Source: a virus
DNA length: 64,000 nt
Virus record (IMG/VR): IMGVR_UViG_3300043438_001221
Strand: one strand, 5' to 3'
Shown one piece after another: positions 1 to 64,000 of the stretch; within the stretch, counting starts at the first letter, position 1, and every line of letters begins with the position of its first letter. Below the pieces are notes generated by a model. It was not told the origin of the DNA. It searched no databases and saw nothing but the letters and a program-made list of their open reading frames with translations. The position numbers and the translations under genes were made by a program.

Positions 1-925
1 TTCTAACAACTCCCATACCCTTCATGATTTCCAGAAGACCGTAATATTTATCAATACCCTTGCTGAATGAGAGATAGAATTCTCCTTCCAAATATTGTTT
101 GATGAAGCGATTCTTGACAGTAAGAGCGCGAATGACAACACCCGAATAATTCTTCTGGGAAGCAGATAGCTTATCATTGATCTGTTTATTTTCCGAATCC
201 TTGACAAGCTTTCTTGCAAGCTGAACTGTTACGGATGGGAGATATACAGCAGCCTTACCTCCCGGCATGTTCTTCTCCAGAGATGGATACATTGCGCTTG
301 GATCGTCATATACATGGTTGGTGACAACAATCGAAGTCTTTGTCAGCGTTGAAAGATTGGTGATGCGCTTCAAAAGGCTTTTGATAGCCTTGGCAAATGT
401 TCCCATATCAGCAGAGGTGGAATCCTTATCCATTCTTGATAGTTCCATCTCAGAGTTCAGGTTTGCGAGGGAATCAATTACAATAATAAATTTACCAAAT
501 TGTTTCTTTTCTCTCACATTCGTAAGAAACTTGTGTATGGCGTTGCGCGTTTGTTCAACAGATTCGCATCCCACATACTTGACTTTATTTGTGTCCATCC
601 CGAACTTAGCACACGCTTCAGGATCAATGGCACCCTCTGTGTCGAAAATCACGGGAATCATCCCTTTCTTTTGAGCATTTGCCATAATATTCATCACAAC
701 CCCTGTTTTGAACGCACCCGATGGTCCGGCAAATTGGGTGATTCTCCCATTTGGGATGCCCCCATACAACGAACCGGAAATCAGGGCATTTAACACCATG
801 CTTCCCGTATCAATATGATCATCCACAGATGACAGGGTGGATTCGCTTAGGAACGCCGAATACGGCACCACATCATCCAATGATTTCAGGGAAGCAAATA
901 ATTCTTTATCAATTTCTTTTGACAT
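1..925 (-). CDS. uvsX: RecA-like recombinase UvsX (3' end runs off the window)
   Basis: Manual translation, missing from the ORF track: MSKEIDKELF...IDTGSMVLNALISGSLYGGIPNGRITQFAGPSGAFKT...FDTEGA...VIDSLANL...TNHVY...MPGGKAAVY...KNRF; next to DNA polymerase as in T4-like phages. Confidence 0.93.
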   Translation of the reverse strand, partial: MSKEIDKELFASLKSLDDVVPYSAFLSESTLSSVDDHIDTGSMVLNALISGSLYGGIPNGRITQFAGPSGAFKTGVVMNIMANAQKKGMIPVIFDTEGAIDPEACAKFGMDTNKVKYVGCESVEQTRNAIHKFLTNVREKKQFGKFIIVIDSLANLNSEMELSRMDKDSTSADMGTFAKAIKSLLKRITNLSTLTKTSIVVTNHVYDDPSAMYPSLEKNMPGGKAAVYLPSVTVQLARKLVKDSENKQINDKLSASQKNYSGVVIRALTVKNRFIKQYLEGEFYLSFSKGIDKYYGLLEIMKGMGVVR

Positions 926-928
926 GTT

Positions 929-1291
929 TTAAAGAGAGTCGATGGATACGATTTTAGGTGAGGATGATGGAACTGCTTGTGGCTCCGCTTGAACACGGGG
1001 AGCATTAATCTTATCAACCAGATCAGCCATCCGTGGATCAAGAACCACATCACTGATTGCGATGGATGATTTATGATATGTCCAATTATTTTGTTCCCTA
1101 TCAGAAGGATTGATGAATTCAAACAATAGAAGGGGGACTGGTTGGAACTTGTAAGCCCCATTCTGCTCCATTTCCACAAAGAGAATTACCGGATTGTGTA
1201 AGGTGATGGTAGTATCCGTTTCAGATACCAGTCTTCCGGTGATTGTTTGTCCAACTTGGTTTACGATTACTGTGTGTCTCTTTTCTTTCAT
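929..1291 (-). CDS. hypothetical protein, possible Sm-like fold
   Basis: 120-aa ORF in gene-dense orientation; GQTITGRLVSETDTTITLHNPV resembles Sm-like phage proteins. Confidence 0.55.
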   Translation of the reverse strand: MKEKRHTVIVNQVGQTITGRLVSETDTTITLHNPVILFVEMEQNGAYKFQPVPLLLFEFINPSDREQNNWTYHKSSIAISDVVLDPRMADLVDKINAPRVQAEPQAVPSSSPKIVSIDSL

Positions 1292-1309
1292 ATGTGTAGA
1301 TTTAGTCGT

Positions 1310-1561
1310 TTATCTGGCGTTGTCCAGCGTTTCTTTTTGTTCTTTCAATTTTTTTCTAAATGAGTATCCCATATTATTCATTCTCTTGGCAAGATTGTGA
1401 TAATAATCCGAACGATCCTTGATGATATGTCTCACGATTTCCAGCTTGGGGTTGGGGAACGGAACGTCATGAGTGGGATCATTCAGGAGATTGATCAGGT
1501 TGTCGATGATTCGGTCTTCGGCATCCGTCAGACCCTTACAGTAAGCTTCGTTAAGGTTCAT
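1310..1561 (-). CDS. hypothetical protein
   Basis: 83-aa ORF co-oriented with neighbours. Confidence 0.6.
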   Translation of the reverse strand: MNLNEAYCKGLTDAEDRIIDNLINLLNDPTHDVPFPNPKLEIVRHIIKDRSDYYHNLAKRMNNMGYSFRKKLKEQKETLDNAR

Positions 1562-1719
1562 AATTTTATTATTTCCATTTTTTTAGTATCAATTCCAATG
1601 ATATTACAACAACATATCACACCATTCATTATGAATGTATTTTTACATGTAGGTTCCAATATGAATATTTTACCACAATTTGTGTAATATCTACATGGCT
1701 TGTTATAAAACTCTTCCAT
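1558..1719 (-). CDS. small Cys-rich hypothetical protein (53 aa)
   Basis: Manual translation MEEFYNKPCRYYTNCGKIFILEPTCKNTFIMNGVICCCNIIGIDTKKMEIIKL; fills the gap after gp43, ATGA overlap with the next gene. Confidence 0.5.
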   Translation of the reverse strand: MEEFYNKPCRYYTNCGKIFILEPTCKNTFIMNGVICCCNIIGIDTKKMEIIKL

Positions 1720-1720
1720 A

Positions 1721-4228
1721 TCATTCTCCAAACAAGTCGTCCAATTCTACTGTCAGATTTTCCGATGGTTTTCTCAATTTCCAACCCACTGCTTCATAAA
1801 ATCTCTCAATCGCAGCATAAAACACTTTAGCAAACATTTTCTCATAGTCAACCGTGAAAATGTTATCAAATTCTTCTGGCCAATCACCCTTGAATCCGAT
1901 CATATCCAAATTGTATTTGTTGGGCTTCTTAACATACACCATGCGAACCTTATCCCCTGATTTGAATTTCTCGTATTTGGAACCCCATCCATTCTGTTCC
2001 ATGATCATGTCATGAAAATAAGCAGCTTTCAGATGAGATGGCATACCTTTCACAGTGTTCATACCGTTACATCTAGCCGAATATTCGGAAAAATTATTCA
2101 TACCCGAAATCTTGGAAATCTCAGCAATGGATAGGTTCTTGAATTCCTCATAAGCCTCGTTGAACATGTCGTTGGTTTCCTTCAGCGATTGGGAAATGAT
2201 CATATGTTCAATAACTTTCTTAACATATGGCTTTACCTTCTTGGGCATCGTGGTTTTCACCACATCAACTCCCCGATACTTGAACTTATCCACCTTGGTT
2301 CCCTCATCATCCAGAACATGGAGGACATAATATTTCTTACCAATGAAGATTCCGCTATCACAGATGGTTTCCCGCTTGAACACGAAACGGGGATCAGTGC
2401 TTCTCAGGGCTTTTCCAGCCCAATCGGTAATCCGTTTATTAATATAATCCTCAATATCCTCACACAATTCATAAAATTCATCCGATTTTGAATCCAAACC
2501 AAACATTTTAAGGGAAACAAAAAAGCTATCAGTATCCCCGTAAACACAACTTTGTTGCAAAATTGATTCCGATATATTGGGAAATTTTTCCCGCACGTAA
2601 TCCTGAAACAAATCATTGCTCTTCTTGATTACCGCTTGTCCTGTCAATGTCACCGATGTTCCAATATCCTCATCCCCAAGGGGTGCATATTTGTTGAGCA
2701 TATAACCATAGAGGGAATTGAGATGGATTTTATAAGCGTATTGGATGCTATCAAATTTCTGTTCTCCCTCTTTATCTCCATTCTTACGACATTCCATCAT
2801 CTTGTTTTTCATCTCCTTCCGCTTGGTGTAAAGATTGTCTAGGAATTCGGGAACCAGACCACGTTTCTTCTGAGAGAAGAGAAATCCTGCTTTAGTTAAT
2901 GCCGCTTGCTCCTCATCAATAAATTTCTTGAAGTTCTCAGGAGTCATCTCAAACAACCTACCCGATACATGATGGATTTTCACCTTATCTCCATCCTTCT
3001 CAACCCTTCCGATTTTCGTTTCGGGGGAGAGATTTAAAGAAATCATCACAGATGGGTATAGGGAGTTGGCATCAAAGGATACGATGTTCTCCGCAAAGCC
3101 TATTTTTGGCTCTGCTACATATCCACCGGGAGCGCGGTAGTCCGTCACAGGACGAATGAACGTAGGAATGTATTCCCCCCGCATACGGGCGCGTATGGCG
3201 ATTGCGCCATTCATTGCTGGGAGTGTTCTGATCGCGCTTTCCAGATCACACAATCCGGTATATGCGAGGAATCTGATAAGATTGATATATCCTTTTTTCT
3301 GATCAAGCCCTACCACGATTTCCACATCCCGTATGCAATAATCGGTGAAAGTGTGCCAATCATTTTTCGCCAGTTCCCATAGATTACCATCATGTGCAAC
3401 CTTATTGATTCCCAATTCAACCTCCCCAATATTATCCAATTTATACGATTCCTGTTTCTCCAGATTGAACTTCTGATAAATCACATAATAATCAAGAATT
3501 GATAGCCCTTCAATCACATACTCCTTGGAAGGCATCCCAAATTTACCATTTGGATTGGTCTTTTCATAAATCCTACCCGTTGGGGACAGCTTATCAGCCC
3601 ATTCCTTTCCCAATTGGAAAGTGATTCGATTCACGAGATAAGGAACGTCAAATGCTGCTATATTCCACCCACTCAACACATCAAAACTTTCCTTTTGGAA
3701 GTATTTGATGAATGTTTTGAGCAAATCTTCTTCGGATTTACACCATGTATATTTCACATCATCTCTAATGGTGTGGAAGTTCTTCAACCCAAAGACATGA
3801 TACATCTTGGATTCAGAATTATAAATTGTAATCAAATTAATCACCGATTCCGCCAATTCTGGTTCTGGAAATTTATCAGAAGATGGACATTCCAAATCCA
3901 GATATGCCACTTTTAAAGGATGTTGGGAGAAATTAACATCCTCGCAAACCGACCAGTAATTATCAATCAGGAATTGCTGATATGGTGGCAGGTTTTCATA
4001 AATCCGCTTGATATTACTATCCTTGACAAAATTATTCCTGTCGTATGAACTGTTGAAACATTTCTTCTCTAATAAAGTTCCGTATATAGACTTTTTATCC
4101 CCTTTTTTATTCTCCAATAAAATATAAGGTTTAAAATCGTGTTCTTCCCGAATACGTTCCCCATTTTTATCCCACGAGAATAAATGGATTTTACGTGATT
4201 TGTTATCATATACACAATTTCTATACAT
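1721..4228 (-). CDS. 43: family B DNA polymerase (T4 gp43-like)
   Basis: Exo motifs DLE and GWNIAAFDVPY; pol motifs SFDANSLYPS, KIHLNSLYG, YGDTDS, KKYY. Confidence 0.97.
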   Translation of the reverse strand: MYRNCVYDNKSRKIHLFSWDKNGERIREEHDFKPYILLENKKGDKKSIYGTLLEKKCFNSSYDRNNFVKDSNIKRIYENLPPYQQFLIDNYWSVCEDVNFSQHPLKVAYLDLECPSSDKFPEPELAESVINLITIYNSESKMYHVFGLKNFHTIRDDVKYTWCKSEEDLLKTFIKYFQKESFDVLSGWNIAAFDVPYLVNRITFQLGKEWADKLSPTGRIYEKTNPNGKFGMPSKEYVIEGLSILDYYVIYQKFNLEKQESYKLDNIGEVELGINKVAHDGNLWELAKNDWHTFTDYCIRDVEIVVGLDQKKGYINLIRFLAYTGLCDLESAIRTLPAMNGAIAIRARMRGEYIPTFIRPVTDYRAPGGYVAEPKIGFAENIVSFDANSLYPSVMISLNLSPETKIGRVEKDGDKVKIHHVSGRLFEMTPENFKKFIDEEQAALTKAGFLFSQKKRGLVPEFLDNLYTKRKEMKNKMMECRKNGDKEGEQKFDSIQYAYKIHLNSLYGYMLNKYAPLGDEDIGTSVTLTGQAVIKKSNDLFQDYVREKFPNISESILQQSCVYGDTDSFFVSLKMFGLDSKSDEFYELCEDIEDYINKRITDWAGKALRSTDPRFVFKRETICDSGIFIGKKYYVLHVLDDEGTKVDKFKYRGVDVVKTTMPKKVKPYVKKVIEHMIISQSLKETNDMFNEAYEEFKNLSIAEISKISGMNNFSEYSARCNGMNTVKGMPSHLKAAYFHDMIMEQNGWGSKYEKFKSGDKVRMVYVKKPNKYNLDMIGFKGDWPEEFDNIFTVDYEKMFAKVFYAAIERFYEAVGWKLRKPSENLTVELDDLFGE

Positions 4229-4233
4229 TTTAT

Positions 4234-4239
4234 TAAATA
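4234..4239 (+). promoter_or_regulatory. T4-type late promoter TAAATA, 5 nt before ATG 4245
   Basis: Same hexamer and spacing recur before about 20 genes; gp55 sigma is encoded in the window. Confidence 0.7.
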
Positions 4240-4244
4240 TTGTT

Positions 4245-4526
4245 ATGGATAATTATTTCAAAGACTTGGGCATAATTTACGAAAATCTTGATATGGAATC
4301 GTCATACGATGATTATGACCCACAAACAGAAAAAGTCAAGGCAGAGGCGCATGAACTTTGTTCATATATTGAAAAATATCTAAAGGGGACTATCAATTTT
4401 TACCAAAACAATAAAAAAGCCTTTTTCGATAATCCTTCGGATATGAACAGCTTTGAAGAATTGAAAGGCATGTTTGAAAGACTTCGCCCAACGCTCGCTC
4501 AATATTCCCAATTTGGGAAGAATTAA
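4245..4526 (+). CDS. putative internal head protein with leader MDNYFKDLGIIYE
   Basis: Lone plus-strand gene in a minus block with its own late promoter; leader nearly identical to that of 46996..47409. Confidence 0.6.
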   Translation: MDNYFKDLGIIYENLDMESSYDDYDPQTEKVKAEAHELCSYIEKYLKGTINFYQNNKKAFFDNPSDMNSFEELKGMFERLRPTLAQYSQFGKN

Positions 4527-5719
4527 TCGTTCCAATATCTCATAAATCTACGAGATGGATCACCATGATTCGTATTCAACGCTTCCATGAAAGTTCCAAT
4601 ATTCTCCGGTCTTTCAAGGAATCTGCTTTCTCCAAGCTTTCTAAGCTCTGGAACCAACTTGTAATACTTGGAACGGTTCTTCCAATTCAGAATTGCCTCC
4701 ACTTTCTGTTCCAAATCGAGAGAATCCGTGAATTTTAGGAAATCAGGAGCATCCTGATATGTCACCATATCCTGAACCATGCAGGGAATACCCAAGCAAG
4801 CTCCCTCAATGTATTTGATATCTGATTTTGACCTGTTGAATGGGATATCCTTCAAGGGCGCAAGAAGTAATTGGGGATTCAAAGAAGCAATGAATTTGGG
4901 GTAATCCATCAGAGATTGCCAAGGATGGAATTCGATTTCCTTACTTTCAATATATGGATGCAGGGGAGGAGGATAAGCACCAATGAAAATGAACTGATAC
5001 TTGGAGCGGTTATCAATGATGAATTTCAACACATGGGAAAAATCATCCTGTTGTCCCGTGACATTCTTTACATCAAAGTGCGCTCCCGATCCTGAATAGA
5101 GGATGCGTGGTTTCTTCTTATTCCTATCAAAGTTCTGGATAACCTTACCATAATTATAGTGATGACCAATCCACCATTCGGGAGGGAAGTTGGGAATCAC
5201 GGAAGTCTTTTGTTGTCCCGTCTTCTCAATGAAGAGATCGCGCATGTATTTACATGTCACTGTCACCTCATCCGCCATGTTCATCATATCCACGCAGTTC
5301 TGACGAATCTCATCGGAAGCAAATGCGTGTTTATAGGAATTGTAATCGGGAATCTCTTCATGGAAGACCACATCATCCACCTCATAGATGATCTTAAACC
5401 CGCATTCGGGTTGGATACTCTTGAGGAATTTAAAGAATTCTTTCTGTTGAGTCGAACATTGGCGTTGGAGCTTGATGGTTTTCACATCCCGATACCAATC
5501 CTTGTTGAGAACCATTTTACGAATGGTCGTGGAATCCCCATGACCCCCCAAATTAACCTGCATTTCGGGCCATAAGATACGCCACGCAGCGCAGCCACTA
5601 ATATCCGCTGAAAAGTTTAGATATGTATTACCCTTTTTCGGAGGCTCTTGGGTGGTATTTTTTACCGCATAGGGGTTCTTAGCAAAAGGAGATGATGGGA
5701 AGGGCGACTTTTGAAACAT
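4523..5719 (-). CDS. GT-B fold glycosyltransferase (GT4-like)
   Basis: IYEVDD, ADEVTVT, VIPN, YSGSGAH, LAPLKDIPFNRSKSDIKYIEGACLGIP; start chosen from TAAATC-N5-ATG. Confidence 0.75.
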   Translation of the reverse strand: MFQKSPFPSSPFAKNPYAVKNTTQEPPKKGNTYLNFSADISGCAAWRILWPEMQVNLGGHGDSTTIRKMVLNKDWYRDVKTIKLQRQCSTQQKEFFKFLKSIQPECGFKIIYEVDDVVFHEEIPDYNSYKHAFASDEIRQNCVDMMNMADEVTVTCKYMRDLFIEKTGQQKTSVIPNFPPEWWIGHHYNYGKVIQNFDRNKKKPRILYSGSGAHFDVKNVTGQQDDFSHVLKFIIDNRSKYQFIFIGAYPPPLHPYIESKEIEFHPWQSLMDYPKFIASLNPQLLLAPLKDIPFNRSKSDIKYIEGACLGIPCMVQDMVTYQDAPDFLKFTDSLDLEQKVEAILNWKNRSKYYKLVPELRKLGESRFLERPENIGTFMEALNTNHGDPSRRFMRYWND

Positions 5720-5741
5720 GAAGAGATTTATCCATGTTTTT

Positions 5742-6620
5742 TCATTTGTCAATTGTTATTCTTCTAGTCACTCCACCCTCTTTCTCCAAGAACACCGTCT
5801 CACCGTTGATATGTTTTTCAATCTCTTTTCTGTGGGAAATCGCATAAAATGAAAGATTGTGTTTATCGATCCGTTGTTTTACAAGTTGAACCAGAAGATC
5901 AAATCCATGACCATCAAATGCTGAATCGAAAAATTCGTCCCCGAATTCCACATTGGATGATACTCCAGAAATCTTCCGTTTCAAATCCTTGAATGCCCAC
6001 GCACACGCAAGATCAACAGTCCTACGCTCCCCACCACTCAGATTCCAGTAAGAAATCTCCTTACCTTTGTCATTGGAAAGCTGCTCATCAAAATATTCAT
6101 CAAATTTACAACGAATGGACATGCCAAGATCGTTGATGTATTGCTGGATGCTTGCGTTCATCATGGAAAGGAGTCTCTTCACCACAAAGCTACGGACACC
6201 TTCTTCCCCAAGAACGAATTTACAGATTTCATAATCTTCCGATTTCTGTTTGAGTAATAGGAAATTGTTGCGTTCCGTATCATGTCTCTCTTGAGTCTTG
6301 ATGATGTTTTCTTCAAATGCTGGTTTCGGTAATTCATCCAACTTTAAATTATCCAGAGAGTCCTTGTATTGCTTGAGACTGTTTTCCAGACCTTCTAATT
6401 TTTGTTTGGTGACTTTCGCTTCATTAATTTGATCTTGAAATTCTGATACCTTTCGCTGAACCTTTTCTTTTTTAGATTGAAGTTGAGATTTTTGTTCCTT
6501 CAATTCATCAATTTCCTCGACAATATCATCCAATTCGGATTGATATTGTTCCTTCATTTTCTCCAAATGTTCCACATGGGTATGGGGAATATCTTGGAGG
6601 CATTTGTCACATTTAATCAT
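5742..6620 (-). CDS. 46: gp46/SbcC/Rad50-like ATPase, C-terminal half (zinc hook, return coil, ABC signature)
   Basis: Starts MIKCDKC (CxxC hook); LSGGE signature, DEFFDS Walker B/D-loop, ISH H-loop. Confidence 0.88.
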   Translation of the reverse strand: MIKCDKCLQDIPHTHVEHLEKMKEQYQSELDDIVEEIDELKEQKSQLQSKKEKVQRKVSEFQDQINEAKVTKQKLEGLENSLKQYKDSLDNLKLDELPKPAFEENIIKTQERHDTERNNFLLLKQKSEDYEICKFVLGEEGVRSFVVKRLLSMMNASIQQYINDLGMSIRCKFDEYFDEQLSNDKGKEISYWNLSGGERRTVDLACAWAFKDLKRKISGVSSNVEFGDEFFDSAFDGHGFDLLVQLVKQRIDKHNLSFYAISHRKEIEKHINGETVFLEKEGGVTRRITIDK

Positions 6621-6921
6621 TTTTCAAAATTTCATTTAAATCTTTTCTTTCGGTTTTACAAATAGCGAAAACACGATCAAGCATTCTATTAGCACCGCGT
6701 AGCAATTTAGGCGTTCTAAAATCTTCAATTATGTTAGATAATTTAGACATTCGGACATAATCACCGTCTTTTGTTTGGCGATTTAAAACATTTAGAAAAT
6801 CTTCAATAGATGTCAACTTACCCCAATCCAACGAATAAGGAATTTGTGTAAAATGAGATTGATGGTTTATCCAGTGTTCGACCCTACTTTTTTCAATAAC
6901 GAATATTGGTTGTTTTTTCAT
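6613..6921 (-). CDS. hypothetical protein inserted inside gene 46
   Basis: 102-aa ORF overlapping both gp46 halves (ATGA at its start, ATGATTAA at its end). Confidence 0.6.
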   Translation of the reverse strand: MKKQPIFVIEKSRVEHWINHQSHFTQIPYSLDWGKLTSIEDFLNVLNRQTKDGDYVRMSKLSNIIEDFRTPKLLRGANRMLDRVFAICKTERKDLNEILKND

Positions 6922-7835
6922 ATAACTTTCTCAATTTGTTCGATTTCTTTCGCCTTCAACTTTTTCAAAGTTTCCTTGGATGAAATCGCATCATTGATAT
7001 GACCAATTTTACCATCCAGCTTTCGGCAAGCATCGTCCCACTTCTCTTTCTCCAATTGTATCGCTAAAACATCCGTTATGGATGTTTTAGCGATCTTTTC
7101 CTCTGTTTCATCAATCTTTTCTTGAATATCCTTGCGCTTTTGTTCAAGAATAGCATCCCTCTCTTGGACTTTCTTCAGATAATCCGCTTGCTGATCATTC
7201 AGCGTTTCCAGAGTGTGATTAAGTTCTTCCAATCTTGCAGTGGAAATGTTCATCTCTCCCTTATTATCACGAATAAGAGTCTTCAATTCGCTGCTCATCT
7301 TACCAAAGACTTCCAGAGAGAAAATATCGTTGATGAATTTACGCTTCTCCTCTGGTTTCTTCGCCATGAAGGGGATGTTATCCGAAAGAGATAGAATGTC
7401 ACAGCTACGGCAGATGACGGGATTGGAACCAATCAGATCACAGATGAATTTATCAGTGTTGGCGATGGAATCCTTAGTGATGTCTTCTTCGCCTCTCAGA
7501 AGAGTCACAGTGCTTGGTTTGACTTGCCGTTTGATCGTGTAAGTCTGAACGTCTTGCTCCGTCTCCACATCAAACGTCAGTTCAATGGCACCCTTTCCCT
7601 TGGTGATGTTGTTGATGATGAAATCCTTTTTGATTTCACGGATGGTTTTACCAAATAATGCGTAATAGAAAAGTTCCGCCATTACGGATTTTCCAATTCC
7701 GTTCACACGATCAGGATTATCAATATTCTTACCAGTGATCAAATTGAAACCGGATTGGAAATCTACGGAAATCTGATCATTTCCAACACTGAGGAAATTC
7801 TGACCTTTAAGAGTGAGATATTTTATACGTCTCAC
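6918..7835 (-). CDS. 46: gp46/SbcC/Rad50-like ATPase, N-terminal half
   Basis: NFLSVGN, Walker A ITGKN...NGIGKS, YYALFGK, followed by coiled coil ending at a stop. Confidence 0.9.
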   Translation of the reverse strand: MRRIKYLTLKGQNFLSVGNDQISVDFQSGFNLITGKNIDNPDRVNGIGKSVMAELFYYALFGKTIREIKKDFIINNITKGKGAIELTFDVETEQDVQTYTIKRQVKPSTVTLLRGEEDITKDSIANTDKFICDLIGSNPVICRSCDILSLSDNIPFMAKKPEEKRKFINDIFSLEVFGKMSSELKTLIRDNKGEMNISTARLEELNHTLETLNDQQADYLKKVQERDAILEQKRKDIQEKIDETEEKIAKTSITDVLAIQLEKEKWDDACRKLDGKIGHINDAISSKETLKKLKAKEIEQIEKVI

Positions 7836-8281
7836 AGATTTTCGTAAGGTTTTAAAGATTTAATTTCCACCACTTCCTTCATACGATTGAGAGAATCAAC
7901 TTTCATTCGATGAAGATTACAATTCCAAGCAGAGTCTTGACCAGCAGTATAAAGAACATTGCGAACAGACCATTCCAAATCCTGTCCAAGATGAAGGGAA
8001 TAATCCCTATCACATTTTTCCTTAGTTGGTTCTTCGGAATAAAGAGCTACCGTTTCCCCTGTTTGAGAATTGGTGAGAACGTAAATCCATCGATTCTCAT
8101 CTTCTTTCGCTTGTCTCCAAGACTTTTCATCCCACCCTCGCATCAAAGCATTGGCGAACCAACTCATCATTGTTTCCACATCATGGGGAATCGTCGGATT
8201 CTTGTCAACGGTTTCACAAAAGTCCCTAGCCCAATCCCAAGCATCAAATGAATGGGGTAATTTAGATTTATTTTCTTTCAT
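7832..8281 (-). CDS. hypothetical protein
   Basis: 149-aa ORF, overlap-coupled to gp46N. Confidence 0.65.
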   Translation of the reverse strand: MKENKSKLPHSFDAWDWARDFCETVDKNPTIPHDVETMMSWFANALMRGWDEKSWRQAKEDENRWIYVLTNSQTGETVALYSEEPTKEKCDRDYSLHLGQDLEWSVRNVLYTAGQDSAWNCNLHRMKVDSLNRMKEVVEIKSLKPYENL

Positions 8282-8282
8282 A

Positions 8283-8546
8283 TTATTTTATCAATTCGTC
8301 ATGTGGCCAATATCTTACACTTGTTCCCGTGAAATTACAAGGGGGAATCCTGAATAAAAATTTCAGAATCTTCGCTCTCCATCCGCTTGCCGTGATACAG
8401 ACTTGTAGAGGATGGTGTCCCAACATATAACCAAAGTGTTCAGGATCAATCGTTCTTGATTCAAGATGAGACTTACGATGTTTGTGGAATTCCTTTACCC
8501 GTTCGGATTCAATCATCTCTCGTTGATGTTCTTCAATTGTTTTCAT
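8283..8546 (-). CDS. hypothetical protein
   Basis: Start MKTIEEHQ at an ATGA overlap with the upstream ORF. Confidence 0.55.
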   Translation of the reverse strand: MKTIEEHQREMIESERVKEFHKHRKSHLESRTIDPEHFGYMLGHHPLQVCITASGWRAKILKFLFRIPPCNFTGTSVRYWPHDELIK

Positions 8547-8779
8547 ACCGTTCCAAGTCCCTGTCCACAAATAGCACATCCTCTAAAATCATACAACCAC
8601 CCATATGCGTCTTCAACAATAGAATGTCCACATTTACCATTTTTATGATTTTCCAATTCTTTTTCAATATCTTCTATCGTAGCATCTCTGATCTTACTTG
8701 CCAAAACACATTGACCAATACGCTCAGTCACCTCTTCGACAAAAACCTTTTTCAAATCAAAATCACTTACACTTCTCAT
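8543..8779 (-). CDS. hypothetical protein with Cys/His cluster
   Basis: CGH...CAICG; overlaps the gp47 stop. Confidence 0.55.
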   Translation of the reverse strand: MRSVSDFDLKKVFVEEVTERIGQCVLASKIRDATIEDIEKELENHKNGKCGHSIVEDAYGWLYDFRGCAICGQGLGTV

Positions 8780-9782
8780 ATAATTCATCATTGATTTTCT
8801 TCACTCTTACCAATTGCTCATCATCCAGCTTGAGTTGTTCGTAGAACTCATCAAACATTCCAACAATATCAATCGAATCGACTTGTTCAACATCTCCGAT
8901 TGTCTTTGTCGCCACGTTGTATTCCGTGGCGAGACGGAAAGGAGCAAAGTTGGACAGGTAAATCTTGAACTTCTCCACCTTATCATCTTCCACATCTTTG
9001 TCAATGATCAGCTTGATGATGTTTCCTTCCACATCCTCCTTGGAATAATCCTTGATCTTGGATAAGGGTATCTTGATGAATTCTGGAGACACCGTATTTT
9101 TCACAAATTCCACAGAATCGTCTTCCAGATTCAGGATGTGATACCCCTTGTCATCTCCACAATCATTGAAATCGTGATGAAAGGTATTACCGATGTATCG
9201 GATCGTTCCTTCGTTGTATTTCTTGATACTCTTGGTGTGAAAATGACCAGACCAAACATTGGTGGTTCGGGACGCTAGGAAATCCATGACTTGGAATCCA
9301 TGATCACAGACCTTGTAATTGTTCATCTGAAATGTCTGGATTTCAAAATGACCGAAGATGTGGTCAAATTTACCATTCGGTAATTCGTGATTCCATGGAA
9401 CGAATAATAATTTCTTACCAAACGCATCCAATTCTAAATTCTGATCAATGATGGTGATGTTATCATGTCCCTTGAGAAATCCCAAACTATGGACATCAGA
9501 ACGGTTCTTGTAGAACGCATCGTGATTACCTATCAGCATCAGGAGGTTGAAGTCCTTGAACTTGGCGATCAATTCTGATGCAACGTGGATTGTCTGAACG
9601 GAGATTTCCGAACGGTTATGGAAGAAATCACCAAGGAAAAAGATATCGGAAATCTTCTTCTTTTTCAGATCAGCGACAATCCAATCCGCCCATTTCAAGG
9701 CGATTTCATGCCACTCTGTTGAATTTCCGTAAAGACCCAAGTGAAGGTCTGAGAATAAGGCCACTTTTGGTTTTTTAATCAT
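8763..9782 (-). CDS. 47: gp47/SbcD/Mre11-like nuclease
   Basis: Metallophosphoesterase motifs SDLHLG, LGDFFH, GNHD, GHFE, SGHFH. Confidence 0.92.
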   Translation of the reverse strand: MIKKPKVALFSDLHLGLYGNSTEWHEIALKWADWIVADLKKKKISDIFFLGDFFHNRSEISVQTIHVASELIAKFKDFNLLMLIGNHDAFYKNRSDVHSLGFLKGHDNITIIDQNLELDAFGKKLLFVPWNHELPNGKFDHIFGHFEIQTFQMNNYKVCDHGFQVMDFLASRTTNVWSGHFHTKSIKKYNEGTIRYIGNTFHHDFNDCGDDKGYHILNLEDDSVEFVKNTVSPEFIKIPLSKIKDYSKEDVEGNIIKLIIDKDVEDDKVEKFKIYLSNFAPFRLATEYNVATKTIGDVEQVDSIDIVGMFDEFYEQLKLDDEQLVRVKKINDELYEKCK

Positions 9783-10233
9783 CGTCGTATTCATCTCCCT
9801 CCAAATTGGGCTTAACATATACATGTCCCATGGAATCTGGTCCACTCATGCTTTCCATATATACCATCTCCTTGTAATCCTCCAGACCCTTGTGTTGTCC
9901 GTTTTCCTTCTTGATGCGGTTGCAGAAAGCGTTCCAAGCAATGCGGTTGAAATATGAGAACGGGTTGAAGTCCGATTCAATGTTATATAGCTTCTTCTCC
10001 AAAGCTGCATACATTTTCAGAACTGCGTCCCCGACCATCTCATCTTTCCAAGAGCGGGAATATCGAATGAAATTAATCTTGTATGACAATCCCTCTGCAA
10101 TGTTCATTAGATGAACCCCCAATTCGTTCAGATTCGCCCCCGTCTCATAGTATTCCACCAATTGCTGTTTGAACAGCTTGGAATTGACATAATGGGGTTT
10201 CTTGGCATTTTTTTCGTTAATCATAATTTTCAT
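9775..10233 (-). CDS. 55: late-transcription sigma factor gp55
   Basis: HYVNSK...IAEGLSYKINFIRYS..WKDEMVGDA...NPFSYFNRIAWNAFCNRIKKE is the typical gp55 pattern. Confidence 0.92.
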   Translation of the reverse strand: MKIMINEKNAKKPHYVNSKLFKQQLVEYYETGANLNELGVHLMNIAEGLSYKINFIRYSRSWKDEMVGDAVLKMYAALEKKLYNIESDFNPFSYFNRIAWNAFCNRIKKENGQHKGLEDYKEMVYMESMSGPDSMGHVYVKPNLEGDEYDDD

Positions 10234-10484
10234 GGATAATTTGTATATTCCCACCATTCTTCCTTTGGGTATTCTTTTTTAGGTGCTTCTACAATTTTTC
10301 CAGTATAAGATTTATCATAAATTATATCGACATGTTTTTGATCAAATGATACATGTCGTCCGTAAATTTTTCCACTATAAAAAGGATTTAAAGACCAAAA
10401 TCCATCATCCTCATTAATGATTTCAAATTCCGTTCCCGCCAAATAATAATCGGTATCCTTTTTTAGTCTCCCGTATTTACTCAC
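10230..10484 (-). CDS. hypothetical protein
   Basis: 84-aa ORF with 4-nt overlaps on both sides. Confidence 0.6.
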   Translation of the reverse strand: MSKYGRLKKDTDYYLAGTEFEIINEDDGFWSLNPFYSGKIYGRHVSFDQKHVDIIYDKSYTGKIVEAPKKEYPKEEWWEYTNYP

Positions 10485-11899
10485 AGCGACACCTCCTTAA
10501 ATTTATATACGATCTGTTCCTTATCATAAATCTCCTGTCTGTGTAACGCATGGGACATGGAATACTTCAAATTATCCGAAACATCAATGATGCGTAGCTT
10601 GGATTTGTTATCATGCAACCGGAGTCCCCGACCAATGGATTGTACAACCCGAATGAATGACTTCCCAAGTCCCGCAAATATGATATTGGGGAGATTCTTG
10701 ATATTGATACCAGTTGAAAAGATGGATGCCATTGCAATACAAATGATATTATCATTCTTTTCCATCATGTCAATTATTTTTTTGCGTTCTTCGACTTCCA
10801 TTTCGCCCTTAACAAAGAACACTCTCTTATCAGATCGGGAAGACATAAGAGATAATAACATATCTCCGTGATCAAGATGATTAACCATGACAAGGACATT
10901 ACCACTGATTGAATCAGCCAATTTAGCGATGATTTGATTTCTTTTTTCGTGTTTGTATAGATATTCCAGTTCATCTTTATATTTTAATTTTTTACCTTTA
11001 ATTGGGGGGTGATTGAGTTGCAGGGCGGTGATTTCCACATCAGAAATATATCCCTCATCCCTAAGTTCCTTGGATTTCTTTTCATATATGACGGAGCCAA
11101 ATGTTCCGATTGTTTTCCATTGGTCAATGGATTTATCGGAAAGCGTCCCCGTGAATCCGAATTTGTTGGGGGTGTGGATTTTGTTTATAATCTTGGATAT
11201 GCCAGCGGTATTATTAATTTTATGCGCTTCATCACATATGAGAAGATTCACGCTCAAAATCCAAGGATTATTGGTGAATTGAGCAAGAAGGTTCTCGGAA
11301 TTGCATATCACAACTTGGGTATCTTGTGGTTCGTTACCTCCAGTCCATCCTGAATACGTGAATGTCACACCATAATCCTCGAAATCACCCTGTAATTGGT
11401 TCACAAGAGACAATCCGGGAACTACTATGAGACATTTGAAAGTATCATTTGATACGTTTCTCATATAATTTTCAACGAGTAGAGCTTGAGCTAACGATTT
11501 CCCGGCAGATGTCGCCAATAGAAATGTCCCGAATCCTTTTTTTAGTCCAGCAATTACCGAATCCTTCTGATAATAACGAGCATCATATTTCAGTTCATTC
11601 CAAAATTCTCCAATTTCCACCCCACATTTCAATCTCTTTTTAAAAGCATCTGTTAGGGAAATGTCGGTGATCTGGTTATCGCGGAGATATTTCAGAATCT
11701 CCCCATGAAAACCAAAATCAAACAATCCGGTGGGGGTAATGGCATACTTACGATCCTTCACGAAACGGTTGCCTTTCTTTTTGGCGAAGAATGCCCCATC
11801 GTTCTTGACTGAAAAATGACTACGAATCATCCCAAGGGTGTCAGAATCAGTGATGATCTGTCCTTGTCGCTTGGATGATTTGTAGTCAAAAGTTATCAT
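10481..11899 (-). CDS. uvsW: UvsW SF2 DNA helicase
   Basis: RYYQ, ATSAGKS, DEAH, GFTGT, STGINIKNL, QSIGRGLR. Confidence 0.93.
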   Translation of the reverse strand: MITFDYKSSKRQGQIITDSDTLGMIRSHFSVKNDGAFFAKKKGNRFVKDRKYAITPTGLFDFGFHGEILKYLRDNQITDISLTDAFKKRLKCGVEIGEFWNELKYDARYYQKDSVIAGLKKGFGTFLLATSAGKSLAQALLVENYMRNVSNDTFKCLIVVPGLSLVNQLQGDFEDYGVTFTYSGWTGGNEPQDTQVVICNSENLLAQFTNNPWILSVNLLICDEAHKINNTAGISKIINKIHTPNKFGFTGTLSDKSIDQWKTIGTFGSVIYEKKSKELRDEGYISDVEITALQLNHPPIKGKKLKYKDELEYLYKHEKRNQIIAKLADSISGNVLVMVNHLDHGDMLLSLMSSRSDKRVFFVKGEMEVEERKKIIDMMEKNDNIICIAMASIFSTGINIKNLPNIIFAGLGKSFIRVVQSIGRGLRLHDNKSKLRIIDVSDNLKYSMSHALHRQEIYDKEQIVYKFKEVSL

Positions 11900-12111
11900 T
11901 TATTTTCCAATGTTTCCCACCGAAATTCCAACATATCGGCCAAATATCTTAATGAATCCGCCAATTTGATATGATCATTATCATCATGATTCATTCTAAT
12001 ATGTGCGACGAATTGTTGTCCCTTGGAATTTTGTGTTGTTGGATTATCAGTTTCTATCCAAATTCTATACAACCCAATATCCACTTCGTATGAATTAATA
12101 TTAAATATCAT
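11896..12111 (-). CDS. hypothetical protein
   Basis: 71-aa ORF with ATGA overlap to uvsW. Confidence 0.55.
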   Translation of the reverse strand: MIFNINSYEVDIGLYRIWIETDNPTTQNSKGQQFVAHIRMNHDDNDHIKLADSLRYLADMLEFRWETLENK

Positions 12112-12114
12112 AAT

Positions 12115-12513
12115 CTAGGATTCTTGCATTTGTTTCAATAATAAAATATTTTTTATATCTTGGGATATAAAAGTAATCACGCTTACTACCCTATCGAGGT
12201 ATTCAACCATATACTCGATTTCCTTGATCTTCTGGTTGATGTTCTCCAGCGATGGAGTCTTGTCCAGATCGTCCATCACTTGCTTGTTGAGAGCCACAGG
12301 AGACTCTTCCATCAGCTTCTTCTGTAGGGTGTGTTTGGTAGCTGCCTTGAGCTTGTAGAGCTTGTCCTTCTCGATCTTCGCATCAATCAGACGGCATACC
12401 CAGAAATGCTTCTCTGCGGGAACACGCTTAATCACGGATTCGAGTGAAAAGTCGTCAATGTGAACGAACTCTTCAAATTGTGCTTGGTATTTTTTAATTA
12501 ATTCTAAACTCAT
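12115..12513 (-). CDS. uvsY: UvsY-like recombination mediator
   Basis: 132-aa helical protein (IDDFSL..VIKRVPAEKHFW...YLDRVV...DIKNI) upstream of uvsW; the ORF-track start overlaps another gene and was shortened. Confidence 0.7.
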   Translation of the reverse strand: MSLELIKKYQAQFEEFVHIDDFSLESVIKRVPAEKHFWVCRLIDAKIEKDKLYKLKAATKHTLQKKLMEESPVALNKQVMDDLDKTPSLENINQKIKEIEYMVEYLDRVVSVITFISQDIKNILLLKQMQES

Positions 12514-12517
12514 AATT

Positions 12518-12871
12518 TTACATGAAAGCTCCCCACTTGATTTGGCTTGCGGCATCTTCCACAAATTTTTTAATAACATCTCCATGACATTTATTAGGAG
12601 CGCAATAACAGACAAGATTTGTATCCTTATCATCCAATTCCCTATCAACCAATTCTTTAATAACTTTGTTAATCGCAGCATCGTTGAAATAAGAATACTC
12701 CAAATATTTATTATATCCTTCAATCGCTTCTTCCACTGTGTCCACCTTATACAGAGCTTGGGGATGATTGGATTCCTTGTGGTGATAAGGATTGCCCATG
12801 ACGCTACCGCGCCCAATGTAGAAATCATCGGGAGTTGGTTTATGTGTCTTTTTGTCCACCACTCGTATCAT
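12518..12871 (-). CDS. DUF4326-like protein
   Basis: YIGRGSVMGNPY and LVCYCAPNKCHGDVI motifs. Confidence 0.8.
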   Translation of the reverse strand: MIRVVDKKTHKPTPDDFYIGRGSVMGNPYHHKESNHPQALYKVDTVEEAIEGYNKYLEYSYFNDAAINKVIKELVDRELDDKDTNLVCYCAPNKCHGDVIKKFVEDAASQIKWGAFM

Positions 12872-12886
12872 TTACTAAATAATAAC

Positions 12887-13132
12887 ATGAACCAACCTTT
12901 TGTCAATGATAAGTTTGAAATTGCCAACATTTATCAACAGATGTTGAACGAAGACATGACAAGCGGAGGTGCGTTTGGGGGTGATATTGCTGGTCATGCG
13001 GGAATGGAGAACACGGATTGGTTTGCTCCGGGAGATGCCAGAAATCCTTATTCATTGGGAATCACTACGAGAAATGGTGCTTTGAAAAAGAAAAAGGGTA
13101 AAAAACGTGTGAAGAAAAAAGCTAGAGTTTGA
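12887..13132 (+). CDS. small late protein: gp23 N-arm-like segment plus basic tail
   Basis: TAAATA-N5-ATG; SGGAFG...NTDWFAPGDARNP matches gp23 SGGVFG...NSDSYATGDARLP; ends KKKKGKKRVKKKARV. Confidence 0.7.
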   Translation: MNQPFVNDKFEIANIYQQMLNEDMTSGGAFGGDIAGHAGMENTDWFAPGDARNPYSLGITTRNGALKKKKGKKRVKKKARV

Positions 13133-13138
13133 AAATAA

Positions 13139-14068
13139 TCAAGATTCTTTAATTCTTTTTCTAGCAATTTCACAATATTCAGGATTTAAATCAAATCCAA
13201 TATAATTCATACCAAGTCTTTTCGCCACTATACCTGTGGTTCCCGATCCCATGAAAAAATCAAGGACAACGCCCTTTTCTGGACATCCACTTTTCAACAT
13301 TCTCTCCACCAATTCTTCGGGAAACGTTGCGGTGTGAACCGATTTATTGGGTTTGGTGTTGATTTTCCACACTGCTCTCATGGATCGTCCTCCTCTTTTC
13401 TTCATGGATTCTAAAATCCTTCGTTTGGTGTCACTTGGATTTTGAGCATTTGATGATTCATAATCTTTGGTTGCTTCTCCCGTGTAAATCTCATCGGGAT
13501 TGGAAGCGTTTGCAAATGGTTCAATTTGTTGATTGAAGAAATATTTTTTATTTTTCGTAAACATGAAGATCGTTTCAAAATCAACTGTAAATCGATCTGT
13601 GACACTTTGGGGGAGCGCATTCCCTTTATGCCAAACGATATTATTTCTCAATAACCATCCTCTGTTCTGCATCTCAATGGCAAAACGAAATGGTATCAAA
13701 GCCAATTGTTTTTGTTTTCTCCAACCTCCTAATTTTTCCTTTGGTTTTTCTGCGAACTTAAATGATTCCTTTTTGGTGTTTTCCTTTCCTTTCCACACAC
13801 CTTTACCACTTCCAAGGTAAGTGTCTCCAAGATTTACGAACACGACACCATCATCTTTCAAAACACGATAGACTTCATCATAGTAATCACATAATTGATT
13901 TACAAATTCTTCTGGTGTCTCCGCACATCCAAATTCTTTAGGGTCATCTTCTGTGTATTTTCTCGTGTTTAGGTAGGGTGGAGACGAAACACAACAATTG
14001 ATAGATTTTGACGGAAGATTCTTCAATCCTTTCAAAGAATCAACATTTTCGATATAATTTACGTTCAT
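13139..14068 (-). CDS. DNA methyltransferase, beta class (probably N4-cytosine)
   Basis: SPPY catalytic motif N-terminal, HTATFP, DFFMGSGTT SAM motif C-terminal. Confidence 0.9.
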   Translation of the reverse strand: MNVNYIENVDSLKGLKNLPSKSINCCVSSPPYLNTRKYTEDDPKEFGCAETPEEFVNQLCDYYDEVYRVLKDDGVVFVNLGDTYLGSGKGVWKGKENTKKESFKFAEKPKEKLGGWRKQKQLALIPFRFAIEMQNRGWLLRNNIVWHKGNALPQSVTDRFTVDFETIFMFTKNKKYFFNQQIEPFANASNPDEIYTGEATKDYESSNAQNPSDTKRRILESMKKRGGRSMRAVWKINTKPNKSVHTATFPEELVERMLKSGCPEKGVVLDFFMGSGTTGIVAKRLGMNYIGFDLNPEYCEIARKRIKES

Positions 14069-14125
14069 GAAATGACATTATCACGCCAAAAATGGAAATC
14101 AAGTAGATAAATTATCTGATAAAAT

Positions 14126-14281
14126 TGTACATCTATTCCCGCCCACCACCCCTAATTATATTCACCATATTCGTTTGTCAATAGTCTAATATGAATTATT
14201 TTTAAAGTTATGATTTATGTACATAAGACCATGCCCACCCTCCTCCCTATACCTTAACATGACTATTTTGATTGTCAATAG
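14126..14281 (-). repeat. two degenerate tandem units: TTGACA - N15/16 - (-10) - G-tracts - ATGTACA
   Basis: Unit 1: TTGACA(14176-81)-15-TATAAT-TAGGGGTGGTGGGCGGG..ATGTACA. Unit 2: TTGACA(14273-78)-16-TAAGGT-ATAGGGAGGAGGGTGGG..ATGTACA. Confidence 0.65.
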
Positions 14282-14460
14282 CGTAATAATTAATTATCTT
14301 ATTATTAGTTTTTGATTAGATATTAACTATGATTAAAGATAACTAAAGAAAGAAAACAAAGAAAAAAAATTAATTCTAATAAATACAATCAATCAGCTTA
14401 CTAAAGCGTACCAACGCTTATCATTAGATATTGATTCAGATTAATTATAATTAAATATAA

Positions 14461-14925
14461 ATGGAAAAAAATTCAGAAATCCCCCAAACCACATGGAAAA
14501 ATTTCCCAACCGATACGGAAGGTGTTATGGGATTTGTTTATCTCATTCGCAACAATCATCCAGATGCCACTCGGAAATACTACATTGGTAAGAAACAGCT
14601 TCTCAAGCGTGTGAAGCGCAAACCATTGAAAGGTAAGACACGCAATCGCATTTCATTTGTGGACAACGATGTGGAGAAGTATTGGGGATCGTCCAAGGAA
14701 TTGCTATCAGATATTGAGAAATACGGGATTGAGCATTTTTCAAGGGAAGTGATAGAGGTATGCCACTCAAAATTTCATATGACATACAGTGAGCTTCTTT
14801 GGCAGATCAAATGTAATGCTTTATTGGATCAAAGATTCTACAATGGCATTCTAAATTGTCGCATTGGGGTAATTCCGAAAGGATTTGTTGACATTGAGCG
14901 TGATCCTGATACACTTGGGTTATGA
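14461..14925 (+). CDS. GIY-YIG family endonuclease (Seg-like)
   Basis: GFVYLI...YYIGKKQ, YWGSS, FSREVI, FYNG. Confidence 0.8.
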   Translation: MEKNSEIPQTTWKNFPTDTEGVMGFVYLIRNNHPDATRKYYIGKKQLLKRVKRKPLKGKTRNRISFVDNDVEKYWGSSKELLSDIEKYGIEHFSREVIEVCHSKFHMTYSELLWQIKCNALLDQRFYNGILNCRIGVIPKGFVDIERDPDTLGL

Positions 14926-15146
14926 CTAATGAAATCAGACCATTAATACTTGATCCTGAAAATTATCCAGAAGATCGAATCTCAAATAAGAACAAATTGG
15001 ATGACATAAAATATTCATATCTTGATATGCTTGATGCGTGGATAGCTGGAAAGAAAAATGAACAACAATATAAATCTGGAGATGATAATGCTCCTGATTT
15101 TATCACATGTTTGAAGCAACACGTAAATGACAAGAATTCAATTTGA
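14922..15146 (+). CDS. hypothetical protein
   Basis: 74-aa ORF with ATGA overlap. Confidence 0.55.
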   Translation: MTNEIRPLILDPENYPEDRISNKNKLDDIKYSYLDMLDAWIAGKKNEQQYKSGDDNAPDFITCLKQHVNDKNSI

Positions 15147-15627
15147 AAATAGAAAGATCATCGACATTGATGAGATATTTCGGGATACGAATGGAAATTT
15201 CGCAATCCTTTTGGAATCCCTTGGATTGACCACCACCTTTGATTTCTCCAAGCGCAATAACAAAAAGTTATACACACATGAGTTCATCAAGACCACGACA
15301 CAATTCCTGAAATACAACACCCACACGGATTTCATTTTCTTTTCCAATGCGCTCACCAAGGATAAGTTCCGCAACCAGCTTTTGGCTAAAATCCGGCGAA
15401 TCTTCAAGATAAGGATATGGGATGCCAATTATGATTTGGAACATTTGGAATACCTGATTGATATTCGGGATTGCTCCACAATCTCTGGATTGGAAATGGC
15501 ATTCCTCAATCACAAACCCCCATCATTCCGCAAGATTTACAAATATCTGGAAAAGGAAGGACTAACATTCCTAAATGAGAAATACTTTCAGGATGTGGTG
15601 AATAAGATGATCATATTTACTAAATAA
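15127..15627 (+). CDS. hypothetical protein
   Basis: 166-aa ORF in gene-dense orientation. Confidence 0.65.
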   Translation: MTRIQFENRKIIDIDEIFRDTNGNFAILLESLGLTTTFDFSKRNNKKLYTHEFIKTTTQFLKYNTHTDFIFFSNALTKDKFRNQLLAKIRRIFKIRIWDANYDLEHLEYLIDIRDCSTISGLEMAFLNHKPPSFRKIYKYLEKEGLTFLNEKYFQDVVNKMIIFTK

Positions 15628-15631
15628 TGTC

Positions 15632-16069
15632 ATGAGCAAATTTCTTGAGATTCTTGAACAACACGATCCTTCCAACCAATCCAAGATGGATGCAGCATTT
15701 CAGGCGAAATTCTTCCTATATGAACAGGAAGTCCCATTCAGTTCAAAGGGTTCCCAAATTATCCTTCATGCTGAACGGGGTGATATCATTTTAGAAGCTG
15801 TGGGTATGCAAGCCCGACAAGTGGCGGATGCTGAAGAGGACGAGTCTTCTTATGACATTGATTCCGAAGTTGAAAAGCTTGGTGCCAAAGCGATGAAAGG
15901 GATACCGGGGTGGTTGGGTAAGCACACCACTAGCGCACAAAAAGCGAAAGCAGCAGCACGAAAACGTGAAAAGGTTGCTGGAAAAGCAGTGGACGCTTAT
16001 ATGAAAAATACTAAAAGTTTGGAAGATTCCATTAAAAATGCTGAAACTAGAACATATAATGTCCATTAA
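15632..16069 (+). CDS. putative internal head protein
   Basis: TAAATA-N5-ATG; leader MSKFLEILE resembles a T4 capsid-targeting sequence. Confidence 0.6.
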   Translation: MSKFLEILEQHDPSNQSKMDAAFQAKFFLYEQEVPFSSKGSQIILHAERGDIILEAVGMQARQVADAEEDESSYDIDSEVEKLGAKAMKGIPGWLGKHTTSAQKAKAAARKREKVAGKAVDAYMKNTKSLEDSIKNAETRTYNVH

Positions 16070-16070
16070 C

Positions 16071-16466
16071 ATGAAATCAAAAACTTTACAACTTATTGAA
16101 AGATACCAACGTCTTTTTGAACAGGATAACCAAAATCCTGAAGCTGGTATGGAACAACCACAAGGTGGTGAACAAGCCCCGGAAATGGCTCCAGAAGAGC
16201 CAGCAGAGACGATTCCTCTGAGTTCTCCCGCCGAAATCCGTTATATGGAGGATGTGGTTCTGGCGGCTCTCATGGAACCTCCCAGCGGCACTGATCGAAT
16301 TGCTTTGGAAAACATTTTGGATTTGCTACGCAGACCCGATAATATCAAGAAAATCCAAGCATCAGGACAAACCGCCAAGGATTTATATCAATCAAAAGTC
16401 CTCCCAATTATCCGTCCCGCACAACAAGGACAGGACATTCGGGATATTTCTGACCAAATGAGCTAA
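16071..16466 (+). CDS. putative internal head protein, acidic and Pro-rich
   Basis: MKSKTLQLIERYQRLFE leader then an E/P/Q-rich linker. Confidence 0.6.
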   Translation: MKSKTLQLIERYQRLFEQDNQNPEAGMEQPQGGEQAPEMAPEEPAETIPLSSPAEIRYMEDVVLAALMEPPSGTDRIALENILDLLRRPDNIKKIQASGQTAKDLYQSKVLPIIRPAQQGQDIRDISDQMS

Positions 16467-16474
16467 ATACTATT

Positions 16475-16933
16475 ATGAAATTCAAAGGAGAAGAAAATGC
16501 CGTGCTTTGGGAGTCCTATACTGGAAGAAGATTCCGACAGGAGGATGCAGAAGAAGACTTCATGGGTGATGATCTTGGAGATGACTTTTCCGATGATGAG
16601 ATGGACGATTTTGACGACGACATGGATTTTGGCGATGATATGAGCGATGATCTTGGGGGCGGTCAAGCGCAGGGAATGGTCATGGAAATTGATCCCATTG
16701 CTCCCGTGGAAGCCCATGAGGTGAATGAGGTTCTGGTATCGGAACTCAAGAAGCTCTCGGAATATGGCAAGCGTCTCTATGATATGAAGGATTCCGCTGA
16801 ATTTGAGGATTGGATGGTTTCCGCCATCACCATTGCCTCCACATATGTTTCCGATGTTTGGCACCGTCTGGATGCCAAGGCTGATTTTGCCAACACTGGC
16901 TTTGAGCAAGCTGACGATTTCGAACAATTTTAA
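16475..16933 (+). CDS. highly acidic putative internal head protein
   Basis: TAAATA-N5-ATG; LWESY leader, long D-rich tract, C-terminal helical domain (EDWMVSAITIASTYV). Confidence 0.65.
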   Translation: MKFKGEENAVLWESYTGRRFRQEDAEEDFMGDDLGDDFSDDEMDDFDDDMDFGDDMSDDLGGGQAQGMVMEIDPIAPVEAHEVNEVLVSELKKLSEYGKRLYDMKDSAEFEDWMVSAITIASTYVSDVWHRLDAKADFANTGFEQADDFEQF

Positions 16934-16942
16934 TATAAATGA

Positions 16943-17401
16943 ATGAGAAGTTTCAAGCAATTCTTTGTGGAAAAAAACATCCTCGGTTTGGAAGAGGACA
17001 TCGTAGTTGATGGTGTTGGAACCATATCCGCCAAATTGGATACGGGTAATGGTGCTTACAATGTTTTACACGGGGAAGACCTTGAGTTCGGTAAAGACAG
17101 ACAAAGCAACCAACCCATAGTAAGATTTACAACCATGAATTCCATACGCCTAGAGAAACCAGTCAAAGATACCATCACCATCAATTTGGGGGCTGGTAAT
17201 ACGGAGGAACGTCCAATCTGTTTGTTTGATTGTGTGATCGGTGGTAAGAAATTTCCCAACACCCCATTTTCAATTGGTAATAGAGCGGACAACGATCATA
17301 AGGTTTTAATTGGCAAGGGATTCATAAAAAATGAGCTTGATGCTCTTATAGATGTCGCATTGAGAAATGTGGCAGATCAAAATTTAACAGCAGATGTCTA
17401 A
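16943..17401 (+). CDS. retropepsin-like aspartic protease (RimK-associated family)
   Basis: AKLDTGN catalytic motif, EERP, VLIG; leader MRSFKQFFVE. Confidence 0.8.
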   Translation: MRSFKQFFVEKNILGLEEDIVVDGVGTISAKLDTGNGAYNVLHGEDLEFGKDRQSNQPIVRFTTMNSIRLEKPVKDTITINLGAGNTEERPICLFDCVIGGKKFPNTPFSIGNRADNDHKVLIGKGFIKNELDALIDVALRNVADQNLTADV

Positions 17402-17972
17402 AATCACACAGAAAGATTTGCTTCAGGAAGGTTTTTGGGATAATTTTTCAAAAACTAGCGTGGGTAGAAATGTTAATAAAGCGATTGAGGCTGGTAAACA
17501 AATTTCCAGTATTGTCGCCCCCGAAATACACGATCCGATTAAAAAAGGTGTTGATAAATTTAGAGATGTCAGAGCTTCTATCGCGGAAGCTGGTAAAACA
17601 ATTGAGGAAAAAATAGAAAGATGGGTTAAGGAACAAGGAAATTTCGCAATTTCTGAACCTAAGAAAATTGCTACGTATCCTGATGGTAAAATTCATTATT
17701 CGGTTAGGATAGCCGAAAAAGGTGTTAGCGTATTGGATAATTCAGAAGTAGCTGGTCGAATTTATCGAAATCCAAGTGCTGTCGTAGGATACAATCCCCG
17801 CGATAAGCAATTTAGCTGGGTCAACAAACCGAGAACCGATAGTTACGTCAAATATAAAGGAACTGATGGACATATGTATTATAAATATCACGATCCAAAT
17901 GCTGACGGAGTAGATGAGCGAGTTGATCCTGTGCAACAAGCACCCACCGCTCCAGCATCATCAAAACCATAA
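17394..17972 (+). CDS. hypothetical protein, possible internal head protein
   Basis: Leader ending LLQE-GFWD; 192 aa. Confidence 0.6.
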   Translation: MSKITQKDLLQEGFWDNFSKTSVGRNVNKAIEAGKQISSIVAPEIHDPIKKGVDKFRDVRASIAEAGKTIEEKIERWVKEQGNFAISEPKKIATYPDGKIHYSVRIAEKGVSVLDNSEVAGRIYRNPSAVVGYNPRDKQFSWVNKPRTDSYVKYKGTDGHMYYKYHDPNADGVDERVDPVQQAPTAPASSKP

Positions 17973-18011
17973 TAACTCTTGACATTTTCAAACGTTCTTA
18001 TAAATCCTCTC

Positions 18012-18230
18012 ATGCAAGTTGAAATTAAAGCACAGGAGGATGAGAATTTTAAATTCACAACAACAGACGAAACGGATGATCTGAAAGATGATTCCCATGT
18101 CAGTTCAGCAACGCCAGAACAAATTGCGGAACAACCTGTTCAACCGGAACCTCCGAAACGTAGGGAAGCAACGCTGAACAACCCATCGGGACACGAATGG
18201 TTTAATGGAACATCTTGGGGATTGAAATGA
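18012..18230 (+). CDS. hypothetical acidic protein
   Basis: TAAATC-N5-ATG; ATGA overlap with the next gene. Confidence 0.55.
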   Translation: MQVEIKAQEDENFKFTTTDETDDLKDDSHVSSATPEQIAEQPVQPEPPKRREATLNNPSGHEWFNGTSWGLK

Positions 18231-19018
18231 TAACGAATATCAAAATTCTAAATGGGTTTGCTACGGAGCTTCCTAATTTTCACAAGGGAATTGAATTCCA
18301 ATTCTCGGAAGGACTGAATATATTTTCAGGTTCCAATGGTTGCGGCAAGACCAGTATCCTAAAAATGCTCAAAGCATATTGTGGCATTCCCAATGGATAT
18401 GCGGGATGGTCTAGGATTTCCTCGGAACTTGCTTTGGGAGCGCAACAGAGAAGTCACTTTCCTTATGTGTATCGCGCCTATTCTCCGGGTCAATCCGATT
18501 GTATAGTGGGATGGGATGGGACTGCCACCTTCTATAATGAGGGGGATGTGAAGATTGACCAATGGGCATGGTTCACCCACAAGGAAATCTCCTCGGAAGA
18601 TGGTATGACCACGGAAGAGGAACACATGGATGCCATGATTGAAAAGCCATCATCCGGTCAATATCGCATGAAAAAGCTCAACAAGCTCTTCAACATGCTC
18701 AAGAGTCCTCCCGATCTTACCAAGTATGTTTCATCTCATCCCGCTCAAGTCGGAGAAGTTGATTATATTCGTTCTCTACCACGCATGGGGAGGGTGACAT
18801 TGCTTCTAGATGAGCCTGAGAGGGCATTGTCGTTGCCCAAGCAGATGGAACTGTTCGCTCTTCTGAAACGCATGTCCAAGGACTACCAGATCATCGTTGC
18901 AACCCATTCCCCTTTTGTTTGTCTCATGGATTTGGATGCTAAGATATACGATATTGAAGCGGGGTATTCGGCGGAATGTAAAAATATCATTGAAAATTTG
19001 GTGAATAATAGTAAATAG
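18227..19018 (+). CDS. ABC-type ATPase (AAA_21-like), no membrane partner
   Basis: GSNGCGKT Walker A, SSGQ, LLLDEPERALS, VATHSP. Confidence 0.85.
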   Translation: MITNIKILNGFATELPNFHKGIEFQFSEGLNIFSGSNGCGKTSILKMLKAYCGIPNGYAGWSRISSELALGAQQRSHFPYVYRAYSPGQSDCIVGWDGTATFYNEGDVKIDQWAWFTHKEISSEDGMTTEEEHMDAMIEKPSSGQYRMKKLNKLFNMLKSPPDLTKYVSSHPAQVGEVDYIRSLPRMGRVTLLLDEPERALSLPKQMELFALLKRMSKDYQIIVATHSPFVCLMDLDAKIYDIEAGYSAECKNIIENLVNNSK

Positions 19019-19028
19019 GGGAGAAATC

Positions 19029-19373
19029 ATGGGTGAAAATGATATAATTAAAAAATGGAAACCTCTTTTAGAATGGTCTTCACGAAAAGTTCCACCACTA
19101 TCAATTGAAAAATATTTAGAGGTTGCCTTGATTTTGGAAAAATGTGAATCGGATTTTATAGAAAATGCTCTTATCTCGAAAAGATTAATCCCCCAAATAC
19201 GAAAAAATGAAGGGGAGTTGGAAACGGTTATTATAAATGATGTAGAACATTACGTTATTGACTGTTTTGAAGAAAAATATGCTATAAGTCCAGAAAATTA
19301 TATGGAAATACACTCTTTTACAACTGGATATGATCTGAAGGGGTATAAGTTTGTAAATGGCGAATGGATTTAA
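19029..19373 (+). CDS. hypothetical protein with gp23 propeptide-like N-terminus
   Basis: KKWKPLLEWSS..VPPL...YLEVALILEKCE...KRLIPQIRK versus gp23 AKWRKVLDYSS..IPAI...YKTTAMLLENQE...KILIPMIRR; GGGGAG upstream. Confidence 0.6.
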   Translation: MGENDIIKKWKPLLEWSSRKVPPLSIEKYLEVALILEKCESDFIENALISKRLIPQIRKNEGELETVIINDVEHYVIDCFEEKYAISPENYMEIHSFTTGYDLKGYKFVNGEWI

Positions 19374-19385
19374 TTAAATAAAAAT

Positions 19386-19616
19386 ATGAGTGGTCACTTT
19401 TCACAAAAATACGGGGGTTCTGCTGGTGCCATTTTGGACGCTTGGGGTCAGGATCGAATTAATGCAGAGATTGGGGAGCTTTATGAGCAACATGTATTCG
19501 GTAAGAAGAGCATTGACATGAACGAACTCCTGAACGAATTTCATGGACAGAAAACTGGCGGTGCTGTGAGGCATTCCGCCGATTTGAAGACTGCTCCTAA
19601 AGGGGGCTTACTGTAA
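19386..19616 (+). CDS. hypothetical late protein
   Basis: TAAATA-N5-ATG. Confidence 0.6.
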   Translation: MSGHFSQKYGGSAGAILDAWGQDRINAEIGELYEQHVFGKKSIDMNELLNEFHGQKTGGAVRHSADLKTAPKGGLL

Positions 19617-19626
19617 GGATAATATT

Positions 19627-20010
19627 ATGAAAAAAGAAATATACGAAAGACAATATCCCATGACGGAAGATGAGAAAAAGGAAGCTACCGAAATTGCTGG
19701 GCATTTGGCAACACATTATCTAAACGCTGTTTGGAATACAATACATGGTCAAGCATCTCCAAAAGATGTGGTAAATATCCAAGATAAATATGATCAGGTC
19801 AAACATCAAGTTGTAAAAGATTATGAGAAATCCCTGAATGAAAAGGTTCTCAAGTTCTTCATGTTGAAGCGTAAGAAGAAAAATGAAAAGATTTCCATTG
19901 ATGATGTTGTAAGCATTATCAAATATAAGTTAGTATCCAAACCAAAGAGGAAATTGGCATGTTTCATGTGGGATAAAGAATATAATATCTATCCGTTGGT
20001 GAGACGATAA
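19627..20010 (+). CDS. hypothetical protein
   Basis: 127-aa ORF. Confidence 0.6.
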   Translation: MKKEIYERQYPMTEDEKKEATEIAGHLATHYLNAVWNTIHGQASPKDVVNIQDKYDQVKHQVVKDYEKSLNEKVLKFFMLKRKKKNEKISIDDVVSIIKYKLVSKPKRKLACFMWDKEYNIYPLVRR

Positions 20011-20748
20011 TCACACGCCGAGAATTTGTGTAATATGACGCAAGATCGGTGATCTGACAATATCAGCATTATCAAATTTCAAGCAATGAATTTCATTCTT
20101 TCTTGAGAACTCTTGATCGAATTTATCAAAAACTTCTTTAAATCCTGAGTCGTTAATGTCATTCTGCTTGGTATCTCCGATTACAAAGTAGTGGGAACCC
20201 CTACCAAATCTGGATAAGCAACTGGAAAGTTCTTTTTTTGTCGCATTTTGGCTTTCGTCTATAATAACAGCACTATTATGGAATGTTAATCCGCGAATAA
20301 AGTTGACTGGCATAGCTTTAATGTATTCTTGTTCCATCAATGCTTTATATGTGGAAATGCTTGTCATCTCGTTCAGCTTATCAATAAGTGGCATTGAGAA
20401 GTATAAAAATTTGTCGTCTAGTTCTCCGGGTAACGCGCCCAAAGAACGAGAAGCACTTTCCACTATTGTCCTGACATAGATGATTCTATCAACTTGTCTG
20501 TTTTTCAACAATTCCAATGCTCCGTAAACAGCTACTTGCGTTTTCGCACTACCTGCTGGACCATCTACAAAGACCATATTAGTCTTCGGGTTTTGTGTTA
20601 ATTGATAAAATTTGATTTGATTATCAGTTAAATGTGGCAACTTTTTGAGGTCTATATTAGACAGATCAAAGTTCTTTTTGTAATGATCGGTGATTTCATC
20701 TGTGATATCCAACTCTTTCCTCCTGCGAGGTGCTTTTTTGGTAGCCAT
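20011..20748 (-). CDS. phoH: PhoH family ATPase
   Basis: GPAGSAKT, LGALPGELDDK, FIRGLTF, IIDESQN, GDTKQND, DIVRS. Confidence 0.93.
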   Translation of the reverse strand: MATKKAPRRRKELDITDEITDHYKKNFDLSNIDLKKLPHLTDNQIKFYQLTQNPKTNMVFVDGPAGSAKTQVAVYGALELLKNRQVDRIIYVRTIVESASRSLGALPGELDDKFLYFSMPLIDKLNEMTSISTYKALMEQEYIKAMPVNFIRGLTFHNSAVIIDESQNATKKELSSCLSRFGRGSHYFVIGDTKQNDINDSGFKEVFDKFDQEFSRKNEIHCLKFDNADIVRSPILRHITQILGV

Positions 20749-20809
20749 GTATTATTACTTAGCCAAAATCGCTTGCAATTTGATAATACTCTGTTAAGTT
20801 AATATCATT

Positions 20810-21544
20810 ATGAGACTAGCAATTAGCGGCACACAAAATTCTGGAAAATCCACGTTAGTAAAAGCATTCCTCCAGAAATGGCCCATGTATGCCACACCAG
20901 CCAAAACATACAGGGATGTAATCAAGGAAAACAATCTTTCCCATTCTTCCAATACCACGGAAGAAACCCAATTATTGATTCTTGATCATCTCACACAATC
21001 TTTGGATACACATAAGGATATAAAACACATCATCTATGACCGCTGCCCCCTTGATTGTCTTGCTTACACATTACATGCCGCTGAAAAAGATTTGGTATCC
21101 GAAGATGTTTTGGGCGTGACGGTGGATATTGTTCGTCGTTCTCTGAAAAATCTTGATATCATCTTCTGGCTGAAATACGATCCAGCTATCAAGATCGTTG
21201 ATGATGGGACACGTGACACCAACCTTAATTACATTCGGGAAATTGATGATATCTTCGCGGGACTTTTCGAGCAATATTCCGATCATTTGGGCAATACACC
21301 GTTCTTCATTGCGGAAGATTGTCCCGCCATCATCCCCGTTGACATGACAAATCTCGATGATAGGATTGCATGGATTGGAGAGTTCCTTGACCAGAAAGGC
21401 GATCTGATTGAGACGGGAGAAAGCGTTCTTGATCCCAAGAATCTGGAGATGATGGAACAAATGCTGAAAGACCAAGGACTTTGGATTGAGAAGGATCAGC
21501 AATACAAGAATCTGAAGGATCAGATCAAGAATTTTAAAATATGA
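20810..21544 (+). CDS. P-loop nucleotide kinase-like protein (AAA_28/dNMP kinase-like)
   Basis: ISGTQNSGKST, YDRCPLDCLAY. Confidence 0.7.
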   Translation: MRLAISGTQNSGKSTLVKAFLQKWPMYATPAKTYRDVIKENNLSHSSNTTEETQLLILDHLTQSLDTHKDIKHIIYDRCPLDCLAYTLHAAEKDLVSEDVLGVTVDIVRRSLKNLDIIFWLKYDPAIKIVDDGTRDTNLNYIREIDDIFAGLFEQYSDHLGNTPFFIAEDCPAIIPVDMTNLDDRIAWIGEFLDQKGDLIETGESVLDPKNLEMMEQMLKDQGLWIEKDQQYKNLKDQIKNFKI

Positions 21545-22383
21545 GTGAAAAAATCGGATTAGCAATCATAACCAAACAACCACGGGACACGTTTCCAGAG
21601 GCTTTTGATTTTTGGCATCACATGGTAGATCATGTTGTTGTTGTGAACGATGGGGATGAATTTACATACGATTGGAGTGCAGGATTTAGAAATAAATATG
21701 TTGGTAGATTTCCTGAAACCACTTTAACATATCTCAAAAATCCTGAGAACTTGGGAGTCGCCACCTCAAAAAACAACGCGATGCGACATCTTTTGAATCA
21801 AGGATGTGATCATATCTTTATCATGGAAGATGATATGCGAATAATTGATAATGGGATTTTTGATGCTTATATCAATGCTTCCAAGAAGAGTGGCATCCAA
21901 CATCTGATGTTTGGCTACCATGGACCAGCCAACAAAAACGGCATCTCCCACGGTAAACCATGTCCCCGATTGGTGGTGGATTATGGGGATTTCTCCCTAG
22001 CATTCAACCAACATTGTGTGGGAGCGTTTTGTTATTATTCCCGCAAATGTCTGGAAGATGTTGGTCTAATTGACGAGAAATTTCGAAACGCTTTTGATCA
22101 TGTTTCCCATAGCTACGAGCTTGCCCTGAAAGGATATTCCACTCCTTATTGGTGGTGGGCAGACTTGGCAAATTCCTTGGATTATATTGAAGAGCAAGCG
22201 TGTTCGGAGGAAAATTCGTCCATCAAGACCCCAGAATCCATGCAGAAATGGGAGAGTAATATTCGTGGTTCCATGGATTATTTCAAGGAGAAATTCGGTG
22301 TTTATCCTTTTGGAAGTGATGGTGTTCGGGATACGGATGAAAAAGATGTATTGACTTTCTTAAAAACTAAGCGACAATCCTGA
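21541..22383 (+). CDS. GT2 (GT-A) glycosyltransferase
   Basis: VVVVNDG, NLGVATSKN, FIMEDD, VGLIDEKF. Confidence 0.85.
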   Translation: MSEKIGLAIITKQPRDTFPEAFDFWHHMVDHVVVVNDGDEFTYDWSAGFRNKYVGRFPETTLTYLKNPENLGVATSKNNAMRHLLNQGCDHIFIMEDDMRIIDNGIFDAYINASKKSGIQHLMFGYHGPANKNGISHGKPCPRLVVDYGDFSLAFNQHCVGAFCYYSRKCLEDVGLIDEKFRNAFDHVSHSYELALKGYSTPYWWWADLANSLDYIEEQACSEENSSIKTPESMQKWESNIRGSMDYFKEKFGVYPFGSDGVRDTDEKDVLTFLKTKRQS

Positions 22384-22385
22384 AT

Positions 22386-22598
22386 ATGAAAGAAAAAATC
22401 TATCCGATCAGAACGGTCGAAGAATTTAAAGAATCAGCAGCGAATTGGGAATTTGCCACGATGGTATCAACAAGCTCTGACAACAGAGAAGAAATTGAAA
22501 AGGCTGATGTTATTTGTAGTATTGAAGAAAAAAGGTGGGATGAGTGTAGGCATCTTTTTGAATTTAGTGAAGATGGTGATTTAGTAGGATTAAAATGA
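22386..22598 (+). CDS. hypothetical protein
   Basis: 70 aa, ATGA overlap with the next gene. Confidence 0.55.
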   Translation: MKEKIYPIRTVEEFKESAANWEFATMVSTSSDNREEIEKADVICSIEEKRWDECRHLFEFSEDGDLVGLK

Positions 22599-23404
22599 AA
22601 ACAGATTTAAGTAACATTGGCTTAATGATCCACTTCCGTAGGGATGTGGATGACCGCTTTCGCAATCTGGAAATGGTTGTGAAATTTTATAGAGAAAATT
22701 CTGACAATCTCCAGATCGCCATTCTGAATGACGATAAGGAATTGGATAAGGACTTCAAGAGACTCTGCAAGCAATACGATTGTAAGGGTCTGTTCATGGA
22801 AAATTCTGATGTCTATTGGAGAACCAAGGCATTCAATGAGATGTCCAAGATTCTGGATGTGGATTATCTGATTGCAGGAGATACCGATGTGATCGTTGAT
22901 CCGAAATTTATTTTGGAATCGAAACAATTGTTTGATAGTAATGTCGGGATTGTATATCCTTACAACGGAATGTTCATCCATTTGAAGCAACCAATGTTTG
23001 AAATGTTCGCCGTAGATCAATCCTTAGTTGACCTATTGGACAAATCTCAAACACTCAAACCAATTCCTTATGATCAGGATGAGAACTTTTTAGTCGCCCA
23101 TCCGCAAAGCAAGGGGGGAATGGTGATGTTCAAAAAGGATGTATTTGTTGAATGCAATGGATACAATCCCAATTTCAAAGGATGGGGGTATGAGGATGAC
23201 GAGATTCTGGCTAGATTTCAGAAGATGGGTTGGGGTATTCTACGGGTTAATAATGCGGAAGCGATTGCATGGCATTTGCCACATGAGAATACCGTGAGAG
23301 AGAAGCATCCATATTACGATAACAATCGGAGACATTCTGATTTTGTTTGTGGGGATACGAAGTGGGAGGATTTGGAACGATATATTTGGAGTTGGACGAT
23401 ATAA
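22595..23404 (+). CDS. GT-A glycosyltransferase with GT7/galactosyltransferase C-terminal motif
   Basis: GDTDV DxD motif, NGYNPNFKGWGYEDDE, WHLPH. Confidence 0.85.
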   Translation: MKTDLSNIGLMIHFRRDVDDRFRNLEMVVKFYRENSDNLQIAILNDDKELDKDFKRLCKQYDCKGLFMENSDVYWRTKAFNEMSKILDVDYLIAGDTDVIVDPKFILESKQLFDSNVGIVYPYNGMFIHLKQPMFEMFAVDQSLVDLLDKSQTLKPIPYDQDENFLVAHPQSKGGMVMFKKDVFVECNGYNPNFKGWGYEDDEILARFQKMGWGILRVNNAEAIAWHLPHENTVREKHPYYDNNRRHSDFVCGDTKWEDLERYIWSWTI

Positions 23405-23413
23405 TTAAATAAT

Positions 23414-24190
23414 ATGGAAGATGAATTAATCATTAGCCACAATGCTGGTTTTTTTTCGTGTAGTTCAGTGGCGTTGAATCAAATAGTTGATTATGTGAAT
23501 ATTCACAATCGCTTACCGAGTAATATAAATAGATCATGCCAATACAGTGAATATAAAATAAACATGAATGATAATTTAATTCAATTATTATTTGATGACG
23601 AAAACACTGAATATAATTTTGAATCAATTATTGATTATCAGCATAATCGACAGTTTACTCCGTATAAAAATTTGGAATATGAGAAAATTTTTCCATTGGT
23701 TGCTAAGTATTTCACCCCATCCAAATCAATTTATAATATTATTGATAAAATTGAAAATTCTCTCAATATAAATTATGATGATACTATCGCGGTTTGTTAT
23801 AGGGGAAATGATAAATGGACGGAAACTTCCATTGCAACATATGAAGAATTTATTGATAAATGTGAAAGCCTGAACGCTGAAAATAAAACATTTTGTTTAC
23901 AAACAGATGTGAAAGAATTTTTTGATTTATTTGTGAGTCGGTTTCCAAATACCATATATAATCCTAATTTGGATATGATTAACCACAATCCATCCACCAG
24001 CATTCATTACACATATCCCAAAAATTCCGAAGAAAGATTGAATCACGGTATGAATTTATTTGCAAATGTATATGTATTATCTAAGTGTTCGCAGATCGTA
24101 ACTTACAGTGGCAATGTTGGAATCTGGATATGTTTATATAGAAATAAATCAAAGGGTATTCATCAGTATTTAAACGGGGAGTGGGTGTAA
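23414..24190 (+). CDS. fucosyltransferase-like protein (NodZ/GT23-like)
   Basis: NAGFFS, AVCYRGNDK, LQTD, LSKC...SGNVG pattern of GDP-fucose-using GT-B enzymes. Confidence 0.65.
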   Translation: MEDELIISHNAGFFSCSSVALNQIVDYVNIHNRLPSNINRSCQYSEYKINMNDNLIQLLFDDENTEYNFESIIDYQHNRQFTPYKNLEYEKIFPLVAKYFTPSKSIYNIIDKIENSLNINYDDTIAVCYRGNDKWTETSIATYEEFIDKCESLNAENKTFCLQTDVKEFFDLFVSRFPNTIYNPNLDMINHNPSTSIHYTYPKNSEERLNHGMNLFANVYVLSKCSQIVTYSGNVGIWICLYRNKSKGIHQYLNGEWV

Positions 24191-24198
24191 TTTTGTAT

Positions 24199-24885
24199 AT
24201 GAAACCTAAATTTTCAATATGTATCCCCGTGTGGGAACAGCACGGATTCGGTCTTCAATATTTAAAATACCTTATTCATTCCATACAAATTCAGTCGTTT
24301 CAAGATTATGAATTGGTTATTTCGGATCATAGTCAAAACAGAGAAATTTTTGAATATTTAGACTCAGAGACATTTGATTTAATATATTTAAAATATGATG
24401 AAAATTATGGAAATGGTGTAGCCAATCTCAACAATGCGCTAAAAATGGTGAATGGGAAAATCATTAAGATCATGTTTCAAGATGACTTCATGTTTGACCG
24501 TAGATGTCTGGAAAAATTTGATAAAACATTTCAGGATGAAAATACCAAATGGGCTGTTTGTGGATGTAATCATACCAGAGATGGTGTGAATTTTGAAAGA
24601 CCCATGGTTCCGTCTTGGAATGACAAATTGTTGGAAGGTGTGAACACGATCAGTTCACCATCCGTTCTGGCGTTTCGTAATGAAAACGTGGAATTGTTTG
24701 ATGAGAACTTGACAATGCTCATGGATACGGCATACTACTACCGATTGGGAGAACGATACGGATTACCTACAGTAATTGATGATTGCTTGGTGTCGAATCG
24801 TTGTCATGAGAATCAGATCAGCAGTAGGTATAGTGGAAATTTGGAAGAAGAGATCAAATATTGTAAAGAAAAATATGGAAAATGA
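24199..24885 (+). CDS. GT2 glycosyltransferase
   Basis: SICIPVW, ELVISDHS, ANLNNA, FQDD, FDENL. Confidence 0.85.
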   Translation: MKPKFSICIPVWEQHGFGLQYLKYLIHSIQIQSFQDYELVISDHSQNREIFEYLDSETFDLIYLKYDENYGNGVANLNNALKMVNGKIIKIMFQDDFMFDRRCLEKFDKTFQDENTKWAVCGCNHTRDGVNFERPMVPSWNDKLLEGVNTISSPSVLAFRNENVELFDENLTMLMDTAYYYRLGERYGLPTVIDDCLVSNRCHENQISSRYSGNLEEEIKYCKEKYGK

Positions 24886-25117
24886 TTTAAATATTAGTGA
24901 TTGTAGGGAATACCTTGCAATGAATTTAATACACTTGGAAAATTTGGTAGTGGAAATGAACCACTTAACCAGTAAAATCGAAAATGATGACTTAAAAAGT
25001 GTGTGTGAAGAATTGAAGAGAAGATTGAAAATTGTTCGCAAAAATAGCGTTCAAGCGTTGAACGCATCATTGGGTTACACATATACAGTGCCACATTATC
25101 GTTATGATAGTAACTGA
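24875..25117 (+). CDS. hypothetical protein
   Basis: 80-aa ORF starting MENDLN, overlapping both neighbours slightly. Confidence 0.5.
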   Translation: MENDLNISDCREYLAMNLIHLENLVVEMNHLTSKIENDDLKSVCEELKRRLKIVRKNSVQALNASLGYTYTVPHYRYDSN

Positions 25118-26006
25118 AATCTACAACGGCCAAGGGCTAGGCAATCAGCTTGCTTGTTACGTAACAACGCGAGTGGTTGCCAAGGATAAGGGATTTGATT
25201 TTGGTATTATGAATCCCCACAAGTTCAAGTGTTTGGACTTCATGGATTTGGATTTCGGATTGCCCGTCACGGGTGGTTCGGGAGGAGAGGGGGGACCACC
25301 CGATACGCTTCCAGATGGTATTCAATATTACTTTAAGGAGAAATGGTTATATCTTCCCAACGGTTCCAATGTGACGATTGATGATCCCAATCTGGAACTG
25401 ATTCAAGACAACACCAAAATTGATGGTATCTTCCAATCAGAAGATCGAATCATTCATCGCAAGGACGAGATTCGTCAATGGTTGAAAATCAAACCAGAAA
25501 AAGATTGTTGGGATTATTCCGATCCGAATATTTGCATTATCAATTATCGGGGAGGGGAATACGCAAGCGTTCGTGATTTCCATCTTCATGATCAATATTG
25601 GAAAGATGCTGTTCAGGACATGTTGGCGATAAATCCTAATTTTAGATTTGTGGTGATCACTGATGATGTGGAACGAGCGTCCAAACAATTTCCTTTTTAT
25701 GAGGTGAAACATTTTGATATTGCAAAGGATTTTACCATCATCAAGAATGCTCATTATCTGATCCTATCCAATTCCAGCTTCCCATATTTCGCTACTCTGT
25801 TGAGCGATACAGTGAAATATATTTTAGCTCCCAAGTATTGGGGGCGATACAATATTTCAGATGGTTATTGGTCGTGTGGTTATAACATTTTTAGAAATCA
25901 TAATTATATAGATCGGGGAGGAAATCTATTTACATGGGAAGAATGTGTGGTAGAATATGAGGGATACAAAAAACGAACGGGGATTTATGACAATACAAGA
26001 AATTAA
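25104..26006 (+). CDS. GT11-like alpha-1,2-fucosyltransferase
   Basis: GQGLGNQL, GIFQSE, INYRGGEY, VITDD, ILSNSSF. Confidence 0.82.
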   Translation: MIVTEIYNGQGLGNQLACYVTTRVVAKDKGFDFGIMNPHKFKCLDFMDLDFGLPVTGGSGGEGGPPDTLPDGIQYYFKEKWLYLPNGSNVTIDDPNLELIQDNTKIDGIFQSEDRIIHRKDEIRQWLKIKPEKDCWDYSDPNICIINYRGGEYASVRDFHLHDQYWKDAVQDMLAINPNFRFVVITDDVERASKQFPFYEVKHFDIAKDFTIIKNAHYLILSNSSFPYFATLLSDTVKYILAPKYWGRYNISDGYWSCGYNIFRNHNYIDRGGNLFTWEECVVEYEGYKKRTGIYDNTRN

Positions 26007-26652
26007 GGATAGGATATTAAGTTTGGATAATACTAATGTTAGATTAACAATGGTTCCACCCAAAGTTTTAGATAACGTCGAAAACGCGATTTTGGATTGT
26101 GTTGAAAACAATGTAGATGGTGATTTTGTAGAGACTGGTGTATGGAAAGGGGGTTGTTCTATACTTGCATACAACATGTATAAACAATTAAATTTAAATA
26201 AAAAAGTTTATTTATATGATTCTTTTGAAGGGCTTCCAAAACCAGACCCGACAAAATATCCAGTAGATAAAGGAGATGATCATTGGACACTTCCAGAGCT
26301 TTCAATTTCTTTGGAAGATGTTAAAGAGAATTTTAAAAAATTCGGAGAATTGGATGAAAATGTAATTTTTATTAAAGGATGGTTTAGAGATACAATACCT
26401 TTAAATGAAATTGACAAAATTTCAATATTGAGGCTTGATGGTGATATGTATGAGAGTACTATCGATCCATTACAATATCTATATCCAAAATTAGCTATTG
26501 GTGGTTATTGCATTGTTGATGATTATGGACACGCTGGAGCTAAAGCAGCGGTAGAAGATTATAGAAAGTTGTACAATATCACAGAAGATATCATTATTAT
26601 TGATGAATCGATTGGTGCATATCCATCCGCTTATTGGAAAAAAGAACGATGA
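25987..26652 (+). CDS. TylF/MycF/NovP-family sugar O-methyltransferase
   Basis: GDFVETGVWKGG, YDSFEGLP, KGWFRDT, LRLDGDMYEST, GGYCIVDDY. Confidence 0.92.
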   Translation: MTIQEIKDRILSLDNTNVRLTMVPPKVLDNVENAILDCVENNVDGDFVETGVWKGGCSILAYNMYKQLNLNKKVYLYDSFEGLPKPDPTKYPVDKGDDHWTLPELSISLEDVKENFKKFGELDENVIFIKGWFRDTIPLNEIDKISILRLDGDMYESTIDPLQYLYPKLAIGGYCIVDDYGHAGAKAAVEDYRKLYNITEDIIIIDESIGAYPSAYWKKER

Positions 26653-27425
26653 AAAAGGTATTTGATGTATTCTCATTTTTCAATGAGTTGGATTTGTTGG
26701 AAGTTCGTCTGAACATTCTGGACAAATATGTGGATTATTTTGTGATTGTGGAATCGCGGCAGACCTTCACAGGAGTTGATAAGCCGTTGTATTACGAAGA
26801 AAATAAGGAGCGTTTCAAACAATGGCATTCCAAAATTATCCACCATGTGATGCATGATTTTCCTCAAGACGAAGATCACTATCAGCGAGCATTGAGAAGC
26901 CCAAATGTTGGAGATGGTGCTGAAAATTGGTTGAGAGAATTCTATCAAAAGGAAGCTCCAATCCGCGCACTGGAAAATATTTGTGTCGATGATGACATCA
27001 TTTTTCTTTCTGATTTGGACGAGATTTGGAATCCTGAAAATCCAGATATTTGCTACAATTTACAACATGGGCAAGTATATCGCCCAATTCAAACAGCTTA
27101 TCCATATTATCTAAATAACCGTTCCAATCAGGATATTGGGCATTGGACAGGAACAAGAGTTGGGACATACAAGACTCTGAAACATTATGGATGTAATCAT
27201 TTTAGAACGGAGCGAGAAGCTGAGAGTATTCCCATCTCAAACGGGGGGTGGCATTTCTCTTGGACAAATAAAGATGCAAAATATGAAGCATTTAAATACA
27301 ATGATGTTCAAGCTCGCTATGAAATCGTTTCCAGAGAAAAGACTTGGAAGGACGAATCGGAATTACCAAAATATATTATGAAAAACAAAGAAGAATTAGT
27401 GAAGAAAGGGTTGATGTTACCATGA
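26649..27425 (+). CDS. GT17-like (MGAT3-type) N-acetylglucosaminyltransferase
   Basis: FFNELDLLEVRL..L...VDYFVIVES..TFTG..KPL, RE.YQ, SDLDEI, GGWHFSW. Confidence 0.85.
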   Translation: MKKVFDVFSFFNELDLLEVRLNILDKYVDYFVIVESRQTFTGVDKPLYYEENKERFKQWHSKIIHHVMHDFPQDEDHYQRALRSPNVGDGAENWLREFYQKEAPIRALENICVDDDIIFLSDLDEIWNPENPDICYNLQHGQVYRPIQTAYPYYLNNRSNQDIGHWTGTRVGTYKTLKHYGCNHFRTEREAESIPISNGGWHFSWTNKDAKYEAFKYNDVQARYEIVSREKTWKDESELPKYIMKNKEELVKKGLMLP

Positions 27426-28021
27426 CACGGACGGAAATTATTAATGCGCTTATTGATAAGCATGGATACGAAGATTATCTGGAGATTGGCGTGAATACTC
27501 CATCACAACCGGGATATAATTGGGTCGGAGTAAAAGCACAAACGAAAACGGGAGTTGATCCCAATGTTGATACCACATTTAAGATGACATCCGATGAATT
27601 CTTTGAAAAGATGTCGCAACATTACTATGACATTGTGTTTGTGGATGGGCTACATATCTTTGAACAGGCTTATCGTGATATCGTAAATTCTTTGAAATGG
27701 TTATCTCCCAACGGAACCATTGTGGTTCATGATTGTAATCCTGTTACGGAAATCACACAACGTCGGGAACGGGCTTCCGATGCGTGGCATGGTGATGTCT
27801 GGAAGGCTATTGTGAAGCTTCGTATGGAGGAAATCGGACTCACTATTCACACGGTTGATACGGATGAAGGATGTGCTATTATTCGTCGTGGAAGTCAAAT
27901 TCTACTCCCCGTTTCTACTGATGAAGACCCCTATGATTATTCATTTTTGGAAAGACGCAGAGTGGAAGCTTTGAATTTGATCAGTGTTGAGGAATTTAAA
28001 AGAATTTATCTTGATTTATGA
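27422..28021 (+). CDS. class I SAM-dependent methyltransferase (Methyltransf_24-like)
   Basis: YLEIGV, GVDP, TSDEFF, DIVFVDGLH, GTIVVHD, WHGDVWK. Confidence 0.85.
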   Translation: MTRTEIINALIDKHGYEDYLEIGVNTPSQPGYNWVGVKAQTKTGVDPNVDTTFKMTSDEFFEKMSQHYYDIVFVDGLHIFEQAYRDIVNSLKWLSPNGTIVVHDCNPVTEITQRRERASDAWHGDVWKAIVKLRMEEIGLTIHTVDTDEGCAIIRRGSQILLPVSTDEDPYDYSFLERRRVEALNLISVEEFKRIYLDL

Positions 28022-28043
28022 TTTTGGTCGCTAAATAATCATA

Positions 28044-31000
28044 ATGAGATTGTTTAGCGAAGAGGTGAAAACCACCTCGTCTAATTCACCTCTGAATATC
28101 ATCCAAGTTGCAAATTTCTCAGAAATTTTCTTCGGTGTTCTAGAGATTGAAATAAACGAGAAAAAATATCCGGTTGAAGAAGTTGTGAAGCACGGGGGAA
28201 ATCCCGTGGTGTTGCTTCCTATCGTGATTGAGGGGGTTGAAAAAGAATATCCATTCCTTCTGTTGAAAGGCAAGCAGGAGATTTTCTTCAACGAAAATAA
28301 TACGGAGATTCCTGTTTCCGATGAGGAAATTCTTGAGGAATCCACGGAAATCGATAGGGAGCAGATTCTCCTTGATATTGAAAAATTGAAAAAGGATTCC
28401 GTTAGAAAGGCACAGGAAGAGCTTTCTCGTCATTTGGAAATCGTCAAGGAAAAAACCAAACGGGAAAAACAAAAGAAAGAAAAAGCTCTCAGGTTGTATC
28501 TGGAGTCCGCAAGGGAAAATCTTGTTGATGAATTTACAACAATCTCCCAGCGGATCAAAAAAGAGGTTTTCGATAAGAATGATGAGAAATATTCGGAAAT
28601 TCGGGAAACGATTGATAACAGGATTGAGGAGATACGCAATTCCCTTGGGGAATCCTTGAGCAAGAATTTCCAGAAATCTTCCCAAATAATTGATAAGTCC
28701 ATCAAGCAATTGGTCAAGGAATTATGGGAAAAGAATATCAATCCAAGGGTTGATAAAGAACTTCATAATATTGCAACCGAAATCCATGAGAAGGTTTCGG
28801 AGATCGACAAGAATCTCAATTCCAAGCTGGATAAAAAAGCTGATCGTTCTTTGGTTGAAGGTGTTAGCAAGGAAATCGATATCATTCGGGATGCCAACAT
28901 TGAGCTTAACAATTCCCTGAACAAAGGCGTTCAGAAAGCATTGTCCCGCGTGGGGAACGTTGATAAGAAGATCGTGGAAATTTCCGAGAAATTTGATAGG
29001 AAAATCTCGGAAACGGAACAAGAAGTCACAGAATATTTCAATGAAAAGTTGACCTTGATTAAGGAAGAAACCATTGATATCACAGATGAAGCTAGAAAAT
29101 ATTTCCAAAATCTGATTCAAGAAAGCAGGGATGGATTGCTTTCTGAAATCCGCACGATCAAGAATGAGAAACCCGTTGAATACATTCTGGAAACCAAAAA
29201 ATCCGGCAAGGTTGTCAAGGATTGGGATTCGATTGAGAAAGAATGGAACACCAAAATCCACGACAAGATTGAAAATGTAAAGACCGATCTTAGGAAATAT
29301 GTGACGGTCTATGCCTCTGGTGGTGGAACCAATGCCACTCAATACCAAGATGGGGGAACGATGAATGGCGACCTGAACGTGACGGGTGCGTATCTTTCCG
29401 CTGGTGTCAATTTATTGGATATCTTTGGTGGTGGAGGTGGTGGATTGACAAATCCTGTGGAAGTGTTGGAATTTGACACCGCCTATGTATCAACTGGTAG
29501 CGAACCCGCTGGTAGCATGTATTGGAACCCAACGGATGAAACGGTTGATTTGGTTCATGATGGGGCTGTCCAACAAATAGGGCAGGAAATGTTCATCAAA
29601 GTCCGCAATGCTTCGGGATCAACTATTCAAAATGGAACGCCCGTTTATTTTGATGGGAGGCAAGGGAACCGCCCCAAAATCTATCCCGCGCAATCCGATT
29701 TGCATTCGACTTCTGCCGTAATGGGGATAACCACCCAAGACATATCCGATGGAGACGATGGATTTATCACCTCTTTTGGTTATGTGCGCCAAATCAAAAC
29801 CAATTATTCGGGGGCTGGAGATTGGGGAACCACTTGGAATGAAGGGGACAACCTTTATGTATCAAAAACCATTACTGGCCAATTAACGAATGTTGAGCCT
29901 TCCGCCCCCCATCATTCAGATGTGGTTGGCCAAGTTGGGATCGTTGGAGCTTTGGGGGTTGGTTCTATTTTCGTAAGCATTCGTCACCATCAAGCTCTGG
30001 AAGATTTATCCGATGTTAATGGCACAGCTTTAACAACAACGGGACAAGTCCCAACATGGAACAATTCGTTAAGTGCTTTTGATTTCAATTACAATATCAC
30101 GGATTATCTCCCTTTAAGTGGTGGCACATTATCTGGTAATCTTTCAGCAAATTCCGTTACGGTTACGGCGGCAGAGATTGGGCGCGATTTGGTTGATGCT
30201 GATGCCGTGGTATTGAATGGTGGTAGAAGCCTTTTATCAAGATTCTGGACTTATGTAAAATCCAAACTTGATCTTGGACAAACAGTTGGCGGCTCGTGGG
30301 CGTTTAGTTCCACCACCAGACCTACAAGCAGCGGGACAGGAACACCCGACGCCAATAGCTTGATTACTTTTGCGGATGCTTTAACTCAACTTGATAGTGT
30401 TATTGGATGGAATCTTATACCATTTATCAACTCTATACAGTCCACTTTCAACGTCGGTGGTTCAAATTCTCTTACACTAAATGCTGTCCATATCCAACTT
30501 ACATCTGGTGGGACTTCTGTAAGTGCTACTGCTGGATATTCATTCAACAGCGCAAATGCTCAAGGTATTTTACCATATAAAGGTAGTGAAACATTGATTC
30601 ATTGGTCAAAAAGATTAAAAGTTCGACTCGGTATTGCAATGGCTTCTTTTGATGGTGATGCAATTGGATGGTTTTGGGTTGGTTGTGATTCTACCGCTCC
30701 TGTTGGTAATGCACCCCCAAATACTTTGCGAGGTTATGGATTAAGGTTTGATAACAGCGGCGGAACGGTTCGTATCACCCCTGTTACCCATGATGGAACA
30801 AATTACATTTACGGAACCCCTGTTACCCATACTCAAACCGTATATACGATGGATATGTATAATGGCACAATGAATGTTTTTAATGCTGATAATACATTGG
30901 TGGCTACTGTTTCTGGTGGTAGGTCAATTGATTCCGCAACCAATAGATCGGTTCAACTTCATTGCCAAACCACATTAAATAATGGTGTTGGCAACAACTA

Positions 31001-31049
31001 TTTCCGTTTTCGAGTAAACCGTATGGAATTTAAATTCCTAGAATCTTAA
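28044..31049 (+). CDS. large virion fibre-like protein (coiled-coil N-half, beta-rich G/T/S C-half)
   Basis: Late promoter TAAATA-N6; about 420 aa charged coiled coil then GGTMNGDLNV and YLPLSGGTLSG fibre motifs plus a capsid-cement-like segment. Confidence 0.65.
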   Translation: MRLFSEEVKTTSSNSPLNIIQVANFSEIFFGVLEIEINEKKYPVEEVVKHGGNPVVLLPIVIEGVEKEYPFLLLKGKQEIFFNENNTEIPVSDEEILEESTEIDREQILLDIEKLKKDSVRKAQEELSRHLEIVKEKTKREKQKKEKALRLYLESARENLVDEFTTISQRIKKEVFDKNDEKYSEIRETIDNRIEEIRNSLGESLSKNFQKSSQIIDKSIKQLVKELWEKNINPRVDKELHNIATEIHEKVSEIDKNLNSKLDKKADRSLVEGVSKEIDIIRDANIELNNSLNKGVQKALSRVGNVDKKIVEISEKFDRKISETEQEVTEYFNEKLTLIKEETIDITDEARKYFQNLIQESRDGLLSEIRTIKNEKPVEYILETKKSGKVVKDWDSIEKEWNTKIHDKIENVKTDLRKYVTVYASGGGTNATQYQDGGTMNGDLNVTGAYLSAGVNLLDIFGGGGGGLTNPVEVLEFDTAYVSTGSEPAGSMYWNPTDETVDLVHDGAVQQIGQEMFIKVRNASGSTIQNGTPVYFDGRQGNRPKIYPAQSDLHSTSAVMGITTQDISDGDDGFITSFGYVRQIKTNYSGAGDWGTTWNEGDNLYVSKTITGQLTNVEPSAPHHSDVVGQVGIVGALGVGSIFVSIRHHQALEDLSDVNGTALTTTGQVPTWNNSLSAFDFNYNITDYLPLSGGTLSGNLSANSVTVTAAEIGRDLVDADAVVLNGGRSLLSRFWTYVKSKLDLGQTVGGSWAFSSTTRPTSSGTGTPDANSLITFADALTQLDSVIGWNLIPFINSIQSTFNVGGSNSLTLNAVHIQLTSGGTSVSATAGYSFNSANAQGILPYKGSETLIHWSKRLKVRLGIAMASFDGDAIGWFWVGCDSTAPVGNAPPNTLRGYGLRFDNSGGTVRITPVTHDGTNYIYGTPVTHTQTVYTMDMYNGTMNVFNADNTLVATVSGGRSIDSATNRSVQLHCQTTLNNGVGNNYFRFRVNRMEFKFLES

Positions 31050-31061
31050 ATATTATAAAAT

Positions 31062-31442
31062 ATGGCACTAATCACACCAAAAACACAAGTAGAAGAGGAT
31101 GTATCTGAAAAGGATGCTGGTGTTCTTCGTTCCGCAGAGGCATTACATCATGCCGCAACTGTCATAAAGCATGAAAATATGCGTTTCTGGTCGTTGCCCA
31201 CTGATCGTTTATTAGCAGTTCTTAACTATAATATCCCCCAAACCTTATCGGTTTTCGCCGCCAATGCGCAAGCTGCTGTAGCGATCAATGCCCTATTGGA
31301 TGCAGTTGATTCACCGCGCTTTTCCAATCGTTTGCCTACAGAAATGGGTAGGAGCGATGTGATGTTTGATGGGAATCAATTTGTGGTAATCCCTCCAGAA
31401 CCACCAGAGGAACAGGAACCAGAAGAAGAATTACCCGAATAA
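31062..31442 (+). CDS. hypothetical protein, possible fibre assembly chaperone
   Basis: Directly follows the fibre gene; acidic Pro-rich tail. Confidence 0.5.
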   Translation: MALITPKTQVEEDVSEKDAGVLRSAEALHHAATVIKHENMRFWSLPTDRLLAVLNYNIPQTLSVFAANAQAAVAINALLDAVDSPRFSNRLPTEMGRSDVMFDGNQFVVIPPEPPEEQEPEEELPE

Positions 31443-31444
31443 TC

Positions 31445-31909
31445 ATGGGTTCTTTGGGATTATCAAAACGGAACAAGAAGTTCCACCAAGGATTTTATGT
31501 TCCAAAAAATATTCAAAAATATGTCGGTAAAATTGATAACATCATATACCGATCTGGTTTGGAATTGAAGTTCTTCCGCTTCTGTGATAATAATCCAAAT
31601 GTGGTGGAGTGGGGAAGTGAGGAAATCGCCGTGCCTTATTTTGACACGTTGCAGCGCAAGCAGCGTAAATATTTTATTGATGCTTATGTGAAGATACAGG
31701 AGGGCGATATTATAAAAAAATATCTGGTGGAAGTCAAGCCTTGGAAGCAGACGCAAGAGCCGAAAGCTGGAAAGGGTAAGAAGAAAGCCAATCTGTTGTA
31801 TGAACAGGTCGCTTTCCAGAACTTACAAGACAAGATAAAATTTGCAAAAGAATTTGCAAAAAAACATAATATGGATTTTATTATAATCACTGAAAAAGAA
31901 TTAAATTAA
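31445..31909 (+). CDS. 4: head completion nuclease gp4-like
   Basis: QGFYVPKNIQKYVG..NIIYRSGLE...CDNNPNVVEWGSEE..VPY...YFID...LVEVKP..QT. Confidence 0.9.
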   Translation: MGSLGLSKRNKKFHQGFYVPKNIQKYVGKIDNIIYRSGLELKFFRFCDNNPNVVEWGSEEIAVPYFDTLQRKQRKYFIDAYVKIQEGDIIKKYLVEVKPWKQTQEPKAGKGKKKANLLYEQVAFQNLQDKIKFAKEFAKKHNMDFIIITEKELN

Positions 31910-31942
31910 TGTATTTATGAGGATGTGGCATTAAGTAATAAT

Positions 31943-33562
31943 ATGCCGAACAAAATAAATACCGAAATTTTCATAGAAAGGTCGAAAAATATACACGGCG
32001 ATAGATATCAATATAATTGTTCGGAATATATAAATAGCCAAACGAAAATAAGCGTGCGATGCCCGATCCATGGTATTTTCACTCAAAAACCACAAGACCA
32101 TATGAATGGGAGGGGTTGTGAAAAATGTGGGAAATTGATATGGGAAAATAAAGATAATCTCGAAAAAAGGTTTAATATTTTTGCTGAAAATGCGAATAGA
32201 ATACACAATTTTAGATATAAATATATTTTAGAGTCGTATAATGGTACGCATAGAAAGGGTGATATTATTTGTCCAATACATGGAAAATTTACTCAATTAT
32301 TAACAAATCATCTTAGCGGATCAGGTTGTGTTAAGTGTAGTAAAGAATCCTATAGAAATAAAAGAACATTCACCGATAAAATTTTTACAGAAAAAGCCAT
32401 TGAAAAACACGGCAATTTTTATAATTATTCTTTAATTAATTACACAGATTCCCAATCTAAATTAGAAATTATTTGTCCAATACATGGCAAATTTACACAG
32501 AAAGCAAATGCACATTTAAACGGTGCTGGGTGTGGGAAATGTGGAAAAATTAAAAAATCTAACAATAAAAGTAAAAATTATGATTGGTATGCCAAATGTG
32601 TCAAATCACATGGAAATAAATATAATTATTCTATGGTGGATTATGTGAAAAACACGTCCCCCGTTAAAATTATTTGCCATAAACATGGAATGTTTATGCA
32701 GACTTTACATAGTCATATAAAAGGTCGGGGGTGTCCTTCATGCGGAGTGACAAATTCCGATATGGAAAACTTTGTGGAAGAAGTGTTGAAAGATAATTCA
32801 ATTGATTATGTTAAAAATGATTGGAGCGTTCTCAAAAATTTGGAGTTAGATTTTTATATACCAAGTATGAAAATTGCGATTGAGTGTAATGGTAATTACT
32901 GGCATTCTGAGACATCTGGTAATAAAGATAAAGATTATCATCTTGATAAAACAGAAAAATGCCTAGGTGTCGGTATTAAATTATTACACATTTTTGAAGA
33001 TGAGTATATAGAGAAAAGGGAAATAATTAAATGTAAAATATTAAACGTTTTAAATTTAACCAAATATAAAATTTGGGCTGAAGAATGTTCTATTGAACGG
33101 ATATCTGAAGATATTAAAGATAAATTTTTAAACAAATATCATATACAAGGAAGTGATAAATCTGATTACATGTATGGACTATTCTATCGAGATAGAATCG
33201 TTGCGGTTATGACGTTTTGTGGTGCAAGTAATTCAAAAAATAGAGTATTTGATTTTTCTAGATATTCATCATTGGGGAATTTTGATATTGTTGGTGGTGT
33301 TGATAAGTTATTAACATTTTTTAAAGTGGTGACAAACCCATCAAAAATTATTTTGAGTGTGGATAGGAGATTTTCAGACGGTGATCTTTATGAAAAAATT
33401 GGATTTGAAAGAGTTTCCACCACACCACCCGATTATTGGTATCTAATTAGAAATGGTAATTACTTCACTAGAAAATATAAATCGGAATTGGATAATATGA
33501 AAACCTACAATTTTGATAGAATATGGGACTGTGGTATGATTAATTATGAGATGTTTTGTTGA
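31943..33562 (+). mobile_element. free-standing homing endonuclease with four Zn-binding CxxHG repeats (DUF723-like) and a PD-(D/E)xK domain
   Basis: Four repeats C(P/H)xHGxFxQxxxxHxxGxGCxxC, then ELDFYIP..IAIECNGNYWH and RIWDCG; AT-rich; TAAGTA-N5-ATG. Confidence 0.82.
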
Positions 33563-33611
33563 AAAAGGAGTTAAATTAGTAGATTTTACATTATTAAGCA
33601 TAAATACAAAT

Positions 33612-34274
33612 ATGCTTAAATTAAAGTTGATTGCTGAAAATCCTGATGTGTTTGATAACTTTGAAGTTATTGAAGAACAATCAAACAGAAACAGTGCATC
33701 CAACCTATATGTGAAAGGTCCGTTTATAGGCTGCAACGCCGTTAATAAAAATAGGCGTATGTATAAATTGGACGACACTAGAACAGAAGTCCAACGATAT
33801 GTTAATGAAATGGTCATGCCGGGACGCGCCATGGGAGAACTCAATCACCCATCCAGTGCTGATGTAAATCTTGAAAGGGCTTGCCATTTGGTTACGGAAC
33901 TATCGGAAGTTGATGATTATTTCATCGGTAAAGCAAAAGTTCTTTCAACACCAACGGGTCAAATCCTCCGTTCTCTCATCAACGATGGGGTCAAGATCGG
34001 AATGTCCACCCGTGCGCTTGGTCAATTGATGGAAAATCGTGATTACAACGTTGTTCAGAATATGCACTTGGTAGCCATTGATGCTGTTGCTGATCCATCC
34101 TATCCAAAGGCTTTCGTTAATGGGATTTTGGAAAGCAAGACTTTTGTTCTGGATCAGGACGGTTCATTTGAAGAGATGTATGAAAATTTTGGAAACGCTC
34201 TCAAAACCCTACCCAAACATGACACCGATAATTATCTTCGCGCACAGATCATAAAATTTATCAATTCAATCTAA
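33612..34274 (+). CDS. 21: prohead core protease gp21
   Basis: NKNRRMY, RAMGELNHP, GKAKVLSTPTG, GMSTRALG, DAVADPS; start from TAAATA-N5-ATG. Confidence 0.95.
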   Translation: MLKLKLIAENPDVFDNFEVIEEQSNRNSASNLYVKGPFIGCNAVNKNRRMYKLDDTRTEVQRYVNEMVMPGRAMGELNHPSSADVNLERACHLVTELSEVDDYFIGKAKVLSTPTGQILRSLINDGVKIGMSTRALGQLMENRDYNVVQNMHLVAIDAVADPSYPKAFVNGILESKTFVLDQDGSFEEMYENFGNALKTLPKHDTDNYLRAQIIKFINSI

Positions 34275-34282
34275 ATAATATC

Positions 34283-34660
34283 ATGGGTAAAACATATAAA
34301 GATTTGAAGAAACAGGGTAAGCATGTTTTTGATGGACCGAAGGTGAAGCAGCGCAAGCATTTCGCCCCGGCAACCAAAACGGAAAGGCCAAAAAAAGGCA
34401 AGGGATCGTATGATCGTGGGGAAGCTTTTGATGAGGATGAAGAAAAAAAGGATTGTTGGGATGGTTATGAAAAGAAAGGCACCAAGAAGAAGGGTGGAAA
34501 GACCGTCAACAATTGTGTGAAGGAATCCACCAATCTATCCAAATTCATTGAGGCTATCATGACCAATAATCATGCGGAAGCCCACAAACATCTCAAACAG
34601 GCGGTGAACGACAAAATCCAGAACCGAATTGCCCAAGAAATCGACAATCCTTTGTTCTGA
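34283..34660 (+). CDS. prohead-core-like small protein with N-terminal ArfA-like motif
   Basis: ERPKKGKGSYDR, then CWDGY..G.KK.GG..VNNCV, then a helical C-terminus; lies between gp21 and gp22. Confidence 0.6.
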   Translation: MGKTYKDLKKQGKHVFDGPKVKQRKHFAPATKTERPKKGKGSYDRGEAFDEDEEKKDCWDGYEKKGTKKKGGKTVNNCVKESTNLSKFIEAIMTNNHAEAHKHLKQAVNDKIQNRIAQEIDNPLF

Positions 34661-34697
34661 TTTTCAAAAAATTCATACTGAATCTCTAAATAATAAT

Positions 34698-35585
34698 ATG
34701 AAGAAAAAAAGCACGAACCTTTTCTCGGAAGACATCCAAAAAAGCCTTGGACTCAGCGACGAATCCGTAAAAGCGATTCAAGAATCCCTTGAATCCAAGA
34801 TTGATCTAGCAGTAGAAGCAGCCCTTTTGGAACAGGATGAAGTATATGCATCCAAGCTCCAAGCTGCGTTTGTATCCGTTGACAAGGATCGCACTCTCAA
34901 GATGAAGAAGATCATGGAAGCATTTGACAAGAACGCCACCGCAAAGCTCGCCAAGGTCATCAAGAAATATGAGCGCGAGCAAAACGGCGATCTTCTCAAG
35001 TTCAAGAAACAACTTACGGAATCCGTTAGTGCTTTCCTCGATGAGTTCATTGAAGAATCCGTTCCAACCAAGGATATCAAGGAAGCGGTTAGAAACAAAA
35101 CCGCCATGAATGTTCTGGAAAATCTTAAAAAGGTTTTTGCAATCGATCTCGCTGTGATGAAGGAATCCGTTTCCGGTGCAATCGTGGAAGGCAAGAGCGA
35201 AATCGACAAGCTCCGCAAGAAAAACGAAGAGCTTGAAAAGAGCATGAAGATTCTTACTGAATCCAAGAACAAGTCGGAAGTCAAGCTTTTCCTTGAAGGA
35301 AAGACTTCCAAATATCCTGAAACAAAGAAGAACTTCGTCAAGAAGGCTCTGGGAGACAAGTCCCTTCAATTCATTCAGGAAAACTTCGATTACACCGTGC
35401 GTCTCTTTGAAAAACAAGAGAAAAAGCAACTGGAAACCATCAAGGAAGATGCGATCCAAAACCGCAAGCACAAGCCCGATTTTGTAAAAGAACAAAAAAT
35501 TGTCACGGAAAAGGTAAATACTAATACGGATGAAGAATCTGATCCTTATGTGTCTGTTATGGATTCCATGACATTCCGTAAGTAA
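34698..35585 (+). CDS. 22: prohead core scaffolding protein gp22
   Basis: Charged coiled-coil protein between gp21 and gp23; ends DPYVSVM; TAAATA-N5-ATG. Confidence 0.85.
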   Translation: MKKKSTNLFSEDIQKSLGLSDESVKAIQESLESKIDLAVEAALLEQDEVYASKLQAAFVSVDKDRTLKMKKIMEAFDKNATAKLAKVIKKYEREQNGDLLKFKKQLTESVSAFLDEFIEESVPTKDIKEAVRNKTAMNVLENLKKVFAIDLAVMKESVSGAIVEGKSEIDKLRKKNEELEKSMKILTESKNKSEVKLFLEGKTSKYPETKKNFVKKALGDKSLQFIQENFDYTVRLFEKQEKKQLETIKEDAIQNRKHKPDFVKEQKIVTEKVNTNTDEESDPYVSVMDSMTFRK

Positions 35586-35648
35586 ACAATTTCCACCCCG
35601 CACTATGAGGAAGTAATTCCTGAACAATGTGAATAGAAAGTCAAATAT

Positions 35649-37100
35649 ATGAATAATCTACCATCTACTGATATCCAAGGCTCCAAGATGCAACAAGCAG
35701 TTGCCAAGTGGCGTAAGGTTCTCGACTATAGCTCGGACTCGATCCCAGCTATTCGGAACGAACACGTTTACAAGACGACTGCCATGCTTCTGGAAAACCA
35801 AGAACAGTGGTGCTACCAAGAATCGAATACTGCTGCCTCCGGTGGTGTGTTCGGTGCAACGACTTCCATTGGCAACGGTATCGCTAACAGCGACTCCTAT
35901 GCTACTGGCGATGCTCGTCTGCCAAAGATTCTGATTCCTATGATTCGGCGTACTTTCCCAGAACTGATCTCTAACGAAATCGTGGGTGTTCAACCCATGG
36001 GTGGTCCAGTCGGACTTGCCTTCGCTCTCCGTTATGCTTATCAAGGTGATACCCTTGGTACTGATGGAATCGACGGTAAATCCTTCACCTCCACCTCTCG
36101 TGGTAATGGAACCCAAAACTACTCCGGTGGTGATGGACTCCCCGCCGACGAACTTGGTTATCAGCTTCTTGACACACGTTTCACTGGCACATCTGCTGCG
36201 TTCCTTTCCGGTCATGCCGAATGGACGTTTGCAGACCAAGACAAAGGTATTGCAGAACTCCTGAGTAACTACGAACTGACGGGTAAAATCCCTCAGATCG
36301 AACTCAAGTTCGAAAAGACCGCTGTTGAGGCCGGAACACGTAGGCTCGCTACCCGCTGGTCGGTTGAGTTGGAACAAGACATCAAAAACATGAACGGTAT
36401 CGATATCGATGGAGAACTTACGAATGCTATGTCGTATGAAATCCAAGCCGAAATCGACCGCGAAGTTGTGATGCGTATGATCCAAACCGCCTTCAATGCT
36501 GGTGCTGGCGCAGGTTTCTCCATCTGGAGTCCTGTTAGTGCGGATGGACGTTGGACTGCTGAAAGGAATCTTACCTTCTATCAACGCCTTATTATCGAAA
36601 GTGGTCGTATGGCTGCTCGTAACCGTAGAGGTGCCGCTAACTTTGTTATCGCCACTCCCCGCGTTTGCAGCATCCTCGAAATGCTTCCCGACTTTAAGGT
36701 TTACGAAATCAACGGAACCGTTTCGACGGCTGGTGTTGGTATCGCTAAAGTTGGTACTGTTGGTAGCCGCTGGACTGTGTATCGTGATACTAGGACTGAA
36801 GTTCAGAACTCCTCTCTCTACTCGCCTAACTACTACACTGGCCAAACCAGTGGAGTTGAATACGCGCTGTTGGGTTACAAGGGTTCTGAATACTATGATA
36901 CAGGAATAATTTACTGTCCGTATATCCCAATTATGGTGCAACGGACGATTGGCCCAAATGATTTCGCGCCCCGTGTTGGTCTTATGACCCGCTACGGAAT
37001 TGTGAATAACATCTTTGGTGCAAATCTTTATTATCACCTTATCATTGTTAAAGGTCTTGGAACCGCGTTTACGCCCGGATCGGTCAGCACATATTTATAA
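35649..37100 (+). CDS. 23: major capsid protein gp23
   Basis: LLENQ, LIPMIRRTFP, GVQPMGGPVGLAFALR, AEIDREV, YCPYIP, F.PRVGLMTRYG. Confidence 0.97.
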   Translation: MNNLPSTDIQGSKMQQAVAKWRKVLDYSSDSIPAIRNEHVYKTTAMLLENQEQWCYQESNTAASGGVFGATTSIGNGIANSDSYATGDARLPKILIPMIRRTFPELISNEIVGVQPMGGPVGLAFALRYAYQGDTLGTDGIDGKSFTSTSRGNGTQNYSGGDGLPADELGYQLLDTRFTGTSAAFLSGHAEWTFADQDKGIAELLSNYELTGKIPQIELKFEKTAVEAGTRRLATRWSVELEQDIKNMNGIDIDGELTNAMSYEIQAEIDREVVMRMIQTAFNAGAGAGFSIWSPVSADGRWTAERNLTFYQRLIIESGRMAARNRRGAANFVIATPRVCSILEMLPDFKVYEINGTVSTAGVGIAKVGTVGSRWTVYRDTRTEVQNSSLYSPNYYTGQTSGVEYALLGYKGSEYYDTGIIYCPYIPIMVQRTIGPNDFAPRVGLMTRYGIVNNIFGANLYYHLIIVKGLGTAFTPGSVSTYL

Positions 37101-37146
37101 TTTATTGTAAATAGCTGACTGCCAAGCAGTTACGTCAAATCAATCT

Positions 37147-37186
37147 GAAACCGGAGGTGCCGAAGACCCTCCGGTTTCCTCGTTTT
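37147..37186 (+). terminator. rho-independent terminator after gp23
   Basis: GAAACCGGAGG-N10-CCTCCGGTTTC perfect 11-bp stem followed by a T-rich run. Confidence 0.8.
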
Positions 37187-37859
37187 AAAAGGAAAACCCA
37201 AATCCAGATTCTTGCCGATCATCAAATTCCATTTTTGTAAATTTTCTTAACATCTTCCTACAATCATCGCAATAATCGAACATATCAGCGTCAGCTAAAT
37301 AATCAGCTAGACTTTCTAATTGAGGATACCCGCAATCTTTCGGTATAACATAAGAAAAATCTTTGGATTTCTCGTGAAACACCATAGAACGAGTTATATC
37401 TACATATACACTATTCCATTTTTCCGCCAAATATCTCATAATAGCTACAAATCTATCCATCCCTCTTTTACTGAAATATGCGGGTGTTTTAGCTTTTGAG
37501 TCGATAAAACCATGAGGATAAATTAATGGAAGTTCTTCTGGATATTCAAATCCGAAAAACATTCTAAATGTATAATTATCAAGTTGGATGAAATATGGGA
37601 TTCGAACAGACGTTGTTTTATCCATTTTCCAAATAGCTTGATCCTTTTTAATATCCCTATCCATCACAGCAATATCAGTGAAATGTGAATCACCATCAAA
37701 TTCTACCCTATATGTCCGGTCGTTATGAGTAAATTTGAAATCTGATTTAAATCTTGTCCCCTCTATATTCACTTCAGATTCAACATCAAAATGTTTCGCC
37801 AGAATTTCCCCTAATTTTTGTTGTGTGAGATAATTTTTATTATTTATTTTCTTTTTCAT
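37185..37859 (-). CDS. PD-(D/E)xK / Vsr-DUF559-like endonuclease
   Basis: FKSDFK...RVEFDGDSHF...RDIKKD...VRIPY. Confidence 0.7.
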   Translation of the reverse strand: MKKKINNKNYLTQQKLGEILAKHFDVESEVNIEGTRFKSDFKFTHNDRTYRVEFDGDSHFTDIAVMDRDIKKDQAIWKMDKTTSVRIPYFIQLDNYTFRMFFGFEYPEELPLIYPHGFIDSKAKTPAYFSKRGMDRFVAIMRYLAEKWNSVYVDITRSMVFHEKSKDFSYVIPKDCGYPQLESLADYLADADMFDYCDDCRKMLRKFTKMEFDDRQESGFGFSF

Positions 37860-37865
37860 GTTTTA

Positions 37866-37893
37866 ATCATACCATATCATTATTATTTGTCAA
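37866..37893 (-). promoter_or_regulatory. sigma70-type promoter TTGACA-16-TATGAT, 6 nt before ATG
   Basis: Exact -35 consensus, TG-extended -10. Confidence 0.75.
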
Positions 37894-38592
37894 CCTCTCC
37901 CCACAAATCTCCCAATACTCCCGTTCCTTCTCAATCCTGATATATCCCCGCCCAAGGTTCTTCGCAGCAACCAAAGTTGAACCAACCCCTGCCACGCAAT
38001 CCAGAACAACATCCCCTTCATCCGAGTAAGTGCTTACCAAATATTCCAATAGATCAACTGGTTTTTGGGCGGAATGTTTGCGGGAATAGTTATCCACACA
38101 TTTGAAATCCAGAATATTATCGGGAAATCTAGTGGTCTTACCCCCTTCATAATCCCTAATATTAACACCGTGATAAGCGTTGCCATTGCTACAACCCTTG
38201 GCGGAATTGGTAGGAACATGCCCATCCGTGATTTGGGGGTTGTATTTCTTACCACCAAAGATGCAGATTTCCTCCACCTTTCTAATTGGCATTCTCTTGG
38301 CGTGGAAGAAATTCGTGCCTTGGTTCTTCCGCCAATACCAACAATATTTGAATTTTCTGATATTGGAATTGATGAGCATGGTGGTGAATGGTTGGCTACC
38401 GAAAATCGCCGCCACATAATCCTTTTTTCCGATTCTATCAAATTCTTTCCACAACAGATCAAATGATATAATGGAATCCCATTTTGGGGCTGTCATCCCA
38501 TACGGCGGGTCAATGCATATGAAATCCACGCTCTTATCAGCAATATTTCCCATCAGTTCCAAACAATCCCCATACCAAATTTCTTGAATCAT
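37867..38592 (-). CDS. DNA methyltransferase, beta class (N6-A or N4-C)
   Basis: GDCLELM, DPPY, HSAQKPVDLL, DCVAGVGST. Confidence 0.9.
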   Translation of the reverse strand: MIQEIWYGDCLELMGNIADKSVDFICIDPPYGMTAPKWDSIISFDLLWKEFDRIGKKDYVAAIFGSQPFTTMLINSNIRKFKYCWYWRKNQGTNFFHAKRMPIRKVEEICIFGGKKYNPQITDGHVPTNSAKGCSNGNAYHGVNIRDYEGGKTTRFPDNILDFKCVDNYSRKHSAQKPVDLLEYLVSTYSDEGDVVLDCVAGVGSTLVAAKNLGRGYIRIEKEREYWEICGERLTNNNDMV

Positions 38593-38597
38593 ACCCA

Positions 38598-38625
38598 ATC
38601 ATATCATCTCCTCTAGATTTTTCAA
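38598..38625 (-). promoter_or_regulatory. sigma70-type promoter TTGAAA-16-TATGAT, 5 nt before ATG
   Basis: Same geometry as the other early-type promoters. Confidence 0.65.
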
Positions 38626-38646
38626 CCCATTTCACTAAATAATACC

Positions 38647-39084
38647 ATGAGCATCTATTCGTTCCAAACCGTCCTCCTTTCCGCCCAAAAAACCGGAACT
38701 CCTAACCTTATCAACACTTCCCTATCCGCTACGGGTGTCACCTATCTCTCCGGTGCAAACGTTCTGCTTGCCACACGCCAAACAGGTGTCGTATCCCTTT
38801 CCACCACGGACGTAGGGCTTGCCTACACCCCCACGGAATTCTTCGTCACATCCCCATCTTTCTCCCTTGCCGCTTACCCAAACGTCACCGTGAATGTCCT
38901 TGGATCAGTGTTTAACATTCCAGCATCTCTCAATGGTGCGGAGATGGCAGTCGTCAACACGAACAATTCCTACTCAGTCTTTAAATTCCTTAGCTCTGTG
39001 ACTACGGTTCCCGCTTCCGCATTCTCTGAGACTTTCTCGGTGTCCACGGCTGATACCCGTCGCAAGAGATTGCTCGGATATTAA
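38647..39084 (+). CDS. late structural protein (S/T/V-rich), possible capsid decoration protein
   Basis: TAAATA-N5-ATG, own terminator, composition typical of virion surface proteins. Confidence 0.55.
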   Translation: MSIYSFQTVLLSAQKTGTPNLINTSLSATGVTYLSGANVLLATRQTGVVSLSTTDVGLAYTPTEFFVTSPSFSLAAYPNVTVNVLGSVFNIPASLNGAEMAVVNTNNSYSVFKFLSSVTTVPASAFSETFSVSTADTRRKRLLGY

Positions 39085-39118
39085 AAAATGGACGGAAAGT
39101 GTCCGTTTTTGTATTTTT
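39084..39118 (+). terminator. rho-independent terminator
   Basis: AAAAATGGAC-GGAAAGT-GTCCGTTTTT followed by GTATTTTT. Confidence 0.6.
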
Positions 39119-39126
39119 CAGCACAC

Positions 39127-39154
39127 TTGACATTTGTTTTATGTGTGGTATCAT
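39127..39154 (+). promoter_or_regulatory. sigma70-type promoter TTGACA-16-TATCAT, 6 nt before ATG 39161
   Basis: Consensus -35 and TG-extended -10. Confidence 0.75.
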
Positions 39155-39160
39155 GGTGAC

Positions 39161-39571
39161 ATGAAATGTCCATTATGTGATAAGAGCGATGAAGTGATGT
39201 CATACCCATCAGGAAAAACATATTGCCATGATTGTGGGGAATGGTTCATAGCCAAACACCCCACAATTAAAGATGAAAGTATAGGTGCATATAAATATAT
39301 AAAACCAGAATTTTTGGAAAGAATCAGATCGCTGGTGGAATCTCATCCTCGAACAAAACTTCCTAAAACGCCTCCAGATGGTTTGCTCCACAGCATGGCG
39401 ATCCGTTATGACCATGGTTTGGGACTTCCCGGATATTACGACACTATTCCAGATACGGACGAAGGGGCGCATGAACGCAAGTATCAAGCCACCATTAGAA
39501 TTATGAGTCAGCTTTATGAAGAAGTTTCCGGTCATGGATTTTATAAATGGGAGGAATTTACAAATGAATAA
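39161..39571 (+). CDS. hypothetical protein with N-terminal Zn ribbon
   Basis: CPLC...CHDC; start set by the promoter. Confidence 0.65.
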   Translation: MKCPLCDKSDEVMSYPSGKTYCHDCGEWFIAKHPTIKDESIGAYKYIKPEFLERIRSLVESHPRTKLPKTPPDGLLHSMAIRYDHGLGLPGYYDTIPDTDEGAHERKYQATIRIMSQLYEEVSGHGFYKWEEFTNE

Positions 39572-40331
39572 TTGCTACGTTCATCCGATTGGTGGTTTGG
39601 GAAACCAGCTATTCATCATTGCTGCTGGATACGCCTATGCCAAGAAGCATAACAAGAAGCTGATCATCGTTCCCGATAATTGGTTTGCTGGGCAAGGTAA
39701 TAGTGTGTTATCCTATAAAGATACGATCTTTTGCAATTTTGAGTATGGTTCCTTACCATTTACCAGAGATGTCATTCCCGTGCATGAGCAAAGATTTAAT
39801 TACAATGAATTACCTTTTGTCCATGGGAGTGTTTCCCTTCATGGGTATTTCCAATCCCTGAAATATTTCGAGGATGTTAAGGATGAATTTATATCTTTGT
39901 TAAATTTACCCGATATTGATAATACTTCTTTTAGGACTCAGAAGGGTTCCCATATTCCATTGATTGGTGTTCATATCAGACGAGGAGATTACATGCTTCA
40001 TAGGAACATCCATCACGTTTGCAACACTGAATATTTTAATCATCTTTTACACGAATTTGAAAATTACAATCTTGTAGGGTTTACAGATTCCCCTGCTCAT
40101 GTGTTGGAGGAATTTTCCAATTTTAAATTACAAATACCGATTTTCAATTCCGATCTGGATTCATTTACATCAATGAGTAAATGTGATATTATAGTAGGAA
40201 GCAATTCCACTTTCTCTTGGTGGGCATCTTTGATTGGTAGAAAAACCTGTCACTTTCCATCCAAATGGTTTGCCGATGGGAGGGAACATGGGGATATTTA
40301 CAGAAAGGATATGATATTACACGATGTTTGA
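39564..40331 (+). CDS. GT11 alpha-1,2-fucosyltransferase-like
   Basis: GGLGNQLF, GYFQS.KYF, GVHIRRGDY, SNSTFSWWA. Confidence 0.9.
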   Translation: MNNCYVHPIGGLGNQLFIIAAGYAYAKKHNKKLIIVPDNWFAGQGNSVLSYKDTIFCNFEYGSLPFTRDVIPVHEQRFNYNELPFVHGSVSLHGYFQSLKYFEDVKDEFISLLNLPDIDNTSFRTQKGSHIPLIGVHIRRGDYMLHRNIHHVCNTEYFNHLLHEFENYNLVGFTDSPAHVLEEFSNFKLQIPIFNSDLDSFTSMSKCDIIVGSNSTFSWWASLIGRKTCHFPSKWFADGREHGDIYRKDMILHDV

Positions 40332-40587
40332 TTCAATCAATCACATGCTATTTGATAAGAAAGGGGAGATGACCAACGAATTGTTGGAAGAGTTCTCCCC
40401 CTACATGGTGACTCGATATCTGAGTTTCTATGACGATGACCTGTTGAATTATGCCAACGAGACTGTAAATAAATATAATAGTATTTTTGAAAATGATGAA
40501 GAGCGGTTTCGGTTCTTTGAGAATGTGATCCCCAAGCTGAAACGGAAAAGAATTAATTATATTTCTAGAAAAAGAAAAGTGGGATGA
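40324..40587 (+). CDS. 62: clamp loader small subunit gp62-like
   Basis: FD.IN, FSPYMVTRYLS, YANETVN, FFENVIPK.KR. Confidence 0.65.
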   Translation: MFDSINHMLFDKKGEMTNELLEEFSPYMVTRYLSFYDDDLLNYANETVNKYNSIFENDEERFRFFENVIPKLKRKRINYISRKRKVG

Positions 40588-41348
40588 AAGCTCTTGTAGT
40601 ATGCCCAACTTATGGGCGAATCCCATACTTGGGAAGAATGTTGGCATCTTTTTTATCACAAGATTATGATGATAAAGAATTGGTAATTATCAATGATGAT
40701 AAAAACGTCGAGTTGTGTTGTGATTATAAAAATGTAAGAGTTATCAATTGTGATGCGAGATTGACAGTTGCACATAAAAGAAATATTGGAGTGTCCATTG
40801 GAAATCATGATATCATATTTCCAATGGACGATGATGATATATTTCTATCAAATAGAATGAGTAATCACATCTCCAAATATGGTAATATAACAGCATATAG
40901 AAATGCCGCTTGTTATGTAATTTATGGGAATCAATTTATTACAGGAGGATCGTCTCCAAATGCGGTATCTTATTTAAAAAAATCTTGGCTTAAAATTGGA
41001 GGGTATAAAATGTTGGATGATATTAGGGCAGACGATACACATCTATACTTCGAATTGCGAGATAATGGAGGGTTACACGAGGTAAATGATGTGGATGATA
41101 TTGATTTTGTTTATCATTTCGGGGGTGTAAATTATCATTTGTCATCCACCACTCAAGAAAATATCGAAAAAATAGCATACCAACAGTTGCAGCGCATGGA
41201 TTTGGTTGATGGAAAATATTGGATAGAGCCAAACTACCATCAGTTGAAAAAGATCACAGATTTGGTAGATTTGTTTAAAACGAATAAAGAAAATATAAAA
41301 ATTATTCATGGGGGGGATTGTGAATTTACAGTTGACAATGAAAAATAA
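40584..41348 (+). CDS. GT2 glycosyltransferase
   Basis: VCPTYGR, QDY..KELVIIND, KRNIG, MDDDD, GGY. Confidence 0.85.
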   Translation: MKALVVCPTYGRIPYLGRMLASFLSQDYDDKELVIINDDKNVELCCDYKNVRVINCDARLTVAHKRNIGVSIGNHDIIFPMDDDDIFLSNRMSNHISKYGNITAYRNAACYVIYGNQFITGGSSPNAVSYLKKSWLKIGGYKMLDDIRADDTHLYFELRDNGGLHEVNDVDDIDFVYHFGGVNYHLSSTTQENIEKIAYQQLQRMDLVDGKYWIEPNYHQLKKITDLVDLFKTNKENIKIIHGGDCEFTVDNEK

Positions 41349-41363
41349 TATCTAAATATTCCC

Positions 41364-41789
41364 ATGACAGTATCCATTGATAAGTTAGCACCCCAAAAAT
41401 CCCACATTGATCTAAACGATCCCAACCTTCCCACTGACTTCGGAATGGATGATTATATCCTATCCCGTCTGATGGACGATGTGATGCTCGTTGAGTATTG
41501 TGACCTCGCCCAAGGAACCCAAGAATCGGGAGATTTCGTCCAGCGTGGTAGTCTTCTCATTCCAGTGGCAAACGTTGATAAGATGTGGCGCAAGGGGAAG
41601 GTGATTCTCAAGGGGCCGAATGTTCTCTTTACGGAGGTTGGGGAGATTGTGGTGTTCCCCAGCGGTATGGGAAGCGGTGTGAGTAATCTGGAAGTCAAAG
41701 GCTACGGAAAAGTGAAGAACGGACTGTTCTTGAATGAGCAACGCATGTTTGGCGTTTGTGAATTAAATGAGACTGATAAAACGAACTGA
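41364..41789 (+). CDS. GroES-like co-chaperonin (gp31 analogue)
   Basis: DDVMLVE...GSLLIP...KGKVILKGP....VGEIVVF...LNEQRMFGV; TAAATA-N5-ATG. Confidence 0.75.
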   Translation: MTVSIDKLAPQKSHIDLNDPNLPTDFGMDDYILSRLMDDVMLVEYCDLAQGTQESGDFVQRGSLLIPVANVDKMWRKGKVILKGPNVLFTEVGEIVVFPSGMGSGVSNLEVKGYGKVKNGLFLNEQRMFGVCELNETDKTN

Positions 41790-42180
41790 GTTACAGCGTT
41801 TGCTGAAAAGCAATATTTGTGACCTGATGATTATCCGTAGAAGACCGGAACGCGCCCCCGGAAGACCGGACATTCGCCAGATGTTATGCACGAATAGCTA
41901 CGAGATTCTGCGTTCTGAAAACGGATTGAGAACCCTCCAATATCAAGGTTCTCTGGAACCCAAAAAGATCAATGAACGTAAACATAATATCGTAGTAGCG
42001 TGGGATATTTTTATGCAATCATATAGAAATATATCAATGGACATGTGCTACCTTGTTCAACAAATGCCAGCAGATGATACGTTCTGGCCGTTCTTTAATG
42101 AAAAAATATACCCCATGAGTGCCAATGAAAAAATGCGATACATGGACATTGAACTCAATCTTGACCCCTTTCCAAAATGA
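41767..42180 (+). CDS. hypothetical protein, possible WYL_2/SH3-like fold
   Basis: RQMLCTN...VVAWDIFMQSYRNI. Confidence 0.55.
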   Translation: MRLIKRTELQRLLKSNICDLMIIRRRPERAPGRPDIRQMLCTNSYEILRSENGLRTLQYQGSLEPKKINERKHNIVVAWDIFMQSYRNISMDMCYLVQQMPADDTFWPFFNEKIYPMSANEKMRYMDIELNLDPFPK

Positions 42181-42506
42181 TTAGAATTGAAGAACACCTA
42201 AAACAACTGATTTTCCGTGATGTGAAATTCGTATTAAATTCCCGAACAATTCGGGAGGGAAAAATACAAATGTTCAACACCAAGCAGAATTTTGTAAAAT
42301 TCAAGATTGAGGAAAGCGGGGAAATCAAGGAGTGGGAAATCTCCTATCCCTATGACATCAAGATCACGGACGGAGGATTTATTTTCGATTATGCCTTGAG
42401 TGCATTCTGTCCCCGAACGGAAGAGGTGTATTGGAAAATGCGGATGTTGAACAAATCGGAAGCGTCCAAATTCTTTGACAATCACCTTTACGTGATCACG
42501 GGTTGA
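42177..42506 (+). CDS. hypothetical protein
   Basis: 109 aa, ATGA overlap. Confidence 0.6.
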   Translation: MIRIEEHLKQLIFRDVKFVLNSRTIREGKIQMFNTKQNFVKFKIEESGEIKEWEISYPYDIKITDGGFIFDYALSAFCPRTEEVYWKMRMLNKSEASKFFDNHLYVITG

Positions 42507-42530
42507 CTTCTGAATTTTGTCTGGTATCAT
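42503..42530 (+). promoter_or_regulatory. sigma70-type promoter TTGACT-16-TATCAT, 6 nt before ATG 42537
   Basis: Same geometry as 39127. Confidence 0.75.
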
Positions 42531-42536
42531 CCAGTT

Positions 42537-42794
42537 ATGACATTCAATATTAACGATTACGTTAAAGTTAGACTAACTGATGTTGGAAGACAATTACATA
42601 GAAAAAATTGGGAGGATATAATTCCTGAAACACCACTCAAAATTGAATTTTTAAATAAATACCAACCTCCGTCAGAAGATAATAATGGATGGTCTGAATG
42701 GCAAATGTGGGATTTGATGTCAGAATTTGGGAGGTATATGTACCTCAATTGCAATCCGCCCTTTGAGACTGAAATTGAAATTGTTGAAAAATGA
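42537..42794 (+). CDS. hypothetical protein
   Basis: 85 aa, follows the promoter, ATGA overlap with the helicase. Confidence 0.65.
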   Translation: MTFNINDYVKVRLTDVGRQLHRKNWEDIIPETPLKIEFLNKYQPPSEDNNGWSEWQMWDLMSEFGRYMYLNCNPPFETEIEIVEK

Positions 42795-44416
42795 ATAATC
42801 TAATCTTAAACTTTCCAGAGGGATTCAATCCCCGTGATAAACAAGCCAAAGCTCTCAATGCCATTGAAAAAGCATTTGAGAATGGTAAGAAATTCGTAAT
42901 CGTCCATGCGGATACTGGCGTGGGAAAAACACATTTAGCCAAAACATTGGGGAATGTATCCAAAGATGTTCCCGCCGAATTTGAACGGATTGTCAGAAAC
43001 TACAGTGTTTTCAGTGATGAGGGGGCTGATATGGTTGCCGATTTCCAACCCTTTGGTTGTTATGCCCTGACAATCACGAAATCCCTACAAGACCAATATC
43101 AGATGACCTTTGATGATACGGGAATGCTGAAAGGTAAAAGTAATTACCAATGCGATGTGGATGATACCCTATCGGTTGATGTTGCTCCCTGTATCTACGT
43201 GGCAAACCAGAAGAATGAATGTTGGAAAGCAAATCGCTGCCCTTATTACAATTCCCGTAATGACATGCTGACTGCTAAATTCTCCACTCTGAATTACAGT
43301 ATGTTTTTCTCCTTGCCGAATCATCTCAAGACAAGACAGGTGATGGTGTGTGACGAAGGATCGGAATTGGAAGAGCAATTGGTGAGCCAATTCACATGTG
43401 AGGTGGACATTCCATTCCTGATGAAGACGCAGACGTTGGTGACACCGTTTCCCAATGATGATAAGAACAAGCCCAAGGTTCTCTCATGGGTGAACTCCCT
43501 GATTGAGAAAGTGGAAACATCTTGCGCGGATTACAAGGAATGGTTCTCATCCAATACCGTCAAGAAAGACATCATCACGTTCAACAAGAAGAAACAGGAA
43601 TACACGAAACTGACAAATCTTTTTAATTCTCTTGGATTACTTTCCGAATCTTTCTATGACAGTGATTATATCATTGAGCGAGTGGAATACGGCATCCGTT
43701 TCATTCCCCTGAAAGTTGATGTGCTTTCCAAGCATCTGTTCTCCCATGCGGAGAAGGTGGTTATTATGTCGGCAACGATTATTGATCCCGATGCGTATTG
43801 CAAATCTCTGGGAATCAAGGATTATGAATACATCCATGTGGGAACTGATTTTGAGCCTGAGAAATCCCCCATTCATATTATGGCGAAACAAAAGCTGAAT
43901 TTTAATAATTTAAAGACCATGCTTCCAACGCTGATGAAACAGATTGAAGGAATTCTGGAACATCATAAGGATGAGAAAGGGATCATTCACACCCACACAC
44001 ATTTCCTGACTGAATATATTCAGAATAATGTTAAAACAAATCGTTTTCTGTGTAGGGAAAAGGGGGTGAATAATGAGCAGCTTTTGGAAATGCATGAGGA
44101 ATCCGAGGAACCCACTGTTCTGGTGTCTCCATCCATGACCTACGGAGTTGACCTGAAAGGCGATCTGGCGCGGTTCCAGATCATCCTGAAGGCACCGTGG
44201 CTACCAACCAAGGATGTGCGGGTGGAGAAGCTGATGAAGCTTGACAAGGATTGGTATGGTAATCAGATGTTGAAGACACTGGTACAAGCTTGTGGGCGCG
44301 GTGTCCGTTCGGAAGATGATTATTGTGAAACATATATTCTTGACGGGAGCATTTTTGATGCTATAAACAGGAACAAGAAGAAGTTGCCGAAGTTCTTTCT
44401 GGATAGATTTAATTGA
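42791..44416 (+). CDS. DinG/XPD-like SF2 helicase with Fe-S cluster motif
   Basis: PRDKQ, ADTGVGKT, LQDQY, KGKSNYQC..C..C..CPYY, MSAT, GVDL, QACGRGVRSEDD. Confidence 0.88.
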   Translation: MNNLILNFPEGFNPRDKQAKALNAIEKAFENGKKFVIVHADTGVGKTHLAKTLGNVSKDVPAEFERIVRNYSVFSDEGADMVADFQPFGCYALTITKSLQDQYQMTFDDTGMLKGKSNYQCDVDDTLSVDVAPCIYVANQKNECWKANRCPYYNSRNDMLTAKFSTLNYSMFFSLPNHLKTRQVMVCDEGSELEEQLVSQFTCEVDIPFLMKTQTLVTPFPNDDKNKPKVLSWVNSLIEKVETSCADYKEWFSSNTVKKDIITFNKKKQEYTKLTNLFNSLGLLSESFYDSDYIIERVEYGIRFIPLKVDVLSKHLFSHAEKVVIMSATIIDPDAYCKSLGIKDYEYIHVGTDFEPEKSPIHIMAKQKLNFNNLKTMLPTLMKQIEGILEHHKDEKGIIHTHTHFLTEYIQNNVKTNRFLCREKGVNNEQLLEMHEESEEPTVLVSPSMTYGVDLKGDLARFQIILKAPWLPTKDVRVEKLMKLDKDWYGNQMLKTLVQACGRGVRSEDDYCETYILDGSIFDAINRNKKKLPKFFLDRFN

Positions 44417-44502
44417 TACAATTTTTAGTGAAAAAAATAGTAAAACATGGCAAATTTAGAATATTCATTTCAGATAAAGTAGAAACGCGAAAATATAATA
44501 GT

Positions 44503-45645
44503 GTGAGTAAAATAAAAACAATAATCGACAAATCGTTGGAAAACGTGTTCTGGGTTTCCCATCAGGGTAAATTCCTTGGCTCTTCCGACTACCCCCAAGA
44601 ATTTGAGCAGAAATATGGGAACATCTCCTATGCGTCTCTGGCAATAGATGACTATCTTTTTGACAAGCAGCAGCTTGAGAGAATCCATGATTTCCTGAGA
44701 AAATGGAATTTTGATGTTGCACAGCAATACAAGATCAACGAATACAACACAGGATATTATTACTGCGATGATCTGACGCTTATGGTTCGGGCAACATTCG
44801 GTATGCCGGAAGATAAGATTGATAAAGATGATGATGAAGATGCGTTCACACCAAATAACGGGGGAATTACAATTAGTTTTTCTCCGCTGATTAAGAATCG
44901 GAAGATGATCGAGGACTTTTTGAAGGAATTTGTGGATGGGGAATTTTGGTTTTTACCTGCTTCGGAGAAGAATTTTTATATGATTGCTCAAACTCAGCAT
45001 GGGTTGACGAAAAGAAAAACAAATTTTGCGAATATTGAAATTAAAGATGATAGATACGATTTATATTACGGTGAGGATTTCCCGAAAGATAAGATCATGA
45101 GCTTTGTTAAGGATAAACATCCTGAAAGTTTGTTACTTTTTCACGGGGTTCCCGGTAGCGGAAAATCAAATTTGATTAAAAATCTGATTACTGAATGTGA
45201 AGATGATGTCATTTACATCCCACCTTCCATGGTATCAGTTATTTCCCAACCATCCTTCATATCATTCATGTTAGACAATCGCGGATGCGTCCTGCTGATT
45301 GAAGATGCTGAAGAGATATTATCCGTTGATAGAAATTCAGGAACACAAAACATTTTGGGTATGACCGATGGTTTCCTCCGCGACTGCATGGGAATGCGTA
45401 TAATTTGCACATTTAATTGCGATTTGAAAAAGGTTGATCCCGCCCTTTTGAGGAAGGGGAGGCTTTACCTAGAATACCGTTTTGGTGAACTTTCCATCAA
45501 AGATGGTCAGAGATTGGCTGATTATTGTGAGCTTGACATTACAATCGATAAGGAAATGACGCTTGCGGATATTTTCAATTACCATAAGGATAACACATCT
45601 ACCAAGTCGTTTGAGGATCGTCTAATGGGATTTGGGAATTTTTAA
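44503..45645 (+). CDS. AAA+ ATPase
   Basis: HGVPGSGKS, LLIEDAE, ICTFN, DPALLRKGRL; start uncertain (frame open from 44413). Confidence 0.85.
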   Translation: MSKIKTIIDKSLENVFWVSHQGKFLGSSDYPQEFEQKYGNISYASLAIDDYLFDKQQLERIHDFLRKWNFDVAQQYKINEYNTGYYYCDDLTLMVRATFGMPEDKIDKDDDEDAFTPNNGGITISFSPLIKNRKMIEDFLKEFVDGEFWFLPASEKNFYMIAQTQHGLTKRKTNFANIEIKDDRYDLYYGEDFPKDKIMSFVKDKHPESLLLFHGVPGSGKSNLIKNLITECEDDVIYIPPSMVSVISQPSFISFMLDNRGCVLLIEDAEEILSVDRNSGTQNILGMTDGFLRDCMGMRIICTFNCDLKKVDPALLRKGRLYLEYRFGELSIKDGQRLADYCELDITIDKEMTLADIFNYHKDNTSTKSFEDRLMGFGNF

Positions 45646-45646
45646 T

Positions 45647-45877
45647 ATGAATGTTGTCATAGATGGTATCAAATATGTTCCCGAATACACCATTCCACCA
45701 TTGGATGATGTAAGATTGGAACGTTGTATCCAAGAATTGTTATCAATTCAAAGATTTCCAGAATACACTAATAAGCACCGAGCTTGGGCTTGGGACGCTC
45801 TAAACGCCATTGCGCCTGATATAGCAAAGCTACCACCTGAAAAAGTTTGGAATCTGTTTTTTGGGGATGATGAATAA
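45647..45877 (+). CDS. hypothetical protein
   Basis: Starts MNVVIDGIKYVP. Confidence 0.55.
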   Translation: MNVVIDGIKYVPEYTIPPLDDVRLERCIQELLSIQRFPEYTNKHRAWAWDALNAIAPDIAKLPPEKVWNLFFGDDE

Positions 45878-45907
45878 TGTATAATGATTAAGTAATCCTA
45901 TAACGAT

Positions 45908-46987
45908 ATGCTGGATTACAATTATTTCTTTGAAAATTCCCAACTCCTCAACCTGTTCGTAGCAGCGTTTGATGACGCTTTTGTATATCGTTATGACGCT
46001 CGCACAAGGCAAGCCAAGGAAAAGATTGAGGTTCGCTATGTCAATGGGTCGAAACATCGCGTTCTCCATGATCTGAGCGACCGAGCCAAGACGCTCACCT
46101 TACCAGTGGTGACGATTGAACAGACCGGACTGGCGCGTGATCCATCCCGTATTCACAACAAAGACCAGTTCATTTATAGGAAACAGTTGGATTCCACCAA
46201 CCGATTGGCTAAAATCCCCCAGCCAATCCCCGTCAATATTACGGTGGATGTGAATATCATCTGCTATTTCAAGGAGGATTTGGATCAGATCATCCAGAAC
46301 ATTGTCACCCAATGCAACCCATACATCATGGTTTCTTGGAAAATTCCTGAGAAATTCAATCTCCCCTTCATTGATGAGATTCGTTCGGAGATACAGATGA
46401 CGGGAGATTTCTCCTATGAAAATCCCAAAGACTTGTCTCCTGATGTGAAATGGCGCATTTCCGCTTCCAATACTTTCGTAATCAAGGGTTGGTTGTTCAA
46501 GGATCATAATCAAAATCAGAAGCCAATCTATGTCATTAATGCTGATTTTCACGCTCTTCCTGTTAGCAATCGATTCTGTGATTACAATCTCTTTGATGTG
46601 ATCAGCGCAGAAGGAGTTCAGACAGATAGTGTATCAATCAGCGCATACCCCGAATTCACCAATTATTTCGTCAATGGCATTCACCAAGGGGATTCTCTGG
46701 TTGTCACGGAACTGAACGACAGGAACTTCCAATTCTATGGAAAGCGATTTAATTATAATAATACGTGGTATCTGTCCGGTGCTTATGATATTCCTGAATT
46801 GGTATATACGGAGATTGACACTGATAAATTTCCCACGATTTCCGCCTATCTGTTGCCAGAGAATGTGATTACCACGGTGAATGATAATATTGTCACGGTG
46901 TCACTAAGTTCCAATTATTTTGCTGATTTGTCGGGTAATATGGTTTTTGTGACGGCAAATGAAGCTGGGTGGGTTGCTTCCTATTAA
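45908..46987 (+). CDS. 15: tail sheath stabiliser/terminator gp15-like with C-terminal extension
   Basis: FVAAFDD...IEVRYV...TLP....RDPSR...PIPVNI...DLDQIIQNI...F..KGWLF. Confidence 0.8.
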   Translation: MLDYNYFFENSQLLNLFVAAFDDAFVYRYDARTRQAKEKIEVRYVNGSKHRVLHDLSDRAKTLTLPVVTIEQTGLARDPSRIHNKDQFIYRKQLDSTNRLAKIPQPIPVNITVDVNIICYFKEDLDQIIQNIVTQCNPYIMVSWKIPEKFNLPFIDEIRSEIQMTGDFSYENPKDLSPDVKWRISASNTFVIKGWLFKDHNQNQKPIYVINADFHALPVSNRFCDYNLFDVISAEGVQTDSVSISAYPEFTNYFVNGIHQGDSLVVTELNDRNFQFYGKRFNYNNTWYLSGAYDIPELVYTEIDTDKFPTISAYLLPENVITTVNDNIVTVSLSSNYFADLSGNMVFVTANEAGWVASY

Positions 46988-46995
46988 ATATTTTA

Positions 46996-47409
46996 ATGTC
47001 TAATTGTTTCAAAGATTTGGGATTGATTTATGAAAGCATGGGTAATGATACCATGTCCTTAAATGATATTTATGGAGATATTGAATATGATATACCTGAA
47101 AGTGAGGCACTTTATAGTGCTATTGATCCTGAGATGGGGGATATTCAAATTCCAATTAAAACGTTATCACCAGATCAATTGTTGAAATTGACGACATATC
47201 AAGATGATACTACGGTATTCCAAGCATATAAAGATTTTGCCGATAGAGAACAGAAACAAATCGTGAACCATTACAAGAAAAATCGTAATGAATTACACGA
47301 AAATCCAATAGTCATTGATAATAATACCGCTTTGGATGGATATCATCGAATCATTGCGGCGATTTTGACCCAACAATCTTTGAAAGTATTAGATGTGTCG
47401 GATATTTAA
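46996..47409 (+). CDS. ParB/Srx-like small protein, copy 1
   Basis: PIVIDNNTALDGYHRIIAA; TAAATA-N5-ATG. Confidence 0.75.
   Translation: MSNCFKDLGLIYESMGNDTMSLNDIYGDIEYDIPESEALYSAIDPEMGDIQIPIKTLSPDQLLKLTTYQDDTTVFQAYKDFADREQKQIVNHYKKNRNELHENPIVIDNNTALDGYHRIIAAILTQQSLKVLDVSDI
47027..47405 (+). repeat. about 380-bp direct repeat, copy 1 (copy 2 at 50406..50784)
   Basis: Colinear at offset 3379 with mostly third-position differences. Confidence 0.9.
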
Positions 47410-47443
47410 TTGAATTAATGAAGATTCCCCCTAAATAATAAAT

Positions 47444-49258
47444 ATGGCGGGAATAGGAAGTTCAACAACACCATCTTCAAACAAACAATATCAAGGGAGC
47501 GATGGTAAGGGTTCCACTTTTGATAGGAACATGCAATCCTATTTGAAGAATCGTGGGAATTTCATTGAGAAAACTCCTGACGAAGCGAAGAATACAAAAT
47601 ATAAATATTTCCAAAAAATTGGGTTACGCAGACCTGAAGCGATTGCTCGCAATTCCGTAGCTCTCAATAACGACTGGAACAACACGGCATTTTCCGCCAT
47701 CTACCAAGACAAGTCCTTTACGGATTTGATGTATTCCCAAGCTTCGGAGGAAAAACCCGGACGTTTGCGGGACTATCGCATGATTGCCGCTTACTCCGAA
47801 GTTGCGGATGCTCTGGATGAGATTTGTGATGAGACAATCAATGTTGATGAGAACGGAGAGATTGTAACTCTGGAAATCCGCAACACCGATCTGGAATCGG
47901 AAAAGAAGGAAGAGATTGAGAAGGAATTCTCCCGTTTCGTCGCTATGATGGAACTGGAAGACAATGGTTGGAATTATTTTCGCCAACTCATGATCGAGGG
48001 GGAACTGTTTTTCGAATTGATTTTAAAAGAGGATTATATTAAACAAGGGGTTGTCGCCATCAAGAACCTTCCTGCTGAACAATTTGATCCTGTATATGAC
48101 AATATACAAACGATGCAGATCAAAGCGTTCATTTACAAAAAGCCGATTTTCTCCACTGTTGATAATAAAAAGGTGGAACGCTACGAATACATTCCCTTTG
48201 AGCAAAACCAAGTCCTCTATGTGAATAGTGGGCAATACAACGAAACCAAGGATTTCATCATCCCTTTCATTGAGAATTGCCGCAGAGCTTACAGACAGCT
48301 TTCCATGATTGAGGATTCTGTGGTGATCCACAGAATGGTTCACGCTCCCCTACGCTTCCTCTTCAATGTGGATGTGGGTAGATTACCTGTTCCTCAAGCT
48401 GAAGCCTATCTACGCAAGCTACAGAGCCAATACTGGTCAACCAAAACCTTTGACATCGACCAAGGGGATATTGTCAAGAAATACGCACCCCAATCAACTC
48501 TTGATTCGTTCTGGTTCGCCAAGAGACAGGGAATGGAAGCAACGACTGTCGAAACATTCGGGGGTCAAATGTCTGATGGTAACATGGATGTTCTAGATTG
48601 GTTCATCAAGAAACTCTATCGCTCCCTCAAAACACCAACTTCCCGTTTGAATGATGAGACGGGTTATAACGATGGAACGGAGATGCTTCGGGAAGAACTG
48701 AAGTTCGCCAAGATGATCATCCGTCAGCAACAACGTTTTGCCCAAGGTATCAAGAGAGCGTTTATCACACATCTCAAGTTCAAGGACATGTTTGATGAAT
48801 GGGATTTGTTCGATGACAATATCCGTGTGGAATTCAATGTTCCCACGAATTTCTATGACATGCGGGAGAGTCAGAAGCTCAACCTCAAGATCGAGACTTT
48901 CAATAATATTACGGGCAATGAAATGGTTTCCACGATCTATGCCATGAAGAAATATCTGGATTGGAAGGATTCCGATATCCTTGCCAACCTACACTTCAAG
49001 AAGGTGGAAGCGGAACATATGTTTGAAATTGAGCAAATTCGGTCATCAGGCCCCGAGTGGCGCAATCTTTTAGCTCAACAAGCTGAAGGTGGAGAAGGTG
49101 GTGATATGGGTGGTCTTGGTGGCGGTTCCAGTGGAAGCGGCGGCGTGCCAGATTTCGGAGGAGGCCCAGCCGCTATTGGAGGTGATGACATTGGGGTGGA
49201 ACCCGATCAAGCAGAAACCCCGGAAGCTCCGTCCAATGAACCAGAGATGGGTGTCTAA
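47444..49258 (+). CDS. 20: portal vertex protein gp20
   Basis: YRMIA.YSEV..ALDEI, QLSMIEDSVVIHRMVHAP.RFLFNVDVG.LP..AE.YL, LYRSLK.P.SRL, REELKF.K. Confidence 0.95.
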   Translation: MAGIGSSTTPSSNKQYQGSDGKGSTFDRNMQSYLKNRGNFIEKTPDEAKNTKYKYFQKIGLRRPEAIARNSVALNNDWNNTAFSAIYQDKSFTDLMYSQASEEKPGRLRDYRMIAAYSEVADALDEICDETINVDENGEIVTLEIRNTDLESEKKEEIEKEFSRFVAMMELEDNGWNYFRQLMIEGELFFELILKEDYIKQGVVAIKNLPAEQFDPVYDNIQTMQIKAFIYKKPIFSTVDNKKVERYEYIPFEQNQVLYVNSGQYNETKDFIIPFIENCRRAYRQLSMIEDSVVIHRMVHAPLRFLFNVDVGRLPVPQAEAYLRKLQSQYWSTKTFDIDQGDIVKKYAPQSTLDSFWFAKRQGMEATTVETFGGQMSDGNMDVLDWFIKKLYRSLKTPTSRLNDETGYNDGTEMLREELKFAKMIIRQQQRFAQGIKRAFITHLKFKDMFDEWDLFDDNIRVEFNVPTNFYDMRESQKLNLKIETFNNITGNEMVSTIYAMKKYLDWKDSDILANLHFKKVEAEHMFEIEQIRSSGPEWRNLLAQQAEGGEGGDMGGLGGGSSGSGGVPDFGGGPAAIGGDDIGVEPDQAETPEAPSNEPEMGV

Positions 49259-50297
49259 ATTTTAGATTAGCTCTCTTGCTATCATTAATAGATTCCGGTA
49301 TTGTTTGGAGATTTCCATGGTGATGATAACCACCTTTGGTTAGAGGTAAGATATGATCAACATTATATTTGATACCTAAACAATTTTCCAATCTTATTCG
49401 CATATCAACATATGTTTTTTCAATGTTCTGATCATGGTCTGGATGAGTTGCATTTTTCTTCAACGCTCTCCTTTTACTACTATGTAAATTAACTTTATTT
49501 CTATTATTGATACAATAATTTTTCTGTCTTTGCTTTCTTTTTTCCGGGTATTGTAGTGAATAATTTTTGTAATTTTCAGAAGAACATTTATCACAATATG
49601 ATGACCTGTTTTTATATTTTTTATTTAAAATGTAAAAATTTTCAATTGGTAAGACGCTACAACACGAATAACATTTCTTAGTATCATTCATTTCCATTTT
49701 AACCTCTTCAATGTCTAATGCTCGTGTATGTAGAAAGGTTGGAACGTCTCTCCACGATTTTAATATTGGTTGATCAGTTTTACACAATTTATTTGCAATA
49801 GCTTCTAATGATTTGGGAATAACCTGAATATTTTGATGGTGATGATATCCACCTTTGGTCATAGGTATTATTTTATGTAATAGAAATTTAATACCTAAAC
49901 ATTTTTGAAGTCTTAATCTCATTTCTATCAAAACCGCTTCAATTTTTGGATCGTGATCTTTGTGATATGAATTAACTTTACTGGCCGATCTTTTATTACT
50001 ACTCAATTGTCTAATCACTGGATTGTTTAATTTATAATTTTTAGATCGTAACAATTCTTTTTCTAAATTCTTTTCCCTATATTTTTTACCTCTTTCATTG
50101 CAGATATCACGATTATTTTCTCTATATTTTTTCATATAAGCATCGTGACGATCTTTATTTTTTAATCTCCATTCCTTGTTTAATATTCTAGAACATGATA
50201 TGCAATTTGTTTGCAACCCATCTGTAATTTTTTTACACCTGTTGAATGATTCTTTTGGTAATTCCAACTCACATCTTTTGCACTTCTTTGTTTTCAC
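49173..50297 (-). mobile_element. HNH homing endonuclease with internal tandem duplication
   Basis: Two units of CxxC...CxxC, helix, HNH; unit 2 VDHILPLTKGGYHHHGNLQ...NDSK; GTG start after TAAATA-N5; AT-rich. Confidence 0.82.
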
Positions 50298-50371
50298 ATT
50301 AGTATTTAACTAAAACGGATCGAATTGGAAAGAAAAAATTGTAATAAATCACTATCAAATTAAATAATATC

Positions 50372-50791
50372 ATGACTTCCCACGACTTTAAAAATATCAC
50401 AATGCTTTATGAAAGCATGGGTAATAATACCATGTCCCTAAACGATATTTACGGTGATATTGAATATGATATACCCGAAAGTGAGGCACTTTACAATGCT
50501 GTTGATCCTGAAATGGGAGACATTCAAATTCCGATCAAAACATTATCGCCAGATCAATTGTTGAAATTGACAACATACAAAGATGATACCACGGTATTCC
50601 AAGCATATAAAGATTTTGCCGGTAGAGATCAAAAGCAAATTGTGAACCATTACAAGAAAAATCGTAATGAATTACATGAGAACCCAATTGTAATTGATAA
50701 TAATACTGCTTTGGATGGTTATCATCGAATTGTTGCTGCAATTTTGACCAAGCAATCCTTGAAGGTTTTAGATATTTCTGATATAGAATAA
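50372..50791 (+). CDS. ParB/Srx-like small protein, copy 2
   Basis: About 9 aa differences from copy 1 beyond the leader; TAAATA-N5-ATG. Confidence 0.75.
   Translation: MTSHDFKNITMLYESMGNNTMSLNDIYGDIEYDIPESEALYNAVDPEMGDIQIPIKTLSPDQLLKLTTYKDDTTVFQAYKDFAGRDQKQIVNHYKKNRNELHENPIVIDNNTALDGYHRIVAAILTKQSLKVLDISDIE
50406..50784 (+). repeat. about 380-bp direct repeat, copy 2
   Basis: Matches 47027..47405. Confidence 0.9.
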
Positions 50792-51466
50792 TTAACTCAA
50801 AGGAATACCATAAGTCTTGGCATATTCCTTTGATTTCTGATCAAAGGGGTAAATCGTCCCATGCCACAAATAATCGTTACCATTATCGATTGGTCCCAGA
50901 GGACGAACCCGAACAATCCATTCTCCCATAAATTCTTCTTTGGCATTTTTAAATTTTAATTTACCAGAGAATTGAGAAAAAACATCAATTGAATCCTCCC
51001 ATCTACGAACATAATCATCAAGTTGATGTTCGTCTTCCACGAAATTTTTCCAATTCAGACGAAGTAACTCTTCGGATGATGTCCCACACAGATTACAATA
51101 AGCCTCATTTACCATGATATTCAAACCCTTTGAAGTGGTTCGAAATGATGGTTTGGGATTGAGCCAGAACATTGCTTCTATTTCCGCTTTGATTATTTTC
51201 ACGGAATCTTTCATGGAACCCCCACCATTTGGGGAGATTTCATACTCAACATTTTTCAATCGGATGTCGATATCCGACACAGTTCCTTGAATATTTTTTA
51301 AAGATTCTGGTATGGAATTCCGAGATTTAATATATTCCTTGTGTGCCTTGTATTTTTTAATTATAAAAGTTGTGACCTGTTTCCAAGTCAAGCCAAGCAT
51401 ACCCAACGCACCAATGATAATGGTGACGAAATTGGCATGTTTTTGTAATAAATCGTAAAAATCCAT
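50792..51466 (-). CDS. single-pass membrane protein with coiled coil and PAS-like domain (holin candidate)
   Basis: TM FVTIIIGALGMLGLTW, PNGGGSMKD, PAS signature VNEAYCNLCGTSSEELL..NWKNFV; late promoter. Confidence 0.65.
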   Translation of the reverse strand: MDFYDLLQKHANFVTIIIGALGMLGLTWKQVTTFIIKKYKAHKEYIKSRNSIPESLKNIQGTVSDIDIRLKNVEYEISPNGGGSMKDSVKIIKAEIEAMFWLNPKPSFRTTSKGLNIMVNEAYCNLCGTSSEELLRLNWKNFVEDEHQLDDYVRRWEDSIDVFSQFSGKLKFKNAKEEFMGEWIVRVRPLGPIDNGNDYLWHGTIYPFDQKSKEYAKTYGIPLS

Positions 51467-51483
51467 AACATTATTTAGGATAA

Positions 51484-51780
51484 TTAATCACAAAAGCTCA
51501 CACAGTTGAACGCCGAATTATAATAATATTTTGTCCCATTGTTTTCTTCGGCATCCCAACCAATAACAGTGGGAACTTCACATTCATAGAAGTAGAATTG
51601 GCTACCATTATTAGACGATGGGTGGATATATGTCGTGTCTTGACCCCAAAGAATGAAATCGTTGGCTGATAGGTGATAATACTTAGAACCGTTGTTTGTA
51701 TTAACATTCCAACCCGAAACGGTGGGGACACCGCAGGATAATTCGTAATAAACGGAACCATTGTTTGATTCAAAGGACAT
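51484..51780 (-). CDS. small late protein with four NNG(S/T)x(Y/F)Y repeats
   Basis: TAAGTA-N5-ATG; NNGSVYY, NNGSKYY, NNGSQFY, NNGTKYY. Confidence 0.6.
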   Translation of the reverse strand: MSFESNNGSVYYELSCGVPTVSGWNVNTNNGSKYYHLSANDFILWGQDTTYIHPSSNNGSQFYFYECEVPTVIGWDAEENNGTKYYYNSAFNCVSFCD

Positions 51781-51808
51781 GATAATACTTAACACATTAA
51801 ATAAGAAT

Positions 51809-52951
51809 ATGAGTCTTTGCCAAGTTGAACCGATTTCCGCTTTCATGTCCACCAACCTCAATTCCAAGATTGAGTGTTACCAACGTTTGGGGGAGCGAAT
51901 TTTAAGAACTTTGGGGCATCCGATGATTAATGTGGAATTGCATTACGATCAGTTATATGAAGCCATATCAATGGCGGTTGATTTTTTCACCGTATATAGT
52001 GGTTATACCAAAGAATATCTCCTTTTTGACAGCCGATTATACGAGGGTAATAAAGGATTGCGCTTAGATCACCTTTTCACCGTAGCAAATTCGGGATATA
52101 CACCATCGGAAAAGCTTAATGATAAAAGGACTGGTCCACAACCGGATTACGAAGTAACACTCCCCACCCCCTTATATGTTTCCCTTTCAACGATTCCAAG
52201 CTCATATTTCACATCATCGTCAGCGTTGAGTGGCGTGGTTCCTTCTGATGGTATCACATCCATGCAAATCATCGATCAAACCACATATGATCTGTTGGTG
52301 GGATTCAATGCTGGTTTGGGCGTTCTCTTCCAACAATCTTACCGAAAGCCGTTCACGATACAGTGTGAACAACAGGATGATGTGAACACATTCAATAATA
52401 TGTTTGATTACGATGTTATGGATTACCGAAAGGTGGTTGATGTGATTGCCTTTGAGGAGGGTTCTTCCACAGGTGTCAACACATTGTTCTCCGTCGAGCA
52501 AACCATGGCTCAACAAAGTTACCATGCTTATTCTCTGGGTAACTATGGATTTGATATCCTTTCTTGGCACACGGTCAAGGATTGGATCGATACCCGTGAA
52601 AAGGTATTTGCCACTCGCAGGGATATTTATTTTGATGCAAGAACGCAATATCTCCGTTTAATTCCCCAACCGAAGAACACACAATTCTATGGATTACTCA
52701 CATGTTATGTGGAAAGACCATTGAGGGATTTGGTGAAGGAGAAATGGATTCTGGAATACGCAACCGCCATGTCCAAGATTATGTGGGGTCGGATACTTAC
52801 TAAGATAAACGGAATTAATTTACCGGGGGGTGGAACCATCAACGGCGATTCGGTCTTGTCGGAAGGTTTGGAAGAGAAGAAAGAACTTGAAAATTTCCTG
52901 ATTGAAGGTGGTTTCGGAAATATGGACCCTCCCTTGATGTTGGTCATGTAA
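51809..52951 (+). CDS. 13: neck protein gp13-like
   Basis: ILRTLGHPMINVEL..DQLYEAI..AVDFF; W..EYATAMSK..WG..L.KINGINLPGGGTING. Confidence 0.9.
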   Translation: MSLCQVEPISAFMSTNLNSKIECYQRLGERILRTLGHPMINVELHYDQLYEAISMAVDFFTVYSGYTKEYLLFDSRLYEGNKGLRLDHLFTVANSGYTPSEKLNDKRTGPQPDYEVTLPTPLYVSLSTIPSSYFTSSSALSGVVPSDGITSMQIIDQTTYDLLVGFNAGLGVLFQQSYRKPFTIQCEQQDDVNTFNNMFDYDVMDYRKVVDVIAFEEGSSTGVNTLFSVEQTMAQQSYHAYSLGNYGFDILSWHTVKDWIDTREKVFATRRDIYFDARTQYLRLIPQPKNTQFYGLLTCYVERPLRDLVKEKWILEYATAMSKIMWGRILTKINGINLPGGGTINGDSVLSEGLEEKKELENFLIEGGFGNMDPPLMLVM

Positions 52952-52973
52952 GATGCTTCATTAAGTATTATAA

Positions 52974-53699
52974 ATGTTCATCAGAGGCAGCGGACAAGGT
53001 AATGAAGCGAGAAGGAACGACGAATCGTTCTACCGTGGAATCGTGGTCAAGAACAACGATCCCCTCAAGATGAATCGGGTTAAGATATTCATCCCCGAAT
53101 TATCAAACCAACCCTTTGACGAATGGTTTGAGAAATATGAGGAAATGAATATCCAAAGACCCGGACTCAATAATCCCGAGGATACTTGGGTTGATATAAA
53201 GATTTATGAGGAGATTGCGAAACATATTCCATGGGCAGAACCATGTTACCCTCTGATGGGGGAATCCGGCAATGGGCGATACTTCAAACAGGATGGGGAT
53301 GGTTTGGCTGTTATAACGGACAGTAATTATTCTGAGACATATGAAGATAATAATACAGAAGTCCCAACTCTGAGTGGAGGATCGTTCTCCCCCTCATTTT
53401 TATATGAAAACAAATCCACCATGGTATCCGATGCGTTTGCAACCCCTCTGGATGTTTTTTCCGTCAAATGCAATCCATATGCGTTTGGATATAAATCAAA
53501 TAATTTTACCAACAAATCCAAAGGAATGTTCGGCATACCGGAAGTGGGTTCCAAGGTTTGGGTGTTCCATTATCTGGGAGATTTGAATTTTCCCATTTAC
53601 TTTGGAGTGTCACAGGATTTCCGAAGCCTGACACTGATAAATAGAACCGATAATGATAACAAGGTTTCCCCTTATTATCCAAATGATTTTGAAAACTGA
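52974..53699 (+). CDS. baseplate hub gp5/VgrG-type N-terminal OB-fold protein
   Basis: YRGIVVKNNDP....RVKIFIP, WAEPCYP, GMFGIPEVGSKVWVF...GD..FPIYFG. Confidence 0.8.
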   Translation: MFIRGSGQGNEARRNDESFYRGIVVKNNDPLKMNRVKIFIPELSNQPFDEWFEKYEEMNIQRPGLNNPEDTWVDIKIYEEIAKHIPWAEPCYPLMGESGNGRYFKQDGDGLAVITDSNYSETYEDNNTEVPTLSGGSFSPSFLYENKSTMVSDAFATPLDVFSVKCNPYAFGYKSNNFTNKSKGMFGIPEVGSKVWVFHYLGDLNFPIYFGVSQDFRSLTLINRTDNDNKVSPYYPNDFEN

Positions 53700-55288
53700 T
53701 GAGTAAGATTTATAGAAATAGAACGGTTTTTAATCAAAGGGGTGGCTCTTTGGTGATCACAAACACAACCGATCAGGAGAGTGTTCAGCTTTCCCAAAGA
53801 TCGGGTAGTAATATATTATTAAACAATCTGGTTAATTCAGAGCTTGCCACCAACAATAAGCAAACCCATGTTATCAATGATAATTTTGAGACTGTTCTCA
53901 ACGACGATAATAAATTCGTAAAAGGTGTCCAAACCAATCGTGTGGGAAATACCCGATATGATTTCAAAGGATTCCTGAAGGATGATGAGATTGAAGCGTT
54001 CCAGCAATGGAAAGACACTTTTAATTCGGTTGCGTTAGTAAATTCCAAATTCAAGATCAAGCGGGGAGGAGTATCTGGGCCAAATGGTGTCAATACTGAT
54101 TTGAAGGGAGAACGCGCCGACAATCCAGTAATCGGTTCCAAGGTCTATGTGGTGGAGAACAAGTTCAATGGATATGTTAAATTACCCAAAAGATTATCAT
54201 CCATTGATGAAGTAACCGATTACTCACCCGTTCCCGATCACGGTAAGACCAAACCCGCGAGCAATAAAGATATAAAGGAAGAGGATATTTCCAAGAGTGC
54301 GGGTCAACAAGGATCAAAAGCTCCCGGTGTTTTGGAATTTGGTGTGAAGAAATCGGCAGCTACTGAAAACGGGGAATGGGAGTCGGAAGAGGAAGCACAG
54401 AATATTGCTGATGCTGTATTGGAAATTCAGGAACAACTCACCCCCATTGAGGAGAAGATGGGAGATGGGGGAGATGAACATATCATCGTCAAGAGAAACA
54501 AGATTGAAACGGTGGGGGCTGTTTTTAACGATTATCCATCGGTTCGTATTGATGAGAAAGGGAGAAGCCAACCTTTTGAGATGCTTGTGGGGGATACTGG
54601 TGTGTATAAGAACCATGATTATATCCCCCATGTGGAGGAGATAGATAATTCTTCCAATTTCCCATGTGGGCAGGACACCAAGATCGTGGGTAATTCTTAC
54701 AATCGGATCGTGGGTTCGGGCGGCATTTCCCTGAAGACCACCGGAGCCACGGAATTGGGGGGAGCAACCCTAAAAGCCGGATTCAAAAAAATAAATATCA
54801 ATGCTTCCCATGGCGTTCACATTGGATCAGAAAATGCAATTGAGTTGCAATCCATGAAAACCATCGTTCTCCGCACGAACAGACAGGTTTACGTGGAATC
54901 ATCCCTTGGTGTTAAAAATAATTTAATTGTAGGAGGGGGTCTTGCCGTGGAGGGTCAGACCTACCTACAAGGTGTTACAGCCCCTCTGGAGGTGCAACAG
55001 ACGGAAAATACACTGGTGTCCGGTAGGTTCGCCACAACAACGAATCGCAGCCTGTTTATCGGGGAGTGTGAGATAGCGGGAGCCTTTTATCCAGTGTATG
55101 CCAGAGCCGCTGATGATCTGATTGTAACATATCCCCATAGCCACCACTTCAACAACTTACCGCTGAAGCTCATGGAAGCCAATGAGGATGTTCGCAAGGA
55201 TGCCCATAAGAATGGTATCAATGTCCACAACTCGGTTGCCCAAGCGTATCCTCAGATGCATGAGAAGAAGGAACCGCAGAAGGGTTGA
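53699..55288 (+). CDS. baseplate central spike (gp5 C-terminal beta-helix-like)
   Basis: 1-nt overlap with the OB gene; beta-repeat character and HSHH near the C-terminus (HxH metal tip). Confidence 0.6.
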   Translation: MSKIYRNRTVFNQRGGSLVITNTTDQESVQLSQRSGSNILLNNLVNSELATNNKQTHVINDNFETVLNDDNKFVKGVQTNRVGNTRYDFKGFLKDDEIEAFQQWKDTFNSVALVNSKFKIKRGGVSGPNGVNTDLKGERADNPVIGSKVYVVENKFNGYVKLPKRLSSIDEVTDYSPVPDHGKTKPASNKDIKEEDISKSAGQQGSKAPGVLEFGVKKSAATENGEWESEEEAQNIADAVLEIQEQLTPIEEKMGDGGDEHIIVKRNKIETVGAVFNDYPSVRIDEKGRSQPFEMLVGDTGVYKNHDYIPHVEEIDNSSNFPCGQDTKIVGNSYNRIVGSGGISLKTTGATELGGATLKAGFKKININASHGVHIGSENAIELQSMKTIVLRTNRQVYVESSLGVKNNLIVGGGLAVEGQTYLQGVTAPLEVQQTENTLVSGRFATTTNRSLFIGECEIAGAFYPVYARAADDLIVTYPHSHHFNNLPLKLMEANEDVRKDAHKNGINVHNSVAQAYPQMHEKKEPQKG

Positions 55289-55481
55289 TCCAGAAAAATA
55301 AAGACTTTTCCCAAAATTCTTGAATTGTTTGAAATCTCCCTAATTGGATATCCCACACTTTCCGAAAATATTCTTCATCTGTATATTTTTGATTATGTGA
55401 TGTTGGTATAATCATACACAATTCGCTACCTTCGTAAAACCATCCCATGTGGTTGTTTTTTCCACTTCTATATAATTTCAT
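55218..55481 (-). CDS. hypothetical protein
   Basis: Starts 5 nt after the nrdA stop; overlaps the convergent spike gene by about 70 nt. Confidence 0.4.
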   Translation of the reverse strand: MKLYRSGKNNHMGWFYEGSELCMIIPTSHNQKYTDEEYFRKVWDIQLGRFQTIQEFWEKSLFFWINPSAVPSSHASEDTLGQPSCGH

Positions 55482-55486
55482 CGTGA

Positions 55487-57139
55487 TTATCCCTCACAGG
55501 ATTTACAATTCATAATTGATCTTGCCAAATCTTGGGAAGGATTGGAACTTCTCTGATAGTAGAGAGATTTGATCCCTTGCTCCCAAGCGAAAATCATAAG
55601 CTGATTAATTTCCTTTGGTTTGGTTCCCGCTGGAATCATGACATTTAAGGATTGTCCCTGATCAATATAATTGCCCCGCTGTGCTGCTTGGACTATGATT
55701 TCTTTCTGAGAAATCTCAGCAAATGTCTTGAATATATCTCTCTCTTCTTGAGTTAAGAAATCCAGATGTTGAACACTTCCACCGTGAGATAAAATATCTT
55801 TCCAAACATCTTTTGTATTTTTATCTTTGGATTTCAACAATTCGATGAGATGGGGATTCTTGTATGTGAACTTGCCTTTAGCCAAATTCTTCACGAAGTA
55901 ATTGGAATTGAGAGGTTCAATGGATGGGGAAACTTGTCCAAGAATAAATGCTGAACTTGTTGTCGGAGCAACTGCTAATGTGGTGGTATTCCGACGACCA
56001 TAACCTTTTAGGACTTCCGGCTCTCCAAACATTTGAGCCAATTCTTCGGTTGCCTTGTCAGCACGTTTACGAATCTCTGAGAAAATTTCAAGATTCTCAA
56101 AATGAGCATCCATGCTTTCCCAAGCGATCATTTTGGATTGAAGATAACTATGGTATCCAAGAACACCCATTCCCAATGCTCTATGATTTTTTGCGAAATT
56201 ATATGCAGCTTTCATCAGATTGCTATCAGCATTTTTTTCAATGAATTCGCTCATCACCGCATCAAGAAACATCACCATAGTCTCAACAGCATCCGTATCT
56301 TTAATTTCTTCCCACCAAAGCAAATTTAGGGATGAGAGACAACAAACAAAAGATTCATCGGCGGATGATGGGAGAAAGATTTCAGAACAAAGATTACTTG
56401 ATTTGATATCATAGCCCTTATCCTTGTAAACTTGTGGTTTATTATTATTCGCGTTATCTGTGAAAAACACATATGGATAACCCGTTTCCGTGCGCTTCTT
56501 GATAATTGCTCCCCACCTACGTCTTTTTTCCTTATCTCCCTCAAGCATGGATTTCATCCATTCATCGGATACACAGACACCAATCGACATATCTTGAATT
56601 GGGTGTCCTTCCGAACGAATTTTCATAAATTCATCGAAGTCATCATGATCAATGGGAAGATATGCGGCAAAGCTTCCCCTACGTGCGCTACCCTGACTCA
56701 CAATGCTTGTAACAGTATCAAACAATTCCATACAGCGAACGGCACCTTCCGCAACACCCCCCGTTGAAATCTTGGAACCACGGGGACGAATATCACCAAA
56801 GTATCCAGAGGTTCCCCCTCCCACTTTTGTCATCATACCAACTTCAGCCTGTTTGATCAGGAAATTTTCAATACTATCCCCAACATAACTATTGAAACAG
56901 GAGATGGGATTACCACGCTTGTTTCCGAAATTCATCCAAACAGGAGTGGCAAGGCTGTAATAACCTTTTGCCATATAACCTTGGAATTTCTTAGCGAATC
57001 CTTTGATACCAAGTATCTTTTCCGCTGTTTTTGAAATTTCCTCAATCCTTTCAAGAGCGGTTTGCCCTTCTTTTAAATATCCTCTCTCCAAAAATTTGAT
57101 GGAGTCCTCGTTCAACCAGTAATAATCTTCTCTTGTCAT
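55487..57139 (-). CDS. nrdA: ribonucleotide reductase class I alpha subunit (no ATP cone)
   Basis: ATPV..N, PISCF, GGGTS, SNLCSEI, APTTSS, DQGQS, SLYY, C-terminal CKSCEG. Confidence 0.95.
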   Translation of the reverse strand: MTREDYYWLNEDSIKFLERGYLKEGQTALERIEEISKTAEKILGIKGFAKKFQGYMAKGYYSLATPVWMNFGNKRGNPISCFNSYVGDSIENFLIKQAEVGMMTKVGGGTSGYFGDIRPRGSKISTGGVAEGAVRCMELFDTVTSIVSQGSARRGSFAAYLPIDHDDFDEFMKIRSEGHPIQDMSIGVCVSDEWMKSMLEGDKEKRRRWGAIIKKRTETGYPYVFFTDNANNNKPQVYKDKGYDIKSSNLCSEIFLPSSADESFVCCLSSLNLLWWEEIKDTDAVETMVMFLDAVMSEFIEKNADSNLMKAAYNFAKNHRALGMGVLGYHSYLQSKMIAWESMDAHFENLEIFSEIRKRADKATEELAQMFGEPEVLKGYGRRNTTTLAVAPTTSSAFILGQVSPSIEPLNSNYFVKNLAKGKFTYKNPHLIELLKSKDKNTKDVWKDILSHGGSVQHLDFLTQEERDIFKTFAEISQKEIIVQAAQRGNYIDQGQSLNVMIPAGTKPKEINQLMIFAWEQGIKSLYYQRSSNPSQDLARSIMNCKSCEG

Positions 57140-57143
57140 ATAA

Positions 57144-58118
57144 TTAAAATAATTCGTCTTCTTCGTAACATTGGCTATTTTTAGAATACTCAACACTTTT
57201 TGCGTGAAAAAAATCTGTCATATTTGATCCCATCAATTCTTCTTCAAACCACATAGTTTTTTCAATCAACTCTTGGTCTATAGTAAATACTTTTTTAAAT
57301 CCTATTTGTTCAGCACAATCATTTAGGGTGGATTTAACCAATTCTTTTAAAATTGGTGCGGAGAGATTTTCCTCTTCCATACCATTCACAGCCCAATCAA
57401 TGATTTTACTTTCTGATATAAAAGATTGTTCCATTTCATGTGCAATTCTCTCTTCCAATTCTTCATCAAATAGTTCTGGCATTTCTTCCCTGATGGTGTT
57501 AATCAACTTGATTCCGACAAGTGCGTGTATGAGTTCTTCATTTCTCGTGTAACGCACTTGTTGATCGGTATCTTTTAAAACATTTTTAAATCTTCCAAAC
57601 CAATTAATAATATAAAATTGAGAAAATAATGAAACTCTCTCTACGAATAATGTAAAAAGAATCAACGCATAAAGATATTGTTTCTTGGAATCCTTGTAGA
57701 AACGATGGGTATATTTTTTAAGATACTTCACGCGCCCCTGAATCCAATCCAATTTGAGGTTTTCTTCAAATACATCGTTTAGTCCCAACACATCTAACAG
57801 ACGTTCATATGCATTGTTATGGATCACCTCCACGTTAGCCATTACAAATCCCAAATCAGATAGGGATGGGTGGGGAAGGTTATCCCCGAGCTTTGCCCAA
57901 AATGTTTTTACAGCAACCTCAATCTGTCCGATAGCAGATAATGTTCTCACGATGATTTCCCGCTCCTGATCCGTGAGTTGAGTCTTGAACTGATGTAGAT
58001 CACTCTTAAAAGAGAACTCCTTATCAGTCCAAAAGCCATTGTGCATGGCTTCAATGAATTGTTCTGTCCAAGGGTATTTGTTTGGTTTCCTGCTTATCTG
58101 TTCGTCAAAAATGCTCAT
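57144..58118 (-). CDS. nrdB: ribonucleotide reductase class I beta subunit
   Basis: FW...E, EVIHNNAY, ERVSLFSQF, RNEELIH, DFF. Confidence 0.95.
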   Translation of the reverse strand: MSIFDEQISRKPNKYPWTEQFIEAMHNGFWTDKEFSFKSDLHQFKTQLTDQEREIIVRTLSAIGQIEVAVKTFWAKLGDNLPHPSLSDLGFVMANVEVIHNNAYERLLDVLGLNDVFEENLKLDWIQGRVKYLKKYTHRFYKDSKKQYLYALILFTLFVERVSLFSQFYIINWFGRFKNVLKDTDQQVRYTRNEELIHALVGIKLINTIREEMPELFDEELEERIAHEMEQSFISESKIIDWAVNGMEEENLSAPILKELVKSTLNDCAEQIGFKKVFTIDQELIEKTMWFEEELMGSNMTDFFHAKSVEYSKNSQCYEEDELF

Positions 58119-58217
58119 AGTGCCTGATTATTTATCTCTCGTTTTCGCTGATTATCGTTTTGAATTTTGGTTGTTCGCTGTGCTAAATAATGGCACGGAG
58201 ATTCCAAAAATCAAGCT

Positions 58218-58859
58218 TTAAATGATCTCATCAACGATTCCGTATTGTAGGCATTCCTCCGCATTGAGCCAGATGTCCCTCTTCAAAAGCTCGTCCAATT
58301 TTTTCATTGGTAATTTCGTATTCTTTTTATAGAAATCTTTTAAGAGTTTCATCAGGTTGGTGCAATTGAAAATCTCATCCTCCATTTCCGAGAACTTTCC
58401 ATATACACCGGAACTCAATTGATGAATCAGAAGATGGGCATGTTGCCCCATATATCTCTTATGACCAATGGCGGAAACCAAAGTTCCCGCACTTGCTACA
58501 CTCCCATCAATGTGGGTATAGACCTTGGATTTCAACCTACGGATGGTATCCACGGTGGAGAACGCGGCAAATATGCTACCGCCGAAGGTATTCAAATGAA
58601 GATTGATAATCGGATCGTATGCACCATCTAAACCAAGGGCAACACTCTGGAGCTTCAAATCCGTTTCCAAAAGAACCCGATTCAGTTCCAACATCGCCCC
58701 TTCTTCAACATCAGCATAAAATAAAATTTTATTATTGATAACCCGAATACCTTGTGGTGATTGATTTTCCTCATTATCTGAAGAATTGATGATAATTTGA
58801 GGCATTTGAAATGCATTTGTATTTTCTTTCTCTTCTTCATTTCGGTAACGCCACTTCAT
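58218..58859 (-). CDS. clpP: ClpP-like serine protease
   Basis: LHLNTFGGS, GSVASAGT (Ser), LIHQLS (His), RDIWLNAEECLQYGIVDEI. Confidence 0.88.
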   Translation of the reverse strand: MKWRYRNEEEKENTNAFQMPQIIINSSDNEENQSPQGIRVINNKILFYADVEEGAMLELNRVLLETDLKLQSVALGLDGAYDPIINLHLNTFGGSIFAAFSTVDTIRRLKSKVYTHIDGSVASAGTLVSAIGHKRYMGQHAHLLIHQLSSGVYGKFSEMEDEIFNCTNLMKLLKDFYKKNTKLPMKKLDELLKRDIWLNAEECLQYGIVDEII

Positions 58860-58906
58860 GAATAATACTTAACACGGAAATCTGGGTTCGCAAATTAAAT
58901 AAGAAT

Positions 58907-59212
58907 GTGGATAAAGAATTAACAAACATCTATTCCGATATTATTTTGGAATACCAATCGGGTTTCAACCCTCCTCAAAGGGTTCCCAAACAAACGATTC
59001 CCGATGAAGCAGGAACAAAATTATCTTATAATAAGCAGACAATCGGAATGGCACCACCTCTGATGACTACCAATGTCTATGGGGAACAGGAGGAGGAAGC
59101 CGTGGGAATTTTTAAAATTATTCAAGAATTGGAATCGGAATATGTCGGGGATTCTCCGATAAATAATGCCGTGAGATTGGCATTTGGTAAATTAAAGGAA
59201 AAATTGGCATGA
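58907..59212 (+). CDS. putative internal head protein
   Basis: TAAATA-N5-GTG; leader MDKELTNIYSDIILE. Confidence 0.6.
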   Translation: MDKELTNIYSDIILEYQSGFNPPQRVPKQTIPDEAGTKLSYNKQTIGMAPPLMTTNVYGEQEEEAVGIFKIIQELESEYVGDSPINNAVRLAFGKLKEKLA

Positions 59213-59460
59213 ACAAGGATCGGGAAATTTTGGAAGAGATGGTGGGAGAAATCATCGAAGAGATTGCCAAACACGGGAAAACTCGCCGTTTGTTTGAACT
59301 TTTGGACGATGCTGTGAAAAAAGGATTTGTAAAATACGTTGAAAAAAACGGGAAAGTTATGGTGAAATCCCTGAAAGATGATCGCCAATATCTGGCGCAT
59401 TTGGGGGAGGTTGCGGTTGATCCCGTGTCGCGGTTTCTGAAAAAGCTGGGATACGAATAA
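59209..59460 (+). CDS. hypothetical protein
   Basis: ATGA overlap; leader MNKDREILEE. Confidence 0.6.
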   Translation: MNKDREILEEMVGEIIEEIAKHGKTRRLFELLDDAVKKGFVKYVEKNGKVMVKSLKDDRQYLAHLGEVAVDPVSRFLKKLGYE

Positions 59461-60039
59461 TTATCGGTTCACCGCTTCGTGGTGCATGGCATCGTATCCC
59501 CAAAAAGCACCAGCAGAAACCCATCCTTCTTTTGCAAATTCTTCCATAATCTCCAATGGCATGTCGGCTTTCATCGGCCAGCTATCACGGAAAGTATTAT
59601 CATCCGCATCCAAATCAATGGCGGCACCATAGGCATGTAGGGAATAGGACGAACCACCACGTTTCAGGCGGAAATTAAACACCCCGCCATAATCTTCAGC
59701 TTCGTCTTTAATATCTGGATATTTTGGAATTATATTTTTAATATTGTTAAGCACTCTCAACAAAGAATCAGCACATTTTTTATTGACGCGGGTTTTAGTA
59801 ACCAATTTACCATCGTAATACATGGGATATGGGAAGTTGATCATCACAAGATTTGATTCATCTCCAGCTTTTCCGTAAAATTTAGTTAGGGATGCTTGAT
59901 CACTTTTCGGCCATGGGTTATTCTTTGGCATAAGAGAACGCAAATATGTTTTACAAGCGGCTTGTGATTTCGGCCCCCAAAATCCATCAACAGTGGTTCC
60001 GATTTTTTTCTGCATTTTTTTAATTTCATCGCTATTCAT
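59461..60039 (-). CDS. endolysin: M15-family Zn peptidase with short PG-binding-like N-terminus
   Basis: QKKIG..VDGFWGPKS; FNFR...SLHAYGAAIDLD...DAMHHE; TAAGTA-N5-ATG. Confidence 0.85.
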   Translation of the reverse strand: MNSDEIKKMQKKIGTTVDGFWGPKSQAACKTYLRSLMPKNNPWPKSDQASLTKFYGKAGDESNLVMINFPYPMYYDGKLVTKTRVNKKCADSLLRVLNNIKNIIPKYPDIKDEAEDYGGVFNFRLKRGGSSYSLHAYGAAIDLDADDNTFRDSWPMKADMPLEIMEEFAKEGWVSAGAFWGYDAMHHEAVNR

Positions 60040-60047
60040 AAAAATAC

Positions 60048-60455
60048 TTAGTCCAGACCATATTTTTCAAATCTCTTTTTCCAAATTGGGTAAGAACCCA
60101 AAGCAACGGCGGAATAGATTGTCCATCTCATGGGGAGGGAGACTCCCGCCTCTTTCATCAATTCCAAAAACATCCAATTGGATTCCTTCCAAGTGAATTT
60201 ATGATTGAAGGGGGAGAAACACCAATCATGCACCAATGCTGCTGGAAATGCTCCTCCGAATGGTCCAACGATAGGCCAAGCAAATTTTGGGGAACTGATT
60301 CCATCCGTAATGAATCCTTTTTTGACTGTGATTAGATGATTTTTGTAAAAACAGCGAAAGTTATCCCCCAACTCAAATTTTCGAGTCCCTTTATGGATAC
60401 CCAAATCTTTAAGATATATTGTGTCGGGAAAGGTGTTTTTATTAACGGTGGTCAC
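60048..60455 (-). CDS. DUF1353-like protein
   Basis: VKKGFITDGISSP...AALVHDW...F.ELM...GV; TAAATA-N5-GTG. Confidence 0.8.
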   Translation of the reverse strand: MTTVNKNTFPDTIYLKDLGIHKGTRKFELGDNFRCFYKNHLITVKKGFITDGISSPKFAWPIVGPFGGAFPAALVHDWCFSPFNHKFTWKESNWMFLELMKEAGVSLPMRWTIYSAVALGSYPIWKKRFEKYGLD

Positions 60456-60468
60456 AATAATATTTATC

Positions 60469-60496
60469 TTGACATTTGGAAATATTTTATTATACT
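60469..60496 (+). promoter_or_regulatory. sigma70-type promoter TTGACA-16-TATACT, 6 nt before ATG 60503
   Basis: Near-perfect consensus. Confidence 0.8.
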
Positions 60497-60502
60497 AATG
60501 GA

Positions 60503-61138
60503 ATGAAAGCAGAACTTATTTCACACTTTGGGGACGATTTAATGATCGTCAATGCAGCTAGAGTTTCTTTTGGGAAAAATAAAGATATTTTGGATGATAA
60601 AGATGAAAAGCTGATCAAGTATTTAGTGGAGCATAAACACACCGCACCTTTTCGACATCCCCAATTACAATTCAGAATTGAATGTCCTATCTTTGTGGAA
60701 CGACAGCTTTTCAAACATCAGGTAGGGTTATCAGCCAATAGCATTAGTGGAAGATATGTGGATTTCTCCGATAATTATTATCATGTCAAGGAACTTAGAC
60801 AGCAATCGTCTTCATCTAAACAAGGGAGTGATGGGTTGTTGGACAGACCCGATCTGATTGATAAAATGGATGCTCATATTGAATGGGGGAAGAAATTGTA
60901 TGCGGAATTGTGTGATGCTGGAGTCGCCAAAGAACAAGCCAGAGTCATTCTTCCTCTTTGTTTGGAGACACAATTTATCTGGACTGGATCGTTGTTGGCA
61001 TTCATTCATATGTGGAAATTGCGACTGAAAAGCGATACTCAACAAGAAACAAGGGAAATCAGTCAACAAATGCTTGATCTGGTTGAAAACATTGAAGGTA
61101 ATCCGTTTGAGCATACACTGAAAGCTTGGGGATATTGA
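60503..61138 (+). CDS. thyX: flavin-dependent thymidylate synthase ThyX
   Basis: IVNAARVSF, HTAPFRH, PIFVERQLFKHQ...NSISGRY, KEQARVILP, LRL...Q.E. Confidence 0.93.
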   Translation: MKAELISHFGDDLMIVNAARVSFGKNKDILDDKDEKLIKYLVEHKHTAPFRHPQLQFRIECPIFVERQLFKHQVGLSANSISGRYVDFSDNYYHVKELRQQSSSSKQGSDGLLDRPDLIDKMDAHIEWGKKLYAELCDAGVAKEQARVILPLCLETQFIWTGSLLAFIHMWKLRLKSDTQQETREISQQMLDLVENIEGNPFEHTLKAWGY

Positions 61139-61139
61139 T

Positions 61140-61514
61140 ATGAGAACGATAATGGCTGGGAGCCGCGAAGGTATCCATTACGATGATGTGCTTAAAGCCA
61201 TGGAAACATGTCCATGGACACCCATAGAAATCGTATCCGGCAAAGCCCGTGGTGTGGATACCATGGGGGAACAATGGGCAAGGGAGAACGATATCCCGAT
61301 CAAGGAATTTCCAGCTAATTGGAAACGATATGGTATTGTTGCTGGTATCATAAGAAATGAGGAAATGGGTGACTATGCTGATGCTCTCGTAGCTGTATGG
61401 GATGGGGAGTCCAAGGGTAGTAAACACATGATAGATTATGCTAAGAAAAAAGGTTTGAAAATCCACATTCATATTCCAAGAGAAAAGACTAGACTTGAAG
61501 AATTGTTTGAATAA
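61140..61514 (+). CDS. SLOG-family (YspA/DUF2493-like) protein
   Basis: IMAGSR, IVSGKARGVD, FPANW..YG..AG.IRN..M, WDGESKG..HMI. Confidence 0.82.
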   Translation: MRTIMAGSREGIHYDDVLKAMETCPWTPIEIVSGKARGVDTMGEQWARENDIPIKEFPANWKRYGIVAGIIRNEEMGDYADALVAVWDGESKGSKHMIDYAKKKGLKIHIHIPREKTRLEELFE

Positions 61515-61525
61515 GTAATAAAGTT

Positions 61526-61723
61526 ATGATTAAAATTCTGAAAAATAATAGTGTGAAATTGTGCTGCAAGGGTCGTAACTGCCCCATCGTCACCGAGCTT
61601 GCCGATGGAATGGTGGAGATTGTGGATGATAACGGGAACCGTATTGTAGTCCGCAAGGAAGAAGCCCTTCTTATTTCCGATGGGGTGAAAACGATTGATG
61701 CCCAAAAATTGATCCTCGGATGA
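61526..61723 (+). CDS. hypothetical protein
   Basis: LCCKGRNCPIV, IVDDNGN. Confidence 0.6.
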   Translation: MIKILKNNSVKLCCKGRNCPIVTELADGMVEIVDDNGNRIVVRKEEALLISDGVKTIDAQKLILG

Positions 61724-62013
61724 GCCTCTGGTTTCAATCATTCGTTTTGATTGGCTGTTGTTTGATCCTGAAATACGGATCAATCCTTGAGCCTATCCGT
61801 GTCTTTCTCAGACAGTGGGATTTCTTTGAAAAGCTCCTCAAATGCTGCATGTGCATGGGATTTTGGGTTGGGTGTTTCTTCGGATCGGTTTGGTCTGAGC
61901 ATGTTTGGGAGATTCCGCTTTGGGGATTCTATGCATCCGCGATCTGCTGGTTTGCAGATTATCTGACGATGGCACTTGACAAATATCTGGATTATGGTAA
62001 TGTGGGGGAGTGA
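61720..62013 (+). CDS. membrane protein with CxxC-GFW motif (DUF1360-like)
   Basis: LLKCCMCMGFWVG and hydrophobic segments. Confidence 0.6.
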   Translation: MSLWFQSFVLIGCCLILKYGSILEPIRVFLRQWDFFEKLLKCCMCMGFWVGCFFGSVWSEHVWEIPLWGFYASAICWFADYLTMALDKYLDYGNVGE

Positions 62014-62201
62014 AAACAAAGGAAGAACTTCTTGGAGAATGGAAAGATGATCGTAAAGTATCCGACCCATCATATCCAGAACTTTTCAGATGGCGACGGG
62101 CGATCCTAATGGAAGGATACAACACATGTTCCCTGTGGAGAGGTGGTAGTAAAGAAAGGACTCTGTATCAATGGACTCTACCTTTCTCCAAAAGAGAATA
62201 A
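62010..62201 (+). CDS. hypothetical protein
   Basis: GTGA overlap; 63 aa. Confidence 0.45.
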   Translation: MKTKEELLGEWKDDRKVSDPSYPELFRWRRAILMEGYNTCSLWRGGSKERTLYQWTLPFSKRE

Positions 62202-62202
62202 T

Positions 62203-62457
62203 ATGACACTTGAAGAATTATCAAAAAATCTACCCAAAGATTGGTGGGAGAAATTGGAACGTGCTGCCTTTAGAGAGAGGGGTCGTAGGCACTTTTATGA
62301 AAAGAATTACGCTGATAAAATGACATATGATCGTTTCATCTATTTCCAATATTTGGAAAGTGAGATATTATGGGGTCGTTCTTGTGATGAACGAGCAATT
62401 GAATTGTTAAATAAATATGATGAGAACCATCCCACAGAAAGATTTGATAAATCTTGA
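62203..62457 (+). CDS. hypothetical protein
   Basis: Starts MTLEELSK just after the previous stop. Confidence 0.5.
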   Translation: MTLEELSKNLPKDWWEKLERAAFRERGRRHFYEKNYADKMTYDRFIYFQYLESEILWGRSCDERAIELLNKYDENHPTERFDKS

Positions 62458-63244
62458 AAATTTTCTAAAAATAATTTATGAAAAACAAACACAATACACT
62501 CCTGACAGAATCCCATCTGGAGCGGAACAAGGCTATTCTGGAAGAGGTGGAAAGAAACTCAAAGCTGCCACCGCTGTCGCTTACAGAAGCCATGAATCAA
62601 TACGAGATGATTCGATCCCAGAGTTCACAGCGGAGAAAGAATACAAGAAAAAGGTCGCTGGTAGAAATGTAATGGCGAAACGGGTCAAACCCGTGGAAGA
62701 GAAATGGTTGACACATTGGGCCGAGAAAGTTGGTCTGATGATGGATAACAACGAATTTGACAGCAAGTGGAATGAACAGGGTCGAAAAGGGGAAGCGGAA
62801 AACAATGTTTATTTTGATGAGGAATCCCAGAGATGGTTCAAGAGAAATAACTTATCTTACCACACCACCTATTTGGAATTCTTTTACAGACTTGTCTTGC
62901 ACAATGCTTCATTCCCTGAATCGCCGTATAGTCTGGAAGGGTTTGTGATCAATGATGGGGAACTCCAGCCGATCATCTCCCAACCTCATGTCCGTGCCAC
63001 TAAAGGAGCAACGGAAGTGGATGTGGAGGAGTTAATGAATAAATTGGGATACACCAAGATAAAGGGAACCCAGCATGATTATTATAATGCGGAGAAGGGA
63101 ATTCGTGTGGAAGATATGCACGATGAGAATGTGCTGATGGATGACGATGGGAATATCTTCGTGGTTGATCCCGTTATCTATTTGGATGATGAGGGTAAGA
63201 AACACCGGATCACATCCGATCAACCCCTACAACACGAAATATAA
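62417..63244 (+). CDS. protein kinase-like domain of the polyvalent-protein type (Kinase-PolyVal-like)
   Basis: GEAENNVY, WFKRN, RLVLHN..FP...Y.LEGF, SQPHV, EDMHDENVL, VVDP; start uncertain. Confidence 0.72.
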   Translation: MMRTIPQKDLINLENFLKIIYEKQTQYTPDRIPSGAEQGYSGRGGKKLKAATAVAYRSHESIRDDSIPEFTAEKEYKKKVAGRNVMAKRVKPVEEKWLTHWAEKVGLMMDNNEFDSKWNEQGRKGEAENNVYFDEESQRWFKRNNLSYHTTYLEFFYRLVLHNASFPESPYSLEGFVINDGELQPIISQPHVRATKGATEVDVEELMNKLGYTKIKGTQHDYYNAEKGIRVEDMHDENVLMDDDGNIFVVDPVIYLDDEGKKHRITSDQPLQHEI

Positions 63245-63252
63245 ATAATATT

Positions 63253-63477
63253 ATGAAAAAGTTCACAGATTTTTTCGATGACTATCTCAAGAAAGTTGAG
63301 AAATCCGATCAATCAAAATCGGAGATGTCCAAAGGTGAGAAAGTGGAACAAGAGCATGTGACACCATCCAAACGTAAAACCAAATTAGGTAAGAAGTTGG
63401 TTAAAAGAATCGTCGGAAATCATTTGGACGAAGACCCTGTTTATTACTCCAAGTTGGAAAAGATACACAAGGATTAA
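63253..63477 (+). CDS. DUF5661-like small late protein
   Basis: TAAATA-N5-ATG; MKKFTDFF leader; G.KVE.EH...I...HL.EDP.YYSKL. Confidence 0.7.
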   Translation: MKKFTDFFDDYLKKVEKSDQSKSEMSKGEKVEQEHVTPSKRKTKLGKKLVKRIVGNHLDEDPVYYSKLEKIHKD

Positions 63478-64000
63478 CTTCGTCTGTAATAATCATACCA
63501 CACACTTCGGGATAATCCGAAATCCACCAATACGATGGATGGTTGATCATCTCTAAGAACTTCTCCATAGGAATTCACCCGACCAAAATCTCCGGGATAT
63601 TCCATATCATAATCCATAATCAAAGAATTTAAATCTTGGAACCATTCGTTCTCTTGAACCTTTTCTTTTAATTCATCGGATATACTGTGTCCCCACCCTC
63701 TCCTCCCTTGATTTTCCGATTTCCACCATGTCAGGTAATCCTGAACTTCGGTATGGGATAATCCAGTCAATGCTTGGAATCTTTTTGGGGATACTTTATT
63801 AGCCAATTCCATTTCAACCCAGAATGGCCCCTCATCCTTGATCCATTCCGCGACTTCAAACACCTTGGCAACCACCCCATAATTCTGTAGATAGCGATCT
63901 GCCTCCACGCTGTTCTGTCCCAAACCTTTGATGTTTTTGGCAACCTTGAGAACTTTTTCATTATCAACTTGGAATATGACACGGGATGAGCCGGAACCCA
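63474..64000 (-). CDS. Ser/Thr protein kinase-like protein (5' end outside the window)
   Basis: Frame open to the window edge: GSGSSRVIF (Gly loop), VLKVAK (Lys), QN..E, GDFGRVNSYG (catalytic loop), VLVDFGL. Confidence 0.75.
   Translation of the reverse strand, partial: GSGSSRVIFQVDNEKVLKVAKNIKGLGQNSVEADRYLQNYGVVAKVFEVAEWIKDEGPFWVEMELANKVSPKRFQALTGLSHTEVQDYLTWWKSENQGRRGWGHSISDELKEKVQENEWFQDLNSLIMDYDMEYPGDFGRVNSYGEVLRDDQPSIVLVDFGLSRSVWYDYYRRS

Follow-up and report, generated by a model that had tools for sequence, protein, structure and literature searches.

A probable two-chain gp46 (Rad50/SbcC) broken beside the zinc hook in an uncultivated lake-water T4-like phage

An uncultivated lake-water T4-like phage encodes gp46, its Rad50/SbcC-type ATPase, in two coding parts with an unrelated small gene between them. 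Sequence comparison and structure modeling make it very probable that this gp46 is a natural two-chain (genes-in-pieces) Rad50 held together by its coiled coil. Such a reading had been put forward in an earlier note made from the DNA alone, and it is supported by the selection on both parts, the lack of a spare copy and a model of the complex. A search of the literature found no paper describing a split Rad50, SbcC or gp46.

Locus organization and break point

In the window, the whole 64-kb stretch of DNA that was analyzed, gp47, the partner of gp46, lies upstream of gp46 in the same transcription direction, and both genes belong to an operon-like block flanked by uvsW/gp55 and the DNA polymerase gene. 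The relevant features are the following.

8763-9845, minus strand: gp47 (Mre11/SbcD-type nuclease; phrog_100, SbcD-like, E 3.9e-67)
6918-7835, minus strand: gp46 N-half, 305 aa, with the N-terminal ATPase lobe and the ascending coil, ending ..EQIEKVI and then TGA
7686-7703, minus strand: Walker A motif N-G-I-G-K-S, N-half residues 45-50
6918-6921, minus strand: ATGA overlap of the N-half stop and the ATG of the 102-aa ORF
6613-6921, minus strand: cargo gene between the gp46 halves, a 102-aa ORF for a helical protein
6613-6620, minus strand: ATGATTAA overlap of the C-half ATG and the stop of the 102-aa ORF
5742-6620, minus strand: gp46 C-half, 292 aa, first residues MIKCDKC, with the zinc hook, descending coil and C-terminal ATPase lobe
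6600-6611, minus strand: CxxC zinc-hook motif C4-D-K-C7 of the C-half
6027-6041, minus strand: ABC signature L-S-G-G-E, C-half residues 194-198
5934-5939, minus strand: Walker B D-E, C-half residues 228-229
Beyond Walker B in the C-half: H-loop His263

The positions, the EQIEKVI-TGA end, the MIKCDKC start and the two overlaps described in the earlier note are all present. The N-half stop (6918-6920) and the C-half ATG (6618-6620) are kept in all split relatives, and in all of them the ATGA junction ends the N-half. A promoter and terminator scan gave counts at the level of shuffled sequence, with none inside the insert. No clear ribosome-binding site was found upstream of the C-half, so that its expression would depend on coupling or on leaderless-like initiation; judging from the stop/start overlaps, the N-half, cargo ORF and C-half would be translated as a coupled chain.

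Close relatives with a one-piece gp46, 72-86% identical, read straight through the break site. Alignment with them places the break between the D and the G of ..VED-GIQCDKC.., three residues ahead of the first hook cysteine, in agreement with the earlier proposal of a break at the hook apex. The D is replaced by a stop and the G by Met, and every split allele has its own ATG at the codon where intact alleles have GGT. All split relatives share the ending ..E[IV]..V/A-I-stop and the beginning M-I-K-C-D-K-C. About 8 codons on the N-side of the break are remodeled (DKFSSVED to EQIEKVI), and alignment with intact relatives covers residues 1-304 of the N-half and starts at residue 2 of the C-half. 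This anatomy is demonstrated at the level of aligned sequences. The ancestor was a one-piece gene of about 598 aa (..KEIDKFSSVEDGIQCDKC..), broken between the D and G codons, with the D codon changed to a stop and the G codon to the ATG of a second gene. Walker A lies in the N-chain together with the ascending coil; the C-chain has the complete CxxC hook along with the descending coil, signature motif, Walker B and H-loop.

Both halves retain Rad50 features

The N-half matches positions 293-562 of the phage SbcC-like profile phrog_77 (E 2.4e-42), and the C-half matches positions 629-950 of the same profile (E 2e-38). The N-half also matches Pfam AAA_23 (E 9.9e-12), and a profile built from the N-halves matches solved Rad50 ATPases (3aux, E 3.6e-8). 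Across 17 relatives, the Walker A residues N45, G48, K49 and S50, the hook cysteines C4 and C7 of the C-half, and its residues S195, G196, E198, D228, E229 and H263 are invariant. The C-half carries a predicted CxxC zinc hook at the coiled-coil apex, and its residues 2-61 give a marginal profile match to the solved Rad50 hook fragment 6zff (E 9.8e-4). A Walker A lobe, a signature/Walker B/H-loop lobe, a CxxC hook and a linked gp47 are thus all found; what departs from Rad50 is the single self-folding polypeptide, the stop and the new ATG being conserved in split relatives. Identity of the protein to every gp46 among the phage records stays below 30%, and megablast of the region against these records gave no match. 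The 'x2' or double annotations of hits H7 and H16 proved to be gp47 beside an intact gp46.

The same N- plus C-lobe ABC-ATPase head, antiparallel coil, CxxC hook and upstream Mre11-type gene are shared by T4 gp46/gp47 and bacterial SbcCD. Unlike T4 gp46 and SbcC, the lake gp46 consists of two polypeptides, with an unrelated gene between the coding parts.

Modeling of the two-chain complex

In the modeled complex of N-half and C-half the ipSAE was 0.79, against 0.00 for the best control, a pass that may be due in part to the model's memory of solved Rad50 structures; among solved complexes 58 of 80 attain the ipSAE mark used, as do 2 of 110 mismatched pairs. Contacts agree between runs by at least 96%, and the partner pLDDT is 80. 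The contacts are heptad-spaced, joining N-half residues 164-305 to C-half residues 19-150, together with contacts in the head, and leave C-half residues 1-18 as the apex. Both coils are paired over their whole length, in line with the earlier idea that the two chains reassemble through the coil. The chains would associate along the antiparallel coiled coil and through the beta-sheet that they share in the ATPase head, and the two-chain gp46 would then work with gp47 like an ordinary gp46; zinc-hook dimerization would require the C-chains alone.

Laboratory work has rebuilt Rad50 catalytic domains by expressing their N and C fragments separately, and in archaeal and bacterial two-chain structural constructs the separate fragments reassemble into an active ATPase head. 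Those constructs are truncations without the full coil and hook, whereas the lake gp46 has full-length arms and a natural break. If the two-chain enzyme is fully active, an unbroken chain from the ascending coil to the hook would be unnecessary for Mre11-Rad50 function. Models of Rad50 and SMC-like proteins treat each arm as one chain folded at the hook, and the transmission of hook and coil movement to the ATPase head is debated. A natural Rad50 cut three residues before the hook and still kept by strong selection would offer a ready test of whether the covalent link from ascending coil to hook matters, and a handy system in which each coil could be labeled or engineered separately.

A variable slot between the halves

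The same break occurs in relatives with gaps of 45, 209, 232, 328, 466 and 623 nt, which fall in all three frames. With slot length starting at the N-half stop and ending one base ahead of the C-half ATG, seven slot states were read.

300 nt: 102-aa ORF (the window)
328 nt: 108-aa ORF
466 nt: 156-aa GNAT (Pfam E 6e-9)
209 nt: 70 codons fused in frame to the C-half
232 nt: 78-aa ORF
623 nt: 206-aa ORF
45 nt: spacer

Across the aligned loci the gap behaves as a cargo slot, holding unrelated small genes, or almost nothing, in different relatives. The earlier note had drawn attention to an in-frame insert of exactly 300 nt. The stretch 6621-6920 does measure 300 nt and the halves do share one frame, but this is a coincidence, the gap being a variable cargo slot; the insert contains 8 stops when translated in the gp46 frame.

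The 102-aa ORF is a genuine gene. Its dN/dS of 0.08-0.31 indicates purifying selection. Close homologues number only 7 among 5.8 billion proteins. It has no Pfam, PHROG or PADLOC match, and tblastn against phage records gave none. Single-sequence folding of the protein was poor (pLDDT 41), and an AF2 model from a 7-row alignment reached a pLDDT of 85.7. Searches with this model against Foldseek PDB, BFVD and VIA-wide returned generic helical matches only (best E 0.5, E 0.064 and Z 5.8), and a search of the ESM Atlas returned no usable match. The insert, which does have its own ORF as had been claimed, is not specific to the gp46 hook site, since homologues of the ORF adjoin intact gp46 or sit upstream of gp47 in other relatives.

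Split genes in T4-type phages have a documented origin in free-standing homing endonuclease genes, as in Aeh1 nrdA (split by mobE) and T4 gene 39/60 (split by mobA), and gene 43 is split in Aeromonas phages 25 (by seg) and 44RR (by a non-coding spacer) (PMC2988022). It is possible, if rather unlikely, that such an endonuclease gene also made the gp46 split and was later lost or replaced, the present cargo genes being secondary occupants. The roughly 8 remodeled N-side codons are as expected from imprecise insertion or co-conversion, the split junction moves among backgrounds, and in relative L037 a GIY-YIG gene lies nearby, adjoining uvsW. Against this, no cargo ORF in the seven slot states matches HNH, GIY-YIG or other nuclease families, and in 44RR the gene 43 split holds a spacer with no endonuclease gene, which the endonuclease-free gp46 gap resembles (PMC2988022). 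An endonuclease footprint would concern the origin of the split and is compatible with two-chain function today.

The split Aeh1 nrdA and the split phage 25 gene 43 yield active enzymes (PMC2988022). As in those cases, gp46 is an essential gene that is contiguous in relatives and exists here as two cistrons that must reassemble; stop/start overlaps are common to both, and the gap content varies as it does with gene 43. The differences are that gp46 is not reported as split in PMC2988022, that none of the seven slot states here holds a homing endonuclease, and that the gp46 break falls at the apex of a coiled coil and not within a globular domain. On the two-chain reading, gp46 would join the short list of essential T4-type genes existing in pieces, and its break point would double as a site where small accessory genes are exchanged.

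Selection and copy number

Both halves are under strong purifying selection. In six split lineages (dS 0.2-2.0), dN/dS was 0.056-0.10 for the N-half and 0.055-0.135 for the C-half, values obtained with synonymous divergence near saturation. No fewer than six diverged lineages keep the split state, with seven different slot states between them. A second gp46 was sought in the complete or near-complete split relatives and in the window. None was found in a 207-kb, 100%-complete split relative with terminal repeats, where phrog_77 matches are limited to the split locus, in two split relatives that are 87-89% complete (phrog_77), or elsewhere within the 64-kb window, an intact second copy being one of the findings that the earlier note had named as counting against its reading.

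Close relatives have the gene in one piece where a stop breaks it here, and the insertion could in principle have inactivated gp46, leaving the halves as decaying remnants and the phage dependent on host SbcCD/RecBCD or on no such enzyme. This is very improbable. The dN/dS of about 0.06-0.14 on both halves at near-saturated synonymous divergence, the invariant catalytic motifs and hook cysteines, the persistence of the split through diverged lineages and slot states, and the C-half start codon conserved in all split lineages all argue against decay, as the earlier note had judged from the sequence.

Improbable recoding into a single chain

Joining of the halves into one chain of about 600 aa, by a ribosomal hop, an intron, or a split or contiguous intein, might be suggested by their common frame, their 300-nt separation and the Ile codons that precede the stop and follow the restart. 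Such recoding is highly improbable; of the two forms of it that had been raised earlier, gene-60-type bypass can be rejected and RNA-level removal of the insert is very unlikely. The insert carries 8 stops in the gp46 frame, the gap in relatives broken at this site ranges from 45 to 623 nt with all three frames represented, an ATG of its own replaces GGT in every split allele, and purifying selection acts on the insert ORF too. For bypass, the putative take-off codon (ATA) is not the same as the landing codon (ATT), and neither is conserved, L009 ending ACA AAA TGA. T4 gene 60 likewise has a stop inside a T4-type coding sequence and resumption in the downstream frame, but its gap is 50 nt as against 300 nt here, where the gap encodes a conserved protein and varies in length, take-off and landing codons are not matched, and the downstream part has its own ATG. 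For RNA-level removal, Rfam gave no intron family with E up to 1, the 45-nt spacer is too short to splice itself out as an intron, and the separate start codon of the C-half also argues against one. Intein halves would not fit, the N-half matching over residues 1-304 and the C-half from residue 2; in this the gp46 pieces differ from fractured genes with split inteins (PMC2677866), intein halves being absent from their ends.

Assembly and population

An assembly artefact or chimera joining two strains, conceivable in a metagenome with co-occurring strains and an intact gp46 allele in run X4, has a negligible probability, since contigs from two independent lake runs (3066 nt from X2 and 442 nt from X4) span both junctions with zero differences and the same layout recurs in different samples, on many IMG/VR and JGI contigs as long as 178 kb. 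The misassembly that the earlier note had named as counting against its reading is thereby answered. Among the runs listed as containing the sequence, none is an RNA run.

On the whole-gene tree and on every regional tree the split state needs 3-5 changes, so that a single origin of the split would require much recombination. The changes probably reflect recombination, but repeated loss or gain of the split state may have occurred instead. The split junction probably recombines freely among gp46 backgrounds that are otherwise mosaic, and it co-occurs with the intact allele in run X4.

Relation to other split Rad50 candidates

Independent splits were sought among distant homologues of the C-half, and no convincing one was found there: P0096 is a fragment at the edge of a contig, P0052 comes from low-coverage scaffolds containing Ns, and P0120 begins with a residue other than Met and is probably a fragment too. 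Matches to the C-half in Bacillus Herelleviridae are intact genes of about 630 aa.

A broader interpretation, plausible but offered tentatively, is that the apex of the Rad50 arm beside the zinc hook is a generally tolerated break used repeatedly by phages, and that in this clade the split is a long-lived polymorphism beside the intact allele, maintained because it makes a translationally coupled landing pad for accessory genes, the two-chain enzyme being fully active. The cut would then lie before the hook in the lake clade and after it in Bacillus phage 0305phi8-36 and other lineages, and accessory genes, possibly with anti-defence roles, would ride on an essential early gene. In 0305phi8-36, 18 residues of gp8 follow CPTC, the C lobe being in gp5; the paper on this phage states that one ATPase segment 'was not observed' and notes nothing further on a split (PMC3175470). 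Its gp8/gp6/gp5 (PMC3175470) likewise represent a natural Rad50-type ATPase in separate genes with a break adjoining the hook, but in an unrelated lineage, cut after the hook and into more than two pieces, with the N part fused to Mre11 and without the C lobe.

Two halves of gp46 and their gene neighborhood

The earlier note described gp46, the Rad50/SbcC-type ATPase, as two halves in a common frame, 300 nt apart, with a 102-aa ORF joined to each by a short overlap, and every element of this layout was correct. The features of the surrounding gene block are as follows:

10481-11899, minus strand, uvsW-type helicase
9775-10257, minus strand, gp55-type late sigma factor
8763-9845, minus strand, gp47/Mre11 (phrog_100, E 3.9e-67)
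between gp47/Mre11 and the gp46 N-half, minus strand, three small ORFs
6918-7835, minus strand, 305-aa ORF, gp46 N-half (phrog_77 positions 293-562, E 2.4e-42)
6613-6921, minus strand, 102-aa ORF between both gp46 halves
5742-6620, minus strand, 292-aa ORF, gp46 C-half (phrog_77 positions 629-950, E 2e-38)
4523-5752, minus strand, glycosyltransferase-like ORF, 409 aa (phrog_7162, E 3e-20; no Pfam match)
1721-4228, minus strand, family-B DNA polymerase

The 305-aa ORF and then the 292-aa ORF matched consecutive parts of phrog_77, a phage SbcC-like family. Walker A lies in the N-half; the C-half opens with M-I-K-C-D-K-C and contains the LSGGE signature, Walker B and the H-loop. These motifs are invariant in 17 relatives. 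The N-half stop overlaps the ATG of the 102-aa ORF as ATGA, and the end of this ORF overlaps the C-half ATG as ATGATTAA. The glycosyltransferase-like ORF, located between the C-half and the DNA polymerase gene, has a TTG start that overlaps the C-half end by 11 nt.

Position of the break

Megablast gave no match in the phage record collection, and known gp46 proteins were less than 30% identical; many relatives were found among metagenome contigs of IMG/VR and JGI, whose samples were all lake or fresh water. Of the IMG/VR loci, 15 at 72-86% identity carried an intact gp46 of about 598 aa, reading ..KEIDKFSSVEDGIQCDKCLQ.., as did every more distant locus, and the window and 13 other IMG/VR loci carried the split gene at one constant position (..KEIEQIEKVI-stop and M-IKCDKCLQ..). 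The alignment with close intact relatives that the earlier note had proposed showed the two forms to be colinear codon by codon (intact GAA GAT / GGT ATT CAG TGT; split ATA TGA ... ATG ATT AAA TGT), placing the break between D and G of VED/GIQC, three residues ahead of the first hook cysteine, with the D codon changed to a stop and the G codon to the initiator Met. The last approximately eight residues of the N-half changed from DKFSSVED (intact) to EQIEKVI (split), a remodelling that would exchange a Ser/Gly-rich turn for helix-favouring residues.

Misassembly was rejected, as contigs from the independent lake runs X2 (3066 nt) and X4 (442 nt) bridged both junctions with zero differences. A second X4 contig joined 6611 to 6943 via 34 other nt, the reverse complement of which encodes DKFSSVEDGIQ. 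This contig carries the intact allele from a co-occurring strain; it represents DNA rather than a product of splicing, and thus split and intact gp46 co-occur in one sample.

Selection and predicted assembly of the two chains

Among six diverged split lineages (dS 0.2 to about 2), dN/dS ranged over 0.056-0.10 in the N-half and 0.055-0.135 in the C-half, indicating that both have long been kept by selection since the split. Strong purifying selection and intact motifs argue against a pseudogene and agree with the earlier view that neither half has decayed. A second, intact gp46, which would have counted against a working two-chain gp46, was found neither in the 64-kb window nor in three split relatives, in which the phrog_77 matches were their own two halves only: the L009 contig (207,489 bp, terminal repeats, rated 100% complete) and two relatives of 87-89% completeness, one carrying the same 102-aa cargo.

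In the predicted complex of the N- and C-halves, the coils paired along their whole length; the ipSAE was 0.79, and the highest-scoring of three controls gave 0.00. Among 80 solved complexes 58 reached the same mark, as did 2 among 110 mismatched pairs. Runs agreed in at least 96% of their contacts, and the partner pLDDT was 80. The modelled contacts were heptad-spaced, from N residues 164-305 to C residues 19-150, and also ran through the ATPase head, leaving C residues 1-18, including CxxC, as the apex. The model may owe something to memory of solved Rad50 structures, and indicates likeness to the canonical Rad50 fold rather than binding. Judged from sequence, gp46 here appears to be a real, conserved, natural two-chain protein with a cargo slot at its break.

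In the stretch of the N-half gene that encodes coiled coil, a near-perfect inverted repeat (7060-7094; arms of 15-16 bp, short loop) was observed; relatives pair at just 6-13 of 16 positions, the repeat being strengthened specifically in the phage of the window.

Contents of the slot

The gap differs among split relatives and acts as a variable cargo slot.

Slot length (N-half stop to the base preceding the C-half ATG) and contents
Window and L003 group: 300 nt, 102-aa ORF
L008/L009: 328 nt, unrelated 108-aa ORF
L012: 466 nt, 156-aa GNAT acetyltransferase (Pfam E 6e-9 to 2e-8, above cut-offs)
L011/L054: 209 nt, 70 codons running in frame into the C-half
L067: 232 nt, 78-aa ORF
L070: 623 nt, 206-aa ORF
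L013: 45 nt, spacer only

These lengths occupy all three frames, and the 300 nt of the window contain 8 stops when read in the gp46 frame; the in-frame length, which the earlier note had pointed out, is thus a coincidence. Of the alternatives in that note, gene-60-like bypassing was rejected and removal of the insert from RNA is improbable. For bypassing, the ATA before the stop does not match the ATT after the restart, and relatives conserve neither. The halves are also separated by a long gap that contains coding sequence and varies between relatives, and each split allele has an ATG of its own. An intron is unlikely, as the insert matched no Rfam family at E up to 1 and a 45-nt variant of the gap exists. 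An intein or fractured gene (PMC2677866) does not fit, as the gp46 halves have no extra residues.

The start and stop codons of the GNAT gene (L012:4915-5385; PHROG acetyltransferase E 3e-7) overlap both gp46 halves, coupling it to them. In L011:4915-5988 (L054 is the same contig), the first of the 70 slot codons is at the ATGA overlap, and the reading frame stays open through to the C-half, such that the C-chain may have a 70-residue extension ahead of the hook or start at an internal ATG.

The 102-aa ORF, with a dN/dS of 0.08-0.31, is a real gene. Only seven close homologues were found in 5.8 billion proteins. In relatives with intact gp46 it lies between gp47 and gp46 (L037, L041) or upstream of gp47 (L038-L040), and so belongs to the small ORFs that shuffle within the region and is not tied to the break. 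Its predicted fold is small and helical (pLDDT 85.7, 7-row alignment); structure and family searches gave no informative match.

Origin of the split

The split state needed three changes on the whole-gene tree, some across well-supported branches, and four or five on DNA trees of four sub-regions, the topologies of which were mutually discordant. All split alleles share one break and one remodelled junction, which we read as a single origin, probably with frequent later recombination as the population is mosaic; repeated reversion or re-creation of the split state may also have occurred.

In T4-type phages, genes are documented to be split when a free-standing homing endonuclease gene inserts into them (PMC2988022). 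No nuclease family was matched by any slot occupant tested, which parallels the endonuclease-free gene 43 split of phage 44RR. In L037, where gp46 is intact, a GIY-YIG/NUMOD3 homing-endonuclease-like gene (L037:449-1186) lies just downstream of the uvsW-type helicase, which indicates that elements of this type are active in this gene block. Elsewhere in the window, a 545-aa ORF (31925-33562) strongly matches phrog_559, labelled HNH/homing endonuclease (E 1e-124), and the neighboring 1001-aa ORF (28044-31049) matched no PHROG family.

Comparison with known split genes

We found no description of a split Rad50, SbcC or gp46 in the papers searched. The closest known kind is the T4-type genes-in-pieces, namely Aeh1 nrdA, T4 genes 39/60 and Aeromonas phage gene 43, for two of which reassembly into an active enzyme has been shown (PMC2988022). 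The two-chain gp46 adds a further gene to this phage habit and is a new architectural variant of a familiar enzyme. It gives a direct, natural way to ask whether the hook apex has to be covalently continuous.

A split Rad50-like region was also present in the cultured Bacillus phage 0305phi8-36 (L076:1406-5442, corresponding to NC_009760 146905-150941), for which a 2011 paper (PMC3175470) remarked just of one ATPase segment that it "was not observed". Its gp8 ("exonuclease", 769 aa) stops 18 residues past the CPTC hook motif, and the Rad50-like C-terminal ATPase lobe is on a separate gene, gp5, with gp7 and gp6 intervening. The cut thus falls after the hook in 0305phi8-36, whereas it falls before the hook in the lake clade, suggesting that breaks adjoining the Rad50 hook recur in unrelated phages.

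Follow-up and report, generated by a model that had tools for sequence, protein, structure and literature searches.

Why should a phage keep a small separate gene which repeats one piece of its own major capsid protein? The question is raised by an 81-codon gene, which we call P0001, in a 64,000 nt stretch of the virus record IMGVR_UViG_3300043438_001221. We refer to this whole stretch as the window. It is part of the genome of an uncultured, distant T4-like myophage. Among PDB chains, the gp23 encoded in the window matches those of T4 gp23 (E 2e-31), and its closest cultured relatives are cyanophages, with about 33% identity. Among other proteins, the window also encodes a gp15-like protein and homologues of UvsW and UvsY. 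The features which are relevant to the question are listed in Table 1. We should also mention a 545 amino acid open reading frame (31925-33562, plus strand) with matches to DUF723 and to restriction endonuclease-like proteins, which is found immediately 5' of the gp21-gp22-gp23 head block.

Table 1. Position of P0001, its parts, its neighbours and the capsid-related genes in the window. Empty cells: not given.
Feature	Position	Strand	Description
P0001 gene	12887-13132	+	capsid-arm-like basic protein, 81 aa
P0001 leader, aa 1-22	12887..12952	+	predicted helix 4-21, ends L20-N21-E22
P0001 arm segment, aa 20-58	12944..13060	+	homologous to gp23 residues 56-96; GGAFG ... TDWFAPGDARNP..LG
P0001 K/R tail, aa 67-81	13085..13129	+	12 K/R in 15 residues, C-terminal
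Late-promoter-like box	12875..12881	+	CTAAATA, 5 nt before the P0001 ATG
Sigma-70-like promoter	12879..12906	-	TTGACA-16-TATTAT, 11/12, TG-extended; consensus match only
DUF4326 gene	12518-12871	-	divergent neighbour of the P0001 gene
uvsY-like gene	12115-12828	-	C-terminal part of the ORF only; 237 aa; PHROG E 3e-3
N6/N4 DNA methylase	13139-14068	-	other neighbour of the P0001 gene
gp21 prohead protease homologue	33546-34274	+	presumed processing enzyme; Pfam Peptidase_S77, E 4.7e-27
gp23 major capsid protein	35649-37100	+	483 aa; Pfam PF07068 (Gp23), E 7.7e-84
gp23 copied segment, aa 56-96	35814..35936	+	predicted maturation site YQE/S, then N-arm up to the invariant LIPMIRR block
gp20 portal	47444-49258		

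An earlier note on this DNA had described the gene as a small open reading frame whose leader ends in glutamic acid and whose other end is a basic tail, with a nearly gapless copy of the capsid arm between them. The frame, the leader (..MLNE, where the last residue is E22) and the tail are present as described, and the alignment is recovered by several methods. In BLASTP, residues 26-54 of P0001 match residues 64-92 of gp23 without gaps, with 14 of 29 positions identical (E 3e-6). The local alignment score is 67, while shuffled sequences give 30.4 +/- 4.8 (z 7.6), and none of 5000 shuffles reaches the real score; the match is significant. When the first 110 residues of gp23 are compared by tblastn with the six frames of the window, the P0001 frame is the sole non-self match (E 1e-4, the next one being 7.3), and the reverse search gives an E value of 2.7e-4. 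The best non-self match of P0001 among the 335 open frames of at least 60 amino acids in the window is also gp23.

We have also compared a profile of 107 members of the P0001 family with a profile of 39 capsid N-termini. With hhalign, the probability is 98.1% (E 9e-14), and residues 20-58 of P0001 are aligned with residues 56-96 of gp23. This places L-N-E of P0001 on Y-Q-E of gp23, as in the alignment of the earlier note; Y-Q-E in turn aligns with the maturation region of T4. In each of ten other phage contigs, the family profile also picks out the gp23 gene, with E values between 3e-7 and 3e-12. Judged by these alignments, the arm of P0001 is a true homologue of the gp23 arm and begins at the predicted maturation site. 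Alignment to T4 predicts that the gp23 in the window is cleaved after E58; T4 gp23 is cleaved after residue 65 (PMC9546572). The Pfam Gp23 model (PF07068, HK97-type fold) begins at residue 92 of the window gp23, past the copied segment, and no match to this model is found in a Pfam scan of P0001.

The similarity does not extend to the leader, which hhalign does not align with the gp23 propeptide. AF2 predicts a single helix in P0001, from residue 4 to residue 21, the remainder being coil. A different fragment is found in a complete close relative (G001, IMGVR_UViG_3300042544_001590), where a 78 amino acid open reading frame (L044:1402-1638, minus strand) copies the gp23 propeptide. It resembles gp23 residues 11-59 (KWKRVLDY ... 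LMENEE), with 37% identity and an E value of 1.4e-4; with it, a second fragment of the capsid N-terminus is found as a free-standing paralogue. This frame lacks a TAAATA box and overlaps with the stop of the gene before it.

P0001 is a member of a large family. A word-indexed search detects 46 clusters of close homologues, and an exhaustive profile search of 1.84 billion representatives (E <= 1e-3) yields 174 clusters or more (50% identity). With few exceptions, the members have between 55 and 145 amino acids. They have a common plan: a helical leader is followed by [L/I/V]-x-E-[D/E/N]-[M/N/I]-[T/S], a Gly-rich GGVFG, a variable stretch and D.YAPGD.R.P..LG; then there is often a (V/I)QTR.G motif, and finally a run of K/R. 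The P1 residue is E in 102 of 107 members, and P3 is L, I or V in 89 of them. The K/R run is present in the members which we have inspected: its basic character is kept, its sequence is not. Over a core of 58 codons dN/dS is 0.08 (164 pairs, 21 distinct close relatives). P0001 is a real gene under strong purifying selection. The family spans a broad clade of uncultured T4-like phages, whose capsid proteins are down to about 46% identical in the aligned set, and the gene is present in the three complete genomes examined.

Divergent members continue after the K/R run with an IP(I/M)(Q/I)RR(T)F(P) block, sometimes also with ..G(M/V)QGP. These correspond to the next conserved blocks of gp23 (LIPMIRRTFPELI..GVQPMGGP). 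Read against gp23, the basic run is an insertion inside the arm copy in divergent members, and it is the C-terminus in the form found in the window. As far as sequence comparison goes, the family is a previously undescribed set of cut-down paralogues of the N-terminus of T4-type major capsid proteins. Pfam and PHROG scans of P0001 and ten divergent or fused members give no match, except for DUF5661 in some fusions. No match is obtained by tblastn of P0001 and another member (P0217) against 50,697 phage records, a search whose low-complexity filter may mask part of the query. The family profile only finds poly-lysine matches in the PDB, and the ESM Atlas only contributes viral clusters called "hypothetical protein", none of them named. 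In the literature and databases which we have searched, we have found no description of this family or of any free-standing paralogue of a capsid arm.

A scan of IMG/VR with the back-translated YAPGDARxP motif gives 120 loci. They are either capsid proteins of the far-T4 clade or small basic proteins, apart from a few unrelated open reading frames with the short motif alone. We considered whether the arm motif could be a general T4 feature. This can be ruled out: the gp23 of T4 and of cyanophages S-SM1 and Syn9 do not have it, and the GGVFG ... YAPGDAR motif is absent from T4 and cyanophage arms.

Both genes which flank P0001 are on the minus strand, opposite to P0001. The gene has a late-type start box of its own, where the earlier note had seen a late promoter; this box, CTAAATA, agrees with the T4 late consensus TATAAATA at six of eight positions and is not canonical. 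The late promoters of cyanophages are of the type NATAAATA (PMC2984593), and the sequence of the box can be read as a variant of both TATAAATA and NATAAATA. The arrangement TAAATA-N5-ATG is found 17 times in the window, where 1.56 would be expected (11-fold), and none of 100 shuffles reaches this number. It is found at a head gene (34283), at the genes starting at 15632, 16475, 38647, 41364 and 50372, and at internal ATGs of the gp21 open reading frame (33612; box 33601-33614) and the gp22 open reading frame (34629-35585; ATG at 34698). The positions of these sites include 15621, 16464, 33601, 34272, 34687, 38636, 41353, 50361, 51464 (minus strand) and 63242. In the portal gene (47444) the box is at N6, six nt before the ATG. 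No Shine-Dalgarno sequence is visible before the TAAATA-N5-ATG starts in the window. Should the box be the -10 element of a late promoter of the T4 type, the late mRNAs from these starts would have little or no leader. Of 119 family genes on other contigs, 77 have the box no more than 10 nt from their start; this is an upper estimate, as the choice of starts favoured the box. It is kept upstream of family genes in distant lineages whose upstream sequences are otherwise unrelated.

The head-to-head arrangement of uvsY and the family gene is also conserved, in members which are only about 33-39% identical. In the window, the open reading frames at 12115-12828 and 12518-12871, both on the minus strand, overlap in different frames; the true start of uvsY is probably an internal ATG, downstream of the DUF4326 gene. 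The sigma-70-like promoter, a consensus match only, would serve the divergent DUF4326, uvsY and uvsW genes. The late box shares nucleotides with its -10, and codons 4-7 of P0001 contain its -35: an early and a late promoter would be placed back to back on one AT-rich element at the start of P0001. This overlap may be the reason for the conservation of the PFVND codons in close relatives. A SegE-type GIY-YIG homing endonuclease (14461-14925, plus strand) is encoded near P0001, and a gene of the same type is found directly 3' of the family gene in a distant relative (L049:5196-5603).

If the arm copy has a function related to the capsid, does it follow the capsid of its own phage? Both genes, peptide and gp23, have been recovered from 13 genomes. 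In several of them the same variant of the arm is found in the two proteins. For example, GNQFPSQND.AYA.GDAR is common to peptide and capsid in four genomes (G011, G021, G022 and G028), F(N/S)PPG..(S/T).D.YA.GDAR is common to both genes in G013 and G017, and YATGD is common to both in G009. In G017 the context of the cleavage site, NEDNTA, is also present in both peptide and gp23. We have taken seven lineages, with one genome each, and calculated the summed alignment score for all 5040 permutations of peptides and capsids. The true pairing has the highest score of all, with and without the shared 12-residue anchor motif, and six of the seven peptides score best with their own capsid. The homologues track their own gp23, which the earlier note had put forward as a check of its proposal.

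Such a likeness might be due to recent gene conversion, and this can be ruled out: nucleotide identity between peptide and gp23 genes is 0.32-0.58 over the 40-codon segment, and identical residues have the same codon in 41 of 127 cases, against 46.7 expected from codon usage. One ancient duplication, with independent drift of the two copies thereafter, would not make the true pairing the best of 5040. The proteins remain alike in spite of fully randomised synonymous sites, so it is selection at the protein level which keeps the two arms similar, from which we conclude that the binding partner is shared or mutual.

What would the partner be used for? The leader ending in L-N-E, the arm which starts at the aligned cut and the Lys-rich tail lead us to read P0001 as a head protein which docks in the prohead and is trimmed by gp21. 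By analogy with T4, we give an even chance to the proposal that the capsid-like arm of P0001 brings the protein into the prohead, where gp21 cleaves it behind E22 and the rest is kept in the head to bind DNA. The protein would be made late and would join the assembling prohead, where its arm would bind whatever the gp23 arm binds. The protease would cut at the predicted site and remove the 22-residue leader. The mature peptide, with 59 residues, would not leave the head; its basic tail would lie on the packaged DNA, in the manner of the T4 internal proteins, and the peptide may remain anchored to the shell through its arm. Presence in the head, cleavage and DNA binding, that is, everything beyond a late gene homologous to the arm, is what we infer.

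In T4, gp21 cuts after L/I-x-E (PMC9026906). The basic internal proteins and Alt reach the scaffold core through short propeptides at their N-termini, a leader-based targeting which also works on fused cargo (PMC9026906, PMC3012670). Only the lysines of the internal proteins contact the packaged DNA (PMC3012670). P0001 has much in common with T4 IPI, IPII, IPIII and Alt, small Lys-rich late proteins whose leader ends in L/I-x-E and is removed by gp21 (PMC9026906, PMC3012670), a cleavage which in P0001 is predicted. By function, P0001 would be a variant of these protease-processed internal head proteins. There are also differences. Its leader has about 22 amino acids, compared with about 10 in the T4 internal proteins; its retained part bears the capsid-arm copy, which they do not have; and its gene is placed beside uvsY, unlike theirs. 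PHROG scans of P0001 and ten members, and tblastn against the 50,697 phage records, find no similarity to IPI, IPII, IPIII, Alt or a leader of the MKTYQEFIAE type.

The comparison with T4 gp23 itself is also informative. Residues 66-105 of the mature protein, gp23*, which form the arm and N-fist, occupy the same place as the copied segment, directly after the cut and before the MVRR/MIRR block, although P0001 is a free-standing protein of 81 amino acids without the HK97 fold. In the unexpanded head these residues are disordered and point inward, where they probably touch the scaffold core; after expansion they become an external arm and N-fist (PMC9546572). Several facts do not fit well with a peptide inside the head. 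One is the lack of sequence similarity to the T4 internal proteins, another the leader, which does not align with the gp23 propeptide and gives way to whole domains in some members. The presumed docking arm is on the retained side of the cut, unlike the capsid-targeting sequence of T4. The mature T4 arm is on the outer surface (PMC9546572), which suits a role in the capsid lattice at least equally well. Processing of the gp21 type, after L/I-x-E, also has a counter-point in the capsid protein, whose site has Y, F or I at P3, and not L, in most relatives.

Some members of the family are fusions. The arm module is N-terminal to unknown domains in the L059, L088 and L090 types and in P0215 and P0279, and it is C-terminal to other domains in L101, L169 and P0263. 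DUF5661 recurs, either before or after the module (L183, L069, L089, P0187, P0215 and P0299). In some members the leader has been exchanged for whole domains. When fused to other domains, the arm module appears to be a portable head-targeting unit. Taken together with the position of T4 residues 66-105 inside the prohead, the extra domains flanking the module favour prohead docking and processing; they point more to a module of this kind than to a plug in the lattice.

The fusions show other features. In those of the L059 type (L059:421-981 on the minus strand, L107, L147, L161 and P0312), an invariant second L-N-E is found directly after the K/R run, followed by a conserved domain of about 130 amino acids which has no PDB or Pfam match. 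We thought of an ADP-ribosyltransferase cargo, like T4 Alt, and have dropped the idea: the AF2 model of one of these members (204 aa) has a mean pLDDT of 37, and a PDB profile search with the alignment of fusion members finds nothing below E 0.29. The C-terminal domain of L088:1605-2249 (plus strand) and L090:1039-1704 (minus strand) contains (I/L)LDGNHR, reminiscent of ParB/sulfiredoxin-type domains; Pfam gives no match for it at E <= 0.05. In L183:892-1986 (minus strand), from a complete 248-kb contig (G030), the module is internal in a protein of 365 amino acids, and the PMIRRT block is kept after the K run. Several lineages also have a conserved acidic linker after the K run, G.DG(V)FLTGEE.EE.

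A permanent place in the lattice has to be weighed against the head-internal peptide, although the two roles are not mutually exclusive. As in the main idea of the earlier note, the free arm would fill gp23 sites which have no donor, for example around the portal vertex, and an inner basic tail would tie the DNA to the shell. We consider this unlikely. Homology to the arm and co-variation with the cognate capsid are what a mimic which shares a binding site needs. In T4, contacts within and between capsomers are made by the arm and N-fist, and the portal whisker is touched by Met98, a residue of the arm (PMC9546572, PMC7136217). In the gp23 of this clade neither M98 nor the LIPMIRR block varies, and a paralogue of the gp24 type has not been found in the complete relative G001. 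On the other hand, if the pentons are made of gp23 each virion would only offer about five vacant sites, which is little for a gene as conserved and widespread as this one. The P0001 of the window lacks the invariant LIPMIRR-TFPELI block, and bulky domains fused on either side are hard to place in a lattice site. A prediction of the complex of P0001 residues 20-68 with two arm-less gp23 chains (96-483) gave no answer (score 0.00) and bears neither way. A capsid arm supplied in trans is a doubtful proposal of this kind, to which we give the same weight: after the gp21 cut, it would be built into the gp23 lattice, at donor-less positions or beside every arm, and would follow a path from inside to outside with its polylysine tail inside.

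P0001 might instead be a transient regulator of assembly or maturation. It would compete with the gp23 arms for the scaffold or for gp21, as a decoy substrate or timer, and would be degraded or expelled with the core. The cleavage-site context shared by the family and gp23, as in NEDNTA of G017, would suit this role, and so would the late start box in common with gp21 and gp22. The core proteins of T4 are cleaved, and they exit the head (PMC9546572). Nevertheless, the conserved K/R tail would have no obvious role, except to bind acidic core proteins. A single site is conserved, while T4 core proteins are cut into several pieces, and the modular fusions suggest delivery instead. We regard a regulator as rather improbable.

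A still weaker candidate, also taken from the earlier note, is a decoy for a host defence which senses the capsid arm: the sensor would be titrated by a soluble copy of the arm. Such a decoy needs to change together with the arm of its own capsid protein, as is observed. This would leave the conserved L-x-E leader, the basic tail and the fusions unexplained. In addition, the family is nearly universal in the clade, as in the complete genomes mentioned above (three of three), and not patchy like counter-defence genes. We know of no defence system which reads the gp23 arm segment, and the Gol region of T4 sensed by Lit is just downstream, in the block which the P0001 of the window does not have. 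All this makes a decoy very improbable. Finally, a short gene with no domain match and antisense to its neighbours might be suspected of being an over-called open reading frame, or what is left, without function, of a gp23 gene duplicated in part, but the selection data exclude a relic: dN/dS is very low, the plan is conserved in 174 clusters, the start box and uvsY synteny are kept across lineages, and synonymous sites are randomised while the protein remains alike.

Other viruses offer partial parallels to a prohead-docked, trimmed peptide. T4 gp24, the vertex protein, is likewise a paralogue of the major capsid protein in the same phage and is processed by gp21, but it has the complete capsid fold, whereas P0001 only has the arm and a basic tail. 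SaPI1 CpmB mimics the C-terminus of the 80-alpha scaffolding protein and shares its binding site. Like P0001, it is a small copy of a capsid-contacting module of an assembly partner. CpmB, however, is the tool of a parasite against its helper phage and copies the scaffold, while P0001 copies the capsid arm of its own phage. The adenovirus pre-Mu and pVII are short basic peptides which are trimmed by the virion protease and stay with the packaged genome. Virus, protease and sequence are all unrelated and there is no homology to a capsid arm, so this is an analogy only. Decoration or cement proteins like Soc are folded and placed on the outer surface of the capsid, in contrast to P0001, with its single predicted helix, coil and poly-lysine PDB matches. 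The basic tail and the protease site of P0001 point to the interior of the head, unlike Soc-like proteins.

To our knowledge, there is no described case of a phage which keeps a free-standing copy of its capsid arm, held similar by selection alone over long times. If the family is a trimmed peptide inside the head, it shows how far-T4 phages without recognisable internal proteins neutralise or anchor their DNA and, given the natural fusions, it would be a natural portable module for head targeting. If it is a component of the lattice, we would be dealing with a capsid part of a new kind. In the case of an arm supplied in trans, the shell would gain a sequence-independent grip on the genome, and arm and shell would co-evolve through one shared binding site. 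Such a fragment paralogue, co-evolving with the shell, would form a new class among capsid components; the capsids of T4, HK97 and herpesviruses have no described equivalent. Either way, whether peptide or lattice part, the co-varying pairs flag arm residues which are important for an interaction left open by the T4 prohead structures.
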